Assembly (NCBI RefSeq): GCF_947492965.1
Contig: NZ_CANLOZ010000001.1
Span: forward strand, 931,975-995,974
Source of the DNA: an uncultured Aquimarina sp.
Lineage (GTDB): Bacteria > Bacteroidota > Bacteroidia > Flavobacteriales > Flavobacteriaceae
Direction of reading: 5' to 3'
DNA: 64,000 nucleotides
Shown: positions 1 to 64,000 of the stretch, piece after piece
How the letters are laid out: each line of letters begins with the position of its first letter
Numbering within the stretch: position 1 is the stretch's first letter
The notes under the pieces: model-generated
Databases searched by the model: none
The model's input: only the letters and a program-made list of their open reading frames with translations
What the model was told of the DNA's origin: nothing
Position numbers and translations under genes: made by a program

Positions 1-110
1 AAGTTACATAAGGGAGTAAAACTTTTGATAGTTTGTGTTTTATGTATAAGCATTATTACAATAGTTACACTTCTAATAGAATTTCTAAACGCTCATTAAA
101 ATATAATACT

Positions 111-317
111 ATGAAAAAGAATATGGGAAATACAGATAGGATCATAAGATTTATAGTTGCAATAGCAATTGCATTACTATATTATTTTGGAATACTTCAA
201 GGTACATTAGCCTATGTTTTATTAGCATTTGGCGGAATACTTTTAGTGACTGGCTTTGTAAGTATTTGTCCGTTATATTCAATCGTTGGACTTAATACTT
301 GTAAGGTGAAGAACTAA
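111..317 (+). CDS. DUF2892 (YgaP-like) small membrane protein
   Basis: MKKNMGNTDRIIR...CPLYSIVGLNTC pattern with two TM helices; ATG at 111 preferred over the track start at 33. Confidence 0.85.
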   Translation: MKKNMGNTDRIIRFIVAIAIALLYYFGILQGTLAYVLLAFGGILLVTGFVSICPLYSIVGLNTCKVKN

Positions 318-343
318 GCTTAACGTTCTGATTATTAATTTAT

Positions 344-381
344 GAAATCTGACTTTTCGCTGAGGAGTCAGATTTCTTTTT
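344..381 (+). terminator. Rho-independent terminator
   Basis: gaaatctgact / agtcagatttc stem followed by a T-run. Confidence 0.6.
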
Positions 382-453
382 ATGCAGAAGTATTAGTTTT
401 TATATAGAATTTAGTGTAAGTTGAATGTATTAAAAATACTCAAAACCGTATTC

Positions 454-927
454 ATGAAACTGGATTATAAGGATTTTGTATATGTTATTATTCAAGGGAT
501 ATTATTTGTATGCTATCTCTTAAATCCTAAAGTGATCAATTTCGATTGTGCATCTTTATTATATAAGTTAGGACTTTTATTACTCGGTATTGGGATGGGA
601 ATTATTGCATATGCCTTGTTTCAGCTTCGAGACAGTTTATCTCCTTTTCCTTCGCCCAGAACAGATGCAAAACTTATTCGAACAGGGCTTTATAAATTTA
701 TTAGACATCCAATTTATACAGGAATATTATGCGTGGTATTTGGCTACGCATTATATACGTGTTCTTCGTTTAAAGTAATAATATCCTTTAGTATCTACAT
801 GCTTTTTCATTTTAAAGCAAAGTATGAAGAAAAGAAGTTAACGGTCTTTTTTTCTGAATATGCCGATTATCAAAAGACTACGGGAAGATTTTTGCCAAAA
901 ACATCCACATTTTTAGCTAAAAAATAG
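454..927 (+). CDS. Isoprenylcysteine carboxylmethyltransferase (ICMT/PEMT) family membrane protein
   Basis: LIRTGLYKFIRHPIYTG and EEKKL...YADYQKTTGRFLP motifs; ATG at 454. Confidence 0.8.
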   Translation: MKLDYKDFVYVIIQGILFVCYLLNPKVINFDCASLLYKLGLLLLGIGMGIIAYALFQLRDSLSPFPSPRTDAKLIRTGLYKFIRHPIYTGILCVVFGYALYTCSSFKVIISFSIYMLFHFKAKYEEKKLTVFFSEYADYQKTTGRFLPKTSTFLAKK

Positions 928-933
928 TGTAAT

Positions 934-947
934 GTAACAATAGTTAC
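934..947. promoter_or_regulatory. Palindromic operator GTAAC-N4-GTTAC
   Basis: gtaacaatagttac upstream of yeeE; the same architecture occurs at 3753-3766. Confidence 0.5.
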
Positions 948-995
948 TGACTTTCCTTTTTTAAATCCAGTAGTTTGTAGAGAAAATAAAATTGC

Positions 996-1556
996 ATGAA
1001 TTGGATACAACAACCTTGGCCATGGTATGTTGCAGGACCATTAATTGCACTAGTGATGATTTTATTGCTAATGCTTGATAAAAAAATGGGAATGTCATCT
1101 AACCTTAGAACACTCTGCGCTATTTGCGGAGCTGGAAAGACAACGAGTTTTTTTAGATTTAATTGGAAAGCGCAGCGATGGAATCTAGTTGTTGCTTTGG
1201 GAATGATATTGGGAGGTTTTATCGGAGGAAATTTACTTTCTGAAGATCCAACAGTCCATATAGCGTCTAATGCAATTACAGAAGACTTAAAAGAAATGGG
1301 TTTTAGTGATGTTGGTAATGCTTACGCACCAGATAAATTATATGCTGATAATGTATTCAACGATCCAATAATGTTACTAATTCTGGTAGTAGGTGGTTTA
1401 TTGGTTGGTTTTGGAGCTAGATATGCTGGAGGATGTACCTCTGGTCATGCGATTTCGGGATTAAGCGATTTGCAGTTACCTTCTTTAATAGCCGTTATAG
1501 GATTTTTTATAGGAGGTTTGCTAATGGTTCATTTTATATTTCCATTAATATTTTAG
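996..1556 (+). CDS. YeeE/YedE family sulfur-compound transporter, half 1
   Basis: WPWYVAGPLI N-terminus and GARYAGGCTSGH motif. Confidence 0.9.
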   Translation: MNWIQQPWPWYVAGPLIALVMILLLMLDKKMGMSSNLRTLCAICGAGKTTSFFRFNWKAQRWNLVVALGMILGGFIGGNLLSEDPTVHIASNAITEDLKEMGFSDVGNAYAPDKLYADNVFNDPIMLLILVVGGLLVGFGARYAGGCTSGHAISGLSDLQLPSLIAVIGFFIGGLLMVHFIFPLIF

Positions 1557-1558
1557 AG

Positions 1559-1972
1559 ATGAGAACAGTAATTTATTTAGGTGTCGGAATTTTATTCGGG
1601 ATTGTTCTTTTTAAATCAGAAGCAGCCTCATGGTTTAGAATTTACGAAATGTTCCAGTTTGGATCTTTCCATATGTATGGAATTATTGGTTCTGCTGTTG
1701 TCATCGGAAGTGTTTTTATCCAATTCGCGAAAAAAGGAAAGATAACATCCTTCTCTGGAAATAAAATCAACATGGTTCCAAAAGAAAGAGGATTTTATAG
1801 ATATCTATTAGGAGGAATAATTTTTGGCTTGGGTTGGGCTTTAGCTGGAGCTTGTCCAGGTCCTTTATTTGTTCTGGCTGGAGCTGGTTATTTGCCTATT
1901 GTCATTGTAATAATAGCATCAATATTAGGGACATTTTTGTACGGATTGTTAAAAGATAAATTACCACATTAA
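1559..1972 (+). CDS. YeeE/YedE family transporter, half 2 (DUF6691-like)
   Basis: GGIIFGLGWALAGACPGP motif; ATG 2 nt after the upstream stop. Confidence 0.85.
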   Translation: MRTVIYLGVGILFGIVLFKSEAASWFRIYEMFQFGSFHMYGIIGSAVVIGSVFIQFAKKGKITSFSGNKINMVPKERGFYRYLLGGIIFGLGWALAGACPGPLFVLAGAGYLPIVIVIIASILGTFLYGLLKDKLPH

Positions 1973-2022
1973 TTTAGAGTAATTGATAAGAAGAAAATAT
2001 TAAAGTCGTTGCTATGAAAGAG

Positions 2023-2062
2023 AAGGGCTGAATTTTAAATTAATTTTTAAGATTCAGCCCTT
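2023..2062. terminator. Hairpin between convergent transcripts (probable terminator)
   Basis: aagggctgaat / attcagccctt 11-bp inverted repeat between the yeeE pair and the peptide array. Confidence 0.55.
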
Positions 2063-2069
2063 TAAATGA

Positions 2070-2216
2070 TCATTCTGTTTGATACGTATATCGCTTATTT
2101 CCGGTAATAATATTTCCTTCATAATCGTAAAATTGTGTTATATAATTTACGAATCGATTGTATTGTGGAGTAGCACTATTTCGTGATCGATTCCTTATAT
2201 TTTGTAATGTTCTCAT
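2070..2216 (-). CDS. 48-aa small protein MRTLQNIRNRSRNSATPQYNRFVNYITQFYDYEGNIITGNKRYTYQTE, longer paralogue of the array peptides
   Basis: ATG at 2216 is in register with the repeat units; shares MRTLxN and GNIxxxKR/RY with them. Confidence 0.7.
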   Translation of the reverse strand: MRTLQNIRNRSRNSATPQYNRFVNYITQFYDYEGNIITGNKRYTYQTE

Positions 2217-2253
2217 GATGATTAGATTTTTTGATTGATAATTGATTTTGTAA

Positions 2254-2340
2254 TTATCTATAACGCCTTTTGGCATTCCAGATGTTTCCTTTTGTACTTT
2301 TTAATTTGTTCGAAATTTGATTGTTGTCTAAAGTTCTCAT
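2254..2340 (-). CDS. 28-aa cationic peptide copy 5, MRTLDNNQISNKLKSTKGNIWNAKRRYR
   Basis: Hand-translated ATG...TAA; A-rich leader with A at -3. Confidence 0.7.
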   Translation of the reverse strand: MRTLDNNQISNKLKSTKGNIWNAKRRYR

Positions 2341-2381
2341 GATGTTGATTTTTTTGATTGATGAATAATTGATTCGATTGT

Positions 2382-2468
2382 TTATCTGTAGCGTCTTTTA
2401 GCATTCCAGATATTTCCTTTTGTATTTTTTAATTTGTTCGAAATTTGATTGTTGTCTAAAGTTCTCAT
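2382..2468 (-). CDS. 28-aa cationic peptide copy 4, MRTLDNNQISNKLKNTKGNIWNAKRRYR
   Basis: Hand-translated ATG...TAA. Confidence 0.7.
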   Translation of the reverse strand: MRTLDNNQISNKLKNTKGNIWNAKRRYR

Positions 2469-2509
2469 GATGTTGATTTTTTTGATTGATGAATAATTGA
2501 TTTGATTGT

Positions 2510-2596
2510 CTATCTGTAGCGTCTTTTAGCATTCCAGATATTTCCTTTTGTACTTTTTAATTTGTTCGAAATTTCATTGCTGTCTAAAGTTCTCAT
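2510..2596 (-). CDS. 28-aa cationic peptide copy 3, MRTLDSNEISNKLKSTKGNIWNAKRRYR
   Basis: Hand-translated ATG...TAG; the stop codon switched but is retained. Confidence 0.7.
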   Translation of the reverse strand: MRTLDSNEISNKLKSTKGNIWNAKRRYR

Positions 2597-2638
2597 GATG
2601 TTGATTTTTTTTGATTGATGAATAATTGGTTTGATTGA

Positions 2639-2725
2639 TTATCTGTAGCGTCTTTTAGCATTCCAGATATTTCCTTTTGTACTTTTTAATTTGTTCGAAA
2701 TTTGATTGTTGTCTAAAGTTCTCAT
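2639..2725 (-). CDS. 28-aa cationic peptide copy 2, MRTLDNNQISNKLKSTKGNIWNAKRRYR
   Basis: Hand-translated ATG...TAA. Confidence 0.7.
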   Translation of the reverse strand: MRTLDNNQISNKLKSTKGNIWNAKRRYR

Positions 2726-2769
2726 GGTTTTGATTTTTTTTTTGATTGATGAATAATTGATTTGATTGT

Positions 2770-2856
2770 TTATCTGTATCGTCTTTTAGCATTCCAGATG
2801 TTTCCTTTTGTACTTTTTAATTTGTTTGTGATTTGATTGCTGTCTAAAGTTCTCAT
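2770..2856 (-). CDS. 28-aa cationic peptide copy 1, MRTLDSNQITNKLKSTKGNIWNAKRRYR
   Basis: Hand-translated ATG...TAA. Confidence 0.7.
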   Translation of the reverse strand: MRTLDSNQITNKLKSTKGNIWNAKRRYR

Positions 2857-2890
2857 AATTGATATTGTTTTGAATTGTTATATACTTACT

Positions 2891-2916
2891 AGACAACAAA
2901 ACTTTAATTTTGTTAC
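2891..2916 (-). promoter_or_regulatory. Candidate ECF-sigma-type promoter for the peptide array
   Basis: Minus strand reads GTAAC-N16-TGTCT, 35-60 bp upstream of the first ATG; no TAnnTTTG found nearby. Confidence 0.35.
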
Positions 2917-3138
2917 AGTACTATGTATAAAAAGGTACTATTTTAACATTTTTTAACCAAAATACAGGTGCTTCAGACGTTTTTTAGAAATAAATTAGAG
3001 GTTTAAATGAAAAAAGAGCTACTTTTCCTCAATAAAAATAATTATATATGAAATAAGCCATAACAATAAGATGATACCTGCAGATATGATTAGATGGCGG
3101 TTCGATCTGACCATAAAAAACAATAAAATTATAAACAG

Positions 3139-3438
3139 ATGAAAGATAATTTTAGTAATATAATAAATTCAACTACTCCGGTCCTGATTGACTTTTATGC
3201 AGATTGGTGTGGTCCATGTAAAATGTTAGCTCCTATATTAAAGGAAGTAAAGGAGGAATTAGGAGATTCTATTAAAATTGTAAAAATAGATGTGGACAAA
3301 AATCAAACTTTAGCAGCAAAATATCAGGTGAGAGGAGTTCCAACAATGTTACTCTTTAAAGATGGTAAGCAACTTTGGAGACAATCTGGAGTATTGCAAA
3401 AGCAAAATATTATTTCAATAGTCAAATCTTATACATAA
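3139..3438 (+). CDS. trxA: Thioredoxin
   Basis: DFYADWCGPC active site and VRGVPT cis-Pro loop. Confidence 0.95.
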   Translation: MKDNFSNIINSTTPVLIDFYADWCGPCKMLAPILKEVKEELGDSIKIVKIDVDKNQTLAAKYQVRGVPTMLLFKDGKQLWRQSGVLQKQNIISIVKSYT

Positions 3439-3451
3439 TACTAGTAGTGAT

Positions 3452-3724
3452 ATGATTAAGCATTATAATATTATTGTAACAGGTAAAGTACAAGGAGTTT
3501 GGTATCGCAAAAGCACTTTGGAAAAAGCGCAAGAATTAGGAATAAAAGGAATTGTAAAAAATTTACCTAATGGAGATGTGTATATTGAAGCCGAAGGAGA
3601 TGAAGATCAGTTATCACAGTTGTTGGCATGGTGTGCGGATGGTCCGCAATTTGCAAAAGTTATCAATGTGGATAAGAAAGAAGCACCAGTACTTTCTTTT
3701 AAAGAGTTTCAAATACAATATTAA
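3452..3724 (+). CDS. acyP: Acylphosphatase
   Basis: VTGKVQGVWYR and GIVKNLPNGDVYIEAEG motifs. Confidence 0.95.
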   Translation: MIKHYNIIVTGKVQGVWYRKSTLEKAQELGIKGIVKNLPNGDVYIEAEGDEDQLSQLLAWCADGPQFAKVINVDKKEAPVLSFKEFQIQY

Positions 3725-3752
3725 AACAGCTGTGCTAAGTTGTTTTTGGATT

Positions 3753-3766
3753 GTAACTTTTGTTAC
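3753..3766. promoter_or_regulatory. Palindromic operator GTAAC-N4-GTTAC
   Basis: gtaacttttgttac followed by tga, as at 934-947. Confidence 0.5.
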
Positions 3767-3890
3767 TGAAATCAAAGTTCTCCTTTTATACATTTACCAT
3801 TCTAAAAACTAATTCTTCATATAGTGTAGGAAAGGAATCATTTACTCGACATATAGCAAGGTAAGCGGTTTTCTTTAGTAAATTTGTATT

Positions 3891-4766
3891 ATGGATAAAT
3901 ATGTGAATGTATTTATTGATGCGTTTAAAAATAGTCTTCATTGGACTTGGAACTCTATTATTTTTGAAGTTCCTTGGTATACCAACTATTTCTGGGGATT
4001 AATAGCTATTTCATTATTAGTTTGGAGTTTGGAGTTATTATTTCCATGGAGGAAAGATCAAGCAGTTTTTAGAAAAGATTTTTGGTTAGATGGATTCTAT
4101 ATGTTTTTCAACTTTTTTGTGTTTTCTATTGTAATAAGTGGGGTTTATGAATTGTTGAGTTTATTTTTTAACAACTTAGGAATATCACATCAAAGTCTCA
4201 CGATTTTGAATATATCAGACTTACCAAAATGGTTGCAGTTGCTCGTATTTTTTATTATTCTAGACTTTGTACAATGGTTTACACATGTATTATTACATAA
4301 GTTTTCTTTCTTTTGGCGATTTCATAAAATACATCATTCTGTAAAGGAAATGGGGTTTGCCGCACATCTTAGATACCATTGGATGGAAAACATATTATAC
4401 AAACCTCTTAAAACTATTGGAGTCATGATTTTAGGAGGGTTTGAACCAGAACAGGCTTATATAGTACACTTTTTGGCAATTGGGATAGGGCATTTTAATC
4501 ACGCGAATATTAAGATTACTTGGGGACCCCTTAAGTATATTTTAAATAATCCAGTGATGCATTTATATCATCATGCTTATGTGTTGCCTAAAAATTCTTT
4601 TGGAGTAAATTTTGGAATTAGTTTAAGTCTTTGGGATTATATCTTTAAGACAAATTATATTCCAGAAGATAGCGGAACTGTTAAGATAGGTTTTCCGGGA
4701 GACGAAAATGTGCCTAAAAGTTTTTTAGGACAGTTACTATATGGTTTTAAATACCCCAAAAAATAG
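3891..4766 (+). CDS. Sterol desaturase / fatty acid hydroxylase family protein
   Basis: His boxes HVLLH, HKIHH, HFNH and HLYHH. Confidence 0.9.
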   Translation: MDKYVNVFIDAFKNSLHWTWNSIIFEVPWYTNYFWGLIAISLLVWSLELLFPWRKDQAVFRKDFWLDGFYMFFNFFVFSIVISGVYELLSLFFNNLGISHQSLTILNISDLPKWLQLLVFFIILDFVQWFTHVLLHKFSFFWRFHKIHHSVKEMGFAAHLRYHWMENILYKPLKTIGVMILGGFEPEQAYIVHFLAIGIGHFNHANIKITWGPLKYILNNPVMHLYHHAYVLPKNSFGVNFGISLSLWDYIFKTNYIPEDSGTVKIGFPGDENVPKSFLGQLLYGFKYPKK

Positions 4767-4784
4767 GGTTTATCCTACTATAAG

Positions 4785-4970
4785 ATGAAAGAAAAAGTAC
4801 AGAAAAAAGCTTCTTCAAATACTGTTTATGGATTAGGTATTATTGGTGCTTTGATCTATTATATTAGTCATGCAACAAGTTTTTGGATGGGTTTATTAGG
4901 TGTGGTGAAAGCAATAGTATGGCCTGCTTTTCTTGTATATGAATTACTGAAATTTCTTGGTGCTTCATAA
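4785..4970 (+). CDS. Small membrane protein, hypothetical
   Basis: Two hydrophobic segments; in line with the flanking operon genes. Confidence 0.7.
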   Translation: MKEKVQKKASSNTVYGLGIIGALIYYISHATSFWMGLLGVVKAIVWPAFLVYELLKFLGAS

Positions 4971-5044
4971 ATGGAAGTAATGACTTGTGGTATTTTTAAT
5001 TAATTATAAATTTGAAAAATTTTTGATATTTATTTCCGAGAAAG

Positions 5045-6430
5045 ATGAGAATAGAACAAATGTATACCGGTTGCCTTGCACAAGGAGCATATTATATAGA
5101 AAGTAATGGAGAAGTGGCGATCATAGATCCACTAAGAGAAATAAAACCATATATAGACAAATCAAAGGCTGATAATGCCGAGATCAAATATATTTTCGAA
5201 ACACATTTTCACGCCGATTTTGTGAGTGGACATATCACACTTTCTAAAGAGTCTAATGCTCCGATTGTATATGGACCCAATGCTCATACTTCTTTTGATG
5301 CAATCATTGCAGAAGATGGTCAGGAATTCAAAATAGGAGATGTAACTATTGTGGCCTTGCACACTCCAGGACATACCTTAGAGAGTACTACCTATTTATT
5401 AAGAGATTCAGAAGGAAAAGATCATGCTATTTTTAGTGGAGACACCTTGTTTTTAGGTGATGTAGGCAGACCTGATCTGGCGCAAAAAGCTGCGAATATG
5501 ACCCAAGAACAGTTGGCAGAGATGTTATTTGATAGTTTACGTACTAAAATAATGCCGCTAGGAGATGATGTTATCGTGTATCCAGCGCATGGAGCAGGTT
5601 CAGCATGTGGAAAAAATATGAGTTCAGAAACTGTTGGAACCTTAGGAGTGCAGAAGCAAACCAATTATGCGCTGAGATCGGATATGACCAAGGAAGAGTT
5701 TGTAAAAGAAGTTACGGATGGTTTATTACCGCCTCCCTCTTATTTTCCACTTAATGTGAAAATGAATAAAGAAGGATATGATGACATACAGGTAGTATTA
5801 AATCGTGGAACCCAAAAGTTAGATCCAGATACTTTTGAGCAAATAGCAAATGAGACTGGAGCAGTGATTTTAGACGTAAGGCATCAGAGTGATTTTGTTA
5901 AAGGGCATATTCCAAGATCAATTTTTATAGGTATAGATGGAGGATTTGCACCATGGGTAGGAGCATTGATAGGCGATGTAAAACAACCCATACTATTAGT
6001 TACTCCAGAGGGTAGAGAAGAGGAAACGGTTACCAGATTATCCAGAGTTGGCTTTGATCATACATTAGGATGTTTAGAAGGCGGTTTTGAAACCTGGATA
6101 CAAGCCGGAAAAGAAATCGATCAATTAGATTCTATTACTGCAGATACATTTAAAAATAAACTTACAGAAAGCACACCCGTTTTCGATGTACGAAAACAAT
6201 CTGAGTTTTCTGGAGGACATATTCCAAAAGCTTCTAATACCCCTTTGAGTATGATTAATGATTACTTAGCGGATTTTCCAAAAGATGAAACCTTTTATGT
6301 GCATTGCGCAGGTGGTTATCGTTCGGTGATTGCAGCGTCTATTTTAAAAAGTAGAGGGATTCATAATCTGGTAGATGTGGCAGGTGGTTATAAATCCATC
6401 CAAGAAGTAGGAATTAATACCACCAAATAG
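5045..6430 (+). CDS. MBL-fold hydrolase with two rhodanese domains (persulfide dioxygenase-rhodanese fusion, CstB-like)
   Basis: ETHFHADFVSGH, HTPGHT, GDTLF, YPAHG and C-terminal VHCAGGYRS motifs. Confidence 0.9.
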   Translation: MRIEQMYTGCLAQGAYYIESNGEVAIIDPLREIKPYIDKSKADNAEIKYIFETHFHADFVSGHITLSKESNAPIVYGPNAHTSFDAIIAEDGQEFKIGDVTIVALHTPGHTLESTTYLLRDSEGKDHAIFSGDTLFLGDVGRPDLAQKAANMTQEQLAEMLFDSLRTKIMPLGDDVIVYPAHGAGSACGKNMSSETVGTLGVQKQTNYALRSDMTKEEFVKEVTDGLLPPPSYFPLNVKMNKEGYDDIQVVLNRGTQKLDPDTFEQIANETGAVILDVRHQSDFVKGHIPRSIFIGIDGGFAPWVGALIGDVKQPILLVTPEGREEETVTRLSRVGFDHTLGCLEGGFETWIQAGKEIDQLDSITADTFKNKLTESTPVFDVRKQSEFSGGHIPKASNTPLSMINDYLADFPKDETFYVHCAGGYRSVIAASILKSRGIHNLVDVAGGYKSIQEVGINTTK

Positions 6431-6564
6431 TTAGATTTAAAGACCTTATTTGTAGGTTTTCTTTCATACTATTCGTTAAGGTTTAGCGTTTTAGTTACTG
6501 ATTTAACAGAGTTTTTATTTCAAAACCTTTATTATTGTAACTTAATAAACCTACTTTTAGCTTT

Positions 6565-7437
6565 TTGAATCTTTATTTTTTATACATTATTTCCCTTCAG
6601 GAACAACCTGAACCTGGGATACCGAAATTTTTGGCTGTAATATTAGCCATGACTATTGTTGCTATATGTCTTTATTATATCTCAAGATATCTGGAAACCG
6701 TATATGCAAATAAATATAAGAAGCCCTTTTTTGTACATTTCTATATTACTCCTAAAAAGTTACCTAAGAACTTGGTGCCTTTTTTAGCAACAAACTCTTT
6801 ATACAATAGATTAGACAAACAGAAAAAAAGATTTTTTGAACATCGTGTAGTTCGGTTTTTAGAAACGACAAAGTTTGTAGGAAGAGAAGGTTTGGTTGTA
6901 GATGATGAAAAACGTATGCAAATTACGTTATTGGTAATTCAGATGACTTTTGGGATGCGTAATTATCTATTGGAATATGTAGAGACCATCATATTATATC
7001 CGTCTTCGTATTATTCTATTCTAAACAAAACAGAGAACAAAGGAGAATTTAATCCAAGATCTAAAGCATTAGTGCTGTCTTGGGAACATTTTAACCTTGG
7101 GAATCTAGACCAGGATGATGGTATCAATTTAGGAATTCATGAAATAACGCATGCGATTCATTATTGTTCCTTAAAATGTAATAATATAAGTTCAGAAATA
7201 TTTCATGATACTTTTTTAGAATTAGAAGATCATTTATCTTCAGTTACGTTAAGAAATAAAATTATTGATAGTAAGTTACTAAGAGAATATGCGTTTACAG
7301 ATAAATTTGAGTTTATCGCTGTGTTGGTTGAGGTCTTTATGGAATCTCCTGATAAGTTAAGAGATCAATTTCCTGATATCTATTTATATGTAAGCAGGAT
7401 GCTCAATTTCCGTTATTTTGAAACTCAGATTAATTAA
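6565..7437 (+). CDS. Zinc-dependent peptidase, MtfA/M90 family, with N-terminal membrane anchor
   Basis: INLGIHEITHAIH (HExxH) and REYAFTDKFEFIAVLVEVF motifs; TTG start uncertain. Confidence 0.8.
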   Translation: MNLYFLYIISLQEQPEPGIPKFLAVILAMTIVAICLYYISRYLETVYANKYKKPFFVHFYITPKKLPKNLVPFLATNSLYNRLDKQKKRFFEHRVVRFLETTKFVGREGLVVDDEKRMQITLLVIQMTFGMRNYLLEYVETIILYPSSYYSILNKTENKGEFNPRSKALVLSWEHFNLGNLDQDDGINLGIHEITHAIHYCSLKCNNISSEIFHDTFLELEDHLSSVTLRNKIIDSKLLREYAFTDKFEFIAVLVEVFMESPDKLRDQFPDIYLYVSRMLNFRYFETQIN

Positions 7438-7577
7438 TTTATATGTTACTTTTTAAGTGACCTATCAGTTAAATCTAAAAAAAAGAAGAAATCAGGGTAA
7501 CATTTTGCGCTATATTGACACTTATGTTTAACGATAAAAAGTATCTTAGTACGTATAACAAATTAAAAAAATAAAAA

Positions 7578-8282
7578 ATGGAAGAATTTCAGCAAGTAGC
7601 TCCAGTAGTAAGTTCTCTTACTGACGAAAAGAGAGTAGCTTTTTATAAAAAGACATATACCCATCTGGCAATGGCTGTGTTATTATTTGTAATTGTAGAA
7701 TGGGTGTTTTTTCAGATAGAGCCATTAGTAAATTTTGCTTTCTCTATGACGCAGGGATGGAGATGGTTATTAATGTTAGGAGGATTTATGCTGGCAACTA
7801 ATTACGCGGAAAGAATGGCGCATAAAACTCATGATATTAATAAGCAATACTTAGGTCTTGTATTATACGTGGTTGCAGAAGCGTTTATTTTTATTCCTTT
7901 AATTGGGATAGCTATGATGATTGCTGAGAGTGGTGGTGCTAATATATTAAATCAAGCAGCAATTCTTACGTTAGCATTGTTTACCGGTTTGTCTGGTGTC
8001 GTACTCTTGACAAAAAAAGATTTCTCTTTTCTTAGATCTATGTTAACAATAGGGTTTTTTATTGCCCTTGGTTTAATTGTAGCGGGAATGTTATTTGGTT
8101 TTAATCTTGGTTTATGGTTTAGCGTTGGGATGGTAGTTTTAGCTTCGGGATCAATTTTATACCAAACCTCTAATATGGTTCATAAATACTCGGAAGATCA
8201 ATATGTAGGTGCTTCATTAGGTTTGTTTGCATCATTAATGTTATTATTCTGGTATATTCTAAGTATCTTATCTAATGACTAA
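7578..8282 (+). CDS. Bax inhibitor-1 / YccA family membrane protein
   Basis: Seven TM segments; KKDFSFL and ILYQTS motifs. Confidence 0.88.
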   Translation: MEEFQQVAPVVSSLTDEKRVAFYKKTYTHLAMAVLLFVIVEWVFFQIEPLVNFAFSMTQGWRWLLMLGGFMLATNYAERMAHKTHDINKQYLGLVLYVVAEAFIFIPLIGIAMMIAESGGANILNQAAILTLALFTGLSGVVLLTKKDFSFLRSMLTIGFFIALGLIVAGMLFGFNLGLWFSVGMVVLASGSILYQTSNMVHKYSEDQYVGASLGLFASLMLLFWYILSILSND

Positions 8283-8310
8283 CAGCAAAGATTAGATAAA
8301 ATAAAACATT

Positions 8311-8346
8311 AAAAAGCGGGAGTTTTAATATAAACTCCCGCTTTTT
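8311..8346. terminator. Bidirectional Rho-independent terminator
   Basis: aaaaagcgggagttt / aaactcccgcttttt. Confidence 0.85.
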
Positions 8347-8383
8347 CTTATAGCGAAATTTTGTTCTTTTCTAGTTGAAACCT

Positions 8384-9358
8384 TTAAGAGTCCTGTTTAG
8401 TAGTAACAATGTGGTTTAAGATAGTTTTTGCATGTATTCTAGAGTTTTCAATAAACCAAACATGCGTATCCATTCCACCGCAAATTACACCAGCTAAATA
8501 AAGACCAGTGATGTTAGACTCCATAGTGTTTTCATCATACTTCGGATACTTCTTTTCATCATCCGAAAGTTCAATTCCGATGTTTTCTAAAAACTCAAAA
8601 TTTGGCATGTATCCTGTTAAAGCCAATACGTAATCATTTTCTATAGAAACTTCACCTTCGGGTGTTGTAATGATCAGTTTATCCGAACGTATTTCTTTTA
8701 CATTCGCGTTGTAAAAGGCATGAATACTTCCTTCTTTGATTCGGTTTTCGATATCAGGTCGTACCCAATATTTCACACGTTTTCCAATTTCTGGAGATCG
8801 AACTATCATGGTAACATCTGCTCCTTTGCGATAACACTCTAAAGCAGCATCCACTGCAGAATTACTAGCACCAATAACCGCTAATTTTTGCTTTGCAAAA
8901 AAATGAGGATCCTTATAATAATGGGATACTTTGGGAAGTTCTTCACCAGGAACATTGATCTTATTCGGAATATCATAAAATCCTGTAGCTACTATTATGT
9001 AATTGGATGTATACGTATCTTTTTCCGTTTGGATATGGAAAAGGCTTCCTTCTTTTTTAGCAGCATGTACTTTTTCGAATAAGTTTATATTAAGATTATT
9101 AGAAGTAACAATTCTTCTATAATATTCTAGAGCTTCATTTCTCTTTGGCTTTGCTTCATTGCTTATAAAAGGAATATTATCAATTTCCAATTTTTCTGAA
9201 GAAGAGAAAAATTGCATATTAACAGGGTAGTTAAAAAGAGAATTAACAATTGGACCTTTTTCTATAATGAGGTAATCTACACCCTTTTTTTGAGCTTCTA
9301 GGCCACAAGCAATACCTATAGGACCACCACCGATTATAATAAGCTCAATGTGTTTCAT
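8384..9358 (-). CDS. ypdA: YpdA family putative bacillithiol disulfide reductase
   Basis: IGGGPIG FAD motif; QFFSSSEKLEI, VATGFYD and GVICGG...FIENSRIHA motifs. Confidence 0.88.
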   Translation of the reverse strand: MKHIELIIIGGGPIGIACGLEAQKKGVDYLIIEKGPIVNSLFNYPVNMQFFSSSEKLEIDNIPFISNEAKPKRNEALEYYRRIVTSNNLNINLFEKVHAAKKEGSLFHIQTEKDTYTSNYIIVATGFYDIPNKINVPGEELPKVSHYYKDPHFFAKQKLAVIGASNSAVDAALECYRKGADVTMIVRSPEIGKRVKYWVRPDIENRIKEGSIHAFYNANVKEIRSDKLIITTPEGEVSIENDYVLALTGYMPNFEFLENIGIELSDDEKKYPKYDENTMESNITGLYLAGVICGGMDTHVWFIENSRIHAKTILNHIVTTKQDS

Positions 9359-10017
9359 TATCCAATAATCTCTTTTAATCCTTTTACAGTTTCAATAGGG
9401 TTTTCGCTCTTAAAAACATAGCTACCGGCAACCAATACATCTGCACCAGCATCAACAAGTTGCTTTGCGTTTTTGTTAGTAACTCCACCATCAATTTCGA
9501 TCATGGTACTGGCGTTATTACGAACGATTATTTCTTTAAGCTGTTGTACCTTTTTATGAGTATTCTCTATAAAGGATTGTCCACCAAAACCTGGATTTAC
9601 ACTCATAATACAAACTAAATCAATATCATTGATCGTATCTTCTAATAAGCTTACATTGGTATGTGGATTGATCGCTACTCCTGCTTTCATACCTTCTGCC
9701 TTTATTGCCTGCAATGTTCTATGAAGGTGTGTGCAAGCTTCGTAATGAACGGTTAAAATATTACTACCTAAATCCGCAAATGTTTTTATATATCTGTCTG
9801 GATCTACGATCATTAAATGAACATCAATAGTTTTTGTTGCATGCTTAACGATATCTCTTAGTACTGGCATACCAAAGGAAATATTAGGTACAAAAACTCC
9901 ATCCATGATGTCGATATGAAACCAATCAGCATCACTGTTGTTTATCATTTCAACATCTCTTTGTAGGTTAGCAAAATCCGCAGCTAATACAGAAGGGGCA
10001 ATTAATTTAGAAGCCAT
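9358..10017 (-). CDS. rpe: Ribulose-phosphate 3-epimerase
   Basis: HIDIMDGVFVPN, DVHLM and MSVNPGFGGQ motifs; a TATTTTTG promoter at 10036-10043 supports the start at 10017. Confidence 0.97.
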   Translation of the reverse strand: MASKLIAPSVLAADFANLQRDVEMINNSDADWFHIDIMDGVFVPNISFGMPVLRDIVKHATKTIDVHLMIVDPDRYIKTFADLGSNILTVHYEACTHLHRTLQAIKAEGMKAGVAINPHTNVSLLEDTINDIDLVCIMSVNPGFGGQSFIENTHKKVQQLKEIIVRNNASTMIEIDGGVTNKNAKQLVDAGADVLVAGSYVFKSENPIETVKGLKEIIG

Positions 10018-10059
10018 ATTTAGTAAAATTTGCTGCAAAAATACTATTTAAGTTTAAAA

Positions 10060-10476
10060 CTAAGAGAGCTTCATAAATTTATTCGCGATGTAGGATATGT
10101 TTTTAAAGTTTTTTGGATTATAACTCTTTTCAGATTCTAGAAAACGTTCTAGCTCTAAATAATCTTTCTCCTTATTTACGACAGTATAGGAATTTTCAAA
10201 AGTTTTAAAACATCGAATTTCTGTAGACCTATCAAATATTTTAATAATATCAAAATGCCTAATATCACGGACTATCTTTTGATATAAATTTTTAATAGTT
10301 GTTACTTCTCCTTCGATAATTTGAAAGAAATTTTGTTCAGAATACATCAAAATTCCTGTAATTCCTAAGTCATTATTTTTCAGTTTTGTAGTATTTAATA
10401 ATTCGTTTATTTCTTGATCAGAAAGCTCGGAGCAAGTGCTAACATACGATATGGTATGGTAAATAGGTTTTTTCAT
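10060..10476 (-). CDS. BLUF domain protein 1 (flavin blue-light sensor family)
   Basis: ISYVS, NNDLGITGILM, FFQIIEGE and DIRH motifs. Confidence 0.9.
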   Translation of the reverse strand: MKKPIYHTISYVSTCSELSDQEINELLNTTKLKNNDLGITGILMYSEQNFFQIIEGEVTTIKNLYQKIVRDIRHFDIIKIFDRSTEIRCFKTFENSYTVVNKEKDYLELERFLESEKSYNPKNFKNISYIANKFMKLS

Positions 10477-10589
10477 ATAACTTAAAGTTATAATTTTGAA
10501 AGGGAATTTTTCTGCAAAAAAATGGATTTAACAGTTGTTTTTAACAGTCGTTTAGTAAGATGTGAATTTTTGATCTACTAAATAATTAT

Positions 10590-10997
10590 CTAGGAAAGTT
10601 TCATGAACTTTTTAGTAAGATAGGAGACACTTTTGTAATTATCTGGATTATAAGACTTTTCTCCTTCTAAGAAATTTTGAAGCTCATTATGACTATAAGA
10701 TTCTCCAAAAACTTTAAAGTCCGAGTGGTATTTTGAAAAGCAAGGGTTGACAATCTGTCGATCAAAAATTTTAATAACATTGTAATGGCGCTCGTCCTGT
10801 TCTATCTTAGAAAACAACTCATGTATATAAGTTTTCTCACCTTCTAGTATTTGCATGAAATTACCATCCGAATATAAAAGTATACCAGTAATGCCCAGAT
10901 CATTGTTTTTTTGTTTAACGAGCTGGAAAAGGTCTTCCATTTCTAAGGTAGTCAATGATGGATCTGCAGTACTTACATAACTAATGGTTTGCCACAT
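10590..10997 (-). CDS. BLUF domain protein 2
   Basis: ISYVS, NNDLGITGILL, FMQILEGE and DERH motifs. Confidence 0.9.
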   Translation of the reverse strand: MWQTISYVSTADPSLTTLEMEDLFQLVKQKNNDLGITGILLYSDGNFMQILEGEKTYIHELFSKIEQDERHYNVIKIFDRQIVNPCFSKYHSDFKVFGESYSHNELQNFLEGEKSYNPDNYKSVSYLTKKFMKLS

Positions 10998-11125
10998 AAT
11001 TTCCTTTATATACTTTTAAAGGTACAGTTTTTTTAGAAAATTTGGGAAGTAATAAGATTTAATAATCATAATAATACTGTTAATTGTGGTTCAACAGTAA
11101 TGTGTAAAACTACAGATATTGTTCA

Positions 11126-11155
11126 AGAAAAAACCTCCGGTAATCAGCCGGAGGT
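11126..11155 (-). terminator. rpoD terminator
   Basis: acctccgg / ccggaggt stem with U-tract on the minus strand. Confidence 0.8.
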
Positions 11156-11224
11156 CATTCATCAATCAAAAAACGAACAGTTATGTTATAAACTGTTTGT
11201 AACCGCAATTTAGGAAATTAAAAG

Positions 11225-12088
11225 TTATCCTAAATAAGTTTTTAATATTTTACTACGAGATGTATGTTTTAATCTACGAATAGCTTTCTCTTTAATTTGT
11301 CTTACACGCTCACGAGTTAAGTCAAAAGTTTCGCCAATTTCCTCTAAAGTCATAGGGTGTTGATCTCCTAGACCAAAGTATAAACGGATTACATCAGCTT
11401 CTCTTGGTGTTAGTGTTTCTAAAGCACGCTCAATTTCGGTGCGAAGTGATTCATGCAATAGAGATCTATCAGGATTTGGAGATTCTCCAGAATTTAGTAC
11501 ATCATATAAGTTAGAATCTTCACCTTCTACTAAAGGAGCGTCCATACTTACATGACGACCAGAATTTTTCATGGATTCCTTTACGTCATTGATCGTCATG
11601 TCTAATTCTTTAGCGATCTCTTCTGCACTAGGTGGTCTTTCGTGAGATTGCTCTAAGAAAGCATATGTCTTATTTATCTTATTGATCGAACCGATTTTAT
11701 TTAATGGTAATCGAACAATACGTGATTGTTCTGCTAATGCTTGTAATATAGATTGACGAATCCACCATACAGCATAGGAAATAAATTTAAATCCTCTAGT
11801 TTCATCAAAACGTTTAGCAGCTTTGATCAAACCTAAGTTTCCTTCATTAATCAAATCAGGTAATGTCAATCCTTGGTTTTGATATTGTTTTGCAACAGAT
11901 ACCACAAATCGAAGATTGGCTTTTGTTAATTTTTCAAGGGCTCTCTCATCTCCAGCTTTAATGCGCTGAGCTAATTCCACCTCTTCATCTGCAGTAATAA
12001 GATCTACCTTACCTATTTCCTGCAAATACTTATCCAGCGATGCAGTTTCACGATTCGTTACCTGCTTCGTAATTTTAAGTTGTCTCAT
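11225..12088 (-). CDS. rpoD: Primary sigma factor RpoD (Bacteroidota type, no region 1.1)
   Basis: [26 protein letters not shown] and [12 protein letters not shown] motifs. Confidence 0.97.
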
Positions 12089-12145
12089 CTATGTTATCCT
12101 TGAAATTTAATATTGTGAATATTTAGGGCTTCTCTTTTCTTAATT

Positions 12146-12172
12146 ATACGTAAGGTGTTACGAAAATGTTAC
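12146..12172 (-). promoter_or_regulatory. Candidate ECF-type promoter upstream of rpoD
   Basis: Minus strand reads GTAAC-N17-CGTAT. Confidence 0.4.
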
Positions 12173-12262
12173 AAAAAAGTAAAATTATTTTTTTATATGC
12201 ACTATTACTGCCTTAAGTATTGGTAGTATATGAGTCGTAATAGGAGCTAAAAGTTTACGAGC

Positions 12263-13231
12263 TTATTCGAATTCTAGTACATTTTTGGCAATAATTAATG
12301 AACGTAAGGCTTCAATTTTTTTCTGCATTTTATTAAAAAATAAATTTCTTTCTTTTTCTCCCGCAGTACTTAATAATTTAGAACCTTCCATTTGTATATT
12401 TAGAAATTCTTCGGCTTGATCACAAGTGATCACATCGTTGGTCCTATAATAAGAAAGAATGGTAAAAGGGACATAGAGCGATCTTTCAGTAGGTGTTTTT
12501 ACCAATACGCGGTTGTTCATGAGTAACAATTCATTATAGTAGAACTTAAAATTATCTTTTTGCTCAATTATTTTTCTAGAAATTTGATGTAGTAACTGTT
12601 GCAGGTCATCACAGATTTGTAAAGCATCTTTAGAAGTAAGAGAATCGGATTCGAAATAAAAGTGTATCTGTTTTAATGTACTATTAATGGTAGTGATGTC
12701 CCAAATTTCTATAGAGTTAAGATCATTGTACATTTTTCCTAATCTTTTAGCAGCCTCAATTAAGGATAGAGAAGGATTAAATCCAGTGAATTTTACATCA
12801 CCAAGTTCAGAATCCATAATTTTTAACCATACATACATCTTAAATTTAGAAAGTAGATTATCATCAGAAGTATAGAATATTGGTAAATCTTTGGCTGAAT
12901 AAATCATCTCTACATTAGGGTTGTTAATGAGCGGAGATAAAGATTTATAAGAGTTTTCATAGTATGCCAGTAAGCTTTTCATATCCTGAACTGGAGCTGT
13001 TTTTTTTACTGCCACAATATGCTCATCTTCACTAGAAAACAACTGATCAATGGATAAACTGAAGTATTTGGCCAGTGTTACTCCTTCTTCAAGAGATAAC
13101 TTACTTTTTTTACTAATTCTTCTATGAGCAGCATCATAGCTTATATCTAAAGCTGTTGCTACTTCATCGATGAGCGAAGTTTTAGAGCAGATTTGTTTTT
13201 TAATAAGCTCTAAAAAATTTTCTTGTATCAT
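12263..13231 (-). CDS. Uncharacterised transcription regulator with N-terminal XRE-like HTH and ~250-aa C-terminal domain
   Basis: VATALDISYDAAHRRISKKSKLSLEE...YFSLSIDQL helix-turn-helix pattern. Confidence 0.75.
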   Translation of the reverse strand: MIQENFLELIKKQICSKTSLIDEVATALDISYDAAHRRISKKSKLSLEEGVTLAKYFSLSIDQLFSSEDEHIVAVKKTAPVQDMKSLLAYYENSYKSLSPLINNPNVEMIYSAKDLPIFYTSDDNLLSKFKMYVWLKIMDSELGDVKFTGFNPSLSLIEAAKRLGKMYNDLNSIEIWDITTINSTLKQIHFYFESDSLTSKDALQICDDLQQLLHQISRKIIEQKDNFKFYYNELLLMNNRVLVKTPTERSLYVPFTILSYYRTNDVITCDQAEEFLNIQMEGSKLLSTAGEKERNLFFNKMQKKIEALRSLIIAKNVLEFE

Positions 13232-13265
13232 TCCTTATTTTTTTACGATTGATGATAGTGCGATG

Positions 13266-13447
13266 GAAAAATAAGATAGAAAAATAATTCAATTTTGTGA
13301 TTTTCGCAAAAAATATAAAGTGTCTTTGTGATTTTTAATTTTTTCACAAATACAAAATTAGGAGATATTAATTTGCGAAAATCACAAAAAAATAAAATCC
13401 TTTTCGCACTTATCACTTTTTGTCTTGTACTTATCACAATAGTTTTG
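13266..13447. promoter_or_regulatory. Divergent promoter region with multiple TTGTGAT-N-(A/T)TCRCAA boxes
   Basis: Boxes at 13295, 13326, 13373, 13404 and 13425; -7 elements TAGTTTTG (13440-13447, plus) and TATTTTTC (13266-13273, minus). Confidence 0.75.
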
Positions 13448-13474
13448 ACTTGTGAAATTTTAAAAACAAGAAAA

Positions 13475-14239
13475 ATGAGAATTAGTATTTTAACCTTAAT
13501 GGTATTGGTAATAAGCAGAATTACTTTCGGACAAGACAATGAGGTAGTAGCACCAATTGGTTTTTTTAATAGTACAAATACGGATGTTTATGGTTTGTCG
13601 ATTGGTTTGGCGCAAAAGAAAGTAGAACCAGACACGAAGACAACAAAATCAAATGGGTTGAGAATTGAACCTTTCGGTAAAGGTTTTTCGATATTTTTTA
13701 CTCCCAAAATCGGACTACCTGATAAAGAAAGTGAATTTGAAAATTATTTCAATCGGAAACCTACAGAGATCGTAAATGGAATAAATGTTTCTGGTGGAAC
13801 TTTATCATTTATGGATATTAATGGGATTTCTGTTTCTGGAGGAGTTCAAGCTTTAAGAAGAATGAATGGGATATCTATAACAGGATTCGGTAATTATTCT
13901 TACAAAGTAAATGGAATTCAATTAGCTGTTTATGGCAGCTCTACTTATGTTTTACGAGGTGTTCTCTTTGGAATGCTTGGTAGTTATGTTGTGGATGGAA
14001 AAGGGATTCAAATATCAGGATTTAATGACTTTAAGACATTTAAGGGATTGCAAATAGGTGCTTGGAACGATATTGAATCCAAAAGTGAGAGTTTTGAAGG
14101 GGTTCAAATAGGAATTCTTAATAATACAAAAACACTAAAAGGTATTCAAATAGGGCTTTGGAATAAAAATGAAAGACGCTCTTTGCCTTTTATCAATTGG
14201 CAATTTTCTAAAAAGAAAAATAAATCAAAAACATCTTAG
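13475..14239 (+). CDS. Secreted LA_2272-like surface repeat protein
   Basis: Signal peptide from ATG 13475; repeated G(I/L/V)Q(I/L)G / NGIS units; ends GLWNKNERRSLPFINWQF. Confidence 0.75.
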   Translation: MRISILTLMVLVISRITFGQDNEVVAPIGFFNSTNTDVYGLSIGLAQKKVEPDTKTTKSNGLRIEPFGKGFSIFFTPKIGLPDKESEFENYFNRKPTEIVNGINVSGGTLSFMDINGISVSGGVQALRRMNGISITGFGNYSYKVNGIQLAVYGSSTYVLRGVLFGMLGSYVVDGKGIQISGFNDFKTFKGLQIGAWNDIESKSESFEGVQIGILNNTKTLKGIQIGLWNKNERRSLPFINWQFSKKKNKSKTS

Positions 14240-14241
14240 TA

Positions 14242-14631
14242 ATGATGAATATCACTAGCAACTTAAGCATCGAAGGGGACTATGGTTTCGAAGCTTTTTA
14301 CGTACTTACTGGAAACTTGGTTGGTCTTATTCCGGTAAAAGAAAAATTGTACACTCGCATTAAAGTGTTGGATAAAGAGACATTAAAAATTTGTTTAATG
14401 AAATCTGAAACACTAAAAGTGTCAAAATATATTAAAGGATCACTAAAAGATGGGATTTTTAGTGTTTCCTCTTCTAATAAGATTACTTCTGTATTATCAT
14501 TTATTAAACATTGGCGGACACAGAAAATAAATGCGAATTCTAAAAAAGAACAACTATTGGTGTTCTTATCTAAAACAGGAAATGTTCAACTAGGGGTTTT
14601 TAAGGATATTACTTCTAGAAAAAAGAAGTAG
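14242..14631 (+). CDS. Hypothetical protein, possibly a 5'-truncated remnant
   Basis: Open frame 2 nt after the upstream stop; no signal peptide or recognised motif. Confidence 0.4.
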   Translation: MMNITSNLSIEGDYGFEAFYVLTGNLVGLIPVKEKLYTRIKVLDKETLKICLMKSETLKVSKYIKGSLKDGIFSVSSSNKITSVLSFIKHWRTQKINANSKKEQLLVFLSKTGNVQLGVFKDITSRKKK

Positions 14632-14758
14632 TATGTTGAATGATCTAAAAAGGAGCACTTAGTTTATATCTTATAAACTCTTCGTATTAATTCAGGTTAA
14701 TTCACCATATGTGGAATATTAGAAGGTATGCCTTCTCATATATCCAAAGGACTGTTAT

Positions 14759-15880
14759 ATGTCTAATTTTAAAGAAATAATTATGCAAAAAATAAAATTT
14801 TCTAAAGATGAAGGTTCTGAATTTTATAAAGAACTTACCGAGAAGATTCGAGAATATTTTGAGTCTAATAGGTTGGAGAAATTCGGAAATAATAAGATGA
14901 TTTTTAAAATCATTCTATATTTTATGATGGTAGTCTTGTTGTATGTTCTGATGATAACGTCATCAAATATAATCGGTTTTTACTTGTTGTATTTAGGTCT
15001 GGGAATATCAGTTTTGTTAACAGCATTTAATGTATCTCATGATGCAGCGCATGGAGTGGCAGTAAAAAGTAAATTCTGGAATAAAATTTTGTTTCAGTTA
15101 AGCTTTAATTTACAAGGCAATAATGCATATGTATGGGGCAAAAATCATAATGAATCCCATCATTTGTATACTAATATTGAAGGAAGTGATATCGATGTGT
15201 TAAATAATCCTCTTGTTAGGATGACAACAAGTCAAAAGGTACGTTGGTATCATAGATTTCAATATTTATATGTGCCATTTTTATATTTGTTTTATTCTCT
15301 TAATTGGTTTTTGTTTAGAGAGTTTTTAATGATATTTAATCGCTCGAGTAGGACAATTAAGGTTGCAATTCCGGCATGGGAAATCGTAAAGCTTTTGTTC
15401 TTTAAAGTACTTTATGTGGGTTACATGATTGTTATTCCTGACTTGTTATTGCCATTTGGTTGGGAGCATATTGTAGTAGCTTTTATGCTCAATCACTTTC
15501 TAATTTCTATCATATTTACTGCGGTTTTAGGAGTATCTCATTTATCGGATTTTGTAGCACATCCCGAAGCTGATAAAGAAGGTAATTTGTCGATGAGTTG
15601 GCCAAAGTTGCAGATGTGTACTTCGGTTGATTATAATGTGGATAGCAAATTTTTAAACTGGGTTTTAGGAGGATTTAATGCACATGCTTTACATCATTTA
15701 TTACCAAATATATGTCATGTACATTATATAAAATTGGCTCCGATATTTAGAGAATTAGCAAATAAACATAGTATTACGTACATGGAGATGCCATATCGTG
15801 ATGCCCTAAAATCACATTTTAGGTTTCTAAAGAAAATGGGAACACAAGAATCACCAAAACCTTTGCAATATGAAATCTAA
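14759..15880 (+). CDS. Membrane fatty acid desaturase A
   Basis: His boxes HDAAH, HNESHH and HALHH; alternative start at 14783. Confidence 0.92.
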   Translation: MSNFKEIIMQKIKFSKDEGSEFYKELTEKIREYFESNRLEKFGNNKMIFKIILYFMMVVLLYVLMITSSNIIGFYLLYLGLGISVLLTAFNVSHDAAHGVAVKSKFWNKILFQLSFNLQGNNAYVWGKNHNESHHLYTNIEGSDIDVLNNPLVRMTTSQKVRWYHRFQYLYVPFLYLFYSLNWFLFREFLMIFNRSSRTIKVAIPAWEIVKLLFFKVLYVGYMIVIPDLLLPFGWEHIVVAFMLNHFLISIIFTAVLGVSHLSDFVAHPEADKEGNLSMSWPKLQMCTSVDYNVDSKFLNWVLGGFNAHALHHLLPNICHVHYIKLAPIFRELANKHSITYMEMPYRDALKSHFRFLKKMGTQESPKPLQYEI

Positions 15881-16925
15881 GCATTTATATATTAAAGATC
15901 ATGTAGAGCTTTTTGGTGCTATTCAGGAAGAGATCTACAAAAAAATTAATTTCTGTAATCGAAGATTTCAGAAAAAGATGTTCTTAAAGGGATTCATTTA
16001 TTTTTCCTTTACACTAATTTCATATAGTTTTATTTATCAAATATCACAACCGCAATTGTTGGTATTGGCTTATGTTGTTTTTGGGTTAGTTTCTATGTTA
16101 TTCGCATTTAACTTTGCGCACGATTTTTCGCATAACACAATTTTTAAGAAAAAGGAGTTAAATCATAAATGTTTCATTGCTCTTTATACGATGGTAGGAG
16201 CTCATGCAGAAGCATGGAAAGATAGGCATGTAACATCCCATCATCATGCTCCTAATGTTGAAGGTTATGATACAGATTTAGAAATTACGAATTTAATAAG
16301 AGTAGTTCCTGGTTCGAAGATGAAATGGTTTCACCGTTTCCAATATTTGTATGCTCCTTTTTTGTATACAACGTATTCATTGTTCTGGGTTTTTATCAAA
16401 GATTTTAAAGTGTTTTTTAGCGACTTTGGTAATCACAAGAAACATTCTTTAGCATACAAGTTTTCTTTTTGGTGTCAAAAAATAGTTTATCTAAGCTATT
16501 TGGTGTTATTGCCTATGATATTTATTGACCTAAAATGGTATTGGGTAATAGTAGCATTTATAAGTATGCATATGGTACAATCGCTATTTTTATTGTTTAC
16601 CTTTTTTATGACACATCATATAAAAGGTCTGGCATATCCCGAAAAAGACACTTCTGGTAAGATAAAAACATCATGGTTCATGAATCAGGTGCAAAGTTCA
16701 AATGATTTTTATCCTTTTAGTAAGTTTGCAAATTTTATATTCGGAGGATTTAATAATCATATTGCTCATCATCTTTTCCCACATATTCATCATGTTTATT
16801 ATCCAGAACTGAATAAAATTCTATATTCTGTATTAAGGAAACATCAAATCATTCCCAATCAAACTTCTTATTTTGGTGGAGTAGTAGCTCACTTATTACA
16901 TCTAAAACAATTGGGGATAGAATAA
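15870..16925 (+). CDS. Membrane fatty acid desaturase B
   Basis: His boxes HDFSH, HVTSHH and HIAHH; overlaps the upstream gene by 11 nt. Confidence 0.92.
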   Translation: MKSKHLYIKDHVELFGAIQEEIYKKINFCNRRFQKKMFLKGFIYFSFTLISYSFIYQISQPQLLVLAYVVFGLVSMLFAFNFAHDFSHNTIFKKKELNHKCFIALYTMVGAHAEAWKDRHVTSHHHAPNVEGYDTDLEITNLIRVVPGSKMKWFHRFQYLYAPFLYTTYSLFWVFIKDFKVFFSDFGNHKKHSLAYKFSFWCQKIVYLSYLVLLPMIFIDLKWYWVIVAFISMHMVQSLFLLFTFFMTHHIKGLAYPEKDTSGKIKTSWFMNQVQSSNDFYPFSKFANFIFGGFNNHIAHHLFPHIHHVYYPELNKILYSVLRKHQIIPNQTSYFGGVVAHLLHLKQLGIE

Positions 16926-16957
16926 TAAATTTTTGTAATCAATAAAATAGGATTGAA

Positions 16958-16989
16958 GCACCTTCATTTTTTTTGAAGGTGTTTTTTTT
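16958..16989 (+). terminator. Rho-independent terminator
   Basis: caccttca / tgaaggtg stem followed by T8. Confidence 0.8.
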
Positions 16990-17002
16990 GAAGATTCCTG
17001 AA

Positions 17003-17077
17003 TTGTGATTATCACAAGAATAAAATTTCATACTCGTGATTTTAACAATTGTAGTTCTCAGATAGCAAGTATGTTTG
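17003..17077 (+). promoter_or_regulatory. Two operator boxes plus -7 promoter element
   Basis: ttgtgattatcacaa (17003), tcgtgattttaacaa (17034) and TATGTTTG (17070). Confidence 0.8.
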
Positions 17078-17107
17078 GTTCACTAAACAATTTTAAAACA
17101 ATTTGAT

Positions 17108-17935
17108 ATGATGAAAAAGTTTATGAAACAAGGAGTGTTTTTAGTGGCACTTCAATCCTTGATTAGTTGTTCCGTTACCAGTCCATTTAAAGCCTACACT
17201 ACTGCTAGTCATGGTTCGGTAAACTCGTATATAGCAAAACCATTGTATAATGGTGAGAACACCTCTAAAATTTATGCTTCGGGAACCATTGATATAGCCA
17301 AACAGGAGCAATTTAGACAGCAGGAAGATGATCGAAAAACCGTGGCATCTTTAGATGTATATCAATCTTTTTCACGAAAGTGGTTAAATTTCTTTTATGG
17401 TGCTAATGCCGCTTACGGGACATTTACCTTTAAGGGAGAGGAATTAGATGAGAACTCGGGTCGAACCATTATAGCTTTAGATGAAAAGCTGGATTTTTAT
17501 AATATAGGACTAAAGGCAGGAGTTAATTTTAAGGTGTCTACTTCTAAATTCGATTTTAGACCGATTGGGCTAAAAGTTATGTATACCTATGAGTTTGGAC
17601 CCTATCAGGATAAATTAGATGAAATTGAAAATATAGCTTTTCAGGATTATAATGTATTTAATAAAAAATCCTTTTTTACAATTCTAGCTGAAAGTGAAGC
17701 GGTTTATAAGATTAATATCAATAATTCTGTGAGTTTAGGTGCCTTTTCGGGATTTAATACAATCAGAGATGCTGGAGCACCAATTATAGGAGGGATGGCA
17801 AGTTATAGATATAAAAGATTAACGTTTAGTTACTTGTTTCAGTCAACATATATTGATACAGAAGAGGTTCAAGGGGAAAGAAAAAGTATAGAAATAGGTG
17901 CTCATAAAATCGGAATCGCATTTGAACTTTTTTAA
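17108..17935 (+). CDS. Hypothetical outer-membrane protein with lipoprotein signal and beta-barrel-like C-terminus
   Basis: LQSLIS-C lipobox; amphipathic strands; terminal FELF. Confidence 0.7.
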   Translation: MMKKFMKQGVFLVALQSLISCSVTSPFKAYTTASHGSVNSYIAKPLYNGENTSKIYASGTIDIAKQEQFRQQEDDRKTVASLDVYQSFSRKWLNFFYGANAAYGTFTFKGEELDENSGRTIIALDEKLDFYNIGLKAGVNFKVSTSKFDFRPIGLKVMYTYEFGPYQDKLDEIENIAFQDYNVFNKKSFFTILAESEAVYKININNSVSLGAFSGFNTIRDAGAPIIGGMASYRYKRLTFSYLFQSTYIDTEEVQGERKSIEIGAHKIGIAFELF

Positions 17936-17981
17936 TAAATAATAGATAACGTATAAGTTGAGGTGTTATCTATTTCCACAA

Positions 17982-18056
17982 TTGTGATTATCGCAAGAAC
18001 AAAATATAATACTCGTGATTTTGACAACTAAGACTGTGGAATTGCTATTATGTTTA
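17982..18056 (+). promoter_or_regulatory. Two operator boxes plus -7 promoter element
   Basis: ttgtgattatcgcaa (17982), tcgtgattttgacaa (18013) and TATGTTTA (18049). Confidence 0.8.
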
Positions 18057-18081
18057 CATCACTAAACAATAAATTTTTAAT

Positions 18082-18801
18082 ATGATGAAAAAGTTGGTCA
18101 GTGTTACAATTCTATTCTTATGTGTTTCAAAATATAGTTATAGTCAGAATTTAGATAACGATCAAAAACAAAGAAGAGAGAAGAAACCAATTGCCTTTAC
18201 CAATGGTTTTAGCTCTATTGCCAGTGATGAAAGTAATGAGCTGGATATTTACGGAGGTATTATGTTTGAACGAAAAAACGGATGGGGATATGGATTTGAT
18301 TTTACAAGATCTGCCTACACCGCAGAAAGTACAAAAGGTATCCCTCCAATAGATGAGATAGAAAACTTTGAAGGAACAGAATTACCTGAAGGAATTGAAA
18401 AAAGATTTCCTTATAGTGGTGAGAGGGATAATAGGTTGTATGCGTTATCTCCTAATTTATTTAAGTCTTTTGCTCTTAACAAGAAAAGGTCTTTTAAGAT
18501 ATTTGCTATGCTAGGTCCTTCTATTATCTATAGCGAAGACTATGAGTATGCTGTTGAATATTCTCCAGGATCTACTTGTGGTTTTGGAGGTTTTTGTTTT
18601 CCCGGTTCATCGGGGCCATCTTTGGATTATAGGAGAGTACAAGAAAGTAAGAAAATCATTCTTGGGGGATTTTCTAAGATATCTTTGCGATATACATTTA
18701 ATAGTGTAGTAGGTCTCGAACTTTCTACTTACGGTAATCTCAATGGGGTTAAAAGTGTATATGGTTTTCAGTTTGGTGTTGTCTTAGGAAGACTTTTCTA
18801 A
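18082..18801 (+). CDS. Hypothetical outer-membrane beta-barrel protein
   Basis: Signal peptide (YSYS-Q), amphipathic strands, terminal Phe and a CGFGGFC loop. Confidence 0.7.
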   Translation: MMKKLVSVTILFLCVSKYSYSQNLDNDQKQRREKKPIAFTNGFSSIASDESNELDIYGGIMFERKNGWGYGFDFTRSAYTAESTKGIPPIDEIENFEGTELPEGIEKRFPYSGERDNRLYALSPNLFKSFALNKKRSFKIFAMLGPSIIYSEDYEYAVEYSPGSTCGFGGFCFPGSSGPSLDYRRVQESKKIILGGFSKISLRYTFNSVVGLELSTYGNLNGVKSVYGFQFGVVLGRLF

Positions 18802-18804
18802 TAG

Positions 18805-18850
18805 AAAAAACAACCCCTCTTTAAGACCTATTAAAGAGGGGTTGTTTTTT
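18805..18850. terminator. Bidirectional terminator
   Basis: aaaaaacaacccctcttta / taaagaggggttgtttttt. Confidence 0.88.
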
Positions 18851-18854
18851 GTTG

Positions 18855-21362
18855 TTATTGTATCACAAAACGACCGTAGGCTCCTTGTATTTTAGCAATA
18901 TAAGTTCCACTACTTAAGTTATTAGTGTTAATCGTACCATTGGTACTATTAAACTCTTCTTTTAGGATTGTTCTACCTTTAAGATCAAAGACTTGTACTA
19001 AACCGATAGCTGTCTTAGAAATGATTTGGATCGGTTGGTTTTGTGAAGGAATAGGGTATAATAAAATACCCTTACTAGCTAGAGTGTTTTCATCTACTCC
19101 TAAGGTAGCATCACATTCTAGGTCACCATAGATATTCACTTCGACAATACTTGCAAAACCAGATCCTGTATTGGTACCATTGGAAGTAAACTTGATATAT
19201 CTTCCTGTTACATTGTTAAGAGCAAATAACTGCTCTGTATTTTCAGCACCACTTTCGATGGCACTATCTTGTCCTGTTAATACATTGGTAAAAGGACCAT
19301 TTTGATCATCGGCAACGGCAATATCGAAATTAATCGTTCTTTCATCAGCTTTTAAAACATGAATTCCTATTTGACTAAGGGTTCTTATACAAGATACATC
19401 GAATGTTATCGAAACTTCAGGTTCGGTATTTGCGTCTCCTGTCCAATATTCAGATGCGGTTACATTATCATCCCAAGCAAATTGAGGTCCAACATTAGGT
19501 TTTCCTTGTTCAGTTCCTATTGCAGTTGCGTCTACTATGGTGATTTCTTCTGAAAAAAGATTAGACTGTATAATGTTTACTGTAGTGGTTAAATCACTTC
19601 CTCCAGGAGTCTCATTAATGGTTAAGGTTGCGGTACGCTGTGCATTAGTATTATTCTCTGTATAGTCAACTGTAATTATTGCAGAGTTGCTTCCCGAAAC
19701 ATTATCAACTGTTATCCAAGCGGAGTTTTCGGTTATAGTCCAGTTAACATTAGCATTGATTTCAAACGAAATGTTTCCTCCACTTCGATTTGCGTTCAAT
19801 GTTGTTGGAGTAGCTGTTAGTCTTGGAGTATCCATTCCAGTTCCACCAAAACCAATACTCACACCTACATCGGCAGTTGTGTATGGAATACGAGATCCAC
19901 CTGAATTGAATTCTTCTGCACCTGCATCAAGGCTTCCAGAACGAGTACCTCCTAAGATGTCCGTAGTAACAAAAGGGTAGTTACCAACTGCTGCGTCGAT
20001 AGCAGGACTGTTAGAACCTAATTCATAATAAAAAGGACCATTTTCTAAAAGTCCAGATGTTACTACTTGGTTACTATTAGTGCCCGTTGAAAGATCCCAG
20101 GAACCATTTTGTGTTATATTTCCTTGATATACGGATGTTCCTGTTGGTGCTGTTTGCTCGTCAACTGCACTTTCTGCAGTATTAATCATGATATTATTTG
20201 CAATAATTAAGTTTTCTGGTGCTAAGCTTAAGTTACCTCCAACATTAGTTCCGATTCTAAAACCATAATCACAGTTTACAAAAGTATTATTTACTATAGT
20301 AGCATCAATAACCTGATAATATCCATTAAGGGCTGTATTAGGTCTTCCATTACTAACATTAATAGCTCCAGCTGTACTAGTGTTGCTACCATCTGGTTTT
20401 TCAGAATTTACTCCTTCAATATAGTTGTTATATACTCTATGTCCTTCTCCAATTACACGAATACCACCCGAAAAAAGATTGTTTTGGGCAAAAAAGAAGT
20501 TGTTGTATACTTCGCAGTTATCACCATGGCGTAATGTTAACGTTCCTTGATAGTCTCTAAAAGTATTATTGTAATATTTGTTTTCACCACTTTTGTTTGA
20601 AATAATTTCTACTTCTCCAGACCAGTTGTAAAATAGATTGTCATAAACTTCAGTATTAGAAGGATGTAATGAGGTGCTACTGTTTCCTATTCTAATAGCA
20701 TCTTGATCATTATCCTGATTAACCTCTCTAATTGGTGTACGATCTGCAAAATAGTTATGATGAATTTTTGTAAAATCAGGCTCTGCAAATTCAGTAGAAG
20801 TAGCATTTCTATTGTCGTTGATAATACTACCAATACCATGTTTTCCAATAAATGAACTGAAGCTAATTTCGTTATATTGTCCGTACACCACAATCCATTT
20901 GAAAGTTAAGGTTTCTTGTGATGTAGTTCCATTATAACTATCTACTTTTATATTTGTTACTGTACAATGATCACATTCATTGTTACTACTATCTCTAAAC
21001 TCAATTATAGGTTCTATTGTACTTCCGCTAGTGCTTAAGTTTGATGGATTTTGAAAAACTACTCCTTCAAAAACAACATAGGAACCACCCATACTTACTC
21101 TAGAATTACCTTCGAAAAAAACTGAACCTGGAGTTTGTGCTTTGATAGTAACTGGATTTGTTTCCGTGCCATTTTTATTGATGTTTATGACCACATTTGT
21201 CCAAGTTCCATTAGCTAGTGTAATGGTAGATCCTGCGGATGCATTAGTGATAGCGCTTTGTAATTCAGAATTGTTAGAAACTGTTTGTGCAAATATTGGG
21301 GTATTTGCAAAAGTCAGCAATACACAAATGACGATTGTGCTTGTTAAGATTTTAATGTTCAT
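18855..21362 (-). CDS. Polysaccharide lyase family 6 (alginate lyase / chondroitinase B fold) with BACON, F5/8-type C (CBM32-like) and T9SS C-terminal domains
   Basis: PL6 N-terminus (ASAGSTITLANGTW); NDQDAIRIG, GEVEIISNKS and TLRHG catalytic motifs; LYPIPS...GTYIAKI CTD. Confidence 0.9.
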   Translation of the reverse strand: MNIKILTSTIVICVLLTFANTPIFAQTVSNNSELQSAITNASAGSTITLANGTWTNVVININKNGTETNPVTIKAQTPGSVFFEGNSRVSMGGSYVVFEGVVFQNPSNLSTSGSTIEPIIEFRDSSNNECDHCTVTNIKVDSYNGTTSQETLTFKWIVVYGQYNEISFSSFIGKHGIGSIINDNRNATSTEFAEPDFTKIHHNYFADRTPIREVNQDNDQDAIRIGNSSTSLHPSNTEVYDNLFYNWSGEVEIISNKSGENKYYNNTFRDYQGTLTLRHGDNCEVYNNFFFAQNNLFSGGIRVIGEGHRVYNNYIEGVNSEKPDGSNTSTAGAINVSNGRPNTALNGYYQVIDATIVNNTFVNCDYGFRIGTNVGGNLSLAPENLIIANNIMINTAESAVDEQTAPTGTSVYQGNITQNGSWDLSTGTNSNQVVTSGLLENGPFYYELGSNSPAIDAAVGNYPFVTTDILGGTRSGSLDAGAEEFNSGGSRIPYTTADVGVSIGFGGTGMDTPRLTATPTTLNANRSGGNISFEINANVNWTITENSAWITVDNVSGSNSAIITVDYTENNTNAQRTATLTINETPGGSDLTTTVNIIQSNLFSEEITIVDATAIGTEQGKPNVGPQFAWDDNVTASEYWTGDANTEPEVSITFDVSCIRTLSQIGIHVLKADERTINFDIAVADDQNGPFTNVLTGQDSAIESGAENTEQLFALNNVTGRYIKFTSNGTNTGSGFASIVEVNIYGDLECDATLGVDENTLASKGILLYPIPSQNQPIQIISKTAIGLVQVFDLKGRTILKEEFNSTNGTINTNNLSSGTYIAKIQGAYGRFVIQ

Positions 21363-21381
21363 GATTTAGGGTCTTCAATTA

Positions 21382-21440
21382 AATTGGTCAACCAATTTGG
21401 TCAACCAGACAAATATACTATTCATTTTTGTAAAACCAAA
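21382..21440 (-). promoter_or_regulatory. PL6 promoter TTTG-N19-TATATTTG with overlapping FadR/GntR-type operators
   Basis: -33 at 21437-21440, -7 at 21410-21417; aattggtcaaccaatt at 21382-21397 and ttggtcaacca at 21397-21407. Confidence 0.75.
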
Positions 21441-21469
21441 AAACGCTTTCAAAAATAATGAAAGCGTTT
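21441..21469 (-). terminator. pnp terminator
   Basis: aaacgctttca / tgaaagcgttt stem with U-run on the minus strand. Confidence 0.7.
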
Positions 21470-21499
21470 ATTATTAGGTGTTTAGAGAAATGTTATAGT

Positions 21500-23689
21500 C
21501 TACTTCTCTTTTTTGTCATTGTTTCTTGGTTTTCTATCACCTCTTGGTTTATCACCATCTTTTCTTGGTGGTCTAGGTAATAAAGCTTTTCTGGAAACTT
21601 TTTCCTTTCGAGTTCTAGAATCAATACCAAAGTATTTTACATCCATTACATCACCCATATTTACCACGTCACTTACATTTTCAGTACGTTCCCAAGCTAA
21701 TTCAGAAACGTGAAGTAGTACTTCATTTCCTGGAGCTTCCATATATTCTACAACAGCTCCGAAGTCAAGCATTTTTACAACTTTCACTTCATAGACACTT
21801 CCTACTTCTGGTTTGAAAGTAATAGCATTTATTTTTGCTAGAACTTTATCAATTCCTTCTTGATCTGTACCAAGGATTTCTACAATACCTTCTTCGGTAA
21901 CAGGATCTTCATTAATTACAATAGTTGTATTTGTTTCCTTCTGAAGTTCTTGAATAACCTTACCTCCAGGTCCGATAAGAGCACCAATATATTCTCCAGG
22001 AATGGTTCTGGTAACCATTTTTGGAGCGTGTCCTTTTACATCTGCATTTGGAGTAGAAATTGTATCGGTTAATTTTTCGAGAATGTGTAAACGTCCATCA
22101 CGAGCTTGTTTTAATGCATTTACTAAAATCTCATAGCTTAATCCTTTAATCTTAATATCCATCTGGCAAGCAGTGATACCATCTGCAGTACCAGTAACTT
22201 TAAAGTCCATGTCTCCTAAGTGATCTTCATCACCTAGAATATCCGATAATACTGCATAATTACCTGTGTCTGGATCGGAAATTAATCCCATCGCAATACC
22301 TGAAACTGGCTTTTTTAGTTGAACTCCAGCATCCATTAATGCCATAGTTCCAGAACATACTGTTGCCATAGAAGAAGATCCGTTAGATTCTAGAATTTCA
22401 GAAACTACACGAACTGTATATGGACAGTCATCAGGAATCATTCCTTTAAGAGCACGTTGCGCTAAATTACCATGTCCGACCTCTCTTCTTGAAGTTCCAC
22501 GAATTGGTCTTGCTTCTCCTGTAGAGAAAGGAGGGAAGTTGTAATGTAGATAAAATGTTTCTTCTCCTTCGTAAGAAGGCATATCTATCTGATTAGCTTC
22601 TCTAGAAGTTCCTAAAGTTACAGTTGCTAAAGCCTGTGTTTCACCCCTTGTAAATATAGACGATCCGTGTGTAGATGGTAGATAGTCGACTTCACACCAA
22701 ATTGGTCTAATTTCGGTTGTCTTTCTTCCATCAAGTCGTAATCCTTCGTTTAGTGTCAAATCACGAACCGCTGCTTTTTCGGCTTTTCCGTAATATTTAG
22801 AAACTAAGTCTCCTATGTCTTCTAATTCCTCTTCAGAAAAAGTAGCTAATATTTCTTCTTTGATTTCTGCAAATGCAGCACCTCTTTCTTTCTTAGAAGA
22901 ACCTTGTTTTGCTACAGCATATACTTTAGCATATGCCATATCATGAATTTTCTGAGCTAGATCTTCATCATTTCTTTCTGGTTCGTATTCTCTAACTTCC
23001 TTCTTTCCGAATGCTTCTGCTAATTTTCTTTGAGCAATACATTGTGCCTTAATAGCTTCATGTGCAAACTTGATAGCTTCTGTCATTTCCTCTTCGGAAA
23101 TTTCATCCATTTCTCCTTCAACCATCATAACAGAATCTTCAGATGCTCCGATGACCATATCAATATCAGATTCGTCTAATTGAGCTCTTGTAGGATTTAC
23201 AATAAACTCTCCGTTAATTCTTCCTACTCTTACTTCAGAAATAGGACATTCAAATGGAAAATCAGATAATTGTATTGCTGCAGACGCTGCCAATGCCGCC
23301 ATTGCATCTGGCATCACATTTTCATCATGAGACATTAACTGAATCATTACCTGAGTTTCGGAGTGATAATCTTTAGGAAATAGTGGACGTAGTACACGGT
23401 CTACTAATCTCATTGTTAATACCTCTCCATCACTTGGTCTCGCTTCTCTCTTGAAGAATCCACCAGGATATCTACCTGCAGCTGCAAATTTTTCTCTATA
23501 GTCTACAGTTAATGGAAGGAAATCTACATCTGCGGCTTTATAGTTAGAAACTACAGTACATAATAGCATACACTTTCCTGATTGTACAACAACAGAACCA
23601 TGTGCCTGTTTTGCTAATTTTCCAGTCTCTAAACTAATTTCTCTTCCATCACCTAGGTCAATGACCTCTCTATACACTTTTGGAATCAT
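21500..23689 (-). CDS. pnp: Polyribonucleotide nucleotidyltransferase (PNPase)
   Basis: [16 protein letters not shown] and [10 protein letters not shown] motifs; KH and S1 domains. Confidence 0.98.
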
Positions 23690-23756
23690 ATTCTTTTTTT
23701 GATTCTAATCTCAATATATAATGCGATTGCATTTCTTATATCAAGATTTCATTAAA

Positions 23757-23819
23757 CATTGGTTTCCGTCTTACTCGGACGGACAAGGTTGTGTTGTTGT
23801 AGTTGTTGTGCGACCAATG
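23757..23819 (-). promoter_or_regulatory. Structured pnp leader (candidate cis-regulatory RNA)
   Basis: CAUUGGU/ACCAAUG outer stem enclosing a CAA-repeat single strand and a UCCGUC/GACGGA hairpin. Confidence 0.5.
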
Positions 23820-23901
23820 AAAAACTAAGGCATTCATTTTAATCTTCTCTAGATCAAAATGTTTTATTAAATTTTGTCAAAAAGAAAATAAGAGTATAAT
23901 T

Positions 23902-23930
23902 AAAAAGAGAGGCATACAGCCTCTCTTTTT
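23902..23930 (-). terminator. rpsO terminator
   Basis: aaaaagagaggc / gcctctcttttt. Confidence 0.85.
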
Positions 23931-23933
23931 TGA

Positions 23934-24203
23934 TTATTTTCTTAATCCTAATTCTTTTACGATTGCACGATATCTCATGATATCTTTCTTTTTAAGATAG
24001 TCTAAAAGATCTCTACGCTTACCTACTAATTTTACTAGTGAACGCTCAGTGTTAAAATCTTTACGATTCTTTTTTAAGTGTTCAGTTAAGTGTGAAATTC
24101 TGTGTGTAAACAATGCAATCTGTCCTTCAGCAGAACCCGTATCGTTTTTACCTTTACCGTGTTTTGCGAAGATTTCTTCTTTAATTTCTTTTGTTAAATA
24201 CAT
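23934..24203 (-). CDS. rpsO: 30S ribosomal protein S15
   Basis: DTGSAEGQIALFT...HLKKNRKD motif; ATG at 24203 gives 89 aa. Confidence 0.98.
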   Translation of the reverse strand: MYLTKEIKEEIFAKHGKGKNDTGSAEGQIALFTHRISHLTEHLKKNRKDFNTERSLVKLVGKRRDLLDYLKKKDIMRYRAIVKELGLRK

Positions 24204-24251
24204 TCCAATATTATTTAAATGATTTTTATGTATAAATAGCATTCTGCTATT
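24204..24251 (-). promoter_or_regulatory. rpsO 5' leader hairpin (candidate S15 autoregulatory leader)
   Basis: aatagca-gaa-tgctatt hairpin immediately after the TATATTTG -7 element at 24258-24265. Confidence 0.45.
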
Positions 24252-24367
24252 AGCGTGCAAATATAATACTTTTTCGACAAGAAACTCTTTTTATGAAAAA
24301 AAACGTCCTTAATTAAACCTTTTTTAAATAGGTAAGTCCTAGAGAAGTAACATTAAAAATTAAGATA

Positions 24368-25198
24368 ATGAAGAACAACATTTTAAAATTTGGATTTATT
24401 GCATTCTTTTCTGTGGTTTTAGTGGGATGTAATAGCGAAGAAGTAGCAGATCAATTATCATTTGATGCTATAGATACGACGGAAGCTTCCTTAACAGCGA
24501 ATATTGATGACGGTTCTGAGGTAATAAGTGATCTTACATTGCAAGGTTTCGAGGATGAAGAGAACTTAGGAAAAAGCAGTAATAATCGTTTTTTGCCTGA
24601 TTGTGCTACAATAACTGTGGTTTTAACTGATACTTCTAAGGAGGTAACAATTGATTTTGGAACAGAAGGTTGTGAGGTGAGAAGTGGGCATATTGTAAAA
24701 GGAAAGATACTGATGTCTTATCAGCTCGATGTAGATGCTATGTCATTGGTTATTAATTATGGCTTAGAAGCTTTCTTTATAGACGATATGCAATTTGAAG
24801 GAGCGAAAACAATTACAAGATTAAAATCAAATACTAATGGGAATCCACAGTATTCAATGGATTTAGATCTTACAGTAACTTTTGCTGATGGTACACAAGC
24901 ATCAAGAACAGGTAGTAAGACTAGAGAATGGATAGAAGGTGCCTTTAATGGTAATTGGGGTGATAATGTGTTTTTAATTACGGGAGCATGGCAAACAAAT
25001 CTTGCAAATGGTAATATGCATAGTACAACGATCACTACGCCTATAAGAAGAGAAGCTAGTTGTAGATTTTTAGTTAGTGGGGTAGTAGAGTTGGTGAGAA
25101 CTAATTACAGTGGTACTTTAGATTATGGAGATGGTTCTTGCGATAATAAAGCAGTGTTTACCAATTCAGATGGAGAACAAAGAGAAATTGTGTTGTAA
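24368..25198 (+). CDS. Hypothetical lipoprotein
   Basis: VLVG-C lipobox; DFGTEGC and DYGDGSCDN motifs. Confidence 0.8.
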   Translation: MKNNILKFGFIAFFSVVLVGCNSEEVADQLSFDAIDTTEASLTANIDDGSEVISDLTLQGFEDEENLGKSSNNRFLPDCATITVVLTDTSKEVTIDFGTEGCEVRSGHIVKGKILMSYQLDVDAMSLVINYGLEAFFIDDMQFEGAKTITRLKSNTNGNPQYSMDLDLTVTFADGTQASRTGSKTREWIEGAFNGNWGDNVFLITGAWQTNLANGNMHSTTITTPIRREASCRFLVSGVVELVRTNYSGTLDYGDGSCDNKAVFTNSDGEQREIVL

Positions 25199-25217
25199 TT
25201 ATTTGGTTTAAACAAAG

Positions 25218-25250
25218 AAAAAGCGTCCTTGTTTTCAAGGACGCTTTTTT
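25218..25250. terminator. Bidirectional terminator
   Basis: aaaaagcgtccttg / caaggacgcttttt. Confidence 0.88.
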
Positions 25251-25271
25251 GTTTGTCTAAAAATCGTATCT

Positions 25272-26132
25272 CTAATTAGATGATAAAGGTCTGTTTAGGA
25301 TAAGATCAAGATATAGATTTATTTTTTCTTTTAGATTTTGTCTAGGGCTTATAAAGTCTAAGAACCCATGTTCTTTAAGGAATTCTGCTGTTTGGAAACC
25401 TTCAGGAAGTTCTTTTCCTGTGGTATCGCGAACAACTCTTGGACCAGCAAATCCTATCAAAGCTCCTGGTTCTGCAATATTGATGTCTCCGAGCATTGCA
25501 AAAGAGGCAGTCGTTCCTCCTGTAGTAGGATCTGTACATAAAGAAATGTAAGGAATTCCTGCATCTGCCAGTTGAGCAAGTTTAGCAGAAGTTTTTGCTA
25601 ACTGCATAAGTGATAATGCTGCTTCCATCATTCGAGCACCTCCAGATTTAGAGATAATCATAAAGGGTATGTTATGTTTTAAGGAATGATCTGCAGCTCT
25701 GGCTATTTTTTCTCCAACAACGCTTCCCATAGATCCACCGATGAATGAAAAATCCATACAAGCAATTACAATGTCATTACCATTTGATTTTCCTACTGCA
25801 GTTCTAACAGCGTCTTTTAAGTTCGTTTTCTCCTGAGCATCTTTAAGACGTTCAGTATACTTCTTTTTGTCTTCGAATTTAAGAGGGTCCTTAGAGGAAA
25901 GGTTTTTGTCTAATTCTTTAAATTTATTATCATCAAAAAGAATTTCGAAATATTCTTTACTACCGATTCTTACGTGATATCCGTCTTCGGGACTTACATA
26001 AAAGTTCTTTTCCAGTTGTTCTGCATCAACTATTTTACCAGTTGGAGATTTATACCAAAGTCCTTTTGGAACGTCTTTTTTGTCCTCAGTAGCGGTTTGT
26101 ATACCTTTTTGAGTTCTCTTAAACCAAGCCAT
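25272..26132 (-). CDS. accD: Acetyl-CoA carboxylase carboxyltransferase beta subunit
   Basis: [20 protein letters not shown] and GFAGPRV motifs; zinc-finger cysteines absent. Confidence 0.96.
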
Positions 26133-26146
26133 AAATTATTTGTATT

Positions 26147-26185
26147 AAAAAAGCTGAAACTCTTTTTTATTCAGAGTTTCAGCTT
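26147..26185 (-). terminator. Terminator-like hairpin between fbaA and accD
   Basis: aagctgaaactct / agagtttcagctt with U-run on the minus strand. Confidence 0.65.
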
Positions 26186-26198
26186 GGTTGTCTATTAG

Positions 26199-27266
26199 TT
26201 ATAATGTATTTACATTATTTAAATCCTCGAAAGCCTTTTTAAGACGGGTTTTAAAGGTGATTTCACCTTCTCTTAACCATTTTCTAGGGTCGTAATATTT
26301 CTTATTAGGCTCATCAGCGCCTTCTGGATTTCCAATTTGCGTTTTAAGATAATCAATCTTACCGGTCATGTAATCTCTAATCCCTTCGTTAAAAGCAAAC
26401 TGTAAGTCTGTGTCAATATTCATTTTAATTACTCCGTATCCAATTGCTTCTCTGATTTCTTCTAGAGTAGAACCGCTTCCTCCGTGGAACACGAAGTCAA
26501 TGTGGTTATGTTCTACACCATATTTTTCAGAAATAAACTCCTGAGAGTTTTTCAAAATTTTAGGAGTTAATTTTACATTTCCTGGTTTATATACACCATG
26601 AACATTACCAAAAGCAGCCGCTACGGTAAATTTGTCACTTACTTTGCTTAATTCTTCATAAGCGTAAGCAACTTCTTCTGGTTGCGTGTATAATTTAGAA
26701 TCATCTACATCACTATTGTCCACACCATCTTCTTCTCCTCCAGTAATACCTAATTCTATTTCTAGAGTCATCCCCATTTTACTCATACGAGCAAGATATT
26801 CTTTACAGATTTCGATGTTTTCTTCTATAGGCTCCTCTGATAAATCAATCATATGAGAGCTATATAAAGGTTTTCCTGTTTCTTTGTAAAAAGCTTCTCC
26901 TGCTTCTAACAATCCGTCTATCCAAGGAAGTAATTTTTTTGCACAGTGGTCAGTATGCAAAATTACAGGTACCCCATAAGCTTCAGCCATTAGGTGTACA
27001 TGTCGAGCTCCTGCAGTAGCACCTGCGATTGCAGCTTTTTGATCTTCATTAGAAAGTCCTTTTCCTGCATTAAATTGAGCTCCTCCGTTAGAGAATTGAA
27101 TAATTACCGGTGAGTTTAATTCTGCTGCAGTTTCTAATACAGCGTTGATAGAATTGGATCCAATTACATTTACCGCTGGTAAGGCGTAAGCATTTTCTTT
27201 TGCATGATTAAAGATAGCCTGTACTTCGTCTCCTGTTGCAACTCCTGGTTTGATGTTGTGACTCAT
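26199..27266 (-). CDS. fbaA: Class II fructose-bisphosphate aldolase
   Basis: HTDHC, GNVHGVY, FHGGSG and KMNIDTD motifs. Confidence 0.97.
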   Translation of the reverse strand: MSHNIKPGVATGDEVQAIFNHAKENAYALPAVNVIGSNSINAVLETAAELNSPVIIQFSNGGAQFNAGKGLSNEDQKAAIAGATAGARHVHLMAEAYGVPVILHTDHCAKKLLPWIDGLLEAGEAFYKETGKPLYSSHMIDLSEEPIEENIEICKEYLARMSKMGMTLEIELGITGGEEDGVDNSDVDDSKLYTQPEEVAYAYEELSKVSDKFTVAAAFGNVHGVYKPGNVKLTPKILKNSQEFISEKYGVEHNHIDFVFHGGSGSTLEEIREAIGYGVIKMNIDTDLQFAFNEGIRDYMTGKIDYLKTQIGNPEGADEPNKKYYDPRKWLREGEITFKTRLKKAFEDLNNVNTL

Positions 27267-27353
27267 AATTTACTTTTAGTTAATAAGCCTACAAAAATAA
27301 TAAAATAATACGGAATGAATTTTAATTTTAAAGACGAAAAGTGTGATTGTTTT

Positions 27354-29918
27354 TTAGAAAGGATAATTAATCCCCACATTATAAACACCTTCAGAAAAAT
27401 TATAACCTTTAAACCATCTTTGATCTTCTAAGCGAGCAGGGTTGAATGTTTTAAAACCAAGGTCTAATCTAACTACAAAAAAATCGAAATCATAACGCAA
27501 TCCTAAACCACTTCCGACGGCTATTTCCTGAATATCATCTAATCTTGAAAAAACAGCATCTTCTTCCTCCACACTATCTAAAACGTTCCAGATATTACCA
27601 GCATCTACAAAGAAAGCTCCATTAAGTGAGCCTAAAATATTGTATCTAAACTCTGCGTTTAATGCAATTTTCATATTGGCTTCATTGAATTCGTTTCTGC
27701 CGCCACTACTTCCAGGTCCTAAATCATAAGGAAGCCAAGCTCGGTTGTCATTTGGACCACCACCAAAGAAACTTCTAGCAAAAGGAATACTATTAGCATT
27801 TCCATAAGGTAGTGCGATCCCACCAAAGGCTCTAAAGGCTAAAACACTTTTTCCACCGAGATCCCAATGTTTTATATAATCCAATTCTGTTTTTACATAT
27901 TGTGAGAATTCTACTCCAAAGATCTCGAAACGATCGTTAGAGTTTTTGTTTAATCCTGTTAGGTTAGAAACTGTATTTAAAACGTTTCCAGCTAATTCTA
28001 TTTTTGCTCTGAAAATTGAAAAATCCTCATCATAAAGATTTTCTCGATTATTTTTTAAATAGGTATAGCTAGAAGCAAAAATAAGGTTGTCTTCTGTAAG
28101 TCGTTCTTTTCGTTCATTGATATTTCTGATTTCTTGTAATTGTTCTGAAGTAAGATCAGGATCAGGAGTTTCGCTGAGCGATTCTATTATAAAGCTATTG
28201 GCACCAGATGGAATTGACAATCTAGTCTCGTTCTCGTTTTCAGGATCAAAAAATGGTGAATTTGAATCTAATACTTCATTAGCAATATTATTTAATCTGC
28301 TGAAAGAGTTAGAATATACGTTGAAATAGTTTCCTGTATTTAGATTTCTAACGTATTGAACATTAACTAAATCAATCTGATTTGTAAGTTTTGTGTTTGG
28401 TTTCCATTCATAGTTGAATATTCCGGAAGCATTTTGTTTGTCTAAACCAATGTTTTGTTGGGTGTTGATACCGAAAATAAGATTAGTAGTCGGAGACATG
28501 TATTTAGGGATGATTCTCCTCGTTTGAAGTGGGAAAATAATTTTAGGAAATGATAATTTAAGATCGACCCCAATTTCGGAAATGTCAAAAAATTGCCCAT
28601 TTGGATCTACGGGATCTTTAGAGGATCCAACACTACCTCTTCCTGAGATTTCAAAAATTTCAGCTCCACCAAAAACATTTCGTATTAAGAATGAACCACT
28701 AAAACCAATTCCGAATACCTGAATATTAGAAGTAGATACGTCGAATTCTACATTAGTACTGTATTTTTTTCTGGGTGTTAATAATACATTGGCAATAAGA
28801 TCGGTTCCTTTTGGATCATCTGGATCTACAATGTATCGGATGTTTGGATATTTAAAAGTTTTTAAATTATTAATCTGATTATACGTAAGGGTTCGGTCTT
28901 TATCTCTAAAAATTTCTCCTGGTGTTATCAGTATAGAGTTGGCAATAGCTTTGCGAGTATATCTCAACTTGTCATAACTATAAATGTTATATCCATTGTA
29001 TGAGGCACTGTCTTTTGGAGTTTCATTTCTGTTTTGATAGGAGTAATCCGTAAATACATTTACTTTGCTAATCTTATGTACCTGAAAAGGTACTCTTTTT
29101 GTTTCTTCATCTTCTGTTACTTGTCTGTCCTTAATAAGTAGATTTAGGTGTATTTTTTGATCTGTATTTACGGTATCGGCATCAAATTTTATGTATTCTT
29201 TTTCGAAATGATATAGCCCAGAATTTCTATATAAGCTGGTTAAGCGTTCTCTTTCTGATTCAATATCTAAGGTTCTATATTGTTTTCCAACAACGATTGC
29301 AGATTCGTCTTGATGTAGTTTGTAAATAGAATCAGCTACTTTAGAATCGATTTTAGTATTTAATGTGTCTATAAAGTAAGGCTTGTGAGGTCTTACATAA
29401 TAAGAAGCGGATGCTCTTTGATCTTCTTTATAATTGATACTGTAGTCTGTTTTTACATTAAACCAACCGTTATTCCAGTAATAGGACTGCAATCTTTTTA
29501 CAGATCTTTTTGCTTTAGCACTATCAACTACAACTGGAGCTTCTCCAGCTTTTTTTAACCAATTATTAATTCCAGAATAGGCTACACCTAATCGATTAAC
29601 CTGTTTTTTAGATAAAAAATTAATTAATTTTTGTTCTCTTTTAGGATTCTTATATAGCCAGTTTTGATAAGAGGAGTCAGGATTTACCTTTGCCATATTA
29701 TAGAGGTGAAGTCTAAAAGGAGTCCATGCAAGTTTTGAATTCGGTTTTTGGTATAGCTGATTGTAAAGTTTAGTGTCATTACTTTTAATGCTATCAACAA
29801 AAATTTCATTTTTAACCAATAAAGAATCTTCTTCAGATACTCTTTTAATTGAGTTACAGGAAATTAAAAAAATTGTAGATACTACAACAAATACTATTTT
29901 TGTGAACAGGTGTTTCAA
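27354..29918 (-). CDS. tamL: Omp85/BamA-family lipoprotein TamL
   Basis: LIS-C lipobox, POTRA region, C-terminal barrel ending VGINYPF; flavobacterial trmH-tamL-fbaA-accD order; TTG start. Confidence 0.85.
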   Translation of the reverse strand: MKHLFTKIVFVVVSTIFLISCNSIKRVSEEDSLLVKNEIFVDSIKSNDTKLYNQLYQKPNSKLAWTPFRLHLYNMAKVNPDSSYQNWLYKNPKREQKLINFLSKKQVNRLGVAYSGINNWLKKAGEAPVVVDSAKAKRSVKRLQSYYWNNGWFNVKTDYSINYKEDQRASASYYVRPHKPYFIDTLNTKIDSKVADSIYKLHQDESAIVVGKQYRTLDIESERERLTSLYRNSGLYHFEKEYIKFDADTVNTDQKIHLNLLIKDRQVTEDEETKRVPFQVHKISKVNVFTDYSYQNRNETPKDSASYNGYNIYSYDKLRYTRKAIANSILITPGEIFRDKDRTLTYNQINNLKTFKYPNIRYIVDPDDPKGTDLIANVLLTPRKKYSTNVEFDVSTSNIQVFGIGFSGSFLIRNVFGGAEIFEISGRGSVGSSKDPVDPNGQFFDISEIGVDLKLSFPKIIFPLQTRRIIPKYMSPTTNLIFGINTQQNIGLDKQNASGIFNYEWKPNTKLTNQIDLVNVQYVRNLNTGNYFNVYSNSFSRLNNIANEVLDSNSPFFDPENENETRLSIPSGANSFIIESLSETPDPDLTSEQLQEIRNINERKERLTEDNLIFASSYTYLKNNRENLYDEDFSIFRAKIELAGNVLNTVSNLTGLNKNSNDRFEIFGVEFSQYVKTELDYIKHWDLGGKSVLAFRAFGGIALPYGNANSIPFARSFFGGGPNDNRAWLPYDLGPGSSGGRNEFNEANMKIALNAEFRYNILGSLNGAFFVDAGNIWNVLDSVEEEDAVFSRLDDIQEIAVGSGLGLRYDFDFFVVRLDLGFKTFNPARLEDQRWFKGYNFSEGVYNVGINYPF

Positions 29919-29955
29919 TCGAGATTCATTATTGTGTCAAAAATACATTATTTGT

Positions 29956-30687
29956 ATGGTTAGCAAAAACCAAAAGAAATTAATAAATAGTTTACATCAA
30001 AAAAAGTACCGAAAACAACATGGATTGTTTGTTGCAGAAGGTAAAAAAGTGATTCAGGAGTTTTTAGATGCTGATTTAGAGCTTCATTCTCTTTTTTCCA
30101 TGGATGAGTCTTTTTTTAATACACCCAAAGAAAAAACGTTTATTGTAAGTGAAGCTGAGTTAAAAGGAATTACTTTTCTTAAGACACCACAGTTTGCTTT
30201 AGCGCTTTTTTATATCCCTAATGCTAAGTTGATCGATACTGATAATTTGATTGTAGCTTTGGATGATGTTCGTGATCCCGGTAACCTTGGAACCATTATC
30301 CGTTTATGCGATTGGTTTGGGATCACTAATTTAGTATGTTCTGATCAAACTGTAGATTGTTATAATCCAAAGGTTGTTCAAGCTACTATGGGGTCTATCA
30401 CACGTGTTAATATAACGTATACTAACCTTTTTGACTTTTTGAGTTTATATAAAGATACAGTATCAGTATACGGAACGTTTATGGATGGTGAGGTTATTTA
30501 CCAAGAATCGTTGTCTAAAAAAGGAATTATTGTAATGGGCAATGAAGCTAATGGTATTTCTGGTGAGATAGCATCACTGGTTTCAAAAAAAATAGCCATA
30601 CCAAGATTTGGCGAAACCCAAATAACGGAAAGCTTGAATGTGGCAACGGCTACCGCAATAATTCTTAATGAATTTAGACGTTCTTAG
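29956..30687 (+). CDS. TrmH/SpoU family RNA methyltransferase
   Basis: DPGNLGTIIR, GNEANG and ESLNVA motifs; ATG at 29956. Confidence 0.93.
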   Translation: MVSKNQKKLINSLHQKKYRKQHGLFVAEGKKVIQEFLDADLELHSLFSMDESFFNTPKEKTFIVSEAELKGITFLKTPQFALALFYIPNAKLIDTDNLIVALDDVRDPGNLGTIIRLCDWFGITNLVCSDQTVDCYNPKVVQATMGSITRVNITYTNLFDFLSLYKDTVSVYGTFMDGEVIYQESLSKKGIIVMGNEANGISGEIASLVSKKIAIPRFGETQITESLNVATATAIILNEFRRS

Positions 30688-30692
30688 TGTTT

Positions 30693-31415
30693 TTATTGAA
30701 AGGTAAAGTTGATAAAAACTCCTCTAGAAGACATTTTATCAATAGCTGATGTATAAGGGCTATTAGGATCATTATCAGCGACTAATTCGTCTGTCATTGC
30801 AAACACACCGCGTATCGAAGGTGAAAATTTGAAATAAAAGAGGTAAAAATCTATCCCGAATCCAAGTTCAAAATAGTTGGTGTTTGTTTTTGTTCTAAAC
30901 TGTCCTACACTATTGTCATCTGGATTACTCTCATTACTGGATAAATTTATAGAAGTAGATACTCCACCAACAATAAATGGTTTAAAATTATTAAGTCTTT
31001 TGGTGGAAACTTTTAATAGTAATGGTATATGTACATAGGTAGAAGTTACTTCTCTGAATCTTTGATTTTCATCAAAATCAGGTCCTGTAAAAGTTAAGTC
31101 TCTTCTTACAAATGATACTTGAGGCTCTAGTCTAAGATCTAGGTAGTCGTTGATTCTTAAATTCCCTAATAGACCTACATTAAACCCGATAGATCGAGCA
31201 ACTTCTACGTCGTTGGTCAATAAAGGTTCTTCACCATCTGGAGTAGCTTTATAGTCAAAATTAAAATCATAAGTATTAAAACCAAGGGTGTACCCCCAAT
31301 TTAATCTTGGCTTATCATAGTTTTGTAAATTTCTAACACGTTCTTTAGAAAATAACTGTGCACTCATATCTTGAGTACAAACAATCACAGCTATGGCAAT
31401 AAAAATTCTTTTCAT
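30693..31415 (-). CDS. porT: T9SS outer-membrane beta-barrel PorT/SprT
   Basis: GFNVGLLGNLR...DLRLEP and PLLLKVSTKR motifs; position downstream of ubiE. Confidence 0.85.
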   Translation of the reverse strand: MKRIFIAIAVIVCTQDMSAQLFSKERVRNLQNYDKPRLNWGYTLGFNTYDFNFDYKATPDGEEPLLTNDVEVARSIGFNVGLLGNLRINDYLDLRLEPQVSFVRRDLTFTGPDFDENQRFREVTSTYVHIPLLLKVSTKRLNNFKPFIVGGVSTSINLSSNESNPDDNSVGQFRTKTNTNYFELGFGIDFYLFYFKFSPSIRGVFAMTDELVADNDPNSPYTSAIDKMSSRGVFINFTFQ

Positions 31416-31416
31416 A

Positions 31417-32145
31417 TTATTTTGTTGCTGTATAAATTGTAGCGACACCAAAAGTTTGCGGATGATCCTTGACTTCTATAAACCCAATTTTTCTCAAAAT
31501 ATTGTTGAAAGCATTTCCATAAGGAAAAGCTGCAGCACTTTCACTAAGATAAGAATAAGCGGATCTATCTTTCGAAAAGATCTTTCCAATTAATGGTAGT
31601 ATTGAGCTGGTGTATAGTTTGTAACCTTGTTTATAAGGGGTTTTCGTAGGTACTGAGGTTTCCAGAACAACAAATATTCCTTTCGGTTTTAATACGCGAT
31701 ATATTTCTGATAAACCTTGTTCTAAATCTTCAAAATTTCTTACACCAAAAGCAACAGTGATAGCATCAAAATAATTATCCTCATAGGGTAAACTCTCACC
31801 ATCTCCTTTCACCATTGTGATAATTTGGTCTAGTTTTTTCGTTTTGATTTTATCTTTTCCTACATCTAGCATCCCTGCGGAAATGTCTAAGCCAACAATT
31901 TCGGTAGCTCCCGTTTCTGCTAGATTAATTGCTAGATCTCCCGTTCCTGTGGCTACATCTAGAATGTTTTTTGGTTTCGTTTTAGAAACTATTTTGACAA
32001 CTTTTTTACGCCATTTCACATCAATCCCGAAAGAAATGACTCTGTTAAGACCATCATAGTTACCAGAAATAGTATCAAACATTTCTGTAACCTGTTCTTT
32101 CTTGGTGGTAGTTTTATCCTTGTATGGCGTTATCTTTTCTGACAT
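31417..32145 (-). CDS. ubiE: Demethylmenaquinone methyltransferase
   Basis: [21 protein letters not shown] and YSYLSES motifs. Confidence 0.95.
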
Positions 32146-32387
32146 TCAAAAAAATTTAGGCAAATATACATTTTTGATAGGTATCGTAGGAAAAGAATGT
32201 CATTTAGTTACGGTAATCCGAAATGTTTTTTAATATCACTCTTACTGGATAGCAATTAATTTGGATAATTTCATTTTTTAAGGTTAATATTTAAAATGAG
32301 GAAATCCAACAACCTTCTCCAATTTCATGGCTTTAAAAGTTCTGAAGAAAGAGTTGTTGGATTACCTTTTCGTTGCTATTTGAAAGC

Positions 32388-33482
32388 TTATATTTTTAGA
32401 TTATAAACTTTTTTTCTGGTGCCATTTTCAAAAAGAATAATAATAATTTCGTTTGTAGAATCTGCTGGAACTTCTTGTCCTAGTAAATTATGAGCTGTAA
32501 CGATTTTTTGATTTGCTTCAGGAAGTTGAACGTCCTCTATTGATAATAAAGGGTCATCGGCCGTGCTCACAATTGCTCCATAGTCTCCTGAAGGTAATGT
32601 AGGCATGTCGAAAGAACCTTCTGTTCCTGTATCTATATTGTACTTTAAAACTAAAGTTTCTGAAAAACCAATGATCTCTGAAGTTTCTGGGTTGTAGGTT
32701 AAACTTTCTACAGCATCAAATCCTGGAAATGTAGCTGTATAGTCATAAGTGCTAATAACGCTGCCATCTGTCTGATTTAATTCTACCAAAGAATGAATAT
32801 AGTTGTTAGGATCTGTGAAATCCCTTCTAGAAACATATAACCTATTATTTGCGATGACTACATCCTGATAATCACCTGAAGTTAGCGATGGTAATGTAAA
32901 CGATCCTTCATTAGCTGTTTCTATGTTGTACTTTAAAATTAGATTATCAGAAATGCCGAAAATTTCTGAGGTTTCTGAATTGTAAGTCAAACTTTCTACA
33001 GAATTGAATCCAGGGAATGTAGCAGTATAGTCATATGTGTCAATAATGCTACCATCGGTTTGGTTTAATTCTACTAGAGAATTAATGTAGTTGTTTGGAT
33101 CTGTAAAATCCCTTCTAGAAACAAATAATCTATTATTGGCAATGACCACATCCTGATAATCTCCTGAAGTTAATGATGGGAGAGTAAAGGAATCTTCAAT
33201 GCCAGTTTCTATATTATATTTTAAAATTAAATTATCAGAAATGCCAAAGACTTCTTTTGTTGCTTGATTATAAGTTAAACTTTCTACTGCGTTAAATCCT
33301 GGGAATGTAGCAGTGTAATCATAAGTGTCTAAAATAGTTCCATTAGTTTCATTTAATTCTAGAAGAGAATGTATATAATTGTTTGGGTCTGTAAAGTCTC
33401 TTCTGGTAATTTGTAGGTTTTGACTTAAAAGAGTGTTAGTTGTAATTAATAATAAAAGTAAAATAGTAGTTGTTCTTTTCAT
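32388..33482 (-). CDS. Secreted protein of three 96-aa repeats with a short T9SS-like C-terminal domain
   Basis: Signal peptide ending LLS-Q; RRDFTDPNNY repeated three times; HNLLGQEV...GTRKK tail. Confidence 0.85.
   Translation of the reverse strand: MKRTTTILLLLLITTNTLLSQNLQITRRDFTDPNNYIHSLLELNETNGTILDTYDYTATFPGFNAVESLTYNQATKEVFGISDNLILKYNIETGIEDSFTLPSLTSGDYQDVVIANNRLFVSRRDFTDPNNYINSLVELNQTDGSIIDTYDYTATFPGFNSVESLTYNSETSEIFGISDNLILKYNIETANEGSFTLPSLTSGDYQDVVIANNRLYVSRRDFTDPNNYIHSLVELNQTDGSVISTYDYTATFPGFDAVESLTYNPETSEIIGFSETLVLKYNIDTGTEGSFDMPTLPSGDYGAIVSTADDPLLSIEDVQLPEANQKIVTAHNLLGQEVPADSTNEIIIILFENGTRKKVYNLKI
32565..33404 (-). repeat. Intragenic 288-bp tandem repeat, three copies
   Basis: tcccttctagaaac at 32821 and 33109; repeats 1 and 2 are 81/96 aa identical. 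Confidence 0.95.
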
Positions 33483-33916
33483 GTTTTAGGGTTTATGGTT
33501 GAATATTAAGGTAAAATGATTAATAACAATAATCATGAAATTGTTACCCAATTTAATAGTTTTTATAGAGAATAACTCCAAATAAAGTAAGTGCCGATAT
33601 TATATTACTCTTTTTGTAAAAACTCTGTACATACTGATTGATTTTATACTTGAAAATGTAGAAATAAGTTGGTCTTAATGATGTGTTTTTTGTCTTTAAA
33701 GAGGATTTGATTGTTTCAAATGAAAGTGATCTTTTTTGATAAACTACTATTTTGAATTTGCTTTTTGTGTAGGCGTTATTTAATAATTTTACCAGTTTAT
33801 TAAATTCCATTATCTTTGTAGACTTTTATTTTTCAGTAGAAATTTTTCACCTTTAAAAACAGGGTTTCTGCTGAAGTTTAATTTTATCTTTTGATGATAA
33901 ATAATAAAAAACACCG

Positions 33917-35266
33917 ATGAAAATTATTATTGCCGGAGCAGGCGAGGTAGGGTTTCATTTGGCGAAATTACTTTCATTTGAGTCTCAGGATATTACACTG
34001 ATAGATCCTGATAAAGAATGTTTAAATTATGCGGATAGTCACTTGGATATACGTGTGATAAAGGGAGATGCAACTTCAATAAGTATTCTTAAAGATGCCA
34101 GAGTAGAAAATGTTGATATGGTAATAAGTGTTACCTCTAGTGAGACTACTAATATTACCGTATGTGTTTTAGCAAAACAATTAGGAGCAAAACGCACGAT
34201 CGCCAGAATATCAAATACTGAGTTTATTGAAAATAAGGAAGAAGTAGGTTTTATTAAGTTTGGAATAGATGAATTAATTTCTCCAGAAGCATTAGCAGCA
34301 AGTGAAATTGAACTATTACTTAATCAGTCTGCTTTTAGTGATAGTTATGAGTTTGAAGATGGAGCACTAACCATGGTGGGGACTACACTTTCTGAGTCCG
34401 CTCTTTTTGTAGATAAGACTGTTAGGGAAGCAGCAGAGATTTTTCCAGAATTACATTTTATGCCCATTGCTATTCAGCGATCAGGTACCCAATATACCAT
34501 TATACCTAGGGGAGATACTAAATTCAAGGAAGGAGATCAGGTATATTTCGTAACATCAAAAGGTGGAGTGGAAGAACTGTATAAGTTAACCGGTAAGGTT
34601 AAGGAACAGATCAAGAAAGTTATGATTCTTGGAGGGAGTAAAATTGGTTATAAAACAACTTGTGATTTATGTGATCATAAGTTTAGGGTTAAGCTTATAG
34701 AAAGTGATAAGGATAAAGCTTTTGATCTAGCAGATGATCTTCCAAATGCATTGATTATCAATGGTGATGGGCGTAATGTAGAGTTGCTAGAAGAGGAGAA
34801 CATAGATGATATGGATGCTTTTATTGCTGTAACTGGTAATTCAGAGACCAATATTATGTCTTGCTTAGTAGCAAAATCGAAAGGTGTTCGGAAGACGATA
34901 GCTTTAGTAGAAAATATGGACTACTTTCAATTATCACATTCGATTGGGATTGATACCTTAATTAATAAAAAACTTTTAGCAGCTAATAATATATTCAGAT
35001 TTATTAGAAAAGGGGAAGTAGTGGCAATGACAAAGCTGAATAACATGAATGCAGAGTTGCTAGAGTTTGTTGTAAAGCCTACATCTGAGGTGAGTGATAA
35101 TCTGATTAGAGATCTTGATTTTCCAAGATCAGCAATTATAGCGGGTGTTATTAGAGATGGAGAAGGAATGATTCCTCTTGGAGGTTTTTATATAAAAGCG
35201 GGTGATAGAGTAGTGGTATGCTGTTTACCAAAATCTATTAAGAAAATAGAAAAACTTTTCCTGTAA
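33917..35266 (+). CDS. trkA: Trk potassium transporter NAD-binding subunit
   Basis: GAGEVG and GGSKIG RCK-N motifs with two RCK repeats. Confidence 0.96.
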   Translation: MKIIIAGAGEVGFHLAKLLSFESQDITLIDPDKECLNYADSHLDIRVIKGDATSISILKDARVENVDMVISVTSSETTNITVCVLAKQLGAKRTIARISNTEFIENKEEVGFIKFGIDELISPEALAASEIELLLNQSAFSDSYEFEDGALTMVGTTLSESALFVDKTVREAAEIFPELHFMPIAIQRSGTQYTIIPRGDTKFKEGDQVYFVTSKGGVEELYKLTGKVKEQIKKVMILGGSKIGYKTTCDLCDHKFRVKLIESDKDKAFDLADDLPNALIINGDGRNVELLEEENIDDMDAFIAVTGNSETNIMSCLVAKSKGVRKTIALVENMDYFQLSHSIGIDTLINKKLLAANNIFRFIRKGEVVAMTKLNNMNAELLEFVVKPTSEVSDNLIRDLDFPRSAIIAGVIRDGEGMIPLGGFYIKAGDRVVVCCLPKSIKKIEKLFL

Positions 35267-35267
35267 G

Positions 35268-36764
35268 ATGTCTAAGCTTAACTTTAAAATTATTACTCAT
35301 ATTATGGGGCTTTTATTGCTCTGTAATGGAGGTTTTATGCTGATAGCAACTATCGTTAGTTTTATCTATAAAGATGGTGTTACCATGCAAATCATGTTAG
35401 CGGCATTATCTACCATGTTTGTCGGAATAATTTTAATGTTTCTTACGCGTGAGCATCAAAAGTCTATTAATAAAAGAGAAGGCTATATTGTTGTTACTTT
35501 TGGATGGATTTTCATGTCCTTAAGTGGTACATTACCATATTTGTTTTCTGATGCCATTCCCTCGTTTACCAATGCATTTTTTGAGACGATGTCTGGTTAT
35601 ACTACTACTGGCGCCTCTATACTTAATGAAATAGAAATTGTGCCAAAAGGAGTGCTTTTTTGGCGTAGTCTTACCCATTGGATAGGTGGTATGGGAATTA
35701 TTGTATTAGCGGTAGCAATATTACCATTATTAGGAATTGGAGGTATGCAGTTATTTGCTGCGGAGGCTCCTGGACCTAGTGCCGATAAGTTGCATCCTAG
35801 AATTACAGATACGGCAAAAAGGCTGTGGCTTATCTATTTTGGGTATACAGCTGCAGAAACTATATTACTTAAAGTAGCTGGAATGGATTTCTTCGATGCT
35901 ATTAATCATGCGTTAAGTACCTTATCCACTGGAGGATTTTCAACCAAAAATGCTAGTGTGGCTTATTGGAATGATCAGCCGCTTATTCAATACATTATTA
36001 TTGTATTCATGTTTTTAGCTGGAATGAATTTTATATTAAGTTATTTCGGTTTTAAAGGGAAGTTTGGTAAATTCTTAAAAGATGAAGAGTTTAAGTGGTA
36101 TGTGATTTTTATGGTTGTGTTTACCGCAGTTTCTGCTATTATTATTTATTTGAAAGCGGATCCTGCAAATTCAGTTATAGATCATCCGATGGTGTTAGGA
36201 GAAGCAGAGAGTGCTTTTAGGCATGCATTATTTCAGGTTTTGGCAGTTGTTACTACAACAGGATTTGTCTCAGCTGATTTTACCGTCTGGACGCCTTTCT
36301 TAAAAATAATATTTTTTGGTTTGATGTTCTTAGGTGGATCTGCTGGATCTACAGCGGGAGGTATGAAAATAGTAAGGCATTTAATTACTATTCGTAATGG
36401 TATTTTAGAATTTAAAAGAACGTTGCATCCAAGAGCGGTATTGCCTGTACGTTATAATACAAGAGCGGTTTCTAAAGAGATCGTATATAATATACTTGCG
36501 TTTTTTATATTGTATATGTTGTCGTTTATAATTGGTTCATTAGTTTTAGGAATGCTAGGATTAGATTTCGAAACCGCGATTGGAGGAGCAGCTTCCTCGC
36601 TTGGTAATGTTGGGCCAGCTTTAGGAAAACTTAGTCCTGTGAATAACTTCGATGTATTACCAGCATTTGGAAAATGGTGGTGTTCTTTCTTAATGCTTAT
36701 CGGACGTTTAGAATTGTTTACTGTTCTTATACTGCTTACTCCGTTCTTTTGGAGAAATAGGTGA
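35268..36764 (+). CDS. trkH: Trk potassium uptake membrane protein
   Basis: SGYTTTG, STGGFS, TTTGF and LGNVGP P-loops. Confidence 0.96.
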   Translation: MSKLNFKIITHIMGLLLLCNGGFMLIATIVSFIYKDGVTMQIMLAALSTMFVGIILMFLTREHQKSINKREGYIVVTFGWIFMSLSGTLPYLFSDAIPSFTNAFFETMSGYTTTGASILNEIEIVPKGVLFWRSLTHWIGGMGIIVLAVAILPLLGIGGMQLFAAEAPGPSADKLHPRITDTAKRLWLIYFGYTAAETILLKVAGMDFFDAINHALSTLSTGGFSTKNASVAYWNDQPLIQYIIIVFMFLAGMNFILSYFGFKGKFGKFLKDEEFKWYVIFMVVFTAVSAIIIYLKADPANSVIDHPMVLGEAESAFRHALFQVLAVVTTTGFVSADFTVWTPFLKIIFFGLMFLGGSAGSTAGGMKIVRHLITIRNGILEFKRTLHPRAVLPVRYNTRAVSKEIVYNILAFFILYMLSFIIGSLVLGMLGLDFETAIGGAASSLGNVGPALGKLSPVNNFDVLPAFGKWWCSFLMLIGRLELFTVLILLTPFFWRNR

Positions 36765-36772
36765 ACTTTATA

Positions 36773-37051
36773 TTAAAAAGCAGCTTCCCACGGACCTATT
36801 GCATAAGGATTGATATGCCAAAGCTCTGCCACCTTTTTAATGGTGTCTTTTACTTTGCCTTGTACACTTTGCAAATAAATAGGTTCTATAAAAAAGATGT
36901 CAAGTATTGCTTCGTAATAAGATGTTGAATTATCGATGTCCGAAGGAGTATAATTTAGAATCTCATCATCTGAAAGGGGGCTTTTAAAATTCTCTTTGAA
37001 AATTTGAAGCACATTTTTTTGAACGATACGTTCTTTTTCAAGAATGTCCAT
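36773..37051 (-). CDS. Hypothetical protein
   Basis: 92-aa ORF with its own upstream TATTTGTA -7-like element; normal composition. Confidence 0.7.
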   Translation of the reverse strand: MDILEKERIVQKNVLQIFKENFKSPLSDDEILNYTPSDIDNSTSYYEAILDIFFIEPIYLQSVQGKVKDTIKKVAELWHINPYAIGPWEAAF

Positions 37052-37185
37052 AAATACAAATACGGGTTTTAAGATTGTTATTTATGTTCAAACTACAATT
37101 ATTTCTTTCTTCAGTGTTTTCCCCAAAACATTTTAGAATATCATCACTTATAACTCCGAAAACGGTAATTTATTTTGGAAAAAAT

Positions 37186-37220
37186 AAAAACCGATGATTT
37201 TTATGGAATCATCGGTTTTT
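37186..37220 (-). terminator. aspC terminator
   Basis: aaaaaccgatgatt / aatcatcggttttt. Confidence 0.8.
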
Positions 37221-37246
37221 TAATAAAAGATATATGATTTTGTTAA

Positions 37247-38434
37247 TTAACTAACAGCTTTTTTAATTCTGTCTATAGCTTCAGTAATTTGTTCAGTACT
37301 TGCAGCATAAGATATTCTGATGCAGTTTCCGTTTCCAAAAGCATCTCCAGTAACAGTAGCAACATTTGCTTTCTCTAATAAGAACATAGAAAAGTCTGAA
37401 GCGTTATTAATAGTAGTGCCATCGATTGTTTTTCCAAAATAATAAGAGATGTCTGGGAATACGTAAAAAGCTCCTTCGGGTTCATTACATTCGAAACCAG
37501 GTATTGCTGCTAATAAATCTAAAATTAGTTTTCTACGGTTTTTAAACTCATCAACCATATATTGGATATTGCTTACAGGAGCTTCTAAAGCGGTAATAAC
37601 TGCTCTTTGGGCAATACAATTGGCTCCACTAGTTACCTGACCTTGCATTTTGTTACAAGCTCTAGCAATGTCTTGTGGTGCTCCAATATAACCTATTCTC
37701 CATCCTGTCATCGCAAATGCTTTGGCAACACCGTTTACCGTAACAGTTCTATCGTACATATCTTCGAATTGAGCCATAGATGCATGATCTCCTACATAAT
37801 TGATGTGCTCATAGATTTCATCACTAACTACGATAATGTCTGGATATTTTTGTAGCACATCTGCCAATGCCCTTAATTCATCCTTGCTGTATATAGATCC
37901 ACTAGGATTACAAGGAGAACTGTACCATATCATTTTGGTCTTAGGTGTAATTGCGTTTTCTAGTTGCTCAGCGGTCATTTTAAAATCATTCTCTATAGAA
38001 GTTTTTACCTCCACAGGAACGCCTTCTGCAAGTTTTACAATATCACTATAACTTACCCAATAAGGACAAGGAAGTATAACTTCATCACCAGGGTTTAGGT
38101 ATACCTGTGCAACATTGTACAAAGATTGTTTTGCACCTGTAGACACTACAATCTGAGAACGATCATACGTTAGGTTGTTATCTCTTTTAAATTTTGTGAT
38201 GATTGCGTCCTTTAATTCTACATATCCATCTACTGGTGTATAAGAATTGTAGTTATCGTTAACAGCCTGAATGGCTGCGTCTTTTATAAAATCCGGAGTA
38301 TTAAAGTCTGGCTCACCCAAACTTAAACCGATAATATCTTTACCTTCTGCTCTTAATTCTCTAGCCTTAGCTGCCATTGCTAAGGTTGCAGAGGCCTTTA
38401 ATTTGTTGATTTTGTCTGATAATTGAATACTCAT
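37247..38434 (-). CDS. aspC: Class I/II PLP-dependent aminotransferase (aspartate aminotransferase-like)
   Basis: LSLGEPDF, NPSG, SDEIY, GVAKAFAMTGWRIG motifs; alternative start at 38455. Confidence 0.9.
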   Translation of the reverse strand: MSIQLSDKINKLKASATLAMAAKARELRAEGKDIIGLSLGEPDFNTPDFIKDAAIQAVNDNYNSYTPVDGYVELKDAIITKFKRDNNLTYDRSQIVVSTGAKQSLYNVAQVYLNPGDEVILPCPYWVSYSDIVKLAEGVPVEVKTSIENDFKMTAEQLENAITPKTKMIWYSSPCNPSGSIYSKDELRALADVLQKYPDIIVVSDEIYEHINYVGDHASMAQFEDMYDRTVTVNGVAKAFAMTGWRIGYIGAPQDIARACNKMQGQVTSGANCIAQRAVITALEAPVSNIQYMVDEFKNRRKLILDLLAAIPGFECNEPEGAFYVFPDISYYFGKTIDGTTINNASDFSMFLLEKANVATVTGDAFGNGNCIRISYAASTEQITEAIDRIKKAVS

Positions 38435-38477
38435 TTCCGATACTTGTGTGCTCATTTTGGTAATTGATAAATAAAAG

Positions 38478-39587
38478 TTATGATTGCATAGCAGGTTTCA
38501 TTCCCATCTGTTTTAGATGTTTAAAATGGGCGATAATCGCTTTGCGAGTAGTCTTATATTCATTATATGGTAAATTAAACTCCTGTGCTGTTTGTTTTAC
38601 AATCTTAGAGATTTTGGTATAATGAATGTGACTAATATGTGGAAAAATGTGGTGTTCCACTTGATGGTTTAATCCTCCAGTAAACCAGTTAATTAATCTA
38701 TTTTTGGTTGAGAAATTTACAGTGGTGAATAATTGATGTATCGCCCATGTGTTTTTCATAGTGCCAGTAGTGTCTGGTAAAGGCATTTGAGCTTCTTCCA
38801 CCATATGCGCCAACTGGAATATGATACTTAATATCAAACCAGCTACATAATGCATTACGAAAAAACCGATGAGGATTTTCCACCATGCGATGGACATAAT
38901 CACCATTGGTACTACGATCCAAATTAGAAGGTAAATAATTTTTGTTATAACAATAGTGCTCCACTGTTTTATAGGGCTAGGAAGTTTACCATAAGCTAAT
39001 TTTCGAGCTAGGTATCTTTTAGTTTGTTTAAAATCTGTTGTTAATGCCCAATTAAAAGTCAGTAAGCCATATAAAAAAACAGAGTAGTAATGCTGAAATT
39101 TATGAAACTTCATCCATTTAGCATGTTTTGTAAAACGAATAATTCTACCAGCATCCATATCTTCATCATGACCGTGAATATTGGTGTAAGTGTGATGTAA
39201 AACATTATGTTGTACCTGCCAATTATATACATTTCCAGCAAGAATATACATGCTACTTCCCATTAGTTTGTTGATCCACTTTTTAGAAGAATAAGATCCG
39301 TGGTTTCCATCATGCATAACATTCATACCAACTCCTGCCATACCAATACCCATTATAACGGTAAGCAAAAGCATCCACCATTGTGATATATCAAGGGTAA
39401 GTATGAGAAAATATGGGGTTAAGAATATCGAAAACATGATAATTGTTTTCAAATGTAGCTTCCAGTTTCCCGTTCGTTTAATATTATTTTCTTTGAAATA
39501 TTGATTCACTCGCTTATTCAGAGTTCTGAAAAATTTTGCTGAATCAACTCTGCTAAATTTCACATTAGGTGTAGTCATGGGTTTCAT
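38478..39587 (-). CDS. Fatty acid (acyl-CoA) desaturase
   Basis: HDGNH, HNVLHH and QVEHH boxes. Confidence 0.93.
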   Translation of the reverse strand: MKPMTTPNVKFSRVDSAKFFRTLNKRVNQYFKENNIKRTGNWKLHLKTIIMFSIFLTPYFLILTLDISQWWMLLLTVIMGIGMAGVGMNVMHDGNHGSYSSKKWINKLMGSSMYILAGNVYNWQVQHNVLHHTYTNIHGHDEDMDAGRIIRFTKHAKWMKFHKFQHYYSVFLYGLLTFNWALTTDFKQTKRYLARKLAYGKLPSPIKQWSTIVITKIIYLLIWIVVPMVIMSIAWWKILIGFFVMHYVAGLILSIIFQLAHMVEEAQMPLPDTTGTMKNTWAIHQLFTTVNFSTKNRLINWFTGGLNHQVEHHIFPHISHIHYTKISKIVKQTAQEFNLPYNEYKTTRKAIIAHFKHLKQMGMKPAMQS

Positions 39588-39715
39588 ATTTATGACTTAA
39601 CGGTATTCGTCATACTTTATTCGGTAAAGTTAGGTATTTATATTTTTTTAACTTCTTAAAAAGTAGTAAAATATATCCAAGTTTAGATGTATTTTTGCGC
39701 TTTAAAAATTAGTCC

Positions 39716-40345
39716 ATGGATATTCTACATAAATATTTCCCCGATCTAACTGATGATCAAAAAGAAAAATTTGAAAGGCTTGGTGATTTGTATAAAGATT
39801 GGAACGCTAAGATTAATGTAATATCCAGAAAAGATATTGATTTACTATATGAACGACATGTTTTGCATTCACTGGGTATAGCAAAAGTTGAACAATTTAA
39901 ACCTGGAGCTAAAGTCTTAGATGTGGGTACTGGAGGAGGATTTCCAGGTGTGCCTTTGGCTATTTTATTTCCAGAAACTGAATTTTACTTAGTAGATGTG
40001 ATTGCAAAAAAGATTCGAGTTGTAAATGAAGTGGTAAAAGCATTGGGGTTGACTAATGTAAAAGCGGAACAAAGAAGAGCAGGAACTTTTGATGAACGTT
40101 TTGATTTTATCGTAAGCAGGGCTGTAACTAATATGCCAGATTTTGTAAAATGGATTCGAAAGAATATCACTAAAAAGTCTAATCATCAATTGTCTAATGG
40201 AATACTATATTTAAAAGGAGGTGATCTTACCGAAGAACTTTCCGCATTTCCAAAAGCGAATCAATACGATTTGTCGGATTATTTTGAAGAGGAGTTTTTT
40301 GAAACCAAAAAAGTGGTGTACATGCCATTAAAATATAAGTTATAA
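39716..40345 (+). CDS. rsmG: 16S rRNA m7G527 methyltransferase
   Basis: INVISRK, HVLHSL, DVGTGGGFPG and SRAV motifs; TATTTTTG promoter at 39690. Confidence 0.97.
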   Translation: MDILHKYFPDLTDDQKEKFERLGDLYKDWNAKINVISRKDIDLLYERHVLHSLGIAKVEQFKPGAKVLDVGTGGGFPGVPLAILFPETEFYLVDVIAKKIRVVNEVVKALGLTNVKAEQRRAGTFDERFDFIVSRAVTNMPDFVKWIRKNITKKSNHQLSNGILYLKGGDLTEELSAFPKANQYDLSDYFEEEFFETKKVVYMPLKYKL

Positions 40346-40428
40346 TAAAAAGAGTAAACAGGGAGAGTTCCTTATTAATTAGTAATTGCTAAAAACTACC
40401 GAGAAAACATACTTAACCACTTAAGAAT

Positions 40429-41034
40429 ATGAGAAAAACGCTGAGTATACTTCTAATTATTTTTTGTTCACTAACTGTTTTAGGTCAAAAAATTAAAACA
40501 GCTTCTGGAGATATTTCTGTGCTTGCGGGAGAAAAAGAACTGTCAGTTACTTTTGGGTATGATAATATAAAGGTGCATGGTTATGAAACAGAAGAGGAGT
40601 TTATAGAAGATAAAATGCGAATACGAGAAAGGCATAAACCTGGATCTGGCGCTGGCGAAAGGTTCAAAGGTTCTTGGTTTGCCGATAGAGATACTGTATA
40701 TGCACCAATGTTTATCGAAAACTTGAATTATGCAATACCTAAAAAAAGAAAAATCAAAGTTTCAGAAAATAATCCTGAAGCAAAATATAATTTGCATGTA
40801 GAAACATTGTGGGTGTATCCTGGGTATAATGTAGGTTTTTCACAGCCTTGTAAGATAGAAGTGGCACTTAAAATATATGAAATAGCTAACCCTGATAACG
40901 TTGTCTGGGAGTCCAAATCACCTTTGCGTATTGAGGCTAAGTTAGCTCCGTATAAGAGAGAAATTAGAATAGGTGCTGCTTATGGTGCTTTAGCTATGAA
41001 ATTGTCTTGGTTTTTAAGGAAAAAAGCAAAGTGA
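40429..41034 (+). CDS. Hypothetical exported protein
   Basis: Signal peptide ending VLG-Q; no recognised family. Confidence 0.75.
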   Translation: MRKTLSILLIIFCSLTVLGQKIKTASGDISVLAGEKELSVTFGYDNIKVHGYETEEEFIEDKMRIRERHKPGSGAGERFKGSWFADRDTVYAPMFIENLNYAIPKKRKIKVSENNPEAKYNLHVETLWVYPGYNVGFSQPCKIEVALKIYEIANPDNVVWESKSPLRIEAKLAPYKREIRIGAAYGALAMKLSWFLRKKAK

Positions 41035-41114
41035 GGTTTCTTGTTTTTGTAAAGTCAAAGAAAATAAAAATTCATTTTTTTTAATAGAAAATAAACAATA
41101 ACTAATTCTGAGGG

Positions 41115-41576
41115 TCAATTTTTTAAATTAACTCTCATTTTTACAAGATATTTTTCAAAACCTGCTTTTTCATACGCCTTAATGGCGCGAGGATTTTGAT
41201 CATATACATCTAAGTGGAGTTCATAGATTTCTTTTGAGCGGAACCAATCTGATAAATATTTTATTATATTTTGACTTACTCCCATTCCTCGATAATCTTC
41301 CTTAACAAACATAAATCCTATATATCCCATCGTCGTTTCTTTGAAAAACACTTTTCGATCTCTTATCTGTCCATAACCGCTGCCTACTATTTCTCCATTA
41401 ATTTCTGCAACAGCTACTTCAGTATGATCTGCTGTAATGTATTCAGAAAGGTCATAATAATTTATTTTTTCTGAAGTAATTAAAGTTGGGTCCATTGGGA
41501 TTTCTGTTTTTATAATTTCTTGTTCGAAATCTAACAGAATAGGCAGATCTTTAATTTTTGCTGGACGTATAATCAT
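41115..41576 (-). CDS. GNAT family N-acetyltransferase
   Basis: FVKEDYRGMG and NPRAIKAYEKAGF motifs. Confidence 0.92.
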   Translation of the reverse strand: MIIRPAKIKDLPILLDFEQEIIKTEIPMDPTLITSEKINYYDLSEYITADHTEVAVAEINGEIVGSGYGQIRDRKVFFKETTMGYIGFMFVKEDYRGMGVSQNIIKYLSDWFRSKEIYELHLDVYDQNPRAIKAYEKAGFEKYLVKMRVNLKN

Positions 41577-41580
41577 AGGG

Positions 41581-42006
41581 TTATTTCTTCTTAAAAATAC
41601 TAATCATTAAATGTATAAACAAAATAGGTTGTACCAAGGTTACTAATGATAAAAGTATTAGTTGAGTAATAATAAGATTATCGTTATATGACCATTTTGA
41701 TTCGGAAGAAAAAATATAAGGAACCAATGTAAATAAAAGAAGTCCACCAATTGTTCCTATAATATGAATGTAAGTAAGTATTAAATTTTTTGTTTTATTC
41801 AATTTGTGAATTGTAAAATAAGTCAACCCAATACCAAGAAATAAAAGGGACATAAGCAAAAAAACATGAAACCAAGAGATTACGTAATAGGTGTCATGTA
41901 TATTGATATCTAAAGTGTCATTCTGAAAATAAAAACCGTATATCGTCATAAATAGAGATAATACCCAAAATGAGATATACGGTTTGCTTGTAATATGTTT
42001 TAGCAT
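41581..42006 (-). CDS. Small membrane protein resembling the C-terminal helices of cytochrome c oxidase subunit I
   Basis: DINIHDTYYVISWFH resembles COX1 D-x-x-LHDTYFVVAHFH. Confidence 0.6.
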   Translation of the reverse strand: MLKHITSKPYISFWVLSLFMTIYGFYFQNDTLDINIHDTYYVISWFHVFLLMSLLFLGIGLTYFTIHKLNKTKNLILTYIHIIGTIGGLLLFTLVPYIFSSESKWSYNDNLIITQLILLSLVTLVQPILFIHLMISIFKKK

Positions 42007-42009
42007 TTA

Positions 42010-43638
42010 CTATTCTCCTAAAAATGGATATCTATAGTCTGCTGGTGAAATAAATGTTTCTTTTATCGTACGAGGAGATACCCAACGTAATAGGTTTAGG
42101 TATGATCCTGCTTTATCATTAGTACCCGAAGCTCTTGCTCCTCCAAATGGTTGTTGTCCTACAACAGCACCGGTTGGTTTGTCATTGATATAGAAGTTTC
42201 CAGCAGCATTTTCTAACGCTTTAGTGGCTTCTGCAGCTGCATATCTATCTGTAGAGAAAATAGCACCTGTTAAAGCATATTCACTAGTTTGATCAACTAA
42301 TTTTAAAGTTTCTTCCCATTGATTGTCATCGTATACATAGATTGTAATCACAGGTCCAAAAAGTTCAGTACACATTGTGGTGTATTTTGGATCTTCTGTA
42401 AGAATCACCGTTGGTTCTATAAAGTATCCTTTTGACTTGTCATACCCACCGCCAGCAATAATTGTAGCATTATCATCTTCTTTAGCTTGATCAATATACT
42501 TAGCAAGTTTATCGAATGATCCTTCATGAATTACAGCAGTAATGAAATTGCTCATATCCTCTGGAGATCCCATTTTGAAGGATTTGATGTCTGCCAATAA
42601 GAATTTTTCTACATCGCTCCACAAGCTTTTTGGTATATAAGCTCTGGAAGCAGCACTACATTTTTGTCCTTGGAATTCGAAAGCTCCTCTGGAAATACCA
42701 GTTGCTACTTGTTTTGCATTCGCACTTGGATGTGCAACAATAAAATCTTTACCTCCAGTCTCGCCTACGATTCTAGGGTAGGTTTTATAGTTGTGGATAT
42801 TGGTTCCAATTTTAGCCCAAATGTCTTTAAATACATGAGTACTTCCCGTAAAGTGGATACCAGCAAAATCCGGACTTGCTAATACAGTATCTGTTATCAT
42901 CACAGGATCACCATATACTACATTGATTACTCCATCAGGAACTCCGGCTTCTTTGAAAATATCAACAATTACTTTTGCAGAATATATTTGACTATCACTT
43001 GGTTTCCATACAACAGTGTTTCCCATTAACGCAGCACTCGCAGGTAGATTTCCTGATATTGCAGTAAAGTTAAAAGGGGTAATTGCATATACGAAACCTT
43101 CTAATGGTCTATATTCTAATCTATTCCAAGCTCCAGAAGTAGAGTCTGGTTGATCTTCATAGATCTGAGTCATAAATTCTACATTAAATCTTAAGAAGTC
43201 TATAAATTCACAAGCTGCATCAATTTCAGCCTGAAAAATATTTTTTGATTGCGCTAACATCGTCGCTGCATTAATCTTTGCTCTGTAAGGACCAGCAATT
43301 AATTCTGCAGCTCTTAAGAATACAGCAGCACGCTGTTCCCAAGCAAGATTTGCCCATTTTGTGCGAGCTTCTAACGCTGTGTCAATAGCTTTTTGTATAT
43401 GCTGTTTTTCAGCTTTATGATATGTTCCTAAAACATGTTTATGGTCGTGAGGAGGTGACATTGTTTCTGTGTCTCCAGTTCTGATTTCTTCTCCATTTAT
43501 ATAAAGAGGTACATCAATAGTAGTATTATACATTGATTTATAGGTTGCCAGAACTTCTTCTCTTTCTGGGGTTCCGGGAGCATATGACTTTACAGGCTCA
43601 TTGATAGCTGTTGGAACTTGAAAAAAACCTTTTCCCAT
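42010..43638 (-). CDS. pruA: L-glutamate gamma-semialdehyde (P5C) dehydrogenase
   Basis: ITPFNF, FTGS, ETGGKDF, QGQKCSA and ELFGP motifs. Confidence 0.96.
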   Translation of the reverse strand: MGKGFFQVPTAINEPVKSYAPGTPEREEVLATYKSMYNTTIDVPLYINGEEIRTGDTETMSPPHDHKHVLGTYHKAEKQHIQKAIDTALEARTKWANLAWEQRAAVFLRAAELIAGPYRAKINAATMLAQSKNIFQAEIDAACEFIDFLRFNVEFMTQIYEDQPDSTSGAWNRLEYRPLEGFVYAITPFNFTAISGNLPASAALMGNTVVWKPSDSQIYSAKVIVDIFKEAGVPDGVINVVYGDPVMITDTVLASPDFAGIHFTGSTHVFKDIWAKIGTNIHNYKTYPRIVGETGGKDFIVAHPSANAKQVATGISRGAFEFQGQKCSAASRAYIPKSLWSDVEKFLLADIKSFKMGSPEDMSNFITAVIHEGSFDKLAKYIDQAKEDDNATIIAGGGYDKSKGYFIEPTVILTEDPKYTTMCTELFGPVITIYVYDDNQWEETLKLVDQTSEYALTGAIFSTDRYAAAEATKALENAAGNFYINDKPTGAVVGQQPFGGARASGTNDKAGSYLNLLRWVSPRTIKETFISPADYRYPFLGE

Positions 43639-43800
43639 GATCTGATATATTTAGTTTGTAAGATGAGTACGTTTACTTAAAGCGGCAAAGATAGGAAATT
43701 AAAAAGGGCAATATTGATTTTAACCTTTTATAAACTTGAGTAAAGTATTGTATGTATTTTTTTCGTAAGTTGTACAAAATTTATCCGACCCAAAAGACCT

Positions 43801-44520
43801 ATGTGTACAGTAACTTTGATCCCCACCCAAGAAAACGGTTTTATATTAACCTCTAATAGAGATGAGGCAATTAATCGAAAAACGCTGGTTCCAGAGTTTT
43901 ATCAGATTAATAAGACTAGAATGCTTTTTCCTAAAGATGCGGTGGCTGGTGGTACTTGGATTGGTATCAGTGATAAAAATACGATGATTTGTTTGCTTAA
44001 TGGAGGTTTTAAAATTCATGAAAGACTTATTTCTTACAGGCAAAGTCGAGGAGTAGTGGTTAAGGACTTGTTGGGAGCGGATGATTTGGAACAAGCAATA
44101 GAATCATATGATTACAAAGGGATAGAACCATTTACCATCGTTGCAGCAAACTGGAGTTCGGATTTGAAGTTTTATGAATTAGTTTGGGATGGAAAACAAA
44201 AACATTTTAAACAGTTAGAAAAACAGACGCATATTTGGTCATCTTCAACTTTGTATACTCCAGAAATGAAAAGCACAAGAGAAAACTGGTTTGATGCATT
44301 TGAGCAAGAAAATACGTTGACTTCCCAATCTCTTTTGAATTTTCATAAAAATGCTGGAATCGGTGATAAAAATATCGATTTACAAATCGACAGAGGTTTT
44401 CTTAAAACTCGAAGCATCACTCAGGTAGTAAAAGATAATGAAGAAGAGCTTTCTATGCGATACGAAGATCTTCAAAATTCCAAAGTTCATACCATAGCTT
44501 TTGGTGCTATTACTGCTTAG
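43801..44520 (+). CDS. NRDE / TANGO2 family protein
   Basis: MCTVT Ntn-hydrolase-like start; SNRDE, GGTWIG and SRG motifs. Confidence 0.9.
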   Translation: MCTVTLIPTQENGFILTSNRDEAINRKTLVPEFYQINKTRMLFPKDAVAGGTWIGISDKNTMICLLNGGFKIHERLISYRQSRGVVVKDLLGADDLEQAIESYDYKGIEPFTIVAANWSSDLKFYELVWDGKQKHFKQLEKQTHIWSSSTLYTPEMKSTRENWFDAFEQENTLTSQSLLNFHKNAGIGDKNIDLQIDRGFLKTRSITQVVKDNEEELSMRYEDLQNSKVHTIAFGAITA

Positions 44521-44573
44521 TTAAATAGTATCTTATTGTTATATAAAAGAATTAAGGTTATTAATATTAAAAT

Positions 44574-45602
44574 GTGAAATCTGTGATGGATTACACGGGT
44601 AAAATAATTTCATTAGCATTTCCAGATACGTTTGTTAGATTTTCTGCCGAGGAGACTAAATCTACAAGTGTTTTGCAATTCTTAGGATTGGGAAAAAATG
44701 GTGTTATTAAGGCAGGTCATGCAGCGTTTGTCTTAATTGAAAATAAAACAGGAAATGCCGAGTATTACGATTTTGGTAGATATATTACGCCTCATGGGAA
44801 AGGTAGGGTACGTAGTGCAATTACAGATGTGGAATTAGAAATTCCATTTAAGGCCACGTTCTCTGATGATGGCGCTTTGACTAATCTGGATAAGTTTCTT
44901 GTTTGGTTAGAGGCGCATCCTGAGAAAACGCATGGAACTGGAAGATTGGTTGCTTCTGTTTGTGATTATATTAATTATGAAAAAGCCAAGTCTTACGTGG
45001 TTGAAATGCAGGATCGAGGAAGTATTCCGTATTCAACTTTTAGAAAAGAAGGCAGTAATTGCTCTAGAATTGTTACCGATACCATTTTGAATAGCACGGA
45101 TAAATCTCGTATCAGGACACCTTTACTCAGGAATAAATTATTTACACCTAGTCCTTTAGGGAATGTAGAAAAAGGATCTTTGAAGAATCAAATATTTCAG
45201 GTAGAGAATGGAGTTTTAATGGAGTATCCAAATTCCGTTTTAAAAGAAAATCTTACGAACTATTTTGATAAAAGAACTCCTGATATGGAATATTCTACTA
45301 ATATAAAGTTGCCAAATTCTTTAGAAAATGCTCATTATCTTTCTGGAATTGGGAGTAGTGCATATTTTACAATAAAAAAGTCATCCGAAGTATCAATGTT
45401 TGAAATTAGTAGATATACCGAACATGGAATTGAGGATTTTAGAGGTGTATTTAAGTCGAGTACTGTTTTTAGTCTAACCAAAGAATATAAGTTCGTATAT
45501 GATTCTAATTGTAAGTATTGTCATGTACAACAAGAAGGGAATAAAATACGTTTTGATTTAGTTAAAAAACTTAATTTAAAGCAAAAGGAGCACTTAGCTT
45601 AA
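44574..45602 (+). CDS. Conserved hypothetical protein (DUF6695-like)
   Basis: AGHAAFVLI...YYDFGRY and GSNCSR (possible His/Cys dyad); start may be ATG at 44586. Confidence 0.65.
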   Translation: MKSVMDYTGKIISLAFPDTFVRFSAEETKSTSVLQFLGLGKNGVIKAGHAAFVLIENKTGNAEYYDFGRYITPHGKGRVRSAITDVELEIPFKATFSDDGALTNLDKFLVWLEAHPEKTHGTGRLVASVCDYINYEKAKSYVVEMQDRGSIPYSTFRKEGSNCSRIVTDTILNSTDKSRIRTPLLRNKLFTPSPLGNVEKGSLKNQIFQVENGVLMEYPNSVLKENLTNYFDKRTPDMEYSTNIKLPNSLENAHYLSGIGSSAYFTIKKSSEVSMFEISRYTEHGIEDFRGVFKSSTVFSLTKEYKFVYDSNCKYCHVQQEGNKIRFDLVKKLNLKQKEHLA

Positions 45603-45957
45603 AGCTAGGAATGAAGACTTTAAACTTTCTAGTAGAAGTGAAGTTTACCATATTGTAGTGTCCTTTCATCGCTCCGAAAGGGGAACTTAAAAGACATCCA
45701 CTATTGTAAGTATGAGACTCTCCTGGTTTTAGTACTGGTTTTTTGCCAATAACACCCTCACCTTCTACAATTTCAGTATTACTTAATGCATCTTTTATTT
45801 TCCAAAATCTCGAAGTAAGTTGAACCGAATCTTTACTTTGATTTTCTATGGTGATGCGGTAACCAAAGGCAAAATGAATCTTATAGTTCTTAAAGAACGT
45901 GCCTTCAAAGGTAGTATCTACCGAAATTTTTATACCTCTTGTTATTTGCTCAACCAT
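45571..45957 (-). CDS. apaG: Co2+/Mg2+ efflux-associated protein ApaG
   Basis: QLTSRFWKI, VEGEGVIG and YNSGC motifs. Confidence 0.95.
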   Translation of the reverse strand: MVEQITRGIKISVDTTFEGTFFKNYKIHFAFGYRITIENQSKDSVQLTSRFWKIKDALSNTEIVEGEGVIGKKPVLKPGESHTYNSGCLLSSPFGAMKGHYNMVNFTSTRKFKVFIPSFKLSAPFALN

Positions 45958-45959
45958 TG

Positions 45960-47018
45960 TTAAAAAATAAAAATAGATCCTATAATAGCCACCATCGAAC
46001 CTATACTTGCTAAGATAAAAAATAATATGTTTACTAACAGAAATTTAACAATAGTTTTGGCTCTTTTTTGCTGATAAAAGTTACGCATAGCCTTATATAG
46101 ATAAAAAAGAAAAACAAACATAGCTATGCTAGAAGCAATTTCGCTATTTGTAATTTGATCTAGTAATATGGCAATCCCCATTAGAATAAAAAACATGGTT
46201 TGAGTATGAAAAGTAAATACCAGATGTTCCATGTAGTTAAAGGAGCGTCTAACGTAGATCAACCAAATGGTTAAAGCGAAAAAAGGAAGGAAGAAAAAAA
46301 TGATAAATGGAAGTTTGTTAAATACAAATTTCAAAAGTTCCATTGGATTTTCATTAAGATCTCCTGTTCTAATACTTCTTCTGTATAGATATTTGGTATA
46401 TCCACTTTTATTATGTTGCAAACTGTCTAGCGCCAAACTAGCTGATAACTGTCCTGTTTTTTTATAATGAGATTTGTAAGTTTTCCATCGACCTTTAGTT
46501 GCATTATATATGCTCATGGTGTCTAATTGAGCTTCATCATAATATACAAAATCTTCCTGCTCTTTATTTTGAGCGATAGTGTCTGTTTTGTTGCTTTCAT
46601 CGGTCAATGAAGGGCTCGATATTTTGACTTGAAATGCTTCTTTTTTATCTCTTTCCTCATGGTCTTCAAGGATTAAAGTGTCAAAATCAATAAACAATCC
46701 ACTAATAATAAAAAATATGATAGAGACACTGAGGTAAAACCTAAATGGGTTGGCGTATTTTATACGTTTTCCTTCGACATATTCTTTCGTAACCACTCCT
46801 GGTTTGAAAAGTAATCCCACGATGGTGTGTCTTAATCGAGAGTCGTAAGAAAAAATACTGGCAAAGAACTCGTTAAAAAAATCTTTAAACGAAAGTTTTT
46901 TGGTAGTGTTAATTTGGCCGCAATTATGACAATAACGATCTATAACATCCAAAGGAACTCCACAGTTTAAACATTCATTACCTCGATATTTTTTAAGAAA
47001 TCTCCCCTTTTCTTTCAT
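45960..47018 (-). CDS. DUF3667 domain membrane protein
   Basis: CLNC...YCHNCGQ zinc ribbon and RIKYANPFRFY motif. Confidence 0.85.
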   Translation of the reverse strand: MKEKGRFLKKYRGNECLNCGVPLDVIDRYCHNCGQINTTKKLSFKDFFNEFFASIFSYDSRLRHTIVGLLFKPGVVTKEYVEGKRIKYANPFRFYLSVSIIFFIISGLFIDFDTLILEDHEERDKKEAFQVKISSPSLTDESNKTDTIAQNKEQEDFVYYDEAQLDTMSIYNATKGRWKTYKSHYKKTGQLSASLALDSLQHNKSGYTKYLYRRSIRTGDLNENPMELLKFVFNKLPFIIFFFLPFFALTIWLIYVRRSFNYMEHLVFTFHTQTMFFILMGIAILLDQITNSEIASSIAMFVFLFYLYKAMRNFYQQKRAKTIVKFLLVNILFFILASIGSMVAIIGSIFIF

Positions 47019-47407
47019 GGTTAGCAGATGGTTTGCATAATGAGACTAAAGTAGTTGTATTTCGTTACAAAATAAAACAATTTCCAATGTCTTTAAAACT
47101 GGGTAAGTTGTTGCAAATATTTAAGTTCGAAATACGCAAACGATAGAATAAAAATGTAGGAAAAAATGATTATAACGTTTTAGTTGAATTTTGATAGTGT
47201 TTTTAAGCAATATTTTTAGGTTTTTATCGAAAAAAATAATTTTAACTTTATCGATTTAGGTTAGTTTAAGTATTTGAAAATAAGTCAGTTAAATTGATTT
47301 TAAAGCTTATGAAGGTATAGTGTTTAGAGAAGGTAAATGGTATTTTTGAGTAGTTAAATTACGGTTTAGCAACAATACTTTTTTTAAACAACTTAATAAA
47401 CCTTTAT

Positions 47408-50400
47408 ATGATTAAATCAAACCTTGTCTTTAGCATAGCTTTATGTTTATTTATTTTTTTTAGAGTTACTATTGGAAATGCGCAATATAATGCAGATGCG
47501 CCATGGATGTCTCAAACTTTTCAAAAATCAACTTCCGATACTAAAAACACATTAAAATTTAATGAATTGGTCAATGCTTTTGATCGATATTGGGAGAATA
47601 ACGATTTTAATGTAAAAGGAAACGGACATAAACCTTTTAAGAGATGGCAGGAGTTTCATAAGAATACAGTGATGCCAGATGGTACGTTACCAACATCTGA
47701 TTTTTTGTGGGATGTCTGGGAAGAAAAACAAAATAAGAAGACGTATAACAGTAAAATGACGGAAAGTTGGCTTCCAATTGGGCCTTTTGATCATGATCCT
47801 ACAAATTCGTGGTCACCAGGCCAAGGGAGAATTAATGTTGGGATCATCGATCCTAATCAGTCTAATGTTATGTATGTGGGAGCGCCTGCTGGAGGAATTT
47901 GGAAATCTATAGATAATGGAGAAAATTGGGAGCCTTTATCTGATGATTTGCCTCAAATTGGAGTTTCTGGTATCGCAATTGACTATAATAATTCTAATGT
48001 AATTTATATATCTACAGGTGATGATGATGCTAGTGATTCTTACGGGATAGGTGTGTTGAAATCGACTGATGGAGGGTATACCTGGAATAAAACCGGTCTC
48101 GAAGCCTCTGATCAATACGAAATTGGTAATGATATTTATATAGATCCTAATAATTCTAATAAATTATGGGTGGCAACGAGTAGAGGTGTTTATAAAACAG
48201 AAGATGCTGGTGCAAATTGGGTAAAAACATTAGTGGGAAATATTAAGGATATAAAGATAAAACCTGGTGATACCAATACCATCTATGCAGCAACTTCTAA
48301 TACTTTTTATAAATCTACTGATGGAGGTAATAGTTTTTATGTAATACAAAATGGTTTGCCTGTCAATTCTTCGCGACTTGTTATAGATGTTACTCCTGCA
48401 GATCCGAATTATGTATATGTGTTAAGTGCTGCAATTGGAAACTCTTTTCAAGGTCTGTATAAATCTACTGATGCTGGTGCAAGCTTTCATAAAACTCAGG
48501 AAACTGAAAATATTTTAGAAAGTACACAAGCATGGTATGATTTAGCATTAGCGGTTTCCGATGAGGATCCGAATATGGTTTTTGTAGGGTGTCTTAATGT
48601 ATGGAAATCGATAGATGGAGGAGATAATTTTGTAAGAATAAATAGATGGAATAGTCCAACGGAGCCTACATATACACACGCAGATATACATTTTTTACGT
48701 TTTTATAATGGCCGACTTTTGTGCGGAAGTGATGGAGGGATTTATGAGTCTGTGAATAACGGGATATCGTTTACGGATTTGACAAAAGGTCTTCAAATTG
48801 GTCAGTTTTATAAAATATCGGTAGCAGAGAATAGTTCTTCTGATCATTTGGTTGGTGGTTTACAAGATAATGGAGGCTATGCTTTAGACGGTTCTCAGTG
48901 GAATGTTTATCATGGAGCAGATGGTATGGATTGTGCAGTTCAGGGTGATGATCCAAATACATATTATGGATTTATTCAATATGGGATTAGTTTGTATAAA
49001 ACAGAAGATCGTGGGAAAACTCGTAGATATTCTGGTGGAGGACCTGAAAGAGGAAATTGGGTAACGCCTTTGGTGTCCGATCGTAATGGAAATATTTACG
49101 CAGGATTTAAAAGCTTCTATAAGTTAGACAATGTTTCTTTTAGAAAACAAACTGATTTTGATTTCGGAGGTAGTAATATAGATCATATAGAGTCGGATCC
49201 CACGGATATGAACATAATCTATGCTGCTGATTTTAGAGATTTATATAAAAGTAAAGATCGTGGTGTAAACTGGGAGAAAATATATTCATTTCCTTCTTCA
49301 ATTACTTCTATCGAAGTTCATAATGATAATAATCAGATTATTTATGTATCTACATCAGGATCTATTAGCGGAAAAGTTTTTAGATCAGAAAACCAAGGAA
49401 TTGGTTTTGAAGATATTTCTGGGGATTTACCGCCAGATGCCAAATTCGTAGTGAGACATCACAAAGGAACAGAGTCTATTTATCTGGGAACCTACTTAGG
49501 AGTATATTTAAAAAATGGAGAAGAGCCGTGGCAAGATTATTCTTCCAATCTTCCTAATGTAGCTGTAAGAGATTTAGAGGTAAATCTAAAGGATAATGTG
49601 TTATTAGCAGCTACCTATGGTAGAGGAGTTTGGAAAGTTCCGTTAGCTATAGAAATTCCATCTGATGAAATAGCTCCTTCTAAGCCATTAGAAGTTGTGG
49701 CATCAGAAATTGATCAGGTTTCGCTAACATTAACTTGGAGTGCGTCTATGGATAATATTGCAGTTACTAGTTATGAGATTTATGAAGGAGATGAGTTTGT
49801 GAAATCGGTAAATGGTACAACTACGAATATTACAGGATTATCTGCGAATACCAGTTATGAATTTAGAATTATAGCATTAGACAGAAAAGGAAATAAATCT
49901 ATTCCAAGCGATGTTACTTCCATTACGACAGAAATGGTTTCCGAAATTACTGTAAACTTTTATAAACCATGGGATTGGAGTGATCAGGTGCAGGTTTACT
50001 TTTTTAGTGCTTCTTTAAATGCAACGCTTTCTGGAACTAATGAATGGCCAGGGCAATCCATGAGTTTGTTTCCAACAACAAATTGGTATTCTTATACCGT
50101 GCAGTTGCCTGCTGGTATTGATGAAAATGATGTGCGTGTAGTGTTTAATGCCGATGGTAATCAAACAGATGATTTAATGCGTTCATCAGATGGTTGGTAT
50201 TATGAAGGTGTTTGGAGTGATCAGTGTCCGATAGATTGTGATGGTTTAAATGCAACAGTTATAGATATTTATTTTAATACTCCTACCTACAGCTGGAATG
50301 GTTCTTCGAATATCTATGTGTTTGATAGAAATCGAAATATTACTTTAGAAAACACAGTAGCTTGGCCTGGTCAAGCGATGACCACTATATCAGGAACTCC

Positions 50401-50911
50401 ATGGAAGAAATGGTCATTCGTAGTTCCTAATGGGGTGTCTCCTGATGATATAGGTATTGTATTTAATGATGGTAGTGGAATGCAGACGGTAGATTTAGCA
50501 AGAAATAGAACGGGTTGGTTTACAGCTGGATATATCGATAATGGAAAATATGTTGGTTTCTGGAGTGATTCTTGTCCATCATCATGTGATCAGATACCGT
50601 CAATTGATGAGGTAGAAGAATCAATTTCGACAATAGCATCTACTTCGGAAGATACCGTAAAGGCGATGATTATACCTAACCCGATTAAAGAGGATTCATT
50701 TTTAAGGCTTAATTTGCCAAGTAGCGGAGTTTTAGAAGTTAATTTTATAAACTTACTAGGGCAAAAAAGAACAATATTTAATGATAATGCCATTTCTGGA
50801 AGAATGGATATTCAACTAAATCATTTAGATAATGAACTAAAAGGAATATGCTTTTACGAAATCAAACTCAATGGAACTAGACTGCATACCATAAAAGCAG
50901 TTGTGCAATAA
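47408..50911 (+). CDS. T9SS-secreted multidomain protein: VPS10/BNR Asp-box beta-propeller, FN3, two CBM26-like modules and CTD
   Basis: About ten SxDxGxxW/F Asp-boxes; FN3 LTWSAS...YEFRIIA; two WPGQ.M...VFN..G.QT.DL modules; IIPNPI CTD. Confidence 0.85.
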   Translation: MIKSNLVFSIALCLFIFFRVTIGNAQYNADAPWMSQTFQKSTSDTKNTLKFNELVNAFDRYWENNDFNVKGNGHKPFKRWQEFHKNTVMPDGTLPTSDFLWDVWEEKQNKKTYNSKMTESWLPIGPFDHDPTNSWSPGQGRINVGIIDPNQSNVMYVGAPAGGIWKSIDNGENWEPLSDDLPQIGVSGIAIDYNNSNVIYISTGDDDASDSYGIGVLKSTDGGYTWNKTGLEASDQYEIGNDIYIDPNNSNKLWVATSRGVYKTEDAGANWVKTLVGNIKDIKIKPGDTNTIYAATSNTFYKSTDGGNSFYVIQNGLPVNSSRLVIDVTPADPNYVYVLSAAIGNSFQGLYKSTDAGASFHKTQETENILESTQAWYDLALAVSDEDPNMVFVGCLNVWKSIDGGDNFVRINRWNSPTEPTYTHADIHFLRFYNGRLLCGSDGGIYESVNNGISFTDLTKGLQIGQFYKISVAENSSSDHLVGGLQDNGGYALDGSQWNVYHGADGMDCAVQGDDPNTYYGFIQYGISLYKTEDRGKTRRYSGGGPERGNWVTPLVSDRNGNIYAGFKSFYKLDNVSFRKQTDFDFGGSNIDHIESDPTDMNIIYAADFRDLYKSKDRGVNWEKIYSFPSSITSIEVHNDNNQIIYVSTSGSISGKVFRSENQGIGFEDISGDLPPDAKFVVRHHKGTESIYLGTYLGVYLKNGEEPWQDYSSNLPNVAVRDLEVNLKDNVLLAATYGRGVWKVPLAIEIPSDEIAPSKPLEVVASEIDQVSLTLTWSASMDNIAVTSYEIYEGDEFVKSVNGTTTNITGLSANTSYEFRIIALDRKGNKSIPSDVTSITTEMVSEITVNFYKPWDWSDQVQVYFFSASLNATLSGTNEWPGQSMSLFPTTNWYSYTVQLPAGIDENDVRVVFNADGNQTDDLMRSSDGWYYEGVWSDQCPIDCDGLNATVIDIYFNTPTYSWNGSSNIYVFDRNRNITLENTVAWPGQAMTTISGTPWKKWSFVVPNGVSPDDIGIVFNDGSGMQTVDLARNRTGWFTAGYIDNGKYVGFWSDSCPSSCDQIPSIDEVEESISTIASTSEDTVKAMIIPNPIKEDSFLRLNLPSSGVLEVNFINLLGQKRTIFNDNAISGRMDIQLNHLDNELKGICFYEIKLNGTRLHTIKAVVQ

Positions 50912-50927
50912 ACTTTGCAAAGAGTTT

Positions 50928-50961
50928 AAAAAGGGTAAAGTTTTATTGCTTTACCCTTTTT
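50928..50961. terminator. Bidirectional terminator
   Basis: aaaaagggtaaag / ctttacccttttt. Confidence 0.85.
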
Positions 50962-50963
50962 TT

Positions 50964-52232
50964 TTAGTTTGTAATATTTCTTGAGTTTCCGATTCCTTTT
51001 CCAATTGCACGATCATAACGAGCACCAGGAGCACGATAATATGGAATGACTACATATTCATTTTCAGTTTCATCGAAATTACCGCTAATAAAACCAGGAT
51101 CTATGGTTCCGTCAGGGCGTACCAATACATATTTGTAATTGTTGAATCCCTGTTTAAATAATTTTTTACCTGTGTAAATTCCGTTCTCTTGATCATATGT
51201 TAAACGAGTAGACTCGTCAGTTATATAATTATTGAAATTTCCGAAAAGATGAATTTCGCCACCATCTAAAGGCTCATAGCACTGCAATGCAAAATGCATC
51301 CATACGTAATCCGCTTCTGTATTGCTGTTTTCTGCTCTTAGATTTCTAACAACAAAACTACCGTTGATATCAGGATAATAAGTGTAAATTCTGTTACCAC
51401 GTACCACATCTGTATAGAGGTAATTGTGGTAAATATCTTGTAAATCGATTCCTCTGATGTTGGCTGTAGGAGATCGTACTTCTTTATTGTCAAAGAAAAG
51501 AAATTCATTTCCTGCCCAGAAGCTAGATTCAGTATCATATTTGTATACTAGGTTATTGGCAACGGTGAATTGTGGAACTAAATCTGTGATAGCATTTTTT
51601 AAATCATTATTCTGAATCACTAAGGTTTTTACGTTGCGTTTAGGATTCTTCAGAATTTCATTTGGTGAACTTATTTCAAATTGTACAGATTGTCGTGTAT
51701 CGATAAATTTTAAATCTCTAGATCTTTTGGTGTATACTTTAACGTTAGTCAGATTTTCATAAACAATGAACTTTCTGGAAAACACAATTTCACCATCGTC
51801 ATCATAAATTTCGATCATATAGTTCCCACTTACCTTTAAACCTCTTGTATCTTCATTGGGTATCCTTAAGGTATAATGGCTATACATCTGTAAGGTATTA
51901 AAAGAATTTTCGTAGTTGACTATTCTAATATCATCAAATCCGTTTAGGTATTCATTTTTGTACAAGGAAGAAGGAGTCCAGTCAAAATTATAATAGGTGA
52001 TTTTGTAATAATAATCTACTTCATCTCCATTGATATCATCAAACCTAATGGTTAGTGGATCACCAAGTTTTAAAATTGGTGTGCCCGAAAATTCTTCACT
52101 ACCAAAAAGTTGAATCGTTTTTATATGGTCTGGAGGTGCGATCTCTTCTGTGGTTTCTTGAGCGAGAATAATTGATGGAAAGGAGCTAAAAATTCCTAAA
52201 ATCAAAAAGAATTGTTTAAGTTTTTGTGACAT
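50964..52232 (-). CDS. T9SS Plug protein (DUF5103 family)
   Basis: PDHIKTIQL, SFNTLQMYSHY, SGNY and ETENEY motifs; signal peptide from ATG 52232. Confidence 0.8.
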   Translation of the reverse strand: MSQKLKQFFLILGIFSSFPSIILAQETTEEIAPPDHIKTIQLFGSEEFSGTPILKLGDPLTIRFDDINGDEVDYYYKITYYNFDWTPSSLYKNEYLNGFDDIRIVNYENSFNTLQMYSHYTLRIPNEDTRGLKVSGNYMIEIYDDDGEIVFSRKFIVYENLTNVKVYTKRSRDLKFIDTRQSVQFEISSPNEILKNPKRNVKTLVIQNNDLKNAITDLVPQFTVANNLVYKYDTESSFWAGNEFLFFDNKEVRSPTANIRGIDLQDIYHNYLYTDVVRGNRIYTYYPDINGSFVVRNLRAENSNTEADYVWMHFALQCYEPLDGGEIHLFGNFNNYITDESTRLTYDQENGIYTGKKLFKQGFNNYKYVLVRPDGTIDPGFISGNFDETENEYVVIPYYRAPGARYDRAIGKGIGNSRNITN

Positions 52233-52421
52233 TAATAGAATTGTTGATTGTGTAAAGATAAACAAAATGTGTGCCTAAAGATAAGTGTAGATTTTTTAGG
52301 GCTCAAACTTCTTATTTAGAAACATTATAAATAAAATCTTATAACATCACCAGCTTTCACTTACGTGTTTTAATTAGTAAATTTGCACGATTTTTTTAGT
52401 TAATTAACATAGACTACTAAT

Positions 52422-53774
52422 ATGTCAAAAGACATTCGTATCAGAAAGGGCTTAGACATTAAGCTGGTTGGTGAAGCAGAGAAGGTTACTTCTGAGGCTA
52501 CCAAGAGCAATGTTTACGCAATAAAGCCTGACGATTTCCACGGTATTGTACCCAAAGTTATTGCCAAACAAGGTACAGAAGTAAAAGCCGGCGAACCCCT
52601 TTTCCACTCAAAAACTAATGAAAATATGCTTTTTCCTTCTCCGGTAAGTGGTGAAGTTGTGGAAATTGTTCGCGGTGCTAAACGAAAAATATTAACGTTC
52701 AAGATTTTAGCGGATAAAGAACAACAATTTGCCGATTATGGTGCAAAGGATGTAAAGTCAATGAGTGGAGAAGATATCAAATCTCACTTATTAGCGTCTG
52801 GTTGTTGGCCGTTTATAAAGCAACGTCCGTATGATGTAATTGCTAATCCAGAAGTTGCTCCAAAAGCAATATTTATTTCTGCATATGCAACTGCACCATT
52901 GGCTGCAGATCTTGAATATGTTTTAACGGGTAAAGAAAAAGAGCTTCAAGCAGCTGTTACGGCATTGAGCAAGTTGACAGAAGGTGATGTCCATGTTTCT
53001 ATTGGTAAAAATGGAAGTTCTCCTTTTACTGGTTTAGATCACATCACCATTCATAATGTAAGTGGTCCACATCCTGCTGGAAATGTTGGGGTACAGATCG
53101 CTAAAGTAGATCCAATAAACAAAGGAGAGGTTGTATGGGTAGTAAATCCTCAGGACTTAGTGATTATTGGAGAGTTGTTATTAACAGGGAAATTTAATGC
53201 CGAGCGTATTATTGCGCTAGCAGGATCTTCTGTAAAAAGCCCTAAGTATTTTAAGACAAAAATAGGCGCAGAAGTATCTTCAGTGGTATATGATTCTGGA
53301 GTAAATGATAATAACATAAGAGTGATCAGTGGTAATGTGCTTACTGGAGATAATGTAAAGCCTGATGGTCATTTAGGTTTTTATCATGATATGATCACTG
53401 TAATTCCGGAAGGAAATGATTATGAGTTTTTTGGATGGAATAAACCAATCTTCAATAAAATTTCTCCTTCTAGAGCATTGACTTTTTCTTGGTTATTCCC
53501 AAATAAAAAGTATGATTTAAATACGAATACGAATGGAGAACATAGAGCGTTTGTAGTTACGGGTAATTATGAAAATGTTTTTCCAATGGATATTTATCCA
53601 TTACAAATCTTAAAAGCTTGTGCTGTTAATGATTTGGATGCGATGGAGCAGTTAGGAATGTATGAAGTAGCTCCTGAAGATTTTGCGTTGACTGAGTTCA
53701 TATGTGTGTCCAAACAACCACATCAGCAAATCATCAGAGAAGGATTGGATTTAATGTTAAAAGAAATAGGATAG
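52422..53774 (+). CDS. nqrA: Na+-translocating NADH:quinone reductase subunit A
   Basis: IRKGLDIKL, GPHPAGNVG and FICVSKQ motifs; TAAATTTG promoter at 52378. Confidence 0.96.
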   Translation: MSKDIRIRKGLDIKLVGEAEKVTSEATKSNVYAIKPDDFHGIVPKVIAKQGTEVKAGEPLFHSKTNENMLFPSPVSGEVVEIVRGAKRKILTFKILADKEQQFADYGAKDVKSMSGEDIKSHLLASGCWPFIKQRPYDVIANPEVAPKAIFISAYATAPLAADLEYVLTGKEKELQAAVTALSKLTEGDVHVSIGKNGSSPFTGLDHITIHNVSGPHPAGNVGVQIAKVDPINKGEVVWVVNPQDLVIIGELLLTGKFNAERIIALAGSSVKSPKYFKTKIGAEVSSVVYDSGVNDNNIRVISGNVLTGDNVKPDGHLGFYHDMITVIPEGNDYEFFGWNKPIFNKISPSRALTFSWLFPNKKYDLNTNTNGEHRAFVVTGNYENVFPMDIYPLQILKACAVNDLDAMEQLGMYEVAPEDFALTEFICVSKQPHQQIIREGLDLMLKEIG

Positions 53775-53778
53775 AGTC

Positions 53779-55023
53779 ATGAGTTTAAAAAGTAAATTAC
53801 ATAACTTAAAACTTAAGTATAAAGGTACAAAGATGGCACCTGCATTTAATGCAATCCATACTTTTCTGTATTTACCAGACGAAACTACGCATTCTGGAGC
53901 TCATGTAAGAGGAGCAGATGATCTAAAACGTACGATGAATACTGTGATTATGTCACTAGTACCATGTTTGATATTTGGTATGTTCAATGCAGGATATCAG
54001 CATTATTTAGCACTTGGAGAAATAGAAGCGGCTTCTAATGGTTTTTTTAGTGCTGCTTTTTGGTCTTTTGATAATTTAGTTATTGGATTGTGGAAGATTT
54101 TACCATTAGTGGTAATTTCATACGGAGTTGGATTGGCAGTAGAATTTTTATTCGCGGTAATCAAAGGTCATGAGGTAGAAGAGGGTTACTTAGTAACAGG
54201 AATGTTAGTTCCATTGATCGTACCAGTTGATACTCCTTTATGGATGTTAGCGGTTGCGGTAATTTTTGGTGTGGTGATCGGTAAAGAAGTTTTTGGTGGT
54301 ACGGGAATGAATATCTTAAATCCCGCTTTAACGATTAGAGCATTTTTGTTCTTTGCATATCCAACTTGGATGTCAGGAGATAAAGTTTGGGTACATGGAG
54401 CAGTAGAAAGAGCAAATGAAATTGCTGGTGGAGCACAATTGGATGCAATATCAGGAGAAACAATTCTTGGAGGATTAGCGCAAGGAAAGAATATTATAGG
54501 GTCAGGTGATGCTACATACTCGGTAATGGATGCTTTTTATGGGTTTATTCCTGGTTCTGTAGGAGAAACATCTGCATTATTAATTTTATTAGGAGCAGCT
54601 TTCTTAATTTTTACAAAAATTGGAAGTTGGAGAATTATGCTAAGTGCAGTTATCGGAACTTTAGTAATGGGATTAATATTCAACGGAGTTACTAATGCAG
54701 GTTGGATTTCAGAATCAAGTAAGTTTTATGCTTTAATGAATCTAGAATTCTGGAAACACCTTATTGTAGGTGGAATTGCATTTGGTATAGTGTTTATGGC
54801 TACAGATCCAGTAACAGCTTCACAAACGAATAAAGGAAAATGGATTTATGGATTCTTAATTGGATTTATCTCGATATTGATAAGAGTATTTAATCCAGCA
54901 TATCCAGAAGGAGTGTTCTTAGCGATATTATTAATGAATGTATTCGCTCCAACTATTGATCACTATGTGGTTCAAGGAAATGTGAAGAAGAGAATGAAAC
55001 GTCTAAAATTAAAAACAGCGTAA
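53779..55023 (+). CDS. nqrB: Na+-NQR subunit B
   Basis: DAISGET FMN site; KEVFGGTG and FMATDPVT motifs. Confidence 0.96.
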   Translation: MSLKSKLHNLKLKYKGTKMAPAFNAIHTFLYLPDETTHSGAHVRGADDLKRTMNTVIMSLVPCLIFGMFNAGYQHYLALGEIEAASNGFFSAAFWSFDNLVIGLWKILPLVVISYGVGLAVEFLFAVIKGHEVEEGYLVTGMLVPLIVPVDTPLWMLAVAVIFGVVIGKEVFGGTGMNILNPALTIRAFLFFAYPTWMSGDKVWVHGAVERANEIAGGAQLDAISGETILGGLAQGKNIIGSGDATYSVMDAFYGFIPGSVGETSALLILLGAAFLIFTKIGSWRIMLSAVIGTLVMGLIFNGVTNAGWISESSKFYALMNLEFWKHLIVGGIAFGIVFMATDPVTASQTNKGKWIYGFLIGFISILIRVFNPAYPEGVFLAILLMNVFAPTIDHYVVQGNVKKRMKRLKLKTA

Positions 55024-55025
55024 CG

Positions 55026-55781
55026 ATGGCGATTAATACAGATAAAAATTCATATACGATCATCTTTGCAATTGCAATGGTGGTTGTAGTAGGCGCCTTA
55101 TTAGCAGGAATATCTTCAGTTTTAAAACCTAATATCACTGCTAATAAAATTACAGAGAAGCAGCAAAATATTTTGTTTGCTATGGGAGTTACTGATACCG
55201 AAGATCCTAATGAGTTTGTTCCTGCAGAAAAAGCGGAAGAGCTTTTTAATAAGTATGTGGGAGATGAAAAATATATCATTGTAGGTGATGTTGCAGAGAA
55301 AACTGAAGATGCTTTTAACATCGAGGTAAAAAAAGAGAATGATAAATTAAAGCAAGACCCAAATTACAAACGTAAAATGCCTTTATTCATCGGTAAAAAA
55401 GATGGAGAAGAGTTTTATATTGTTCCTATGAGAGGAAATGGTCTTTGGGATGCGATCTGGGGATATGTATCTTTAGATAAAGAATTTAAGAAGGTAAAAG
55501 GAGCATTTTTTGATCACAAAGGAGAAACTCCTGGATTAGGTGCAAATATCAAAGAAGCATATTTTAGAGATGACTTTATTGGAGAAAGCATATTAGACGC
55601 TGCTGGAAACTATAAAGGGATTACGGTAAAGAAAGGTAATGGAGATCCTAAGAATGTGAGAAAAGATGACAATGCTGTGGATGCTATGGCGGGAGCTACG
55701 ATCACTGGTGATGGTGTTACGGCTATGGTAAAGAAAGGGATCAAAATGTATCAACCTTATTTCGCAACTTTAAAAAAATAA
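55026..55781 (+). CDS. nqrC: Na+-NQR subunit C
   Basis: GNGLWD, ETPGLG and AGATIT FMN site. Confidence 0.96.
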   Translation: MAINTDKNSYTIIFAIAMVVVVGALLAGISSVLKPNITANKITEKQQNILFAMGVTDTEDPNEFVPAEKAEELFNKYVGDEKYIIVGDVAEKTEDAFNIEVKKENDKLKQDPNYKRKMPLFIGKKDGEEFYIVPMRGNGLWDAIWGYVSLDKEFKKVKGAFFDHKGETPGLGANIKEAYFRDDFIGESILDAAGNYKGITVKKGNGDPKNVRKDDNAVDAMAGATITGDGVTAMVKKGIKMYQPYFATLKK

Positions 55782-55784
55782 CAA

Positions 55785-56483
55785 ATGGCTGAAGTAACAG
55801 AAGAAAAAGTTGAAGTTAAAGCAAAAGAGCCTAAAGAGCCATTGTTTTCGAAGAAGAATAAAAAGCTACTAACAGATCCACTTGCTGATAATAATCCTAT
55901 TACAATTCAGGTATTAGGTATTTGTTCTGCATTAGCAATTACTGCGCAGTTAAAGCCATCTATCGTAATGGCGATTTCGGTAGTATTTGTTTTAGGAATC
56001 GGTAATGTGGTAATCTCATTGATGAGAAATATCATTCCTTCTAAGATTAGAATTATCGTGCAATTGGTAGTTGTTGCTACCTTAGTAATTGTGGTTGATC
56101 AAGTACTGAAAGCATTTGCATATACACTCAGTAAAGAACTTTCAGTATTTATTGGTTTGATTATTACTAACTGTATTATCATGGGACGTTTTGAAGCATT
56201 TGCTTTGGGTAATGGTCCTTGGAAATCTTTCCTAGATGGTATTGGTAATGCAGCAGGATACGGAGTATTGTTGATCATCGTTGCTTTCTTTAGAGAGTTA
56301 TTAGGATCAGGAACACTATTCGGAGCTAAAGTATTAGGAGATCCGATCGAAAAGACTGGAGTATACGCTTTTGGATACGAGAATAATGGTTTTATGGTAT
56401 TAGCGCCAATGGCATTGATCACGGTGGGAATCATTATCTGGATCCAAAGAAGTAGAAATAAAGCATTAATTGAAGATCATTAA
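55785..56483 (+). CDS. nqrD: Na+-NQR subunit D
   Basis: [10 protein letters not shown] and [11 protein letters not shown] motifs. Confidence 0.96.
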
Positions 56484-56494
56484 AATAAAGAAAC

Positions 56495-57208
56495 ATGGAA
56501 TATTTAGAGTTATTTTTAAAATCGATCTTTATAGATAATATGGTATTCGCATTCTTTTTAGGAATGTGTTCATACCTTGCGGTTTCCAAAAAGGTATCTA
56601 CTGCGGTAGGTCTTGGAGCAGCTGTTATATTCGTTTTGGCAATTACAGTGCCTTTAAACTTTTTACTAGATAAGTATATTCTTAGAGAAGGTGCTTTGGT
56701 TTGGTTAGGTCCTGAATATGCAGATTACGACTTAAGTTTCTTAACTTTTATTTTATTTATTGCTACCATAGCTACTATGGTACAATTGGTAGAGATTATT
56801 GTAGAGAAGTTTTCTCCGTCCTTATACAATTCATTAGGTATATTTTTACCACTTATCGCGGTAAACTGTGCGATTCTTGGAGGGTCATTATTTATGCAAC
56901 AAAAAGAATTTGCGACGATTTCACACGCGGCGGTTTACGGAATAGGATCAGGGATAGGATGGTTCTTAGCAATTTTAGCGATTGCCGCTATTAGAGAAAA
57001 GATCAGATATTCTAATGTGCCTGCTCCGTTAAGAGGATTAGGAATCACATTTATTCTTACTGGTTTAATGGCGATTGGTTTCATGAGTTTTGGAGGAATG
57101 TTAACTGGTGGAGAAGAAGAAGAGGCCAAAAAGAAAGAAACTGTGCAAGTGAAAGAAGAGACTGCTAAAGAAGTAGCAGAAAATACTAACGTTTCAATAC
57201 TTAAATAA
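56495..57208 (+). CDS. nqrE: Na+-NQR subunit E
   Basis: FLGMCSYLA and [10 protein letters not shown] motifs. Confidence 0.96.
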
Positions 57209-57209
57209 T

Positions 57210-58520
57210 ATGATATTTTTAGCATCTACAGTTGGAACAATCGTTATCACCATTATTTCATTTTTGGTGTTAACATTGGTTTTAGTTGGGATTTTATTGT
57301 TTGCAAAAGACAAATTATTACCATCAGGACCTGTAAAGATTACCATTAATGGAGAAAAGGAGATAGAAGTAGCTTCTGGAGGTACTTTATTATCTACTTT
57401 GGGTAATGAAAAAATATTTTTACCATCTGCATGTGGTGGTGGTGGAACCTGTATACAGTGTGAATGCCACGTATTAGAAGGTGGAGGCGAAGCATTACCT
57501 ACAGAAACGCCACACTTTTCTCGTAAAGAGTTACAGCATGGAGCGCGTTTAGCTTGTCAGGTAAAAGTAAAACAAGATATGAATATCCAAATACCAGAAG
57601 AGGTATTTGGTATCAAGAAATGGGAAGCAGAAGTTGTGCGTAACTATAACGTGGCTTCTTTTATCAAAGAATTTGTAGTTCGTATTCCGGAAGATATGGG
57701 ATATAAAGCAGGAGGATATATTCAGATAGAAATTCCACCTTGTGAAATTAAATATTCTGATATTGATATTACTGCGCATCCAGAGGAGCATGAAACTCCA
57801 GACAAATTCAAAGCGGAATGGGATAAGTTTGGTTTATGGCCATTAGTGATGAAGAATGGAGAAACTGTGGAAAGAGCTTATTCTATGGCTTCTTACCCAG
57901 CAGAAGGAAGAGATATTATGCTAAATGTTCGTATTGCTACTCCGCCATGGGATAGAAGTAAGAATGCTTGGATGGATGTTAATCCAGGTGTGGCATCTTC
58001 TTATATTTTCGCACAGAAACCAGGAGATAAAGTGACTATCTCTGGTCCTTACGGAGAATTCTTTATCAATGAATCTGAAGCAGAAATGCTTTACGTAGGT
58101 GGTGGTGCAGGAATGGCGCCAATGCGTTCTCACCTGTATCATTTATTCAAAACCTTAGAAACTGGTCGTAAAGTTACCTATTGGTACGGAGGACGTTCTA
58201 AAAGAGAATTATTCTATTTAGATCATTTCCAGCAGTTAGAAGATAAGTTTCCTAACTTTAAATTCTATTTAGCTTTATCTGAGCCTTTAGAGGAGGATAA
58301 TTGGAAAGTAAAGAAAGATATCAATGATACGGAAGGCGATGGATTTGTAGGATTTATCCATAATTGTGTGATCGATAATTATCTAAATCATCATGATGCA
58401 CCTGAGGATATAGAATTATATTTCTGTGGTCCACCATTAATGAACAAAGCAGTTCAAAAAATGGGAGAGGATTTTGGTATTCCTGATGAGAATATCAGAT
58501 TCGATGACTTTGGAGGATAG
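57210..58520 (+). CDS. nqrF: Na+-NQR subunit F
   Basis: [12 protein letters not shown] 2Fe-2S motif; [14 protein letters not shown] and YFCGPP motifs. Confidence 0.97.
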
Positions 58521-58547
58521 GACACCTAGTGTCTATTACATACTTTT

Positions 58548-58577
58548 AAAAACCGATACATCACTGTATCGGTTTTT
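58548..58577. terminator. Bidirectional terminator
   Basis: aaaaaccgataca / tgtatcggttttt. Confidence 0.88.
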
Positions 58578-58591
58578 TGTTTGCCTTTGTT

Positions 58592-59269
58592 TTATATTCG
58601 ATATAGGACTCCGAAATAAAAATTATCTAATCCTATAGAAGTAACAAATCTATCGTTTTCGAAAGAAGAAGTACTATTATTATCCTGATTAACTGCATTA
58701 CCCTTTGTTTTTTCATATCCAATTCTTCCTATTCTTGAGGTTAAGGATAGTCTTTTATTTAAGAATAAATTGATTCCAGGGCTTAAACCAATAGCAAAGC
58801 TTTCTGTTTCTCTTTCTCCTGTGGTAGTAATTACTTGTGTATTAAAAGATCTGCTGTCTCCATTTAGTTTGGTATAAGAAGTGGCGATTTCTGAAAAAAG
58901 TGAAATTCTTTTTTTAGGAGTAAAAAAATATTTACCAGATATGCCAGCAATATAACCCGATTGATCAAATCTGGATATCGTTTCCGTCTCAGAATGTTGA
59001 TTAAGATACCCCAGATTAGCACCTATCATAAAATGATCAGAAATGAAATATCCAATTTCGGGAATGATGGCTAGGTTACTAGAGTTTTGATCATTGCTAA
59101 AATAATCTATATCACTAATATATTCTGATGAGCTATTTGTTTTTGAGTAATTTATAGATCCAGAAATGGTAAAATCTCCTTTGTTGAACCCATATGTTGT
59201 TTCATCTTGAGCAATAGTATTTGAGTACCCTAGTAAAGCTACTAGGATTGATAAAATAAAAGTTTTCAT
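58592..59269 (-). CDS. Outer-membrane beta-barrel (OmpA-TM / porin-like) protein
   Basis: Signal peptide; GFNKGDF and PEIGYFISD motifs; amphipathic strands. Confidence 0.8.
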   Translation of the reverse strand: MKTFILSILVALLGYSNTIAQDETTYGFNKGDFTISGSINYSKTNSSSEYISDIDYFSNDQNSSNLAIIPEIGYFISDHFMIGANLGYLNQHSETETISRFDQSGYIAGISGKYFFTPKKRISLFSEIATSYTKLNGDSRSFNTQVITTTGERETESFAIGLSPGINLFLNKRLSLTSRIGRIGYEKTKGNAVNQDNNSTSSFENDRFVTSIGLDNFYFGVLYRI

Positions 59270-59463
59270 TAGTCTGAAATTTAAGATTAAAATTATATTC
59301 AAATACCGGTATTGTTGCTTCTAATGACGTTTCACTTAAAATGGTGTTTGTTAATAAAATCCCAAATTTGATGGTTGTTGTTTTTTTATGTTTATTTCTG
59401 CAACGGATAGTAAATATTGGTGTTCTTTCTTAATTAGAGTGTTCTTAAATTAGTCGGTTTCTT

Positions 59464-60342
59464 ATGAAAAAATATGTTTTTGTTGGATTGGTAATAGTTG
59501 TTTTAATTCTTTTGATTAGAACCACTTCTAAAGGTAGACATCTAACAAATCATGTAAAAGGAACAATAACAGAAATGGTTTCCTCTCCTAATTATATCAA
59601 TAAAGAAGGTGATTCGATTCTTACCAGAGTAGCGTTGCCTGAAGGTTACAAAAGGAAAGAATATTCTAAAGGTTCTTTCCAGGATTATCTACGAAATTAC
59701 CCATTAAAAACGTATGGATCACCAATTATAAATTATGATGATAGTAAGTATTTTGCTCAGCATTGGCATGATGCTATTTTAGAAGTTCCAGTTCCAAAAA
59801 ATGGATTGCAACAATGTGCTGATGCACTGATGCGATTAAGAGCTGAATATTTATGGGAGAAGAATCGGAAAGACGAAATAGGTTTTAATTTTACTTCAGG
59901 GCACTATTGTTCATGGAAAAAATATGCCGAAGGGTATAGACCAAAAATAAAAGGCAATAAAGTTAGCTTTCATAAGACAGCTGCCGCAAACAATTCTGAA
60001 GCGAATTTTTATAGATATTTGAATTTGATTTTCACCTATGCAGGCACCTTGTCTTTAAGTACAGAACTGCCAAAAGTTGCCATAAAGGATCTAAAAATCG
60101 GAGATATGTTAGTAAAACCTGGAACTCCTGGACATATCGAGATTATTGTTGATCATGCTGTTGATGAAAATGGGAAATCACTCTTTTTGTTAGCGCAAGG
60201 AAATACTCCAGCGCAAAATGTGTGTTTGCTTAAAAATTTTGAAGATACGAAGATCTCTCCTTGGTATAGGTTTGCGGAAAATGAATCCGTATATACTCCA
60301 AGTTATTATTTTGAAAATCCAATTTTTATTAGGTTCAAATAA
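59464..60342 (+). CDS. DUF4846 domain protein
   Basis: LQQCADALMRLRAEY, YAGTLSL and GHIEIIVD motifs. Confidence 0.85.
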   Translation: MKKYVFVGLVIVVLILLIRTTSKGRHLTNHVKGTITEMVSSPNYINKEGDSILTRVALPEGYKRKEYSKGSFQDYLRNYPLKTYGSPIINYDDSKYFAQHWHDAILEVPVPKNGLQQCADALMRLRAEYLWEKNRKDEIGFNFTSGHYCSWKKYAEGYRPKIKGNKVSFHKTAAANNSEANFYRYLNLIFTYAGTLSLSTELPKVAIKDLKIGDMLVKPGTPGHIEIIVDHAVDENGKSLFLLAQGNTPAQNVCLLKNFEDTKISPWYRFAENESVYTPSYYFENPIFIRFK

Positions 60343-60380
60343 CACTACATTTTTAGAGAGAGTGGTATCTTTGCAATATT

Positions 60381-60758
60381 ATGTCCAGAATTTTAACGAA
60401 ACAAGAGTTGCATAATCTAGCAATGAATATTGTTGGAGAAGATTTAGAGAAGAAAGGTTATGAATTTATTGCTATTAATAGCAAATTAGGGAAGCATCCG
60501 CAGTTCGTATGTATCGATAAATCTAATCAGCGCTATTTTGTAATTGTCAAAGCGATTGCGTATCCAGATAACCCTCATAATTATGATATGATTTGGATGG
60601 AAGCTTTTAAGAAACATGCCAGAGAACAAGAAGCTAAAGTGTTTTATGCTGGGGTGGGATTACAAAACTCGGAAAACCCAAATAAGCCCGTTTTTTTGAA
60701 TGAAGAATATGTGTTAGAATATGCTGGACTGCAAGTTATTGAAACACATCTCAATTAA
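60381..60758 (+). CDS. Conserved hypothetical protein upstream of apbE
   Basis: 125-aa ORF in operon with apbE; no Fe-S or flavin motifs. Confidence 0.75.
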   Translation: MSRILTKQELHNLAMNIVGEDLEKKGYEFIAINSKLGKHPQFVCIDKSNQRYFVIVKAIAYPDNPHNYDMIWMEAFKKHAREQEAKVFYAGVGLQNSENPNKPVFLNEEYVLEYAGLQVIETHLN

Positions 60759-60768
60759 TTTTTTTAGA

Positions 60769-61758
60769 ATGAGAAGCCTTCTTTTTTTATTCCTTTTTAT
60801 AGGTCTATTTTCCTGTAAACAAACTCCAAAAAAAAAATTAAATTATACCAATGGAACTGCCTTTGGAACTACTTTTTCTGTTCAGTTTATAGCTCCTAAA
60901 GAAATTGATCTTTCTGCATCTTATGATAGTATCGTTGCTGTTATCAATACCTCTATGTCAACCTATCAAAAGGATTCTGATATATCTAAAATTAATAGTG
61001 GAGATACTACGATAGTTATTGATAGTCACTTTAAGAAAGTATTTCAAGCATCAAAAAAGATATACAAACAAACAGATGGTGTTTTTGACCCTACTATAGG
61101 CGTTTTAGTAAATGCTTGGGACTTTGGACCAGAAGGGAAAGTAATAGCACTAGATAGTCTTAAAATAGATAGTTTGTTGGTTTCAGTAGGGTTAAATAAG
61201 GTTAGTTTACAAAATGATAAAATTGTAAAACAATACCCTAATACATTTATTGATTTTAATGCTTTGGCAAAAGGATATGCAGTAGATGTTTTTGCCGAGT
61301 TTTTAGAAACTAAAAATATAGAAAACTATTTAGTTGAAATCGGTGGCGAAATTAGAGGTAAAGGAAGTAATTTGATCAAAGAAAAGCCATGGAGAATAGG
61401 AGTAGAAGATCCTAATTTTGATGATACTCAGTCTTATAGTAAAGTAATAACTTTACAAGAAGGAGCTATGGCAACTTCTGGAAGCTATCGTAAGTTTAAA
61501 ATCGACGAAAATGGGAATCGATATGCTCATATAATTAATACTAAAACGGGCTATCCTTCTAAATCAAACGTACTTAGTGTTTCTGTTCTTGCAAAAAGTT
61601 GTATGGAAGCTGACGCATATGCCACAGCTTTAATGTCTATGGGATTAGAAAAATCGAAAGATTTTTTAAGCGCACATTCCGAAATAAAAGTATACTTCAT
61701 TTACGAAAATGATCAAAAAGAAATAACAACACTTGCTGTTAATGGTTTTCCAGATTAA
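60769..61758 (+). CDS. apbE: FAD:protein FMN transferase
   Basis: FSC lipobox; FDPTIG, DFNALAKGY, ATSG, HIINTKTG and ADAYATA motifs. Confidence 0.95.
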   Translation: MRSLLFLFLFIGLFSCKQTPKKKLNYTNGTAFGTTFSVQFIAPKEIDLSASYDSIVAVINTSMSTYQKDSDISKINSGDTTIVIDSHFKKVFQASKKIYKQTDGVFDPTIGVLVNAWDFGPEGKVIALDSLKIDSLLVSVGLNKVSLQNDKIVKQYPNTFIDFNALAKGYAVDVFAEFLETKNIENYLVEIGGEIRGKGSNLIKEKPWRIGVEDPNFDDTQSYSKVITLQEGAMATSGSYRKFKIDENGNRYAHIINTKTGYPSKSNVLSVSVLAKSCMEADAYATALMSMGLEKSKDFLSAHSEIKVYFIYENDQKEITTLAVNGFPD

Positions 61759-61880
61759 GTGAATTAGTTATTCTGATCATTAGTTCACTCATTGAAGATT
61801 CGAGTTCCCTAATTTTGGCTTTCTTTTGATAGGTACTTCAATTAGTTTTAAGGTGTAACGCAAAAGAGATAGTATAATTA

Positions 61881-61907
61881 GCAACATAGTTGCTTTTTAA
61901 TTCGTCT
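61881..61907 (+). promoter_or_regulatory. Candidate ECF-type promoter upstream of the ECF sigma gene
   Basis: GCAAC-N17-CGTCT. Confidence 0.45.
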
Positions 61908-61995
61908 TTTGTAGAGAAGCCTACTTTTTATGTAACAATGGAACAAAAATTGATACTGATAAAGTGGGGTATTAACTAACTAATTATTCATCAAT

Positions 61996-62598
61996 ATGGG
62001 GCAACATGATGAAAACACTATTTTTCAAGGTATCCGAAATGGAGATCCGCAAGTCTTAAAGAGTTTTTATAACAGAAATTTTACTATTATTCTTAGTTAT
62101 ATTACTCGAAATTCTGGAAATGAGAATGATGCCGAAGACATCTTTCAGGATGCTTTAATTTCCTTATATCAGTTTTTAAAAAAGGAAGATACATTACATT
62201 TGCGGTGTTCGATTCATACCTATTTTTATAGTATCTGTAGAAATTTATGGATTAGTAAATTACGCAGAGCTGGGAAAGTTTCTTGTTGTGGAAAAATCAA
62301 TGAAATTGCATTAGAGTTGGAGCCTTCCATTCTCGAAGATGCAGAGGTAAAAGAACAAGAGCAATTATACCGAAAGCATTTGTTAAGTCTTAATTGTAAG
62401 TGTAAGAATATACTTTTTTTGTTTTTTGAAGGAAAGAGCATGAAAGAAATATCTAAACTTACTAATTATTCTGAAGGATACGTTCGAAAAAGAAAATTCG
62501 AATGTAAAGAATATTTAATTCAATTGATTGAAAATGATCCTTTGTATAAAGAATTGATATTGTCGAGTAGAAGAAATATAAGAAAAAATGTTTCTTAG
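61996..62598 (+). CDS. ECF-family RNA polymerase sigma factor
   Basis: DAEDIFQDA (region 2) and SMKEIS...YVRKRK (region 4.2). Confidence 0.9.
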   Translation: MGQHDENTIFQGIRNGDPQVLKSFYNRNFTIILSYITRNSGNENDAEDIFQDALISLYQFLKKEDTLHLRCSIHTYFYSICRNLWISKLRRAGKVSCCGKINEIALELEPSILEDAEVKEQEQLYRKHLLSLNCKCKNILFLFFEGKSMKEISKLTNYSEGYVRKRKFECKEYLIQLIENDPLYKELILSSRRNIRKNVS

Positions 62599-62609
62599 AA
62601 ACTGAGTTA

Positions 62610-63374
62610 CTATTTCGAACAAACTGGTAGTATTTCTCCAGGAGCAAGACAGTATTTAACTACTTCTTCTTCAGTAAGTCTATTTGTGTAGTCAACTTCT
62701 TCTACTTTAAAACCTATGGATCTTAGTTTATCGAAATAATCTTTACCGTACACTCTTACATGATCGTATTGCCCAAAAATCTTTGCACGTTCTTTTGGAT
62801 CAGTAATACTATTATCTTCGAAGGTGATATCTCTGCTAAGGTCTTGAGGTATTTGTAAAATAGCCATTCCACCTGGCTTAAGTACTCTCAATAATTCCTG
62901 CATAGCTTTGGTGTCATCAGGAATATGTTCTAACACATGATTACAAAAGATAATATCATATTCATTTGAAGCAAAAGGGAGATCACAAATATCTGCCTTA
63001 ACATCTGCAAGTGGTGAGTTTAAGTCTGTAGTAGTGTATTCAAGGTTTTTTAATCTTCTAAACCTTTTATAAAAAGCTTGTTCCGGAGCAAAATGTAAAA
63101 CTTTATGTTTTTTAGTGAAAAAATCGGTTTCATTTTTAAGATATAACCATAATAATCTATGGCGCTCTAATGATAGTGTTGATGGAGAAAGTACATTTTC
63201 TCTTTGGTTACCATATCCATAAGGAAGAAACTTCGAAAAGCTTTTATCGTCAATTGGATCCGTAAAAGTGTTTCCTTTTAGGAAAAAAGAAATGACAGGT
63301 CGAACCAAATAGCTAAGACGAATTAATATAGGTCTTGGTATGGTATTTAATATGAATTTGAAGAGTTTTTTCAT
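62610..63374 (-). CDS. Class I SAM-dependent methyltransferase
   Basis: VLHFAPE, ADICDLPF, CNHVLEH and RVLKPGG motifs; ATG at 63374. Confidence 0.9.
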   Translation of the reverse strand: MKKLFKFILNTIPRPILIRLSYLVRPVISFFLKGNTFTDPIDDKSFSKFLPYGYGNQRENVLSPSTLSLERHRLLWLYLKNETDFFTKKHKVLHFAPEQAFYKRFRRLKNLEYTTTDLNSPLADVKADICDLPFASNEYDIIFCNHVLEHIPDDTKAMQELLRVLKPGGMAILQIPQDLSRDITFEDNSITDPKERAKIFGQYDHVRVYGKDYFDKLRSIGFKVEEVDYTNRLTEEEVVKYCLAPGEILPVCSK

Positions 63375-63387
63375 AAATGTAGAATTA

Positions 63388-63424
63388 CGCAAAGGACACT
63401 AAGAAAACCCAAAGTTTCTCAAAG
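63388..63424. repeat. Left heptamer array flanking GxxExxY
   Basis: cgcaaag-ga-cactaag-aaaa-cccaaag-ttt-ctcaaag. Confidence 0.8.
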
Positions 63425-63425
63425 T

Positions 63426-63797
63426 TTACATTATAAAACGTTTTATTCCATTTTTAAGCAAACTTACATGGAAATTAATAAGAAGTCCAAGTTTATATTC
63501 TCCGAGTTTTAAGTAAGTGAGAATTTGTGCAGAATGAACATCCGTAAAATATTCTACCGTTTTTAATTCTATAACAACTCTGTTTTCTACTAGGATATCA
63601 ATTCGGTAACCTTGGTCCAGTTTAATTTCTTTGTATACTACTGGTAATGGTTTTTCTTTATGGATTTTTAATCCTCTTTTTTTTAATTCATAACACAAAC
63701 ACTCCTGATAAGCAGATTCAAGTAAGCCTGGTCCAAGATTTTTATGAACTTCTATAGCACATCCAATTACAATTTTAGATATTTCGTCTTCTGTCAT
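63426..63797 (-). CDS. GxxExxY protein (PD-(D/E)xK nuclease-like)
   Basis: GPGLLESAY and RIDILVE...IELK motifs. Confidence 0.93.
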   Translation of the reverse strand: MTEDEISKIVIGCAIEVHKNLGPGLLESAYQECLCYELKKRGLKIHKEKPLPVVYKEIKLDQGYRIDILVENRVVIELKTVEYFTDVHSAQILTYLKLGEYKLGLLINFHVSLLKNGIKRFIM

Positions 63798-63801
63798 TCT
63801 T

Positions 63802-63839
63802 CTTGGAGATCCTTCGTGAATTCTTAGTGAATCTTTGTG
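63802..63839. repeat. Right heptamer array, inverted relative to the left
   Basis: cttggag-atc-cttcgtg-aatt-cttagtg-aat-ctttgtg. Confidence 0.8.
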
Positions 63840-63853
63840 AAATAATAAAAAAA

Positions 63854-64000
63854 CTAAACTACCAGTAATTCTTGTCTAAAAGCATCTTCCTCATCAGATT
63901 CAATACCTAAAGCCTGGTAGATATATTTAAATGTAGAAAGTATTTCTGGTTTACCGTCTATAATAGCAACATCATGCTCAAAATGTGCACTTGGTTTTCC
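63854..64000 (-). CDS. map: Methionine aminopeptidase type I, C-terminal 48 aa (truncated by the window edge)
   Basis: Hand translation GKPSAHFEHDVAIIDGKPEILSTF...; SAHFEH metal motif. Confidence 0.9.
   Translation of the reverse strand, partial: GKPSAHFEHDVAIIDGKPEILSTFKYIYQALGIESDEEDAFRQELLVV

Follow-up and report, generated by a model that had tools for sequence, protein, structure and literature searches.

The 64-kb stretch of DNA analysed here (the window) contains several copies of a 15-bp palindrome around the gene of a 322-aa helix-turn-helix (HTH) protein, hereafter REG, which raises the question of whether this protein binds the palindromes and with what effect on the adjacent genes. 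The original prediction suggested REG as a cooperative activator, acting through two boxes just upstream of the -33 element at four promoters of identical geometry, its own included.

The boxes conform to the consensus TTGYGAW-W-WTCRCAA and were scored with a PWM trained on regulator-proximal boxes from 80 related loci; since these boxes are training data and hence not an independent test, distal sites and a metagenome sample served as the independent sets. Only eight 15-mers in the whole window reached at least 8 bits, compared to 2.5 expected from the shuffled window, and four reached at least 14 bits, compared to 0.16 from shuffles. A plain consensus search was less discriminating (14 matches vs. 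7.2 expected). Seven of the eight sites, four strong (13295, 13373, 17003 and 17982) and three weaker (13425, 17034 and 18013), are confined to three intergenic regions of the REG cluster, in line with the predicted local regulon (Table 1). The eighth, at 1905 (8.0 bits), lies within a coding region and was rejected as a chance match. All boxes previously listed at 13373, 17003, 17034, 17982, 18013 and 13295 were present in the sequence, as were the -7 strings at 13440, 17070, 18049 and, on the minus strand, 13273, and the site at 17003 was confirmed as a perfect palindrome. The 31-bp pairing stood for 17003/17034 and 17982/18013, but not for the partners at 13404 (TCGCACTTATCACTT) and 13326 (TTGTGATTTTTAATT); tried as full boxes, both showed at least five mismatches at the 14 specified positions and less than 5 bits, and they are read as half-sites in the correct register. 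A third box abutting the -7 at 13440 had been overlooked. In the literature, no paper reporting the box was found.

Table 1. Coordinates of genes, boxes and promoter elements of the REG cluster in the window.
Feature	Position	Strand	Basis or remark
REG, 322-aa regulator gene	12263..13231	-	ORF
Second TATTTTTC copy, chosen in the original prediction	13266..13273	-	13-nt tandem duplication product
Favoured REG -7, TATTTTTC, 23 nt from box start	13279..13286	-	TAnnTTT position across loci
REG operator (putative), TTGCGAAAATCACAA on minus strand	13295..13309	-	PWM 22.4; orthologous box in 72/80 loci
Split palindrome TTGTGA-N12-TCACAA	13326..13349	.	Sequence; conserved in Aquimarina upstream regions
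Box 1, LA_2272 operon promoter, TTGCGAAAATCACAA, predicted -79..-65	13373..13387	+	PWM 22.4
Box 2 position (+31), degenerate half-site	13404..13418	+	PWM -7.3
Box 3 (+52), TTGTACTTATCACAA, within -33/-7 spacer, abuts -7	13425..13439	+	PWM 12.2
-7 element, TAGTTTTG, at +67	13440..13447	+	Sequence; conserved position across loci
LA_2272-family surface-repeat protein, signal peptide	13475..14239	+	NCBIfam NF047436, 1.1e-13
129-aa protein, no assigned function	14242..14631	+	ORF; kept in Aquimarina loci
Fatty-acid desaturase family protein 1	14759..15880	+	Pfam PF00487, 6e-26
Fatty-acid desaturase family protein 2	15870..16925	+	Pfam PF00487, 1.7e-29
Intrinsic terminator, end of LA_2272-desaturase operon	16955..16992	+	Hairpin -15.6 kcal/mol, z -3.9, then U8
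Box 1, OMP1 promoter, perfect palindrome TTGTGATTATCACAA	17003..17017	+	PWM 24.3
Box 2, OMP1 promoter, predicted centre -41	17034..17048	+	PWM 10.1
OMP1 -7, TATGTTTG, at +67	17070..17077	+	Predicted TSS near 17082
OMP1, 275-aa putative outer-membrane lipoprotein	17108..17935	+	Lipobox, C-terminal Phe
Box 1, OMP2 promoter	17982..17996	+	PWM 24.1
Box 2, OMP2 promoter	18013..18027	+	PWM 8.3
OMP2 -7, TATGTTTA, at +67	18049..18056	+	Predicted TSS near 18061
OMP2, 239-aa putative outer-membrane protein	18082..18801	+	ORF

REG consists of an N-terminal HTH of the XRE/Cro-C1 type (approximately residues 1–65), a linker and a 245-aa alpha/beta domain. The HTH gave weak Pfam matches to BetR and HTH_3, the profile match in the PDB was 3op9, and P22 c2, CylR2 and SinR were matched by Foldseek; its fold is that of XRE repressors. 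For the C-terminal domain, no relative was found in Pfam, PDB or BFVD, and no ligand hint came from the predicted model (pLDDT 87.8) or from these searches. This novel domain would presumably serve oligomerisation and the sensing of a signal. REG would be a one-component regulator of an uncharacterised family (1213 homologues of fixed length) that is spread Bacteroidota-wide and is common in marine flavobacteria.

A box with at most two mismatches lies no more than 110 nt upstream of the REG start codon in 72 of the 80 loci, and 171 of the 346 PWM matches in 1.27 Mb fall within 300 bp upstream of REG. This linkage holds while the divergent partner gene family changes between lineages, and the box is still there in three Kordia loci in which no divergent ORF reaches 80 aa. 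In metagenome contigs, where the same geometry is seen, a REG-family gene lies divergent to 47 of the 49 three-box modules. Further, the paralogue REG2 differs in its recognition helix (GYDAAYRR vs. SYDAAHRR in REG, His36 to Tyr) and is preceded by a different palindrome, TTGTATTTTTTACAA or TTGCATTTTTTGCAA. Because the box follows REG whatever the partner, and helix and palindrome covary in REG2, an assignment once based on proximity only is now well supported, and REG very probably binds the boxes.

The half-sites of CRP are TGTGA...TCACA, like the inner part of the box, but the box has TGTGA-N3-TCACA compared to N6 in CRP. The outer TTGT...ACAA is similarly reminiscent of GntR/FadR-type operators (TKGT-N2-3-ACMA; PMC7641319), but the spacing found here is GT-N7-AC. 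That a factor of either kind, encoded elsewhere, owns the boxes and has REG only as a target is very unlikely, as the spacing is wrong for both types, the 80 loci share no conserved GntR- or CRP-like gene, and neither the company that the box keeps with REG through genera nor the REG2 covariation would be expected.

In the promoter of REG itself, the 5' end of the operator overlaps the predicted -33 TTTG (13310 to 13307), and the TSS is predicted near 13274; this and every other TSS given here is a prediction from the -7 consensus, positioned after the sigma-A motif spanning -12 to -5 (PMC9723704). TAnnTTT occurs 19–24 nt from the box start in about two-thirds of the 80 loci. The fourth promoter of the original prediction (13326/13295/13273) was mis-assigned, since the -7 chosen for it belongs to the distal copy of a 13-nt direct repeat (13262–13274/13275–13287), a copy that just 5 of the 23 Aquimarina loci have at +36. 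Its presumed box at 13326 is the left end of the split palindrome, which sits between two strong boxes and, taken as a 15-mer box, stays under 5 bits. Apart from Aquimarina and Kordia, most loci have the strong box across the REG -33 TTTG and through the spacer as far as the TAnnTTT; in Kordia, the left half of the box and a TAnnTTTG -7 overlap. As the ATG lies merely 20–36 nt from the box in other genera, the box must be inside the core promoter; in many non-Aquimarina loci only 3–5 nt separate TAnnTTT and ATG, which suggests a leaderless REG mRNA there. The presence of a strong box, REG's strongest site in the proposed scheme, within this core promoter across genera argues for autorepression rather than activation, and we consider it quite probable that REG represses its own gene.

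The targets share another layout, composed of box 1, box 2 at +31, box 3 at +52, a TAnnTTTG -7 at exactly +67 and the ATG at approximately +102. Among box pairs in the 80 loci, two spacings stand out sharply, 52 bp with 64 pairs and 31 bp with 23 pairs. The +67 TAnnTTTG was present in the divergent promoters of 55 of the 80 loci, from many Flavobacteriaceae genera. It was also present at 30 of the 45 strong sites that are not at the REG gene itself but in its neighbourhood; of these 30 promoters, in which the ATG is located at +100 to +107, 29 are from Aquimarina. Such agreement in geometry goes far beyond what chance would produce. The 5'UTRs implied by the predicted TSSs are about 21–28 nt; the median in F. 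psychrophilum is 24 (PMC9723704). At +52, most of the 55 divergent promoters have a box of 5 bits or more, 13.4 being a common score, and Aquimarina LA_2272-type promoters have one of 18–19 bits; box 2 is often a half-site only, with usually just TYGTG remaining at +31 of other loci. Linker sequences have diverged across genera whereas spacing and half-sites were retained, which points to selection on the binding architecture. Within Aquimarina, the rigid spacing may partly reflect copying of promoter modules.

At the LA_2272 operon, box 1 mirrors the REG operator exactly, the two forming a perfect 18-nt inverted repeat (13293–13310/13372–13389), and the TSS is predicted near 13452, with the ATG at 13475. 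The 129-aa gene starts 2 nt after the LA_2272 gene, desaturase 1 is syntenic with the latter in Aquimarina and Psychroserpens, and in Psychroserpens the desaturases are located 8 nt downstream of the repeat gene, supporting the proposed targets (REG, the repeat gene with both desaturases, and two putative OMPs). OMP1, the divergent partner of REG in one locus (L014), matched no Pfam or NCBIfam family and is not homologous to OMP2 (BLASTP E 0.24). Their promoters, which like others of this type have boxes 1 and 2 without box 3, are 87% identical across 54 nt and are copies of one module rather than independent cases; the OMP1 type of box 2 was found again in OMP-type promoters of other Aquimarina. 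With this, and with a REG promoter lacking the geometry, the claim of four identically built promoters did not hold.

Such similarity upstream of unrelated proteins, together with the type strain having another OMP gene at the OMP1 position, could also point to a promoter cassette present in several copies, or to a site of recombination at which the promoter is inverted or shuffled, spreading along with variable surface-protein genes and containing no operators. This seems extremely improbable, given that no long inverted repeats surround the promoters, no recombinase was found among the window genes scanned (11225 to 21362), and the linkers diverged while spacing and half-sites were kept; the spread of modules is itself compatible with operator function.

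The best overall explanation, to which we assign a probability of roughly 0.7 on sequence evidence, is that the palindrome is the operator of REG, with cooperative sites mediating autorepression and a switch at the targets. One dimer would bind per palindrome, and sites 21, 31 and 52 bp apart would correspond to 2, 3 and 5 helical turns, placing the dimers on one DNA face for cooperative binding. Through these rigidly spaced sites, REG almost certainly controls its own gene and the neighbouring surface-protein and membrane-lipid enzyme genes. The targets concern cell-envelope functions, i.e., one operon for the LA_2272-repeat surface protein, the 129-aa protein and two desaturases, plus two small OMPs; in other lineages they comprise different small OMPs or lipoproteins, an HMG-CoA-reductase-like fusion, a CDP-alcohol phosphatidyltransferase and an alpha-oxoamine synthase.

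With regard to the sign of regulation, REG could be a pure repressor. It would then bind all boxes cooperatively, the DNA looping or bending where sites are separated by 3 and 5 turns, and would block every promoter, REG's included, at the -33 region through box 2 or at the spacer through box 3, until released by a ligand. XRE-family proteins are often repressors, the core promoter of REG contains a strong box, and target -7 elements are perfect TAnnTTTG. In the most widespread promoter type, box 3 lies at -27 to -13 and abuts the -7, and in the marine flavobacterium Zobellia, AusR operators beside or over the -7 box repress strongly (PMC7641319). The place of box 3 in the spacer of the ancestral promoter type speaks for one or more repressing states. 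However, OMP-type promoters have no box over the -7 or TSS, their strongest site lying 65–79 bp upstream with merely a weak one over the -33 region; the invariant +67, with no spacing tolerance even where box 3 is absent, is stricter than plain occlusion requires; and most targets are without a TTTG at the proper distance, like activator-dependent promoters. Pure repression is hence a serious contender but somewhat doubtful.

The distal position of the strongest site, with weaker sites promoter-proximal, likewise suggests that activation is possible. Nevertheless, the activator of the original prediction, for which the rigid spacing, the weak -33 elements and boxes 1 and 2 centred near -72 and -41 on the same helical face would speak, is unlikely in its four-promoter form: the REG promoter geometry is not conserved, the ATG distances of other genera place the box within the core promoter, box 3 was left out of account, and 13326 and 13404 are below the PWM threshold.

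Cooperative activation at the targets is possible, and we give an activation-capable switch there nearly even odds. In this proposal, a strong box 1 is centred near -72, the -33 region is covered by a weak box 2 with its centre near -41, and in the ancestral promoter type box 3 is located near -20; these centres are class I/II-like by E. coli sigma-70 rules, which may not hold for Bacteroidota sigma-A. Occupation of boxes 1 and 3 would shut the promoter, occupation of boxes 1 and 2 would place a dimer to recruit RNA polymerase to a perfect -7 that is missing a proper -33, and OMP-type promoters would be purely activated. The proposed REG switch would thereby follow a two-state logic similar to that of LysR and AraC systems.

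A weight matrix (PWM) was built from the best box, a 15-bp palindrome, found upstream of the gene for the 322-aa HTH regulator REG in 80 related genome loci, and its 15-bp core was used to scan the whole 64-kb window. Only eight positions scored at least 8 bits. Seven of them are listed in the table below; the eighth (1905, 8.0 bits) lies inside a coding region and was discarded as a chance match. Shuffled sequence is expected to contain 2.5 sites at ≥8 bits and 0.16 at ≥14 bits, the latter threshold being reached by four sites in the window. The original prediction had proposed four promoters of identical two-box geometry, and all the coordinates and strings that it quoted were correct when checked against the sequence. 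Two of its boxes, those at 13404 and 13326, scored below 5 bits and are half-sites only, and it had overlooked the box adjoining the -7 element at 13440. A full-text search of the literature for the box sequences found no paper containing them.

Genes, boxes and promoter elements of the REG cluster (window coordinates)
Feature	Position	Strand	PWM score (bits)
rpoD, primary sigma factor gene	11225-12088	-	
REG, 322-aa HTH protein	12263-13231	-	
-7 motif of REG in the original prediction, TATTTTTC (distal copy of a 13-nt tandem duplication)	13273->13266	-	
-7 equivalent of REG, TATTTTTC	13286->13279	-	
REG box	13309->13295	-	22.4
TTTG of the REG promoter	13310->13307	-	
Box 1, LA_2272 promoter	13373		22.4
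Box 3, LA_2272 promoter	13425-13439		12.2
LA_2272-family surface-repeat protein	13475-14239	+	
129-aa protein, function not known	14242-14631	+	
Fatty-acid desaturase family protein 1	14759-15880	+	
Fatty-acid desaturase family protein 2	15870-16925	+	
Box 1, OMP1 promoter	17003		24.3
Box 2, OMP1 promoter	17034		10.1
OMP1, 275 aa: signal peptide, lipobox, C-terminal Phe, no family match	17108-17935	+	
Box 1, OMP2 promoter	17982		24.1
Box 2, OMP2 promoter	18013		8.3
OMP2, 239 aa: signal peptide, C-terminal Phe, no family match	18082-18801	+	
Bidirectional terminator, OMP2 and chondroitinase-B-like gene	18805-18850		
Chondroitinase-B-like protein, 835 aa	18855-21362	-	

The promoters of OMP1 and OMP2 are 87% identical over 54 nt, and the likeness resumes through the -7 element and the 5'UTR, while the two proteins show no detectable relation (E 0.24). 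Both promoters are therefore copies of one module and not independent observations. The REG operator and box 1 of the LA_2272 gene form a perfect 18-nt inverted repeat (13293-13310 / 13372-13389) with its arms 61 nt apart, and a split palindrome, TTGTGA-N12-TCACAA, lies between these two strong boxes at 13326-13349 and is kept in Aquimarina. The pair appears to be a mirror-oriented duplication, in Aquimarina, of the single shared box seen in other genera. An invertible or phase-variable promoter was also considered and rejected, as there are no flanking long inverted repeats and no recombinase among the scanned genes.

The desaturase operon ends in a strong hairpin with a U8 tract behind it (-15.6 kcal/mol, z -3.9 on folding), about 10 bases ahead of the box at 17003. 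This terminator closes the operon before the box, and thus OMP1 has its own promoter. A sigma-70 promoter scan was uninformative for this phylum and missed the desaturase terminator later confirmed by folding. Beyond OMP2, the convergent chondroitinase-B-like protein carries BACON and F5/8 type C domains and a T9SS sorting tail, and the window scan found no box upstream of its gene. On the other side of the cluster, rpoD lies on the same strand as REG; about half of the 80 loci have it 100-250 bp downstream, and many others have it several kb further on in that direction. The synteny spans Aquimarina, Winogradskyella, Olleya, Altibacter, Aureisphaera and Spongiimicrobium. The stretch between REG and rpoD contained no box.

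REG of the window is 100% identical to that of the type strain Aquimarina litoralis JCM 15974 (locus L001). The window thus belongs to A. litoralis or to a near neighbour of that species. There, an unrelated 184-aa OMP-like gene (L001:3570-4124) occupies the OMP1 slot, with the same promoter modules on both sides of it as of OMP1 in the window, and other Aquimarina have differing sets of small OMP genes behind such modules. This variation between strains looks like cassette exchange among promoter modules.

A total of 1213 REG homologues were retrieved, with a nearly fixed length (320-322 aa among the closest). Profile searching gave 2225 family clusters at 50% identity, nearly all of 310-345 aa, and extended the family to Chryseobacterium and to Sphingobacteriia/Bacteroidia MAGs; every named member looked up is annotated as a hypothetical protein. 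The 80 loci used for comparison came from Aquimarina, Winogradskyella, Psychroserpens, Olleya, Dokdonia, Kordia, Lacinutrix, Bizionia, Altibacter, Aureisphaera and Spongiimicrobium. A box with at most two mismatches was present within 110 nt of the REG start codon in 72 of them, and 171 of the 346 matrix matches in 1.27 Mb fell in the 300 bp upstream of REG. The spacing between matches peaked sharply at 52 bp (64 pairs) and 31 bp (23 pairs). In the direction of the divergent gene, 55 loci had the start of TAnnTTTG exactly at +67, counted from where the strong box begins, and two more had it at +68. A second palindrome occupied +52 to +66, commonly as ATGTGATTATAGCAA (13.4 bits), and at +31 usually the half-site TYGTG alone was retained. 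Among the strong sites not adjoining REG, 30 of 45 had TAnnTTT[GA] exactly at +67 in one orientation, with an ORF start at +100 to +107; besides the window's own three, all of these 30 were in Aquimarina loci.

Metagenome contigs were scanned independently with the pattern box-N52-TAnnTTTG, which returned 119 loci. When linkage was counted only in loci with at least 400 nt of upstream sequence, 55 modules had a divergent REG-family gene, as did 47 of the 49 modules that also have box 3. Conservation in both genome loci and metagenome modules indicates that the 31-bp phasing and the +67 rule, as originally proposed, are real. The full module consists of box 1, box 2 at +31, box 3 at +52, the -7 element at +67 and an ATG at about +102.

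In some metagenome loci (L087, L105, L124, L186 and L187; also L084, L095, L145 and L160), the box is of the type TTGCGAAATTCGCAA or TTGCGATATTCACAA, box 3 is absent, and the gene 30-75 nt away encodes a protein just 24-26% identical to REG. A similar operator and layout may exist in more distant branches of the superfamily, the -7 element at +67 having been preselected in these loci by the search pattern itself. Further, the 5'UTRs behind the module have in common an A/T motif (AATTTTAAAAC / GAATTTAAA; consensus from 46 loci) about 20-30 nt after the -7 start, whichever gene follows, which in the window is located at 13455-13467, 17088-17099 and ~18066-18076. It may be a translation-initiation or leader element.

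The box stays with the REG gene while the divergent partner varies. One kind of partner is an LA_2272-repeat protein, after which come the two desaturases, both in Aquimarina and in Psychroserpens, where they follow 8 nt downstream. Other partners are members of an OMP-like family of ~220 aa, further small OMPs and lipoproteins, a 770-aa fusion of HMG-CoA reductase and phosphotransferase, a CDP-alcohol phosphatidyltransferase, and desaturases themselves. One Aquimarina has a BioF/Kbl/serine-palmitoyltransferase-like enzyme in this position. Three Kordia loci keep the box, though they yielded no divergent ORF of 80 aa or more. Some 40-50 nt ahead of its ATG, the paralogue REG2 (332 aa, ~39% identity to REG) has a different palindrome, which reads TTGTATTTTTTACAA or TTGCATTTTTTGCAA. 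The predicted recognition helix of REG2 is GYDAAYRR instead of the invariant SYDAAHRR of REG, with Tyr replacing His36. Since the box follows REG despite the change of partner, and since REG2 differs in both helix and palindrome, REG is very probably the protein that binds the box. Comparative evidence of this kind is the usual basis on which an autoregulated factor is matched with its operator; it upholds the adjacent HTH protein as the probable binder, and with it the local regulon. Two known operator types were rejected as models of the box: the half-sites are N3 apart, vs. TGTGA-N6-TCACA in CRP-type sites, and the outer bases read TTGT-N7-ACAA, vs. TKGT-N2-3-ACMA in GntR-type sites.

REG2 adjoins desaturase or OMP1-like genes in Psychroserpens, Dokdonia, Olleya and others (L031:3930-4098, L036:3850-4019, L038:14455-14624 and eight other loci). 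The 770-aa partner joins an HMG-CoA-reductase domain (Pfam, 2.5e-92) to an APH-type phosphotransferase domain. It is the divergent gene in L026, L034, L039, L064 and L075, and occurs also in L171, L178 and L190; we know of no description of this architecture.

With regard to the promoter of REG itself, the start of the box overlaps TTTG in most loci outside Aquimarina and Kordia, and a TAnnTTT motif follows at 19-24 nt from that start. Many of these loci have the ATG just 3-5 nt past TAnnTTT, which points to a leaderless mRNA and to an operator that takes up the -33/-7 spacer; a leaderless REG mRNA is the prediction for most genera. Kordia has a perfect TAnnTTTG overlapping the box in its left half. 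The motif TAnnnTTTG upstream of the box was also considered as the -7 of REG and ranked below the downstream TAnnTTT, being one base off consensus outside Kordia. As the box lies inside the core promoter of its own gene, over TTTG and filling the spacer, autorepression of REG is likely and well supported by the sequence layout.

The leader or promoter of REG in the window also contains a 13-nt tandem duplication (13262-13287; GATGGAAAAATAA / GATAGAAAAATAA), so that TATTTTTC occurs twice on the minus strand, at a distance of 13 nt; the REG TSS is predicted near 13274, with 13261 as the alternative. The one originally chosen as the -7 is the distal copy, found in only 5 of 23 Aquimarina loci, and hence the "fourth promoter of identical geometry" is a coincidence. 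The original prediction is thus retained in part: its coordinates, phasing and +67 rule stand as observations, and the binder and regulon as interpretation, whereas the boxes at 13404 and 13326 and, on both counts, the geometry assigned to REG's own promoter do not.

In Flavobacterium psychrophilum, the sigma-A motif TAnnTTTG occupies -12 to -5, 5'UTRs have a median length of 24 nt and leaderless mRNAs make up 5.5% (PMC9723704). The target ATGs, 33-40 nt past the start of the -7 motif, agree with this layout. From the F. psychrophilum motif position, target TSSs are predicted at ~13452, 17082 and 18061, which would place box 1 at -79 to -65 (centre -72), box 2 at -48 to -34 (centre -41) and box 3 at -27 to -13. 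Sequencing runs searched with the window and with a Dokdonia locus yielded no usable RNA reads. As to the sign of target control, the sequence argues both ways. Box 3 lies in the spacer and abuts a perfect -7, which fits repression, as does the repression exerted in Zobellia through AusR operators at the -7 box (PMC7641319). Both points would suit a pure repressor acting at all targets. This reading is possible but doubtful, since the distal site is stronger than the proximal ones, the spacing has no tolerance, even in promoters without box 3, and TTTG at the correct -33 distance is usually absent, all of which fit activation. These same features would suit the all-activator model of the original prediction, with REG as a cooperative activator, which we regard as improbable given the position of box 3. 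The single model using all three boxes, and the one we prefer, is a two-state switch, to which we assign a probability of about 0.45: occupation of boxes 1 and 3, five turns apart, would lead to repression, while occupation of boxes 1 and 2, three turns apart, would lead to activation. The desaturases, other lipid enzymes and small outer-membrane proteins point to envelope or membrane state as a possible signal.

The N-terminus of REG is a five-helix XRE/Cro-C1-type HTH, HTH_3-like, which matched 3op9 (E 0.0025) and 3bs3 in a profile search and, in Foldseek, P22 c2, CylR2, SinR and DdrO (probability 0.99-1.00, target-normalised TM 0.64-0.71). When 20 family members were searched against Pfam, BetR was matched by 15 and HTH_3 by eight, all below the curated cut-off. 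A REG dimer binding a short palindromic operator would fit the gene-linked 15-bp palindrome. Residues 77-322, modelled alone, gave a confident alpha/beta domain with six strands (pLDDT 87.8, pTM 0.85). Foldseek with this model found no significant neighbour in PDB or BFVD, and searches of the domain sequence gave no Pfam family (E up to 1) and no PDB profile match. The best structural matches were sub-threshold: polyphosphate kinase PPK1 (E 0.27, TM 0.36), followed by a NucT-like nuclease and PPK C-terminal domain 1 (TM 0.30-0.32). The PLD fold is a two-lobed alpha/beta structure, usually with HxK(x)4D motifs, and no HKD motif was seen among the invariant residues of the family. The PLD-like resemblance of the model is a weak echo, to be taken as a lead and not as a finding.

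Several families were rejected for REG: RRNPP (the C-terminal domain is alpha/beta, not TPR; TM to Rgg2, ComR, PlcR and PrgX ≤0.21; no TPR match in Pfam), CRP/FNR (no cNMP-binding-like domain, no CRP-type HTH), GntR (no GntR domain in Pfam) and LysR (no LysR_substrate or HTH_1 match in Pfam/PDB searches). With an XRE-type HTH and a C-terminal domain without match, REG belongs to none of these; it is a member of the XRE HTH superfamily through its N-terminal domain only, and the effector domain and the whole family are undescribed.

Overall, this is a solid, widely conserved regulon prediction from sequence, with an unusually rigid architecture, and not a new principle. It provides a complete, directly testable cis/trans pair for a widespread, wholly unannotated family of Bacteroidota regulators linked to envelope and membrane-lipid genes, a desaturase pair included. 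To our knowledge, few Flavobacteriaceae transcription factors have a defined operator and regulon, and a keyword search of the literature for a regulator of flavobacterial desaturases gave nothing relevant. The rigid architecture could reveal how activators and repressors are placed at the atypical -33/-7 promoters of the phylum, and could serve regulated expression tools for marine flavobacteria. A broader joint reading, which we consider unlikely, would make REG the first tractable example of a Bacteroidota-wide one-component family. In it, an undescribed alpha/beta sensor, possibly a degenerate PLD-like lipid-binding fold, would read membrane state, and the rigid three-site operator (0, +31, +52; -7 at +67) would toggle repression and activation of OMP and lipid genes, the enzymes being desaturases, HMG-CoA-reductase-like proteins, CDP-alcohol phosphatidyltransferase and alpha-oxoamine synthase. 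New surface-protein genes would enter the regulon by way of the promoter module, serving as a portable cassette. If true, this would give the first defined activator-position rules for sigma-A of Bacteroidota.

Among known systems, the RRNPP regulators (PlcR, Rgg, ComR, PrgX) have a similar domain order and size, an XRE HTH followed by ~250 C-terminal residues. Rgg2, ComR, PlcR and PrgX were the top whole-chain Foldseek matches of REG, by the HTH alone (TM 0.18-0.21); unlike them, REG has six strands in place of a TPR superhelix, and no peptide gene is evident. With the phage XRE repressors (lambda CI, 434, P22 c2) REG shares the HTH fold, graded multiple sites fitting cooperative binding and, presumably, autoregulation. 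Like the REG box, the 434 operator is a short palindrome framed by TTGT...ACAA, and cI mRNA from PRM is leaderless, as predicted for REG mRNA. However, REG is a chromosomal housekeeping-type gene by rpoD and not in a prophage, its targets are envelope genes and its C-terminal domain is unrelated.

AusR of Zobellia galactanivorans (GntR/FadR), also from the Flavobacteriaceae, has single, double or triple operators (TKGT-N2-3-ACMA) by or over TAnnTTTG, 3 bp apart and overlapping the -7, with autoregulation and demonstrated cooperative binding (PMC7641319). Both regulators have multiple operators at -7 promoters, but family and operator differ, and the strongest REG box is 52 bp upstream of the -7-proximal one. 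The REG half-site letters, TGTGA/TCACA, are those of CRP/FNR, whose class II and class I activator positions coincide with the predicted box centres near -41 and -72; in contrast to CRP/FNR, the half-sites are 3 bp apart and not 6, and a cNMP-binding domain is lacking. LysR-type divergent promoters have a strong site near -65, weak activation sites near -35 and negative autoregulation. In a comparable manner, REG and its target form a divergent pair, with a strong palindrome that overlaps REG's own promoter and also lies 65-79 bp ahead of the predicted target TSS, and weaker promoter-proximal sites on the same helical face, a layout compatible with a ligand-driven occupancy shift. The analogy is one of logic only, since REG has an XRE HTH and not a winged helix, lacks a periplasmic-binding-protein-like effector domain, and has sites 21 and 31 bp apart vs. 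~10 in LysR-type systems. By this analogy, the proposed control logic resembles that of a LysR-type or AraC-type divergent region.

Follow-up and report, generated by a model that had tools for sequence, protein, structure and literature searches.

A GxxExxY gene of Aquimarina, encoding a putative PD-(D/E)xK nuclease, is bracketed by two inverted arrays of four phased heptamers. Arrays of this kind recur beside related genes in other bacteria and form a dispersed repeat module that is mostly found without the gene, and in Aquimarina both gene and heptamers are under selection. We tentatively propose that the arrays are the DNA recognition sites of the nuclease, in a REP/RAYT-like or homing-like system, a reading that may well hold but about which we remain in some doubt.

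The window, the whole stretch of 64,000 nt that was analysed, carries the GxxExxY/PDDEXK_3 gene (123 aa; TIGR04256, PF13366) at positions 63426..63797 on the minus strand. The insertion site is bounded by the stop codon of the upstream gene map, encoding methionine aminopeptidase (63860..63862, minus strand), and by the start codon of a downstream class I SAM methyltransferase gene (63372..63374, minus strand). The upstream gene is identified as map because orthologous loci carry PF00557 and the same C-terminal sequence, and the adjacency of map and methyltransferase, which the initial annotation had expected from other flavobacteria, is present at these orthologous loci.

The 5′ arm, or F array, comprises four heptamers (63802..63839, minus strand) and ends 4 nt before the ATG. 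In gene sense it reads CACAAAG-att-CACTAAG-aatt-CACGAAG-gat-CTCCAAG, with the 10-11-10 spacing of the family consensus. The 3′ arm, or R array (63388..63424, minus strand), is separated from the stop codon by 1 nt and from the methyltransferase ATG by 13 nt, and reads CTTTGAG-aaa-CTTTGGG-tttt-CTTAGTG-tc-CTTTGCG. On the plus strand, the left arm is composed of CGCAAAG (63388-94), CACTAAG (63397-403), CCCAAAG (63408-14) and CTCAAAG (63418-24) at 9-11-10 spacing, and the right arm of CTTGGAG (63802-08), CTTCGTG (63812-18), CTTAGTG (63823-29) and CTTTGTG (63833-39) at 10-11-10. Alignment of the left arm with the reverse complement of the right (CACAAAG/CACTAAG/CACGAAG/CTCCAAG) gives 6/7, 7/7, 5/7 and 6/7 matches, while the linkers (GA/AAAA/TTT versus ATT/AATT/GAT) do not match; the paired heptamers, their recurrence every 9-11 bp, the unmatched linkers and the abutment of the arms on the start and stop codons are all as first annotated. 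A repeat search likewise finds the two arms as an inverted repeat pair (28 nt, 75% complementary). A TTA triplet (63385..63387, no strand assigned) flanks the outermost heptamer, where the family consensus from 36 arrays is TTa-CACAGAG. The unit therefore has, in its inverted heptamer arrays, the terminal inverted repeats of a cut-and-paste transposon or MITE.

Chains of at least three CNCNAAG heptamers at 9-11 spacing occur only in these two arms in the whole 64 kb. Dinucleotide-preserving shuffling, repeated 300 times, yielded not a single chain of at least three phased heptamers, which places the arms far above the background frequency chosen beforehand as the yardstick. In four metagenome runs the left arm occurs as a single copy (likeness at least 80%). 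With no further array in 133 kb of Aquimarina DNA, the original description of the unit as the gene plus its ends holds well for this genus.

The 123-aa protein matches TIGR04256 (GxxExxY; E = 3e-46, 156.4 bits against a cut-off of 35) and PF13366 (PDDEXK_3; E = 2e-44, 151.4 bits against a cut-off of 22). Conservation covers the putative catalytic residues E27 (in GLLESAY), D67 and E77-x-K79 and also Q91-xxx-Y95; across two alignments, with 29 and 55 sequences, E27, D67 and K79 are invariant and E77 and Q91 invariant or nearly so. Judged by these residues, the PD-(D/E)xK active site is intact, in agreement with the PD-(D/E)xK-like motif noted at the outset. An AlphaFold model built from a deeper alignment (pLDDT 95.7) replaced one from a shallow alignment that reached only pLDDT 68.9 and gave a meaningless fold search. 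The best PDB fold matches of the model are Cas4 SSO0001 and lambda exonuclease, with splicing endonuclease, Hjc and restriction enzymes also found, all of them weak (E-values only about 3e-3, TM-scores of 0.4-0.5); a PDB sequence search with the protein returned no match. Sequence and model together place the protein in the PD-(D/E)xK superfamily as a putative nuclease with a predicted Cas4-like fold.

The protein shares with Cas4/RecB-family nucleases a PD-(D/E)xK core carrying the E, D, ExK and QxxxY motifs, and Cas4 is its best fold and profile match, but the similarity is weak (E about 1e-3 to 1e-4). Unlike Cas4, it has no four-cysteine Fe-S cluster module (C13 and C33 are the only conserved cysteines), is about 80 residues shorter than the Cas4 structure and stands outside any CRISPR context, with no cas genes in any neighbourhood examined. 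Membership of Cas4 was rejected on the missing Fe-S module, the missing cas genes and a Pfam Cas_Cas4 score below cut-off.

Arrays recur at the flanks of other GxxExxY genes, as the initial annotation had proposed to check. Across 78 related loci, at least three heptamers (CRCNRAG) lie within 63 nt upstream in 50% and their complement downstream in 49%, compared with 0.6% of background windows, and at least two heptamers occur in some flank at 72 loci. The arrays abut the ORF (median 4 nt to the ATG, 3 nt after the stop codon), with a module consensus of ~37 nt, TTA-CRCNRAG-N3-CRCNRAG-N4-CRCNRAG-N3-CRCNRAG. The canonical F-gene-R topology is present at only 24-34 of the 78 loci, alongside R-gene-F, R-gene-R and F-gene-F; gene orientation relative to the arms carries no information, as the reverse complement of an F...R pair is again an F...R pair. 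ORFs with tight arrays on both sides are GxxExxY in 21 of 24 cases, and the unknown ORFs between array pairs at loci L053 and L066 have no Pfam match. The same framing surrounds an IMG/VR relative (49% identity) and a cyanobacterial-type relative. In the few clades that can be compared, heptamer type tracks protein clade, CGCCGAG accompanying a clade of 140-146 aa and CACAGAG proteins of 120-130 aa, both at a GC content of 0.55-0.68. One-turn phasing does not extend to the whole family as a general rule, because arrays in other GxxExxY subfamilies have periods of 8-9.

GxxExxY genes share the orientation of the upstream neighbour at 66 of 72 loci and that of the downstream neighbour at 62 of 72, across gaps of about 50-60 nt, so that transcription in sense covers the arrays along with the gene. 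The genes are inserted within operons, including type I restriction-modification and RND efflux operons. In Shine-Dalgarno lineages (e.g., L042 and L047), GGAG or GGAGG is often present in the innermost heptamer, immediately upstream of the ATG. A phage feature was considered and rejected: scanning viral contigs for CACAAAG x3 yielded 120 loci, none with a GxxExxY homologue and few with inverted pairs, and a profile scan of viral contigs gave a single relative.

The arrays were initially taken as private ends of the gene, a view that gives way to that of a dispersed, mostly gene-less repeat module. Metagenome loci picked by array pattern have a GxxExxY gene nearby in only 4 of 120 cases; the others are lone modules, compact F-R palindromes and back-to-back R-F pairs, mostly of exactly four heptamers. 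The loops between F and R have a bimodal size distribution, 6-116 nt or 331-484 nt. In many lineages additional arrays with matching heptamers lie near the gene, at a density of 1.37 per 10 kb, and samples differ in how many units a tandem array has beside an identical gene. Relative to the genes next to them, lone arrays favour neither strand, which suggests a feature acting at the DNA level. In assemblies, array repeats seem often to fall at contig ends.

Among Aquimarina orthologues, GxxExxY has a dN/dS of 0.03 at a dS of about 1.4. Heptamer positions 1, 3, 5, 6 and 7 are 100% conserved in both arms of these orthologues and positions 2 and 4 drift, a pattern that points to readout by protein. 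By these measures the Aquimarina unit is old, selected and vertically inherited together with its neighbours under strong purifying selection. An intact copy occupies the map-methyltransferase site in nine genomes; A. muelleri retains only the ORF 3′ end and the R array, and A. gracilis only the outermost heptamers. The empty-site alleles that had been called for as a check exist in A. amphilecti, in F. arcticum and on an environmental contig, while other metagenome contigs confirmed the sequence. Intact, decayed and empty states at one fixed site constitute the presence/absence polymorphism expected of a homing gene.

Comparison of L006 with L007/L067 reveals a dS of 0.2 for the element and of 1.2-1.6 for both flanking genes, with a high-identity tract of roughly 600 nt centred on the element. 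This tract is the sole, indirect hint of copying by repair after cleavage of an empty allele; a single element-centred tract could also stem from ordinary homologous recombination. Filled and empty sites show no duplicated border bases, a weak test given that the empty sites may be scars. Identical proteins on 20-60 contigs always occupy one genomic context and never different ones, and thus give no sign of recent multi-site copying. The initial designation of a candidate minimal mobile or excisable element is partly supported: terminal inverted arrays and empty sites exist, but neither a target duplication nor multi-site copies accompany them. Given that the copy in Aquimarina has passed down vertically, with purifying selection acting strongly on it, mobility is something that we infer rather than observe.

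The arrangement we propose would be one copy of a widespread two-part system, composed of a minimal Cas4/RecB-like PD-(D/E)xK nuclease, GxxExxY, and a ~37-nt four-heptamer module in inverted pairs. The gene would form a promoterless sense ORF cassette between the inverted modules, transcribed by read-through from the host operon, here from map to methyltransferase. Each heptamer may serve as the contact site for one nuclease subunit, with bases 1, 3, 5, 6 and 7 read and bases 2 and 4 not; as sequence-specific contact sites of this kind, the arrays would be the cognate DNA sites of the enzyme. Naturally occurring fusions of two domains in tandem suggest that the unit is dimeric. The nuclease might disperse or maintain the arrays, as RAYT does with REPs, although in Aquimarina a dispersing role is not visible, since no arrays lie elsewhere in the 133 kb. 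Alternatively, it might break gene-less palindromes, with the gene copied into the loop by repair, as in homing. Against the recognition-site reading stands the small size of the nuclease, in whose 123 aa no separate domain for binding a 7-bp DNA site is obvious. A stronger version, in which GxxExxY and its arrays would be a second, independently evolved REP/RAYT-type system and the ORF would home as a promoterless cassette into dispersed palindromes, seems to us somewhat unlikely.

A quite unlikely alternative acts at the RNA level, as in an intervening sequence: the arms would pair in the map-GxxExxY-methyltransferase transcript, and the stem would be cut in an RNase III-like manner or would sequester the start region, so that nuclease mRNA is released or throttled and the host operon kept working. 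Transcription of the arrays in sense, their abutment on start and stop codons and the Shine-Dalgarno-like innermost heptamers suit this account, and folding of the 471-nt transcript predicts pairing between the arms, in the MFE as well as the centroid structure. The mRNA pairing suggested in the initial annotation is thus thermodynamically possible, but the covariation that would support it is absent. Counted heptamer by heptamer, pairing averages 6.22 of 7 in register, 6.15 out of register and 6.12 across genomes; the predicted helix, which in an intervening sequence would carry compensatory changes, pairs in register no better than these controls. F=G/R=U wobbles (11 and 8) do not exceed F=A/R=C mismatches (11 and 13) in frequency, each 7-bp helix leaves its positions 2 and 4 free to drift, and the whole-transcript z-score is only -1.57. 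Lone arrays without strand preference, and R-gene-R and F-gene-F topologies that are unable to pair, also argue against it. Rfam covariance models run on the window region and 13 loci gave no family match at gathering score, only chance-level matches with E-values up to 10.

Equally unlikely is an account in which the arrays have a purely cis-regulatory or insulating role, as operator- or UTR-type signals for a host factor or for GxxExxY itself, which would then be an autoregulator. The arrays would let a promoterless cassette sit in operons, the nuclease substrate would lie elsewhere (e.g., foreign DNA or repair intermediates), and gene-less arrays would be relics or independent host repeats. 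The Aquimarina arrays fit this, being found only at the gene and conserved over a dS above 1 at a fixed locus, as do the sense placement within operons, including the restriction-modification and efflux cases, and a purifying selection that resembles that on a host-beneficial gene. A further point in its favour is TAAGTTTG (63459..63466, minus strand), inside the ORF 3′ end and tentatively counted as part of the unit. It is the one match to the Bacteroidetes -7 promoter consensus TAnnTTTG, at a chance expectation of about 1 per 800 nt, and a possible internal promoter for the methyltransferase. Synonymous conservation is raised over codons 101-123, and the stretch around TAAGTTTG is retained in the decayed A. 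muelleri copy. The regulatory account nevertheless leaves unexplained the dispersed, palindromic and tandemly amplified gene-less modules of many lineages, the predominance of one family among tightly flanked ORFs, the bimodal loop sizes and the match of heptamer type to protein clade.

Chance resemblance, or an ordinary promoter or terminator whose heptamers have no special meaning, has negligible probability: TTTG in CTTTGTG resembles the Bacteroidetes -33/-7 core and the region is AT-rich, but the shuffles yield no chain and the core positions are invariant at saturated synonymous divergence. A Bacteroidetes promoter fails as a general explanation because GC-rich heptamers in other phyla follow the same pattern without TTTG. 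A sigma-70 promoter and an intrinsic terminator were rejected on sigma-70-like matches at shuffle level and the lack of terminator-like sites.

With the recognition-site reading as the preferred one, a very large family without known function (23,119 clusters at 50% identity, E ≤1e-3), listed as "Unknown" in a survey of PD-(D/E)xK proteins (PMC3424549), acquires a concrete candidate substrate in the adjoining repeat module, which is under selection. The module itself represents a new repeat class, dispersed between genes in Bacteroidota, Acidobacteriota, Verrucomicrobiota, cyanobacteria and other groups, and may influence operon expression. Outside subscription journals, the literature on GxxExxY/PDDEXK_3/TIGR04256, IVS proteins and RAYT/REPIN contained no description of such flanks, and no Rfam family or solved structure was found for a nuclease-plus-repeat system of this kind. 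If the nuclease does mobilise or home into the arrays, the REP/RAYT lifestyle would have been invented a second time, with a different enzyme, and nuclease and site would form a compact, sequence-programmed pair; a second REP/RAYT-type system would offer a functional assignment for a family whose more than 20,000 sequence clusters span several phyla.

Several known systems resemble parts of this architecture. Transposon ends with multiple subterminal binding sites occur in Tn7 (TnsB sites, with TnsA a PD-(D/E)xK nuclease), Mu and CACTA/hAT elements, which have MITE derivatives. The arrays resemble them as inverted ends in which a short motif is repeated several times in phase, short forms without a gene outnumber gene-bearing copies as in MITEs, and Tn7 illustrates that a PD-(D/E)xK nuclease can belong to a transposition machine. 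In contrast, our unit has no DDE or other strand-transfer enzyme, no target-site duplication, no multi-copy identical elements and a cargo of only one 123-aa ORF. Intervening sequences with ORFs are present in the 23S rRNA of Leptospira and Coxiella (S23p/PF05635 family). There, too, a host transcript contains a small ORF between inverted repeats, with arms predicted to pair; the host here is a protein-coding operon rather than rRNA, the ORF family is another, and the stem is without covariation support.

Free-standing and intron-borne homing endonuclease genes, the former exemplified by T4 seg/mob, are another parallel. Here as there, the gene for a small nuclease is placed between conserved host genes that remain undisrupted, the same position is intact, decayed or empty in related genomes as in a homing cycle, and one recombination tract is centred on the element. 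The GxxExxY gene also splits a palindromic site that is found uninterrupted elsewhere, and the homing endonuclease I-Bth0305I is a weak fold-search match of the model. The target would differ in being a dispersed repeat instead of a unique gene sequence, cleavage by GxxExxY is presumed, and long vertical inheritance at such a low dN/dS would be unusual for a purely selfish homing gene.

REP/REPIN elements and their RAYTs differ from our system in enzyme and repeat. RAYT is an HUH/Y1 (IS200-like) nuclease, whereas GxxExxY is a Cas4-like PD-(D/E)xK protein; a REP is a GTAG- or CGTC-tagged hairpin (PMC3733652), whereas the repeat here consists of four phased heptamers with unconserved linkers. 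The GxxExxY gene is moreover a promoterless sense cassette in operons, and dispersed copies are not seen in the Aquimarina DNA. The two systems nonetheless share a common plan: one conserved nuclease gene, vertically inherited under purifying selection, lies between inverted copies of a short repeat that in many lineages also occurs in intergenic regions as palindromic pairs and tandem clusters, like BIMEs, and the repeats far outnumber the genes.

The GxxExxY ORF occupies 63426-63797 on the minus strand, encodes 123 aa and matches TIGR04256 GxxExxY and PF13366 PDDEXK_3 in profile searches; the host is an Aquimarina. Read on the plus strand, the left arm, at the 3' end of the gene, consists of CGCAAAG, CACTAAG, CCCAAAG and CTCAAAG (starts 63388, 63397, 63408 and 63418), and the right, 5' arm of CTTGGAG, CTTCGTG, CTTAGTG and CTTTGTG (63802-63839). 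The stop and start codons lie 1 nt and 4 nt from their arms, and re-reading the sequence bears out the initial annotation's description of arms, ORF and spacing. A repeat search of the window returns the arms as a 28-nt inverted pair, 75% complementary, and they are the only phased CNCNAAG chains of at least three heptamers in the 64 kb scanned. Next to the gene are the 3' end of map (stop codon 63860-62) and, on the other side, a class I SAM methyltransferase (ATG at 63374). A 200-aa, ECF-like sigma-70 region 2 protein is present between the methyltransferase and ApbE in the window (61996-62598 and 60721-61758, both +), while A. macrocephali and A. gracilis have the methyltransferase and then ApbE directly, so the neighbourhood is variable within the genus too.

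Alignments of 29 and 55 sequences reveal invariant E27 (in GxxExxY), Y30, D67, K79 and Y95, with E77 and Q91 invariant or nearly so. The AlphaFold model, built on a deeper alignment, has a pLDDT of 95.7. Its best PDB fold match is Cas4 SSO0001 (probability 0.94-0.98), followed by a restriction-endonuclease-like protein from Spirosoma, splicing endonucleases, Bax1, lambda exonuclease, AdnAB and Hjc. All these matches are weak (E-values 3e-3 or higher), as are the Cas4 profile matches, and a PDB sequence search found no sequence-related solved structure. As modelled, the protein is a minimal RecB/Cas4-type PD-(D/E)xK core without the Fe-S module. Tandem two-domain fusions of 266-295 aa occur naturally (representatives P0361-P0371 and others), a hint that two copies of the single-domain protein act together as a dimer. 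At 50% identity the family falls into 23,119 clusters; a 2012 survey of PD-(D/E)xK proteins listed PDDEXK_3 as 'Unknown', with multiple horizontal transfers (PMC3424549).

Relatives of the protein (54-93% identity) were collected at 80 loci from Bacteroidota, Acidobacteriota, Verrucomicrobiota, Chloroflexota and other groups. In most of them, by eye and by count, C[A/G]C-N-[A/G]AG arrays (F arrays, in gene sense) lie directly upstream and their reverse complement (R arrays) directly downstream, at median gaps of 4 nt ahead of the ATG and 3 nt past the stop. Across 78 loci, at least three heptamers within 63 nt occur in 50% of upstream and 49% of downstream flanks, against a background of 0.6% (4,656 windows), and 72 of the 78 have at least two heptamers in some flank. 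The same framing surrounds an IMG/VR relative of 49% identity and a cyanobacterial-type relative within a type I restriction-modification operon; pattern and profile scans of viral contigs found no association of arrays with GxxExxY genes. The heptamer varies by lineage (CACAAAG, CACAGAG, CGCAGAG, AGCGGAG, CGCCGAG). Two types occur side by side at equal GC content (0.55-0.68), each tracking a protein clade: CGCCGAG accompanies proteins of 140-146 aa and CACAGAG proteins of 120-130 aa. The period ranges from 8 to 11 across lineages, so the proposed one-turn phasing holds for the Aquimarina subfamily and is not a property of the whole system.

ORFs tightly flanked by arrays on both sides encode GxxExxY proteins in 21 of 24 cases, and one of the three exceptions, at the Acidobacteriota locus L053, is an unknown ORF with a PD...EAK motif. 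At L053 (717-1181) and L066 (2659-2925), also Acidobacteriota, two small unrelated ORFs without a Pfam match each sit within their own F...R pair immediately 5' of the GxxExxY gene; the L053 product, from its motif, resembles another PD-(D/E)xK nuclease. The GxxExxY gene there is preceded by an R array and followed by an F array, placing it between two elements. R-gene-R and F-gene-F arrangements are also present among the related loci. The CGCCGAG subfamily carries its arrays in direct rather than inverted orientation (R-gene-R at L049, L050 and L068; F-gene-F at L061 and L073); those of L049 include identical outer flanks (gaattagctttt...), and some members have an array that runs into the called ORF at its 3' end.

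Metagenome contigs searched by array pattern alone yielded 120 loci, only four with a GxxExxY homologue nearby. The remainder are intergenic and comprise lone modules, compact palindromes (F array, short loop, R array) and back-to-back R-F pairs. Modules mostly contain exactly four heptamers (F4 or R4), most commonly spaced 10-11-10, with the consensus TTa-CACaGAG-nTn-CACAGAG-aAga-CACaGAG-nTn-CACAGAG. F-to-R loops measure either 6-116 nt or 331-484 nt, indicating that a loop contains either a single ORF or almost nothing. Some genes (L009, L010, L013) have tandem amplifications of compact units beside them, and the copy number of such units varies between samples with an identical protein (L343 versus L346). 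Around these two genes, tandem F4-R4 units of about 110 nt span 2840-2990 and 3390-3560 in L343, and 2760-2990 and 3390-3660 in L346. Many metagenome contigs (L337-L342, L327-L334) break off at the arrays, 80-300 nt ahead of the GxxExxY gene, as expected if arrays are assembly-breaking repeats. The arrays are a repeat class of their own.

Within Aquimarina, the window and eight further loci from genomes or MAGs (L001-L007, L067) all carry the element at one site, between map and the methyltransferase. Purifying selection on the gene is strong (mean dN/dS 0.03, mean dS 1.4, third-codon-position identity 0.64). Over the same divergence, heptamer positions 1, 3, 5, 6 and 7 are 100% conserved in both arms, with variation at positions 2 and 4 and at most positions of the linkers. 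The 133 kb of Aquimarina DNA contains no further arrays, and four metagenome runs show the left arm as a single copy (at least 80% likeness); in other lineages the surroundings of the gene contain 1.37 additional arrays per 10 kb. Element dS is in line with that of the neighbours for most genome pairs, indicating vertical descent. The comparison of L006 with L007/L067 departs from this: dS is 0.20-0.24 in the element but 1.2 in map and 1.3-1.6 in the methyltransferase, and a stretch reaching about 100 nt beyond the element on its upstream side and about 30 nt on its downstream side has an identity of 0.93-0.97, compared with about 0.8 outside. This tract of roughly 600 nt, centred on the element (locus coordinates about 2840-3440), is a recombination tract, arising from element-centred horizontal exchange or from the ordinary kind of recombination.

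The comparison with empty sites proposed in the initial annotation uncovered empty, scarred and partial sites in related genomes. The map-methyltransferase gap is 12 nt in A. amphilecti and 5 nt in Flavobacterium arcticum, neither with the element, and an environmental contig without it joins 63354 to 63866. What A. gracilis retains, 'tttattCACAAC-ttt-CTTTCGTGtaatt', looks like nothing more than the outermost heptamer of each arm; strain AD10 shows a 9-bp mini-palindrome, and in A. muelleri roughly 75 nt from the 3' end of the ORF survive together with an intact R array. No target-site duplication is recognisable between filled and empty sites, though the latter may be scars themselves. Identical proteins on 20-60 contigs each occur in one genomic context, never several, and thus give no evidence of recent copying to new sites. 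The suggestion of a mobile element is borne out as regards empty and decayed sites; target-site duplication and recent multi-site copying were looked for and not found.

The best-supported reading, held tentatively and at somewhat less than an even chance, is a cognate nuclease-repeat pair acting on DNA. The arrays would serve as recognition sites of the GxxExxY nuclease, whose gene would be carried as a sense cassette between two inverted modules, with gene-less modules as the more numerous, non-autonomous partners. The enzyme may disperse arrays (RAYT-like), home into them, or both.

An RNA processing or translational-control stem, akin to the mRNA pairing suggested in the initial annotation, is unlikely. 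The arms do pair in the predicted MFE and centroid folds of the 471-nt transcript (whole-transcript z-score only -1.57), but covariation does not support the stem. Among 30 F4...R4 pairs from many taxa, in-register complementarity does not exceed out-of-register complementarity, and G.U combinations (11 and 8) are no commoner than A.C mismatches (11 and 13). Aquimarina orthologue arms match at 6.22 of 7 pairs in register, 6.15 out of register and 6.12 between genomes, and CACTAAG to CTCCAAG-type changes in one arm go without compensation in the other. Lone arrays favour neither strand with respect to adjacent genes, and arms in direct orientation are unable to pair. Complementarity arises because both arms consist of copies of a single consensus motif, and five fixed plus two free positions per heptamer is the pattern expected of sequence-specific protein contact. 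On balance, a selected RNA helix is less likely than a DNA-protein (or nucleic acid-protein) role.

Upstream and downstream neighbours are co-oriented with the GxxExxY gene at 66 and 62 of 72 loci, at median gaps of 64 nt and 51 nt, barely longer than the arrays. Examples include map to methyltransferase in the window, TetR-OEP-[GxxExxY]-MFP-RND and hsdM-YhcG-[GxxExxY]-hsdS-hsdR, YhcG being YhcG/DUF1016 in the L343/L346 operon. The GxxExxY gene thus acts as a promoterless cassette, with expression by read-through. An F...R pair reads the same as its reverse complement, which makes gene orientation inside it uninformative; the arms cannot set orientation, and the sense bias implies selection for expression. 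In Shine-Dalgarno-using lineages (L042, L047 and the Larkinella locus L041), the innermost heptamer, AGCGGAG(G), lies 3-6 nt ahead of the start codon and so also supplies a GGAG/GGAGG ribosome-binding site, in which case the complementary R heptamers look like an anti-SD sequence. Within codons 101-123, at the 3' end of the window ORF, TAAGTTTG at 63459-63466 (-) fits TAnnTTTG, the consensus of the Bacteroidetes -7 promoter element, some 85 nt ahead of the methyltransferase start codon. Aquimarina orthologues agree more in their synonymous codons at the two ends of the ORF (identity 0.70 and 0.69-0.79) than in mid-ORF (0.44-0.61), and the decayed A. muelleri copy retains exactly this 3' part of the ORF plus the R array. 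TAAGTTTG may be an internal promoter on which the downstream methyltransferase gene has come to depend. A purely cis-regulatory or insulating function of the arrays, with the nuclease acting elsewhere, is as improbable as the RNA stem. Chance resemblance is very remote, with no phased chain of at least three heptamers in 300 dinucleotide-preserving shuffles.

No Rfam family was found for the element or related loci, and no description of GxxExxY array flanks in the open-access literature, though curators' database notes may mention repeats. As a cognate nuclease-repeat pair, the unit differs from a transposon in that neither target-site duplication nor multi-copy identity was found, and from an IVS stem in that its arms lack covariation. 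It works most like REP/RAYT and free-standing homing endonuclease genes, differing from the former in having no HUH enzyme and no GTAG or CGTC hairpin, and resembling the latter in the intact, decayed and empty states of one site, with cleavage of the arrays putative.
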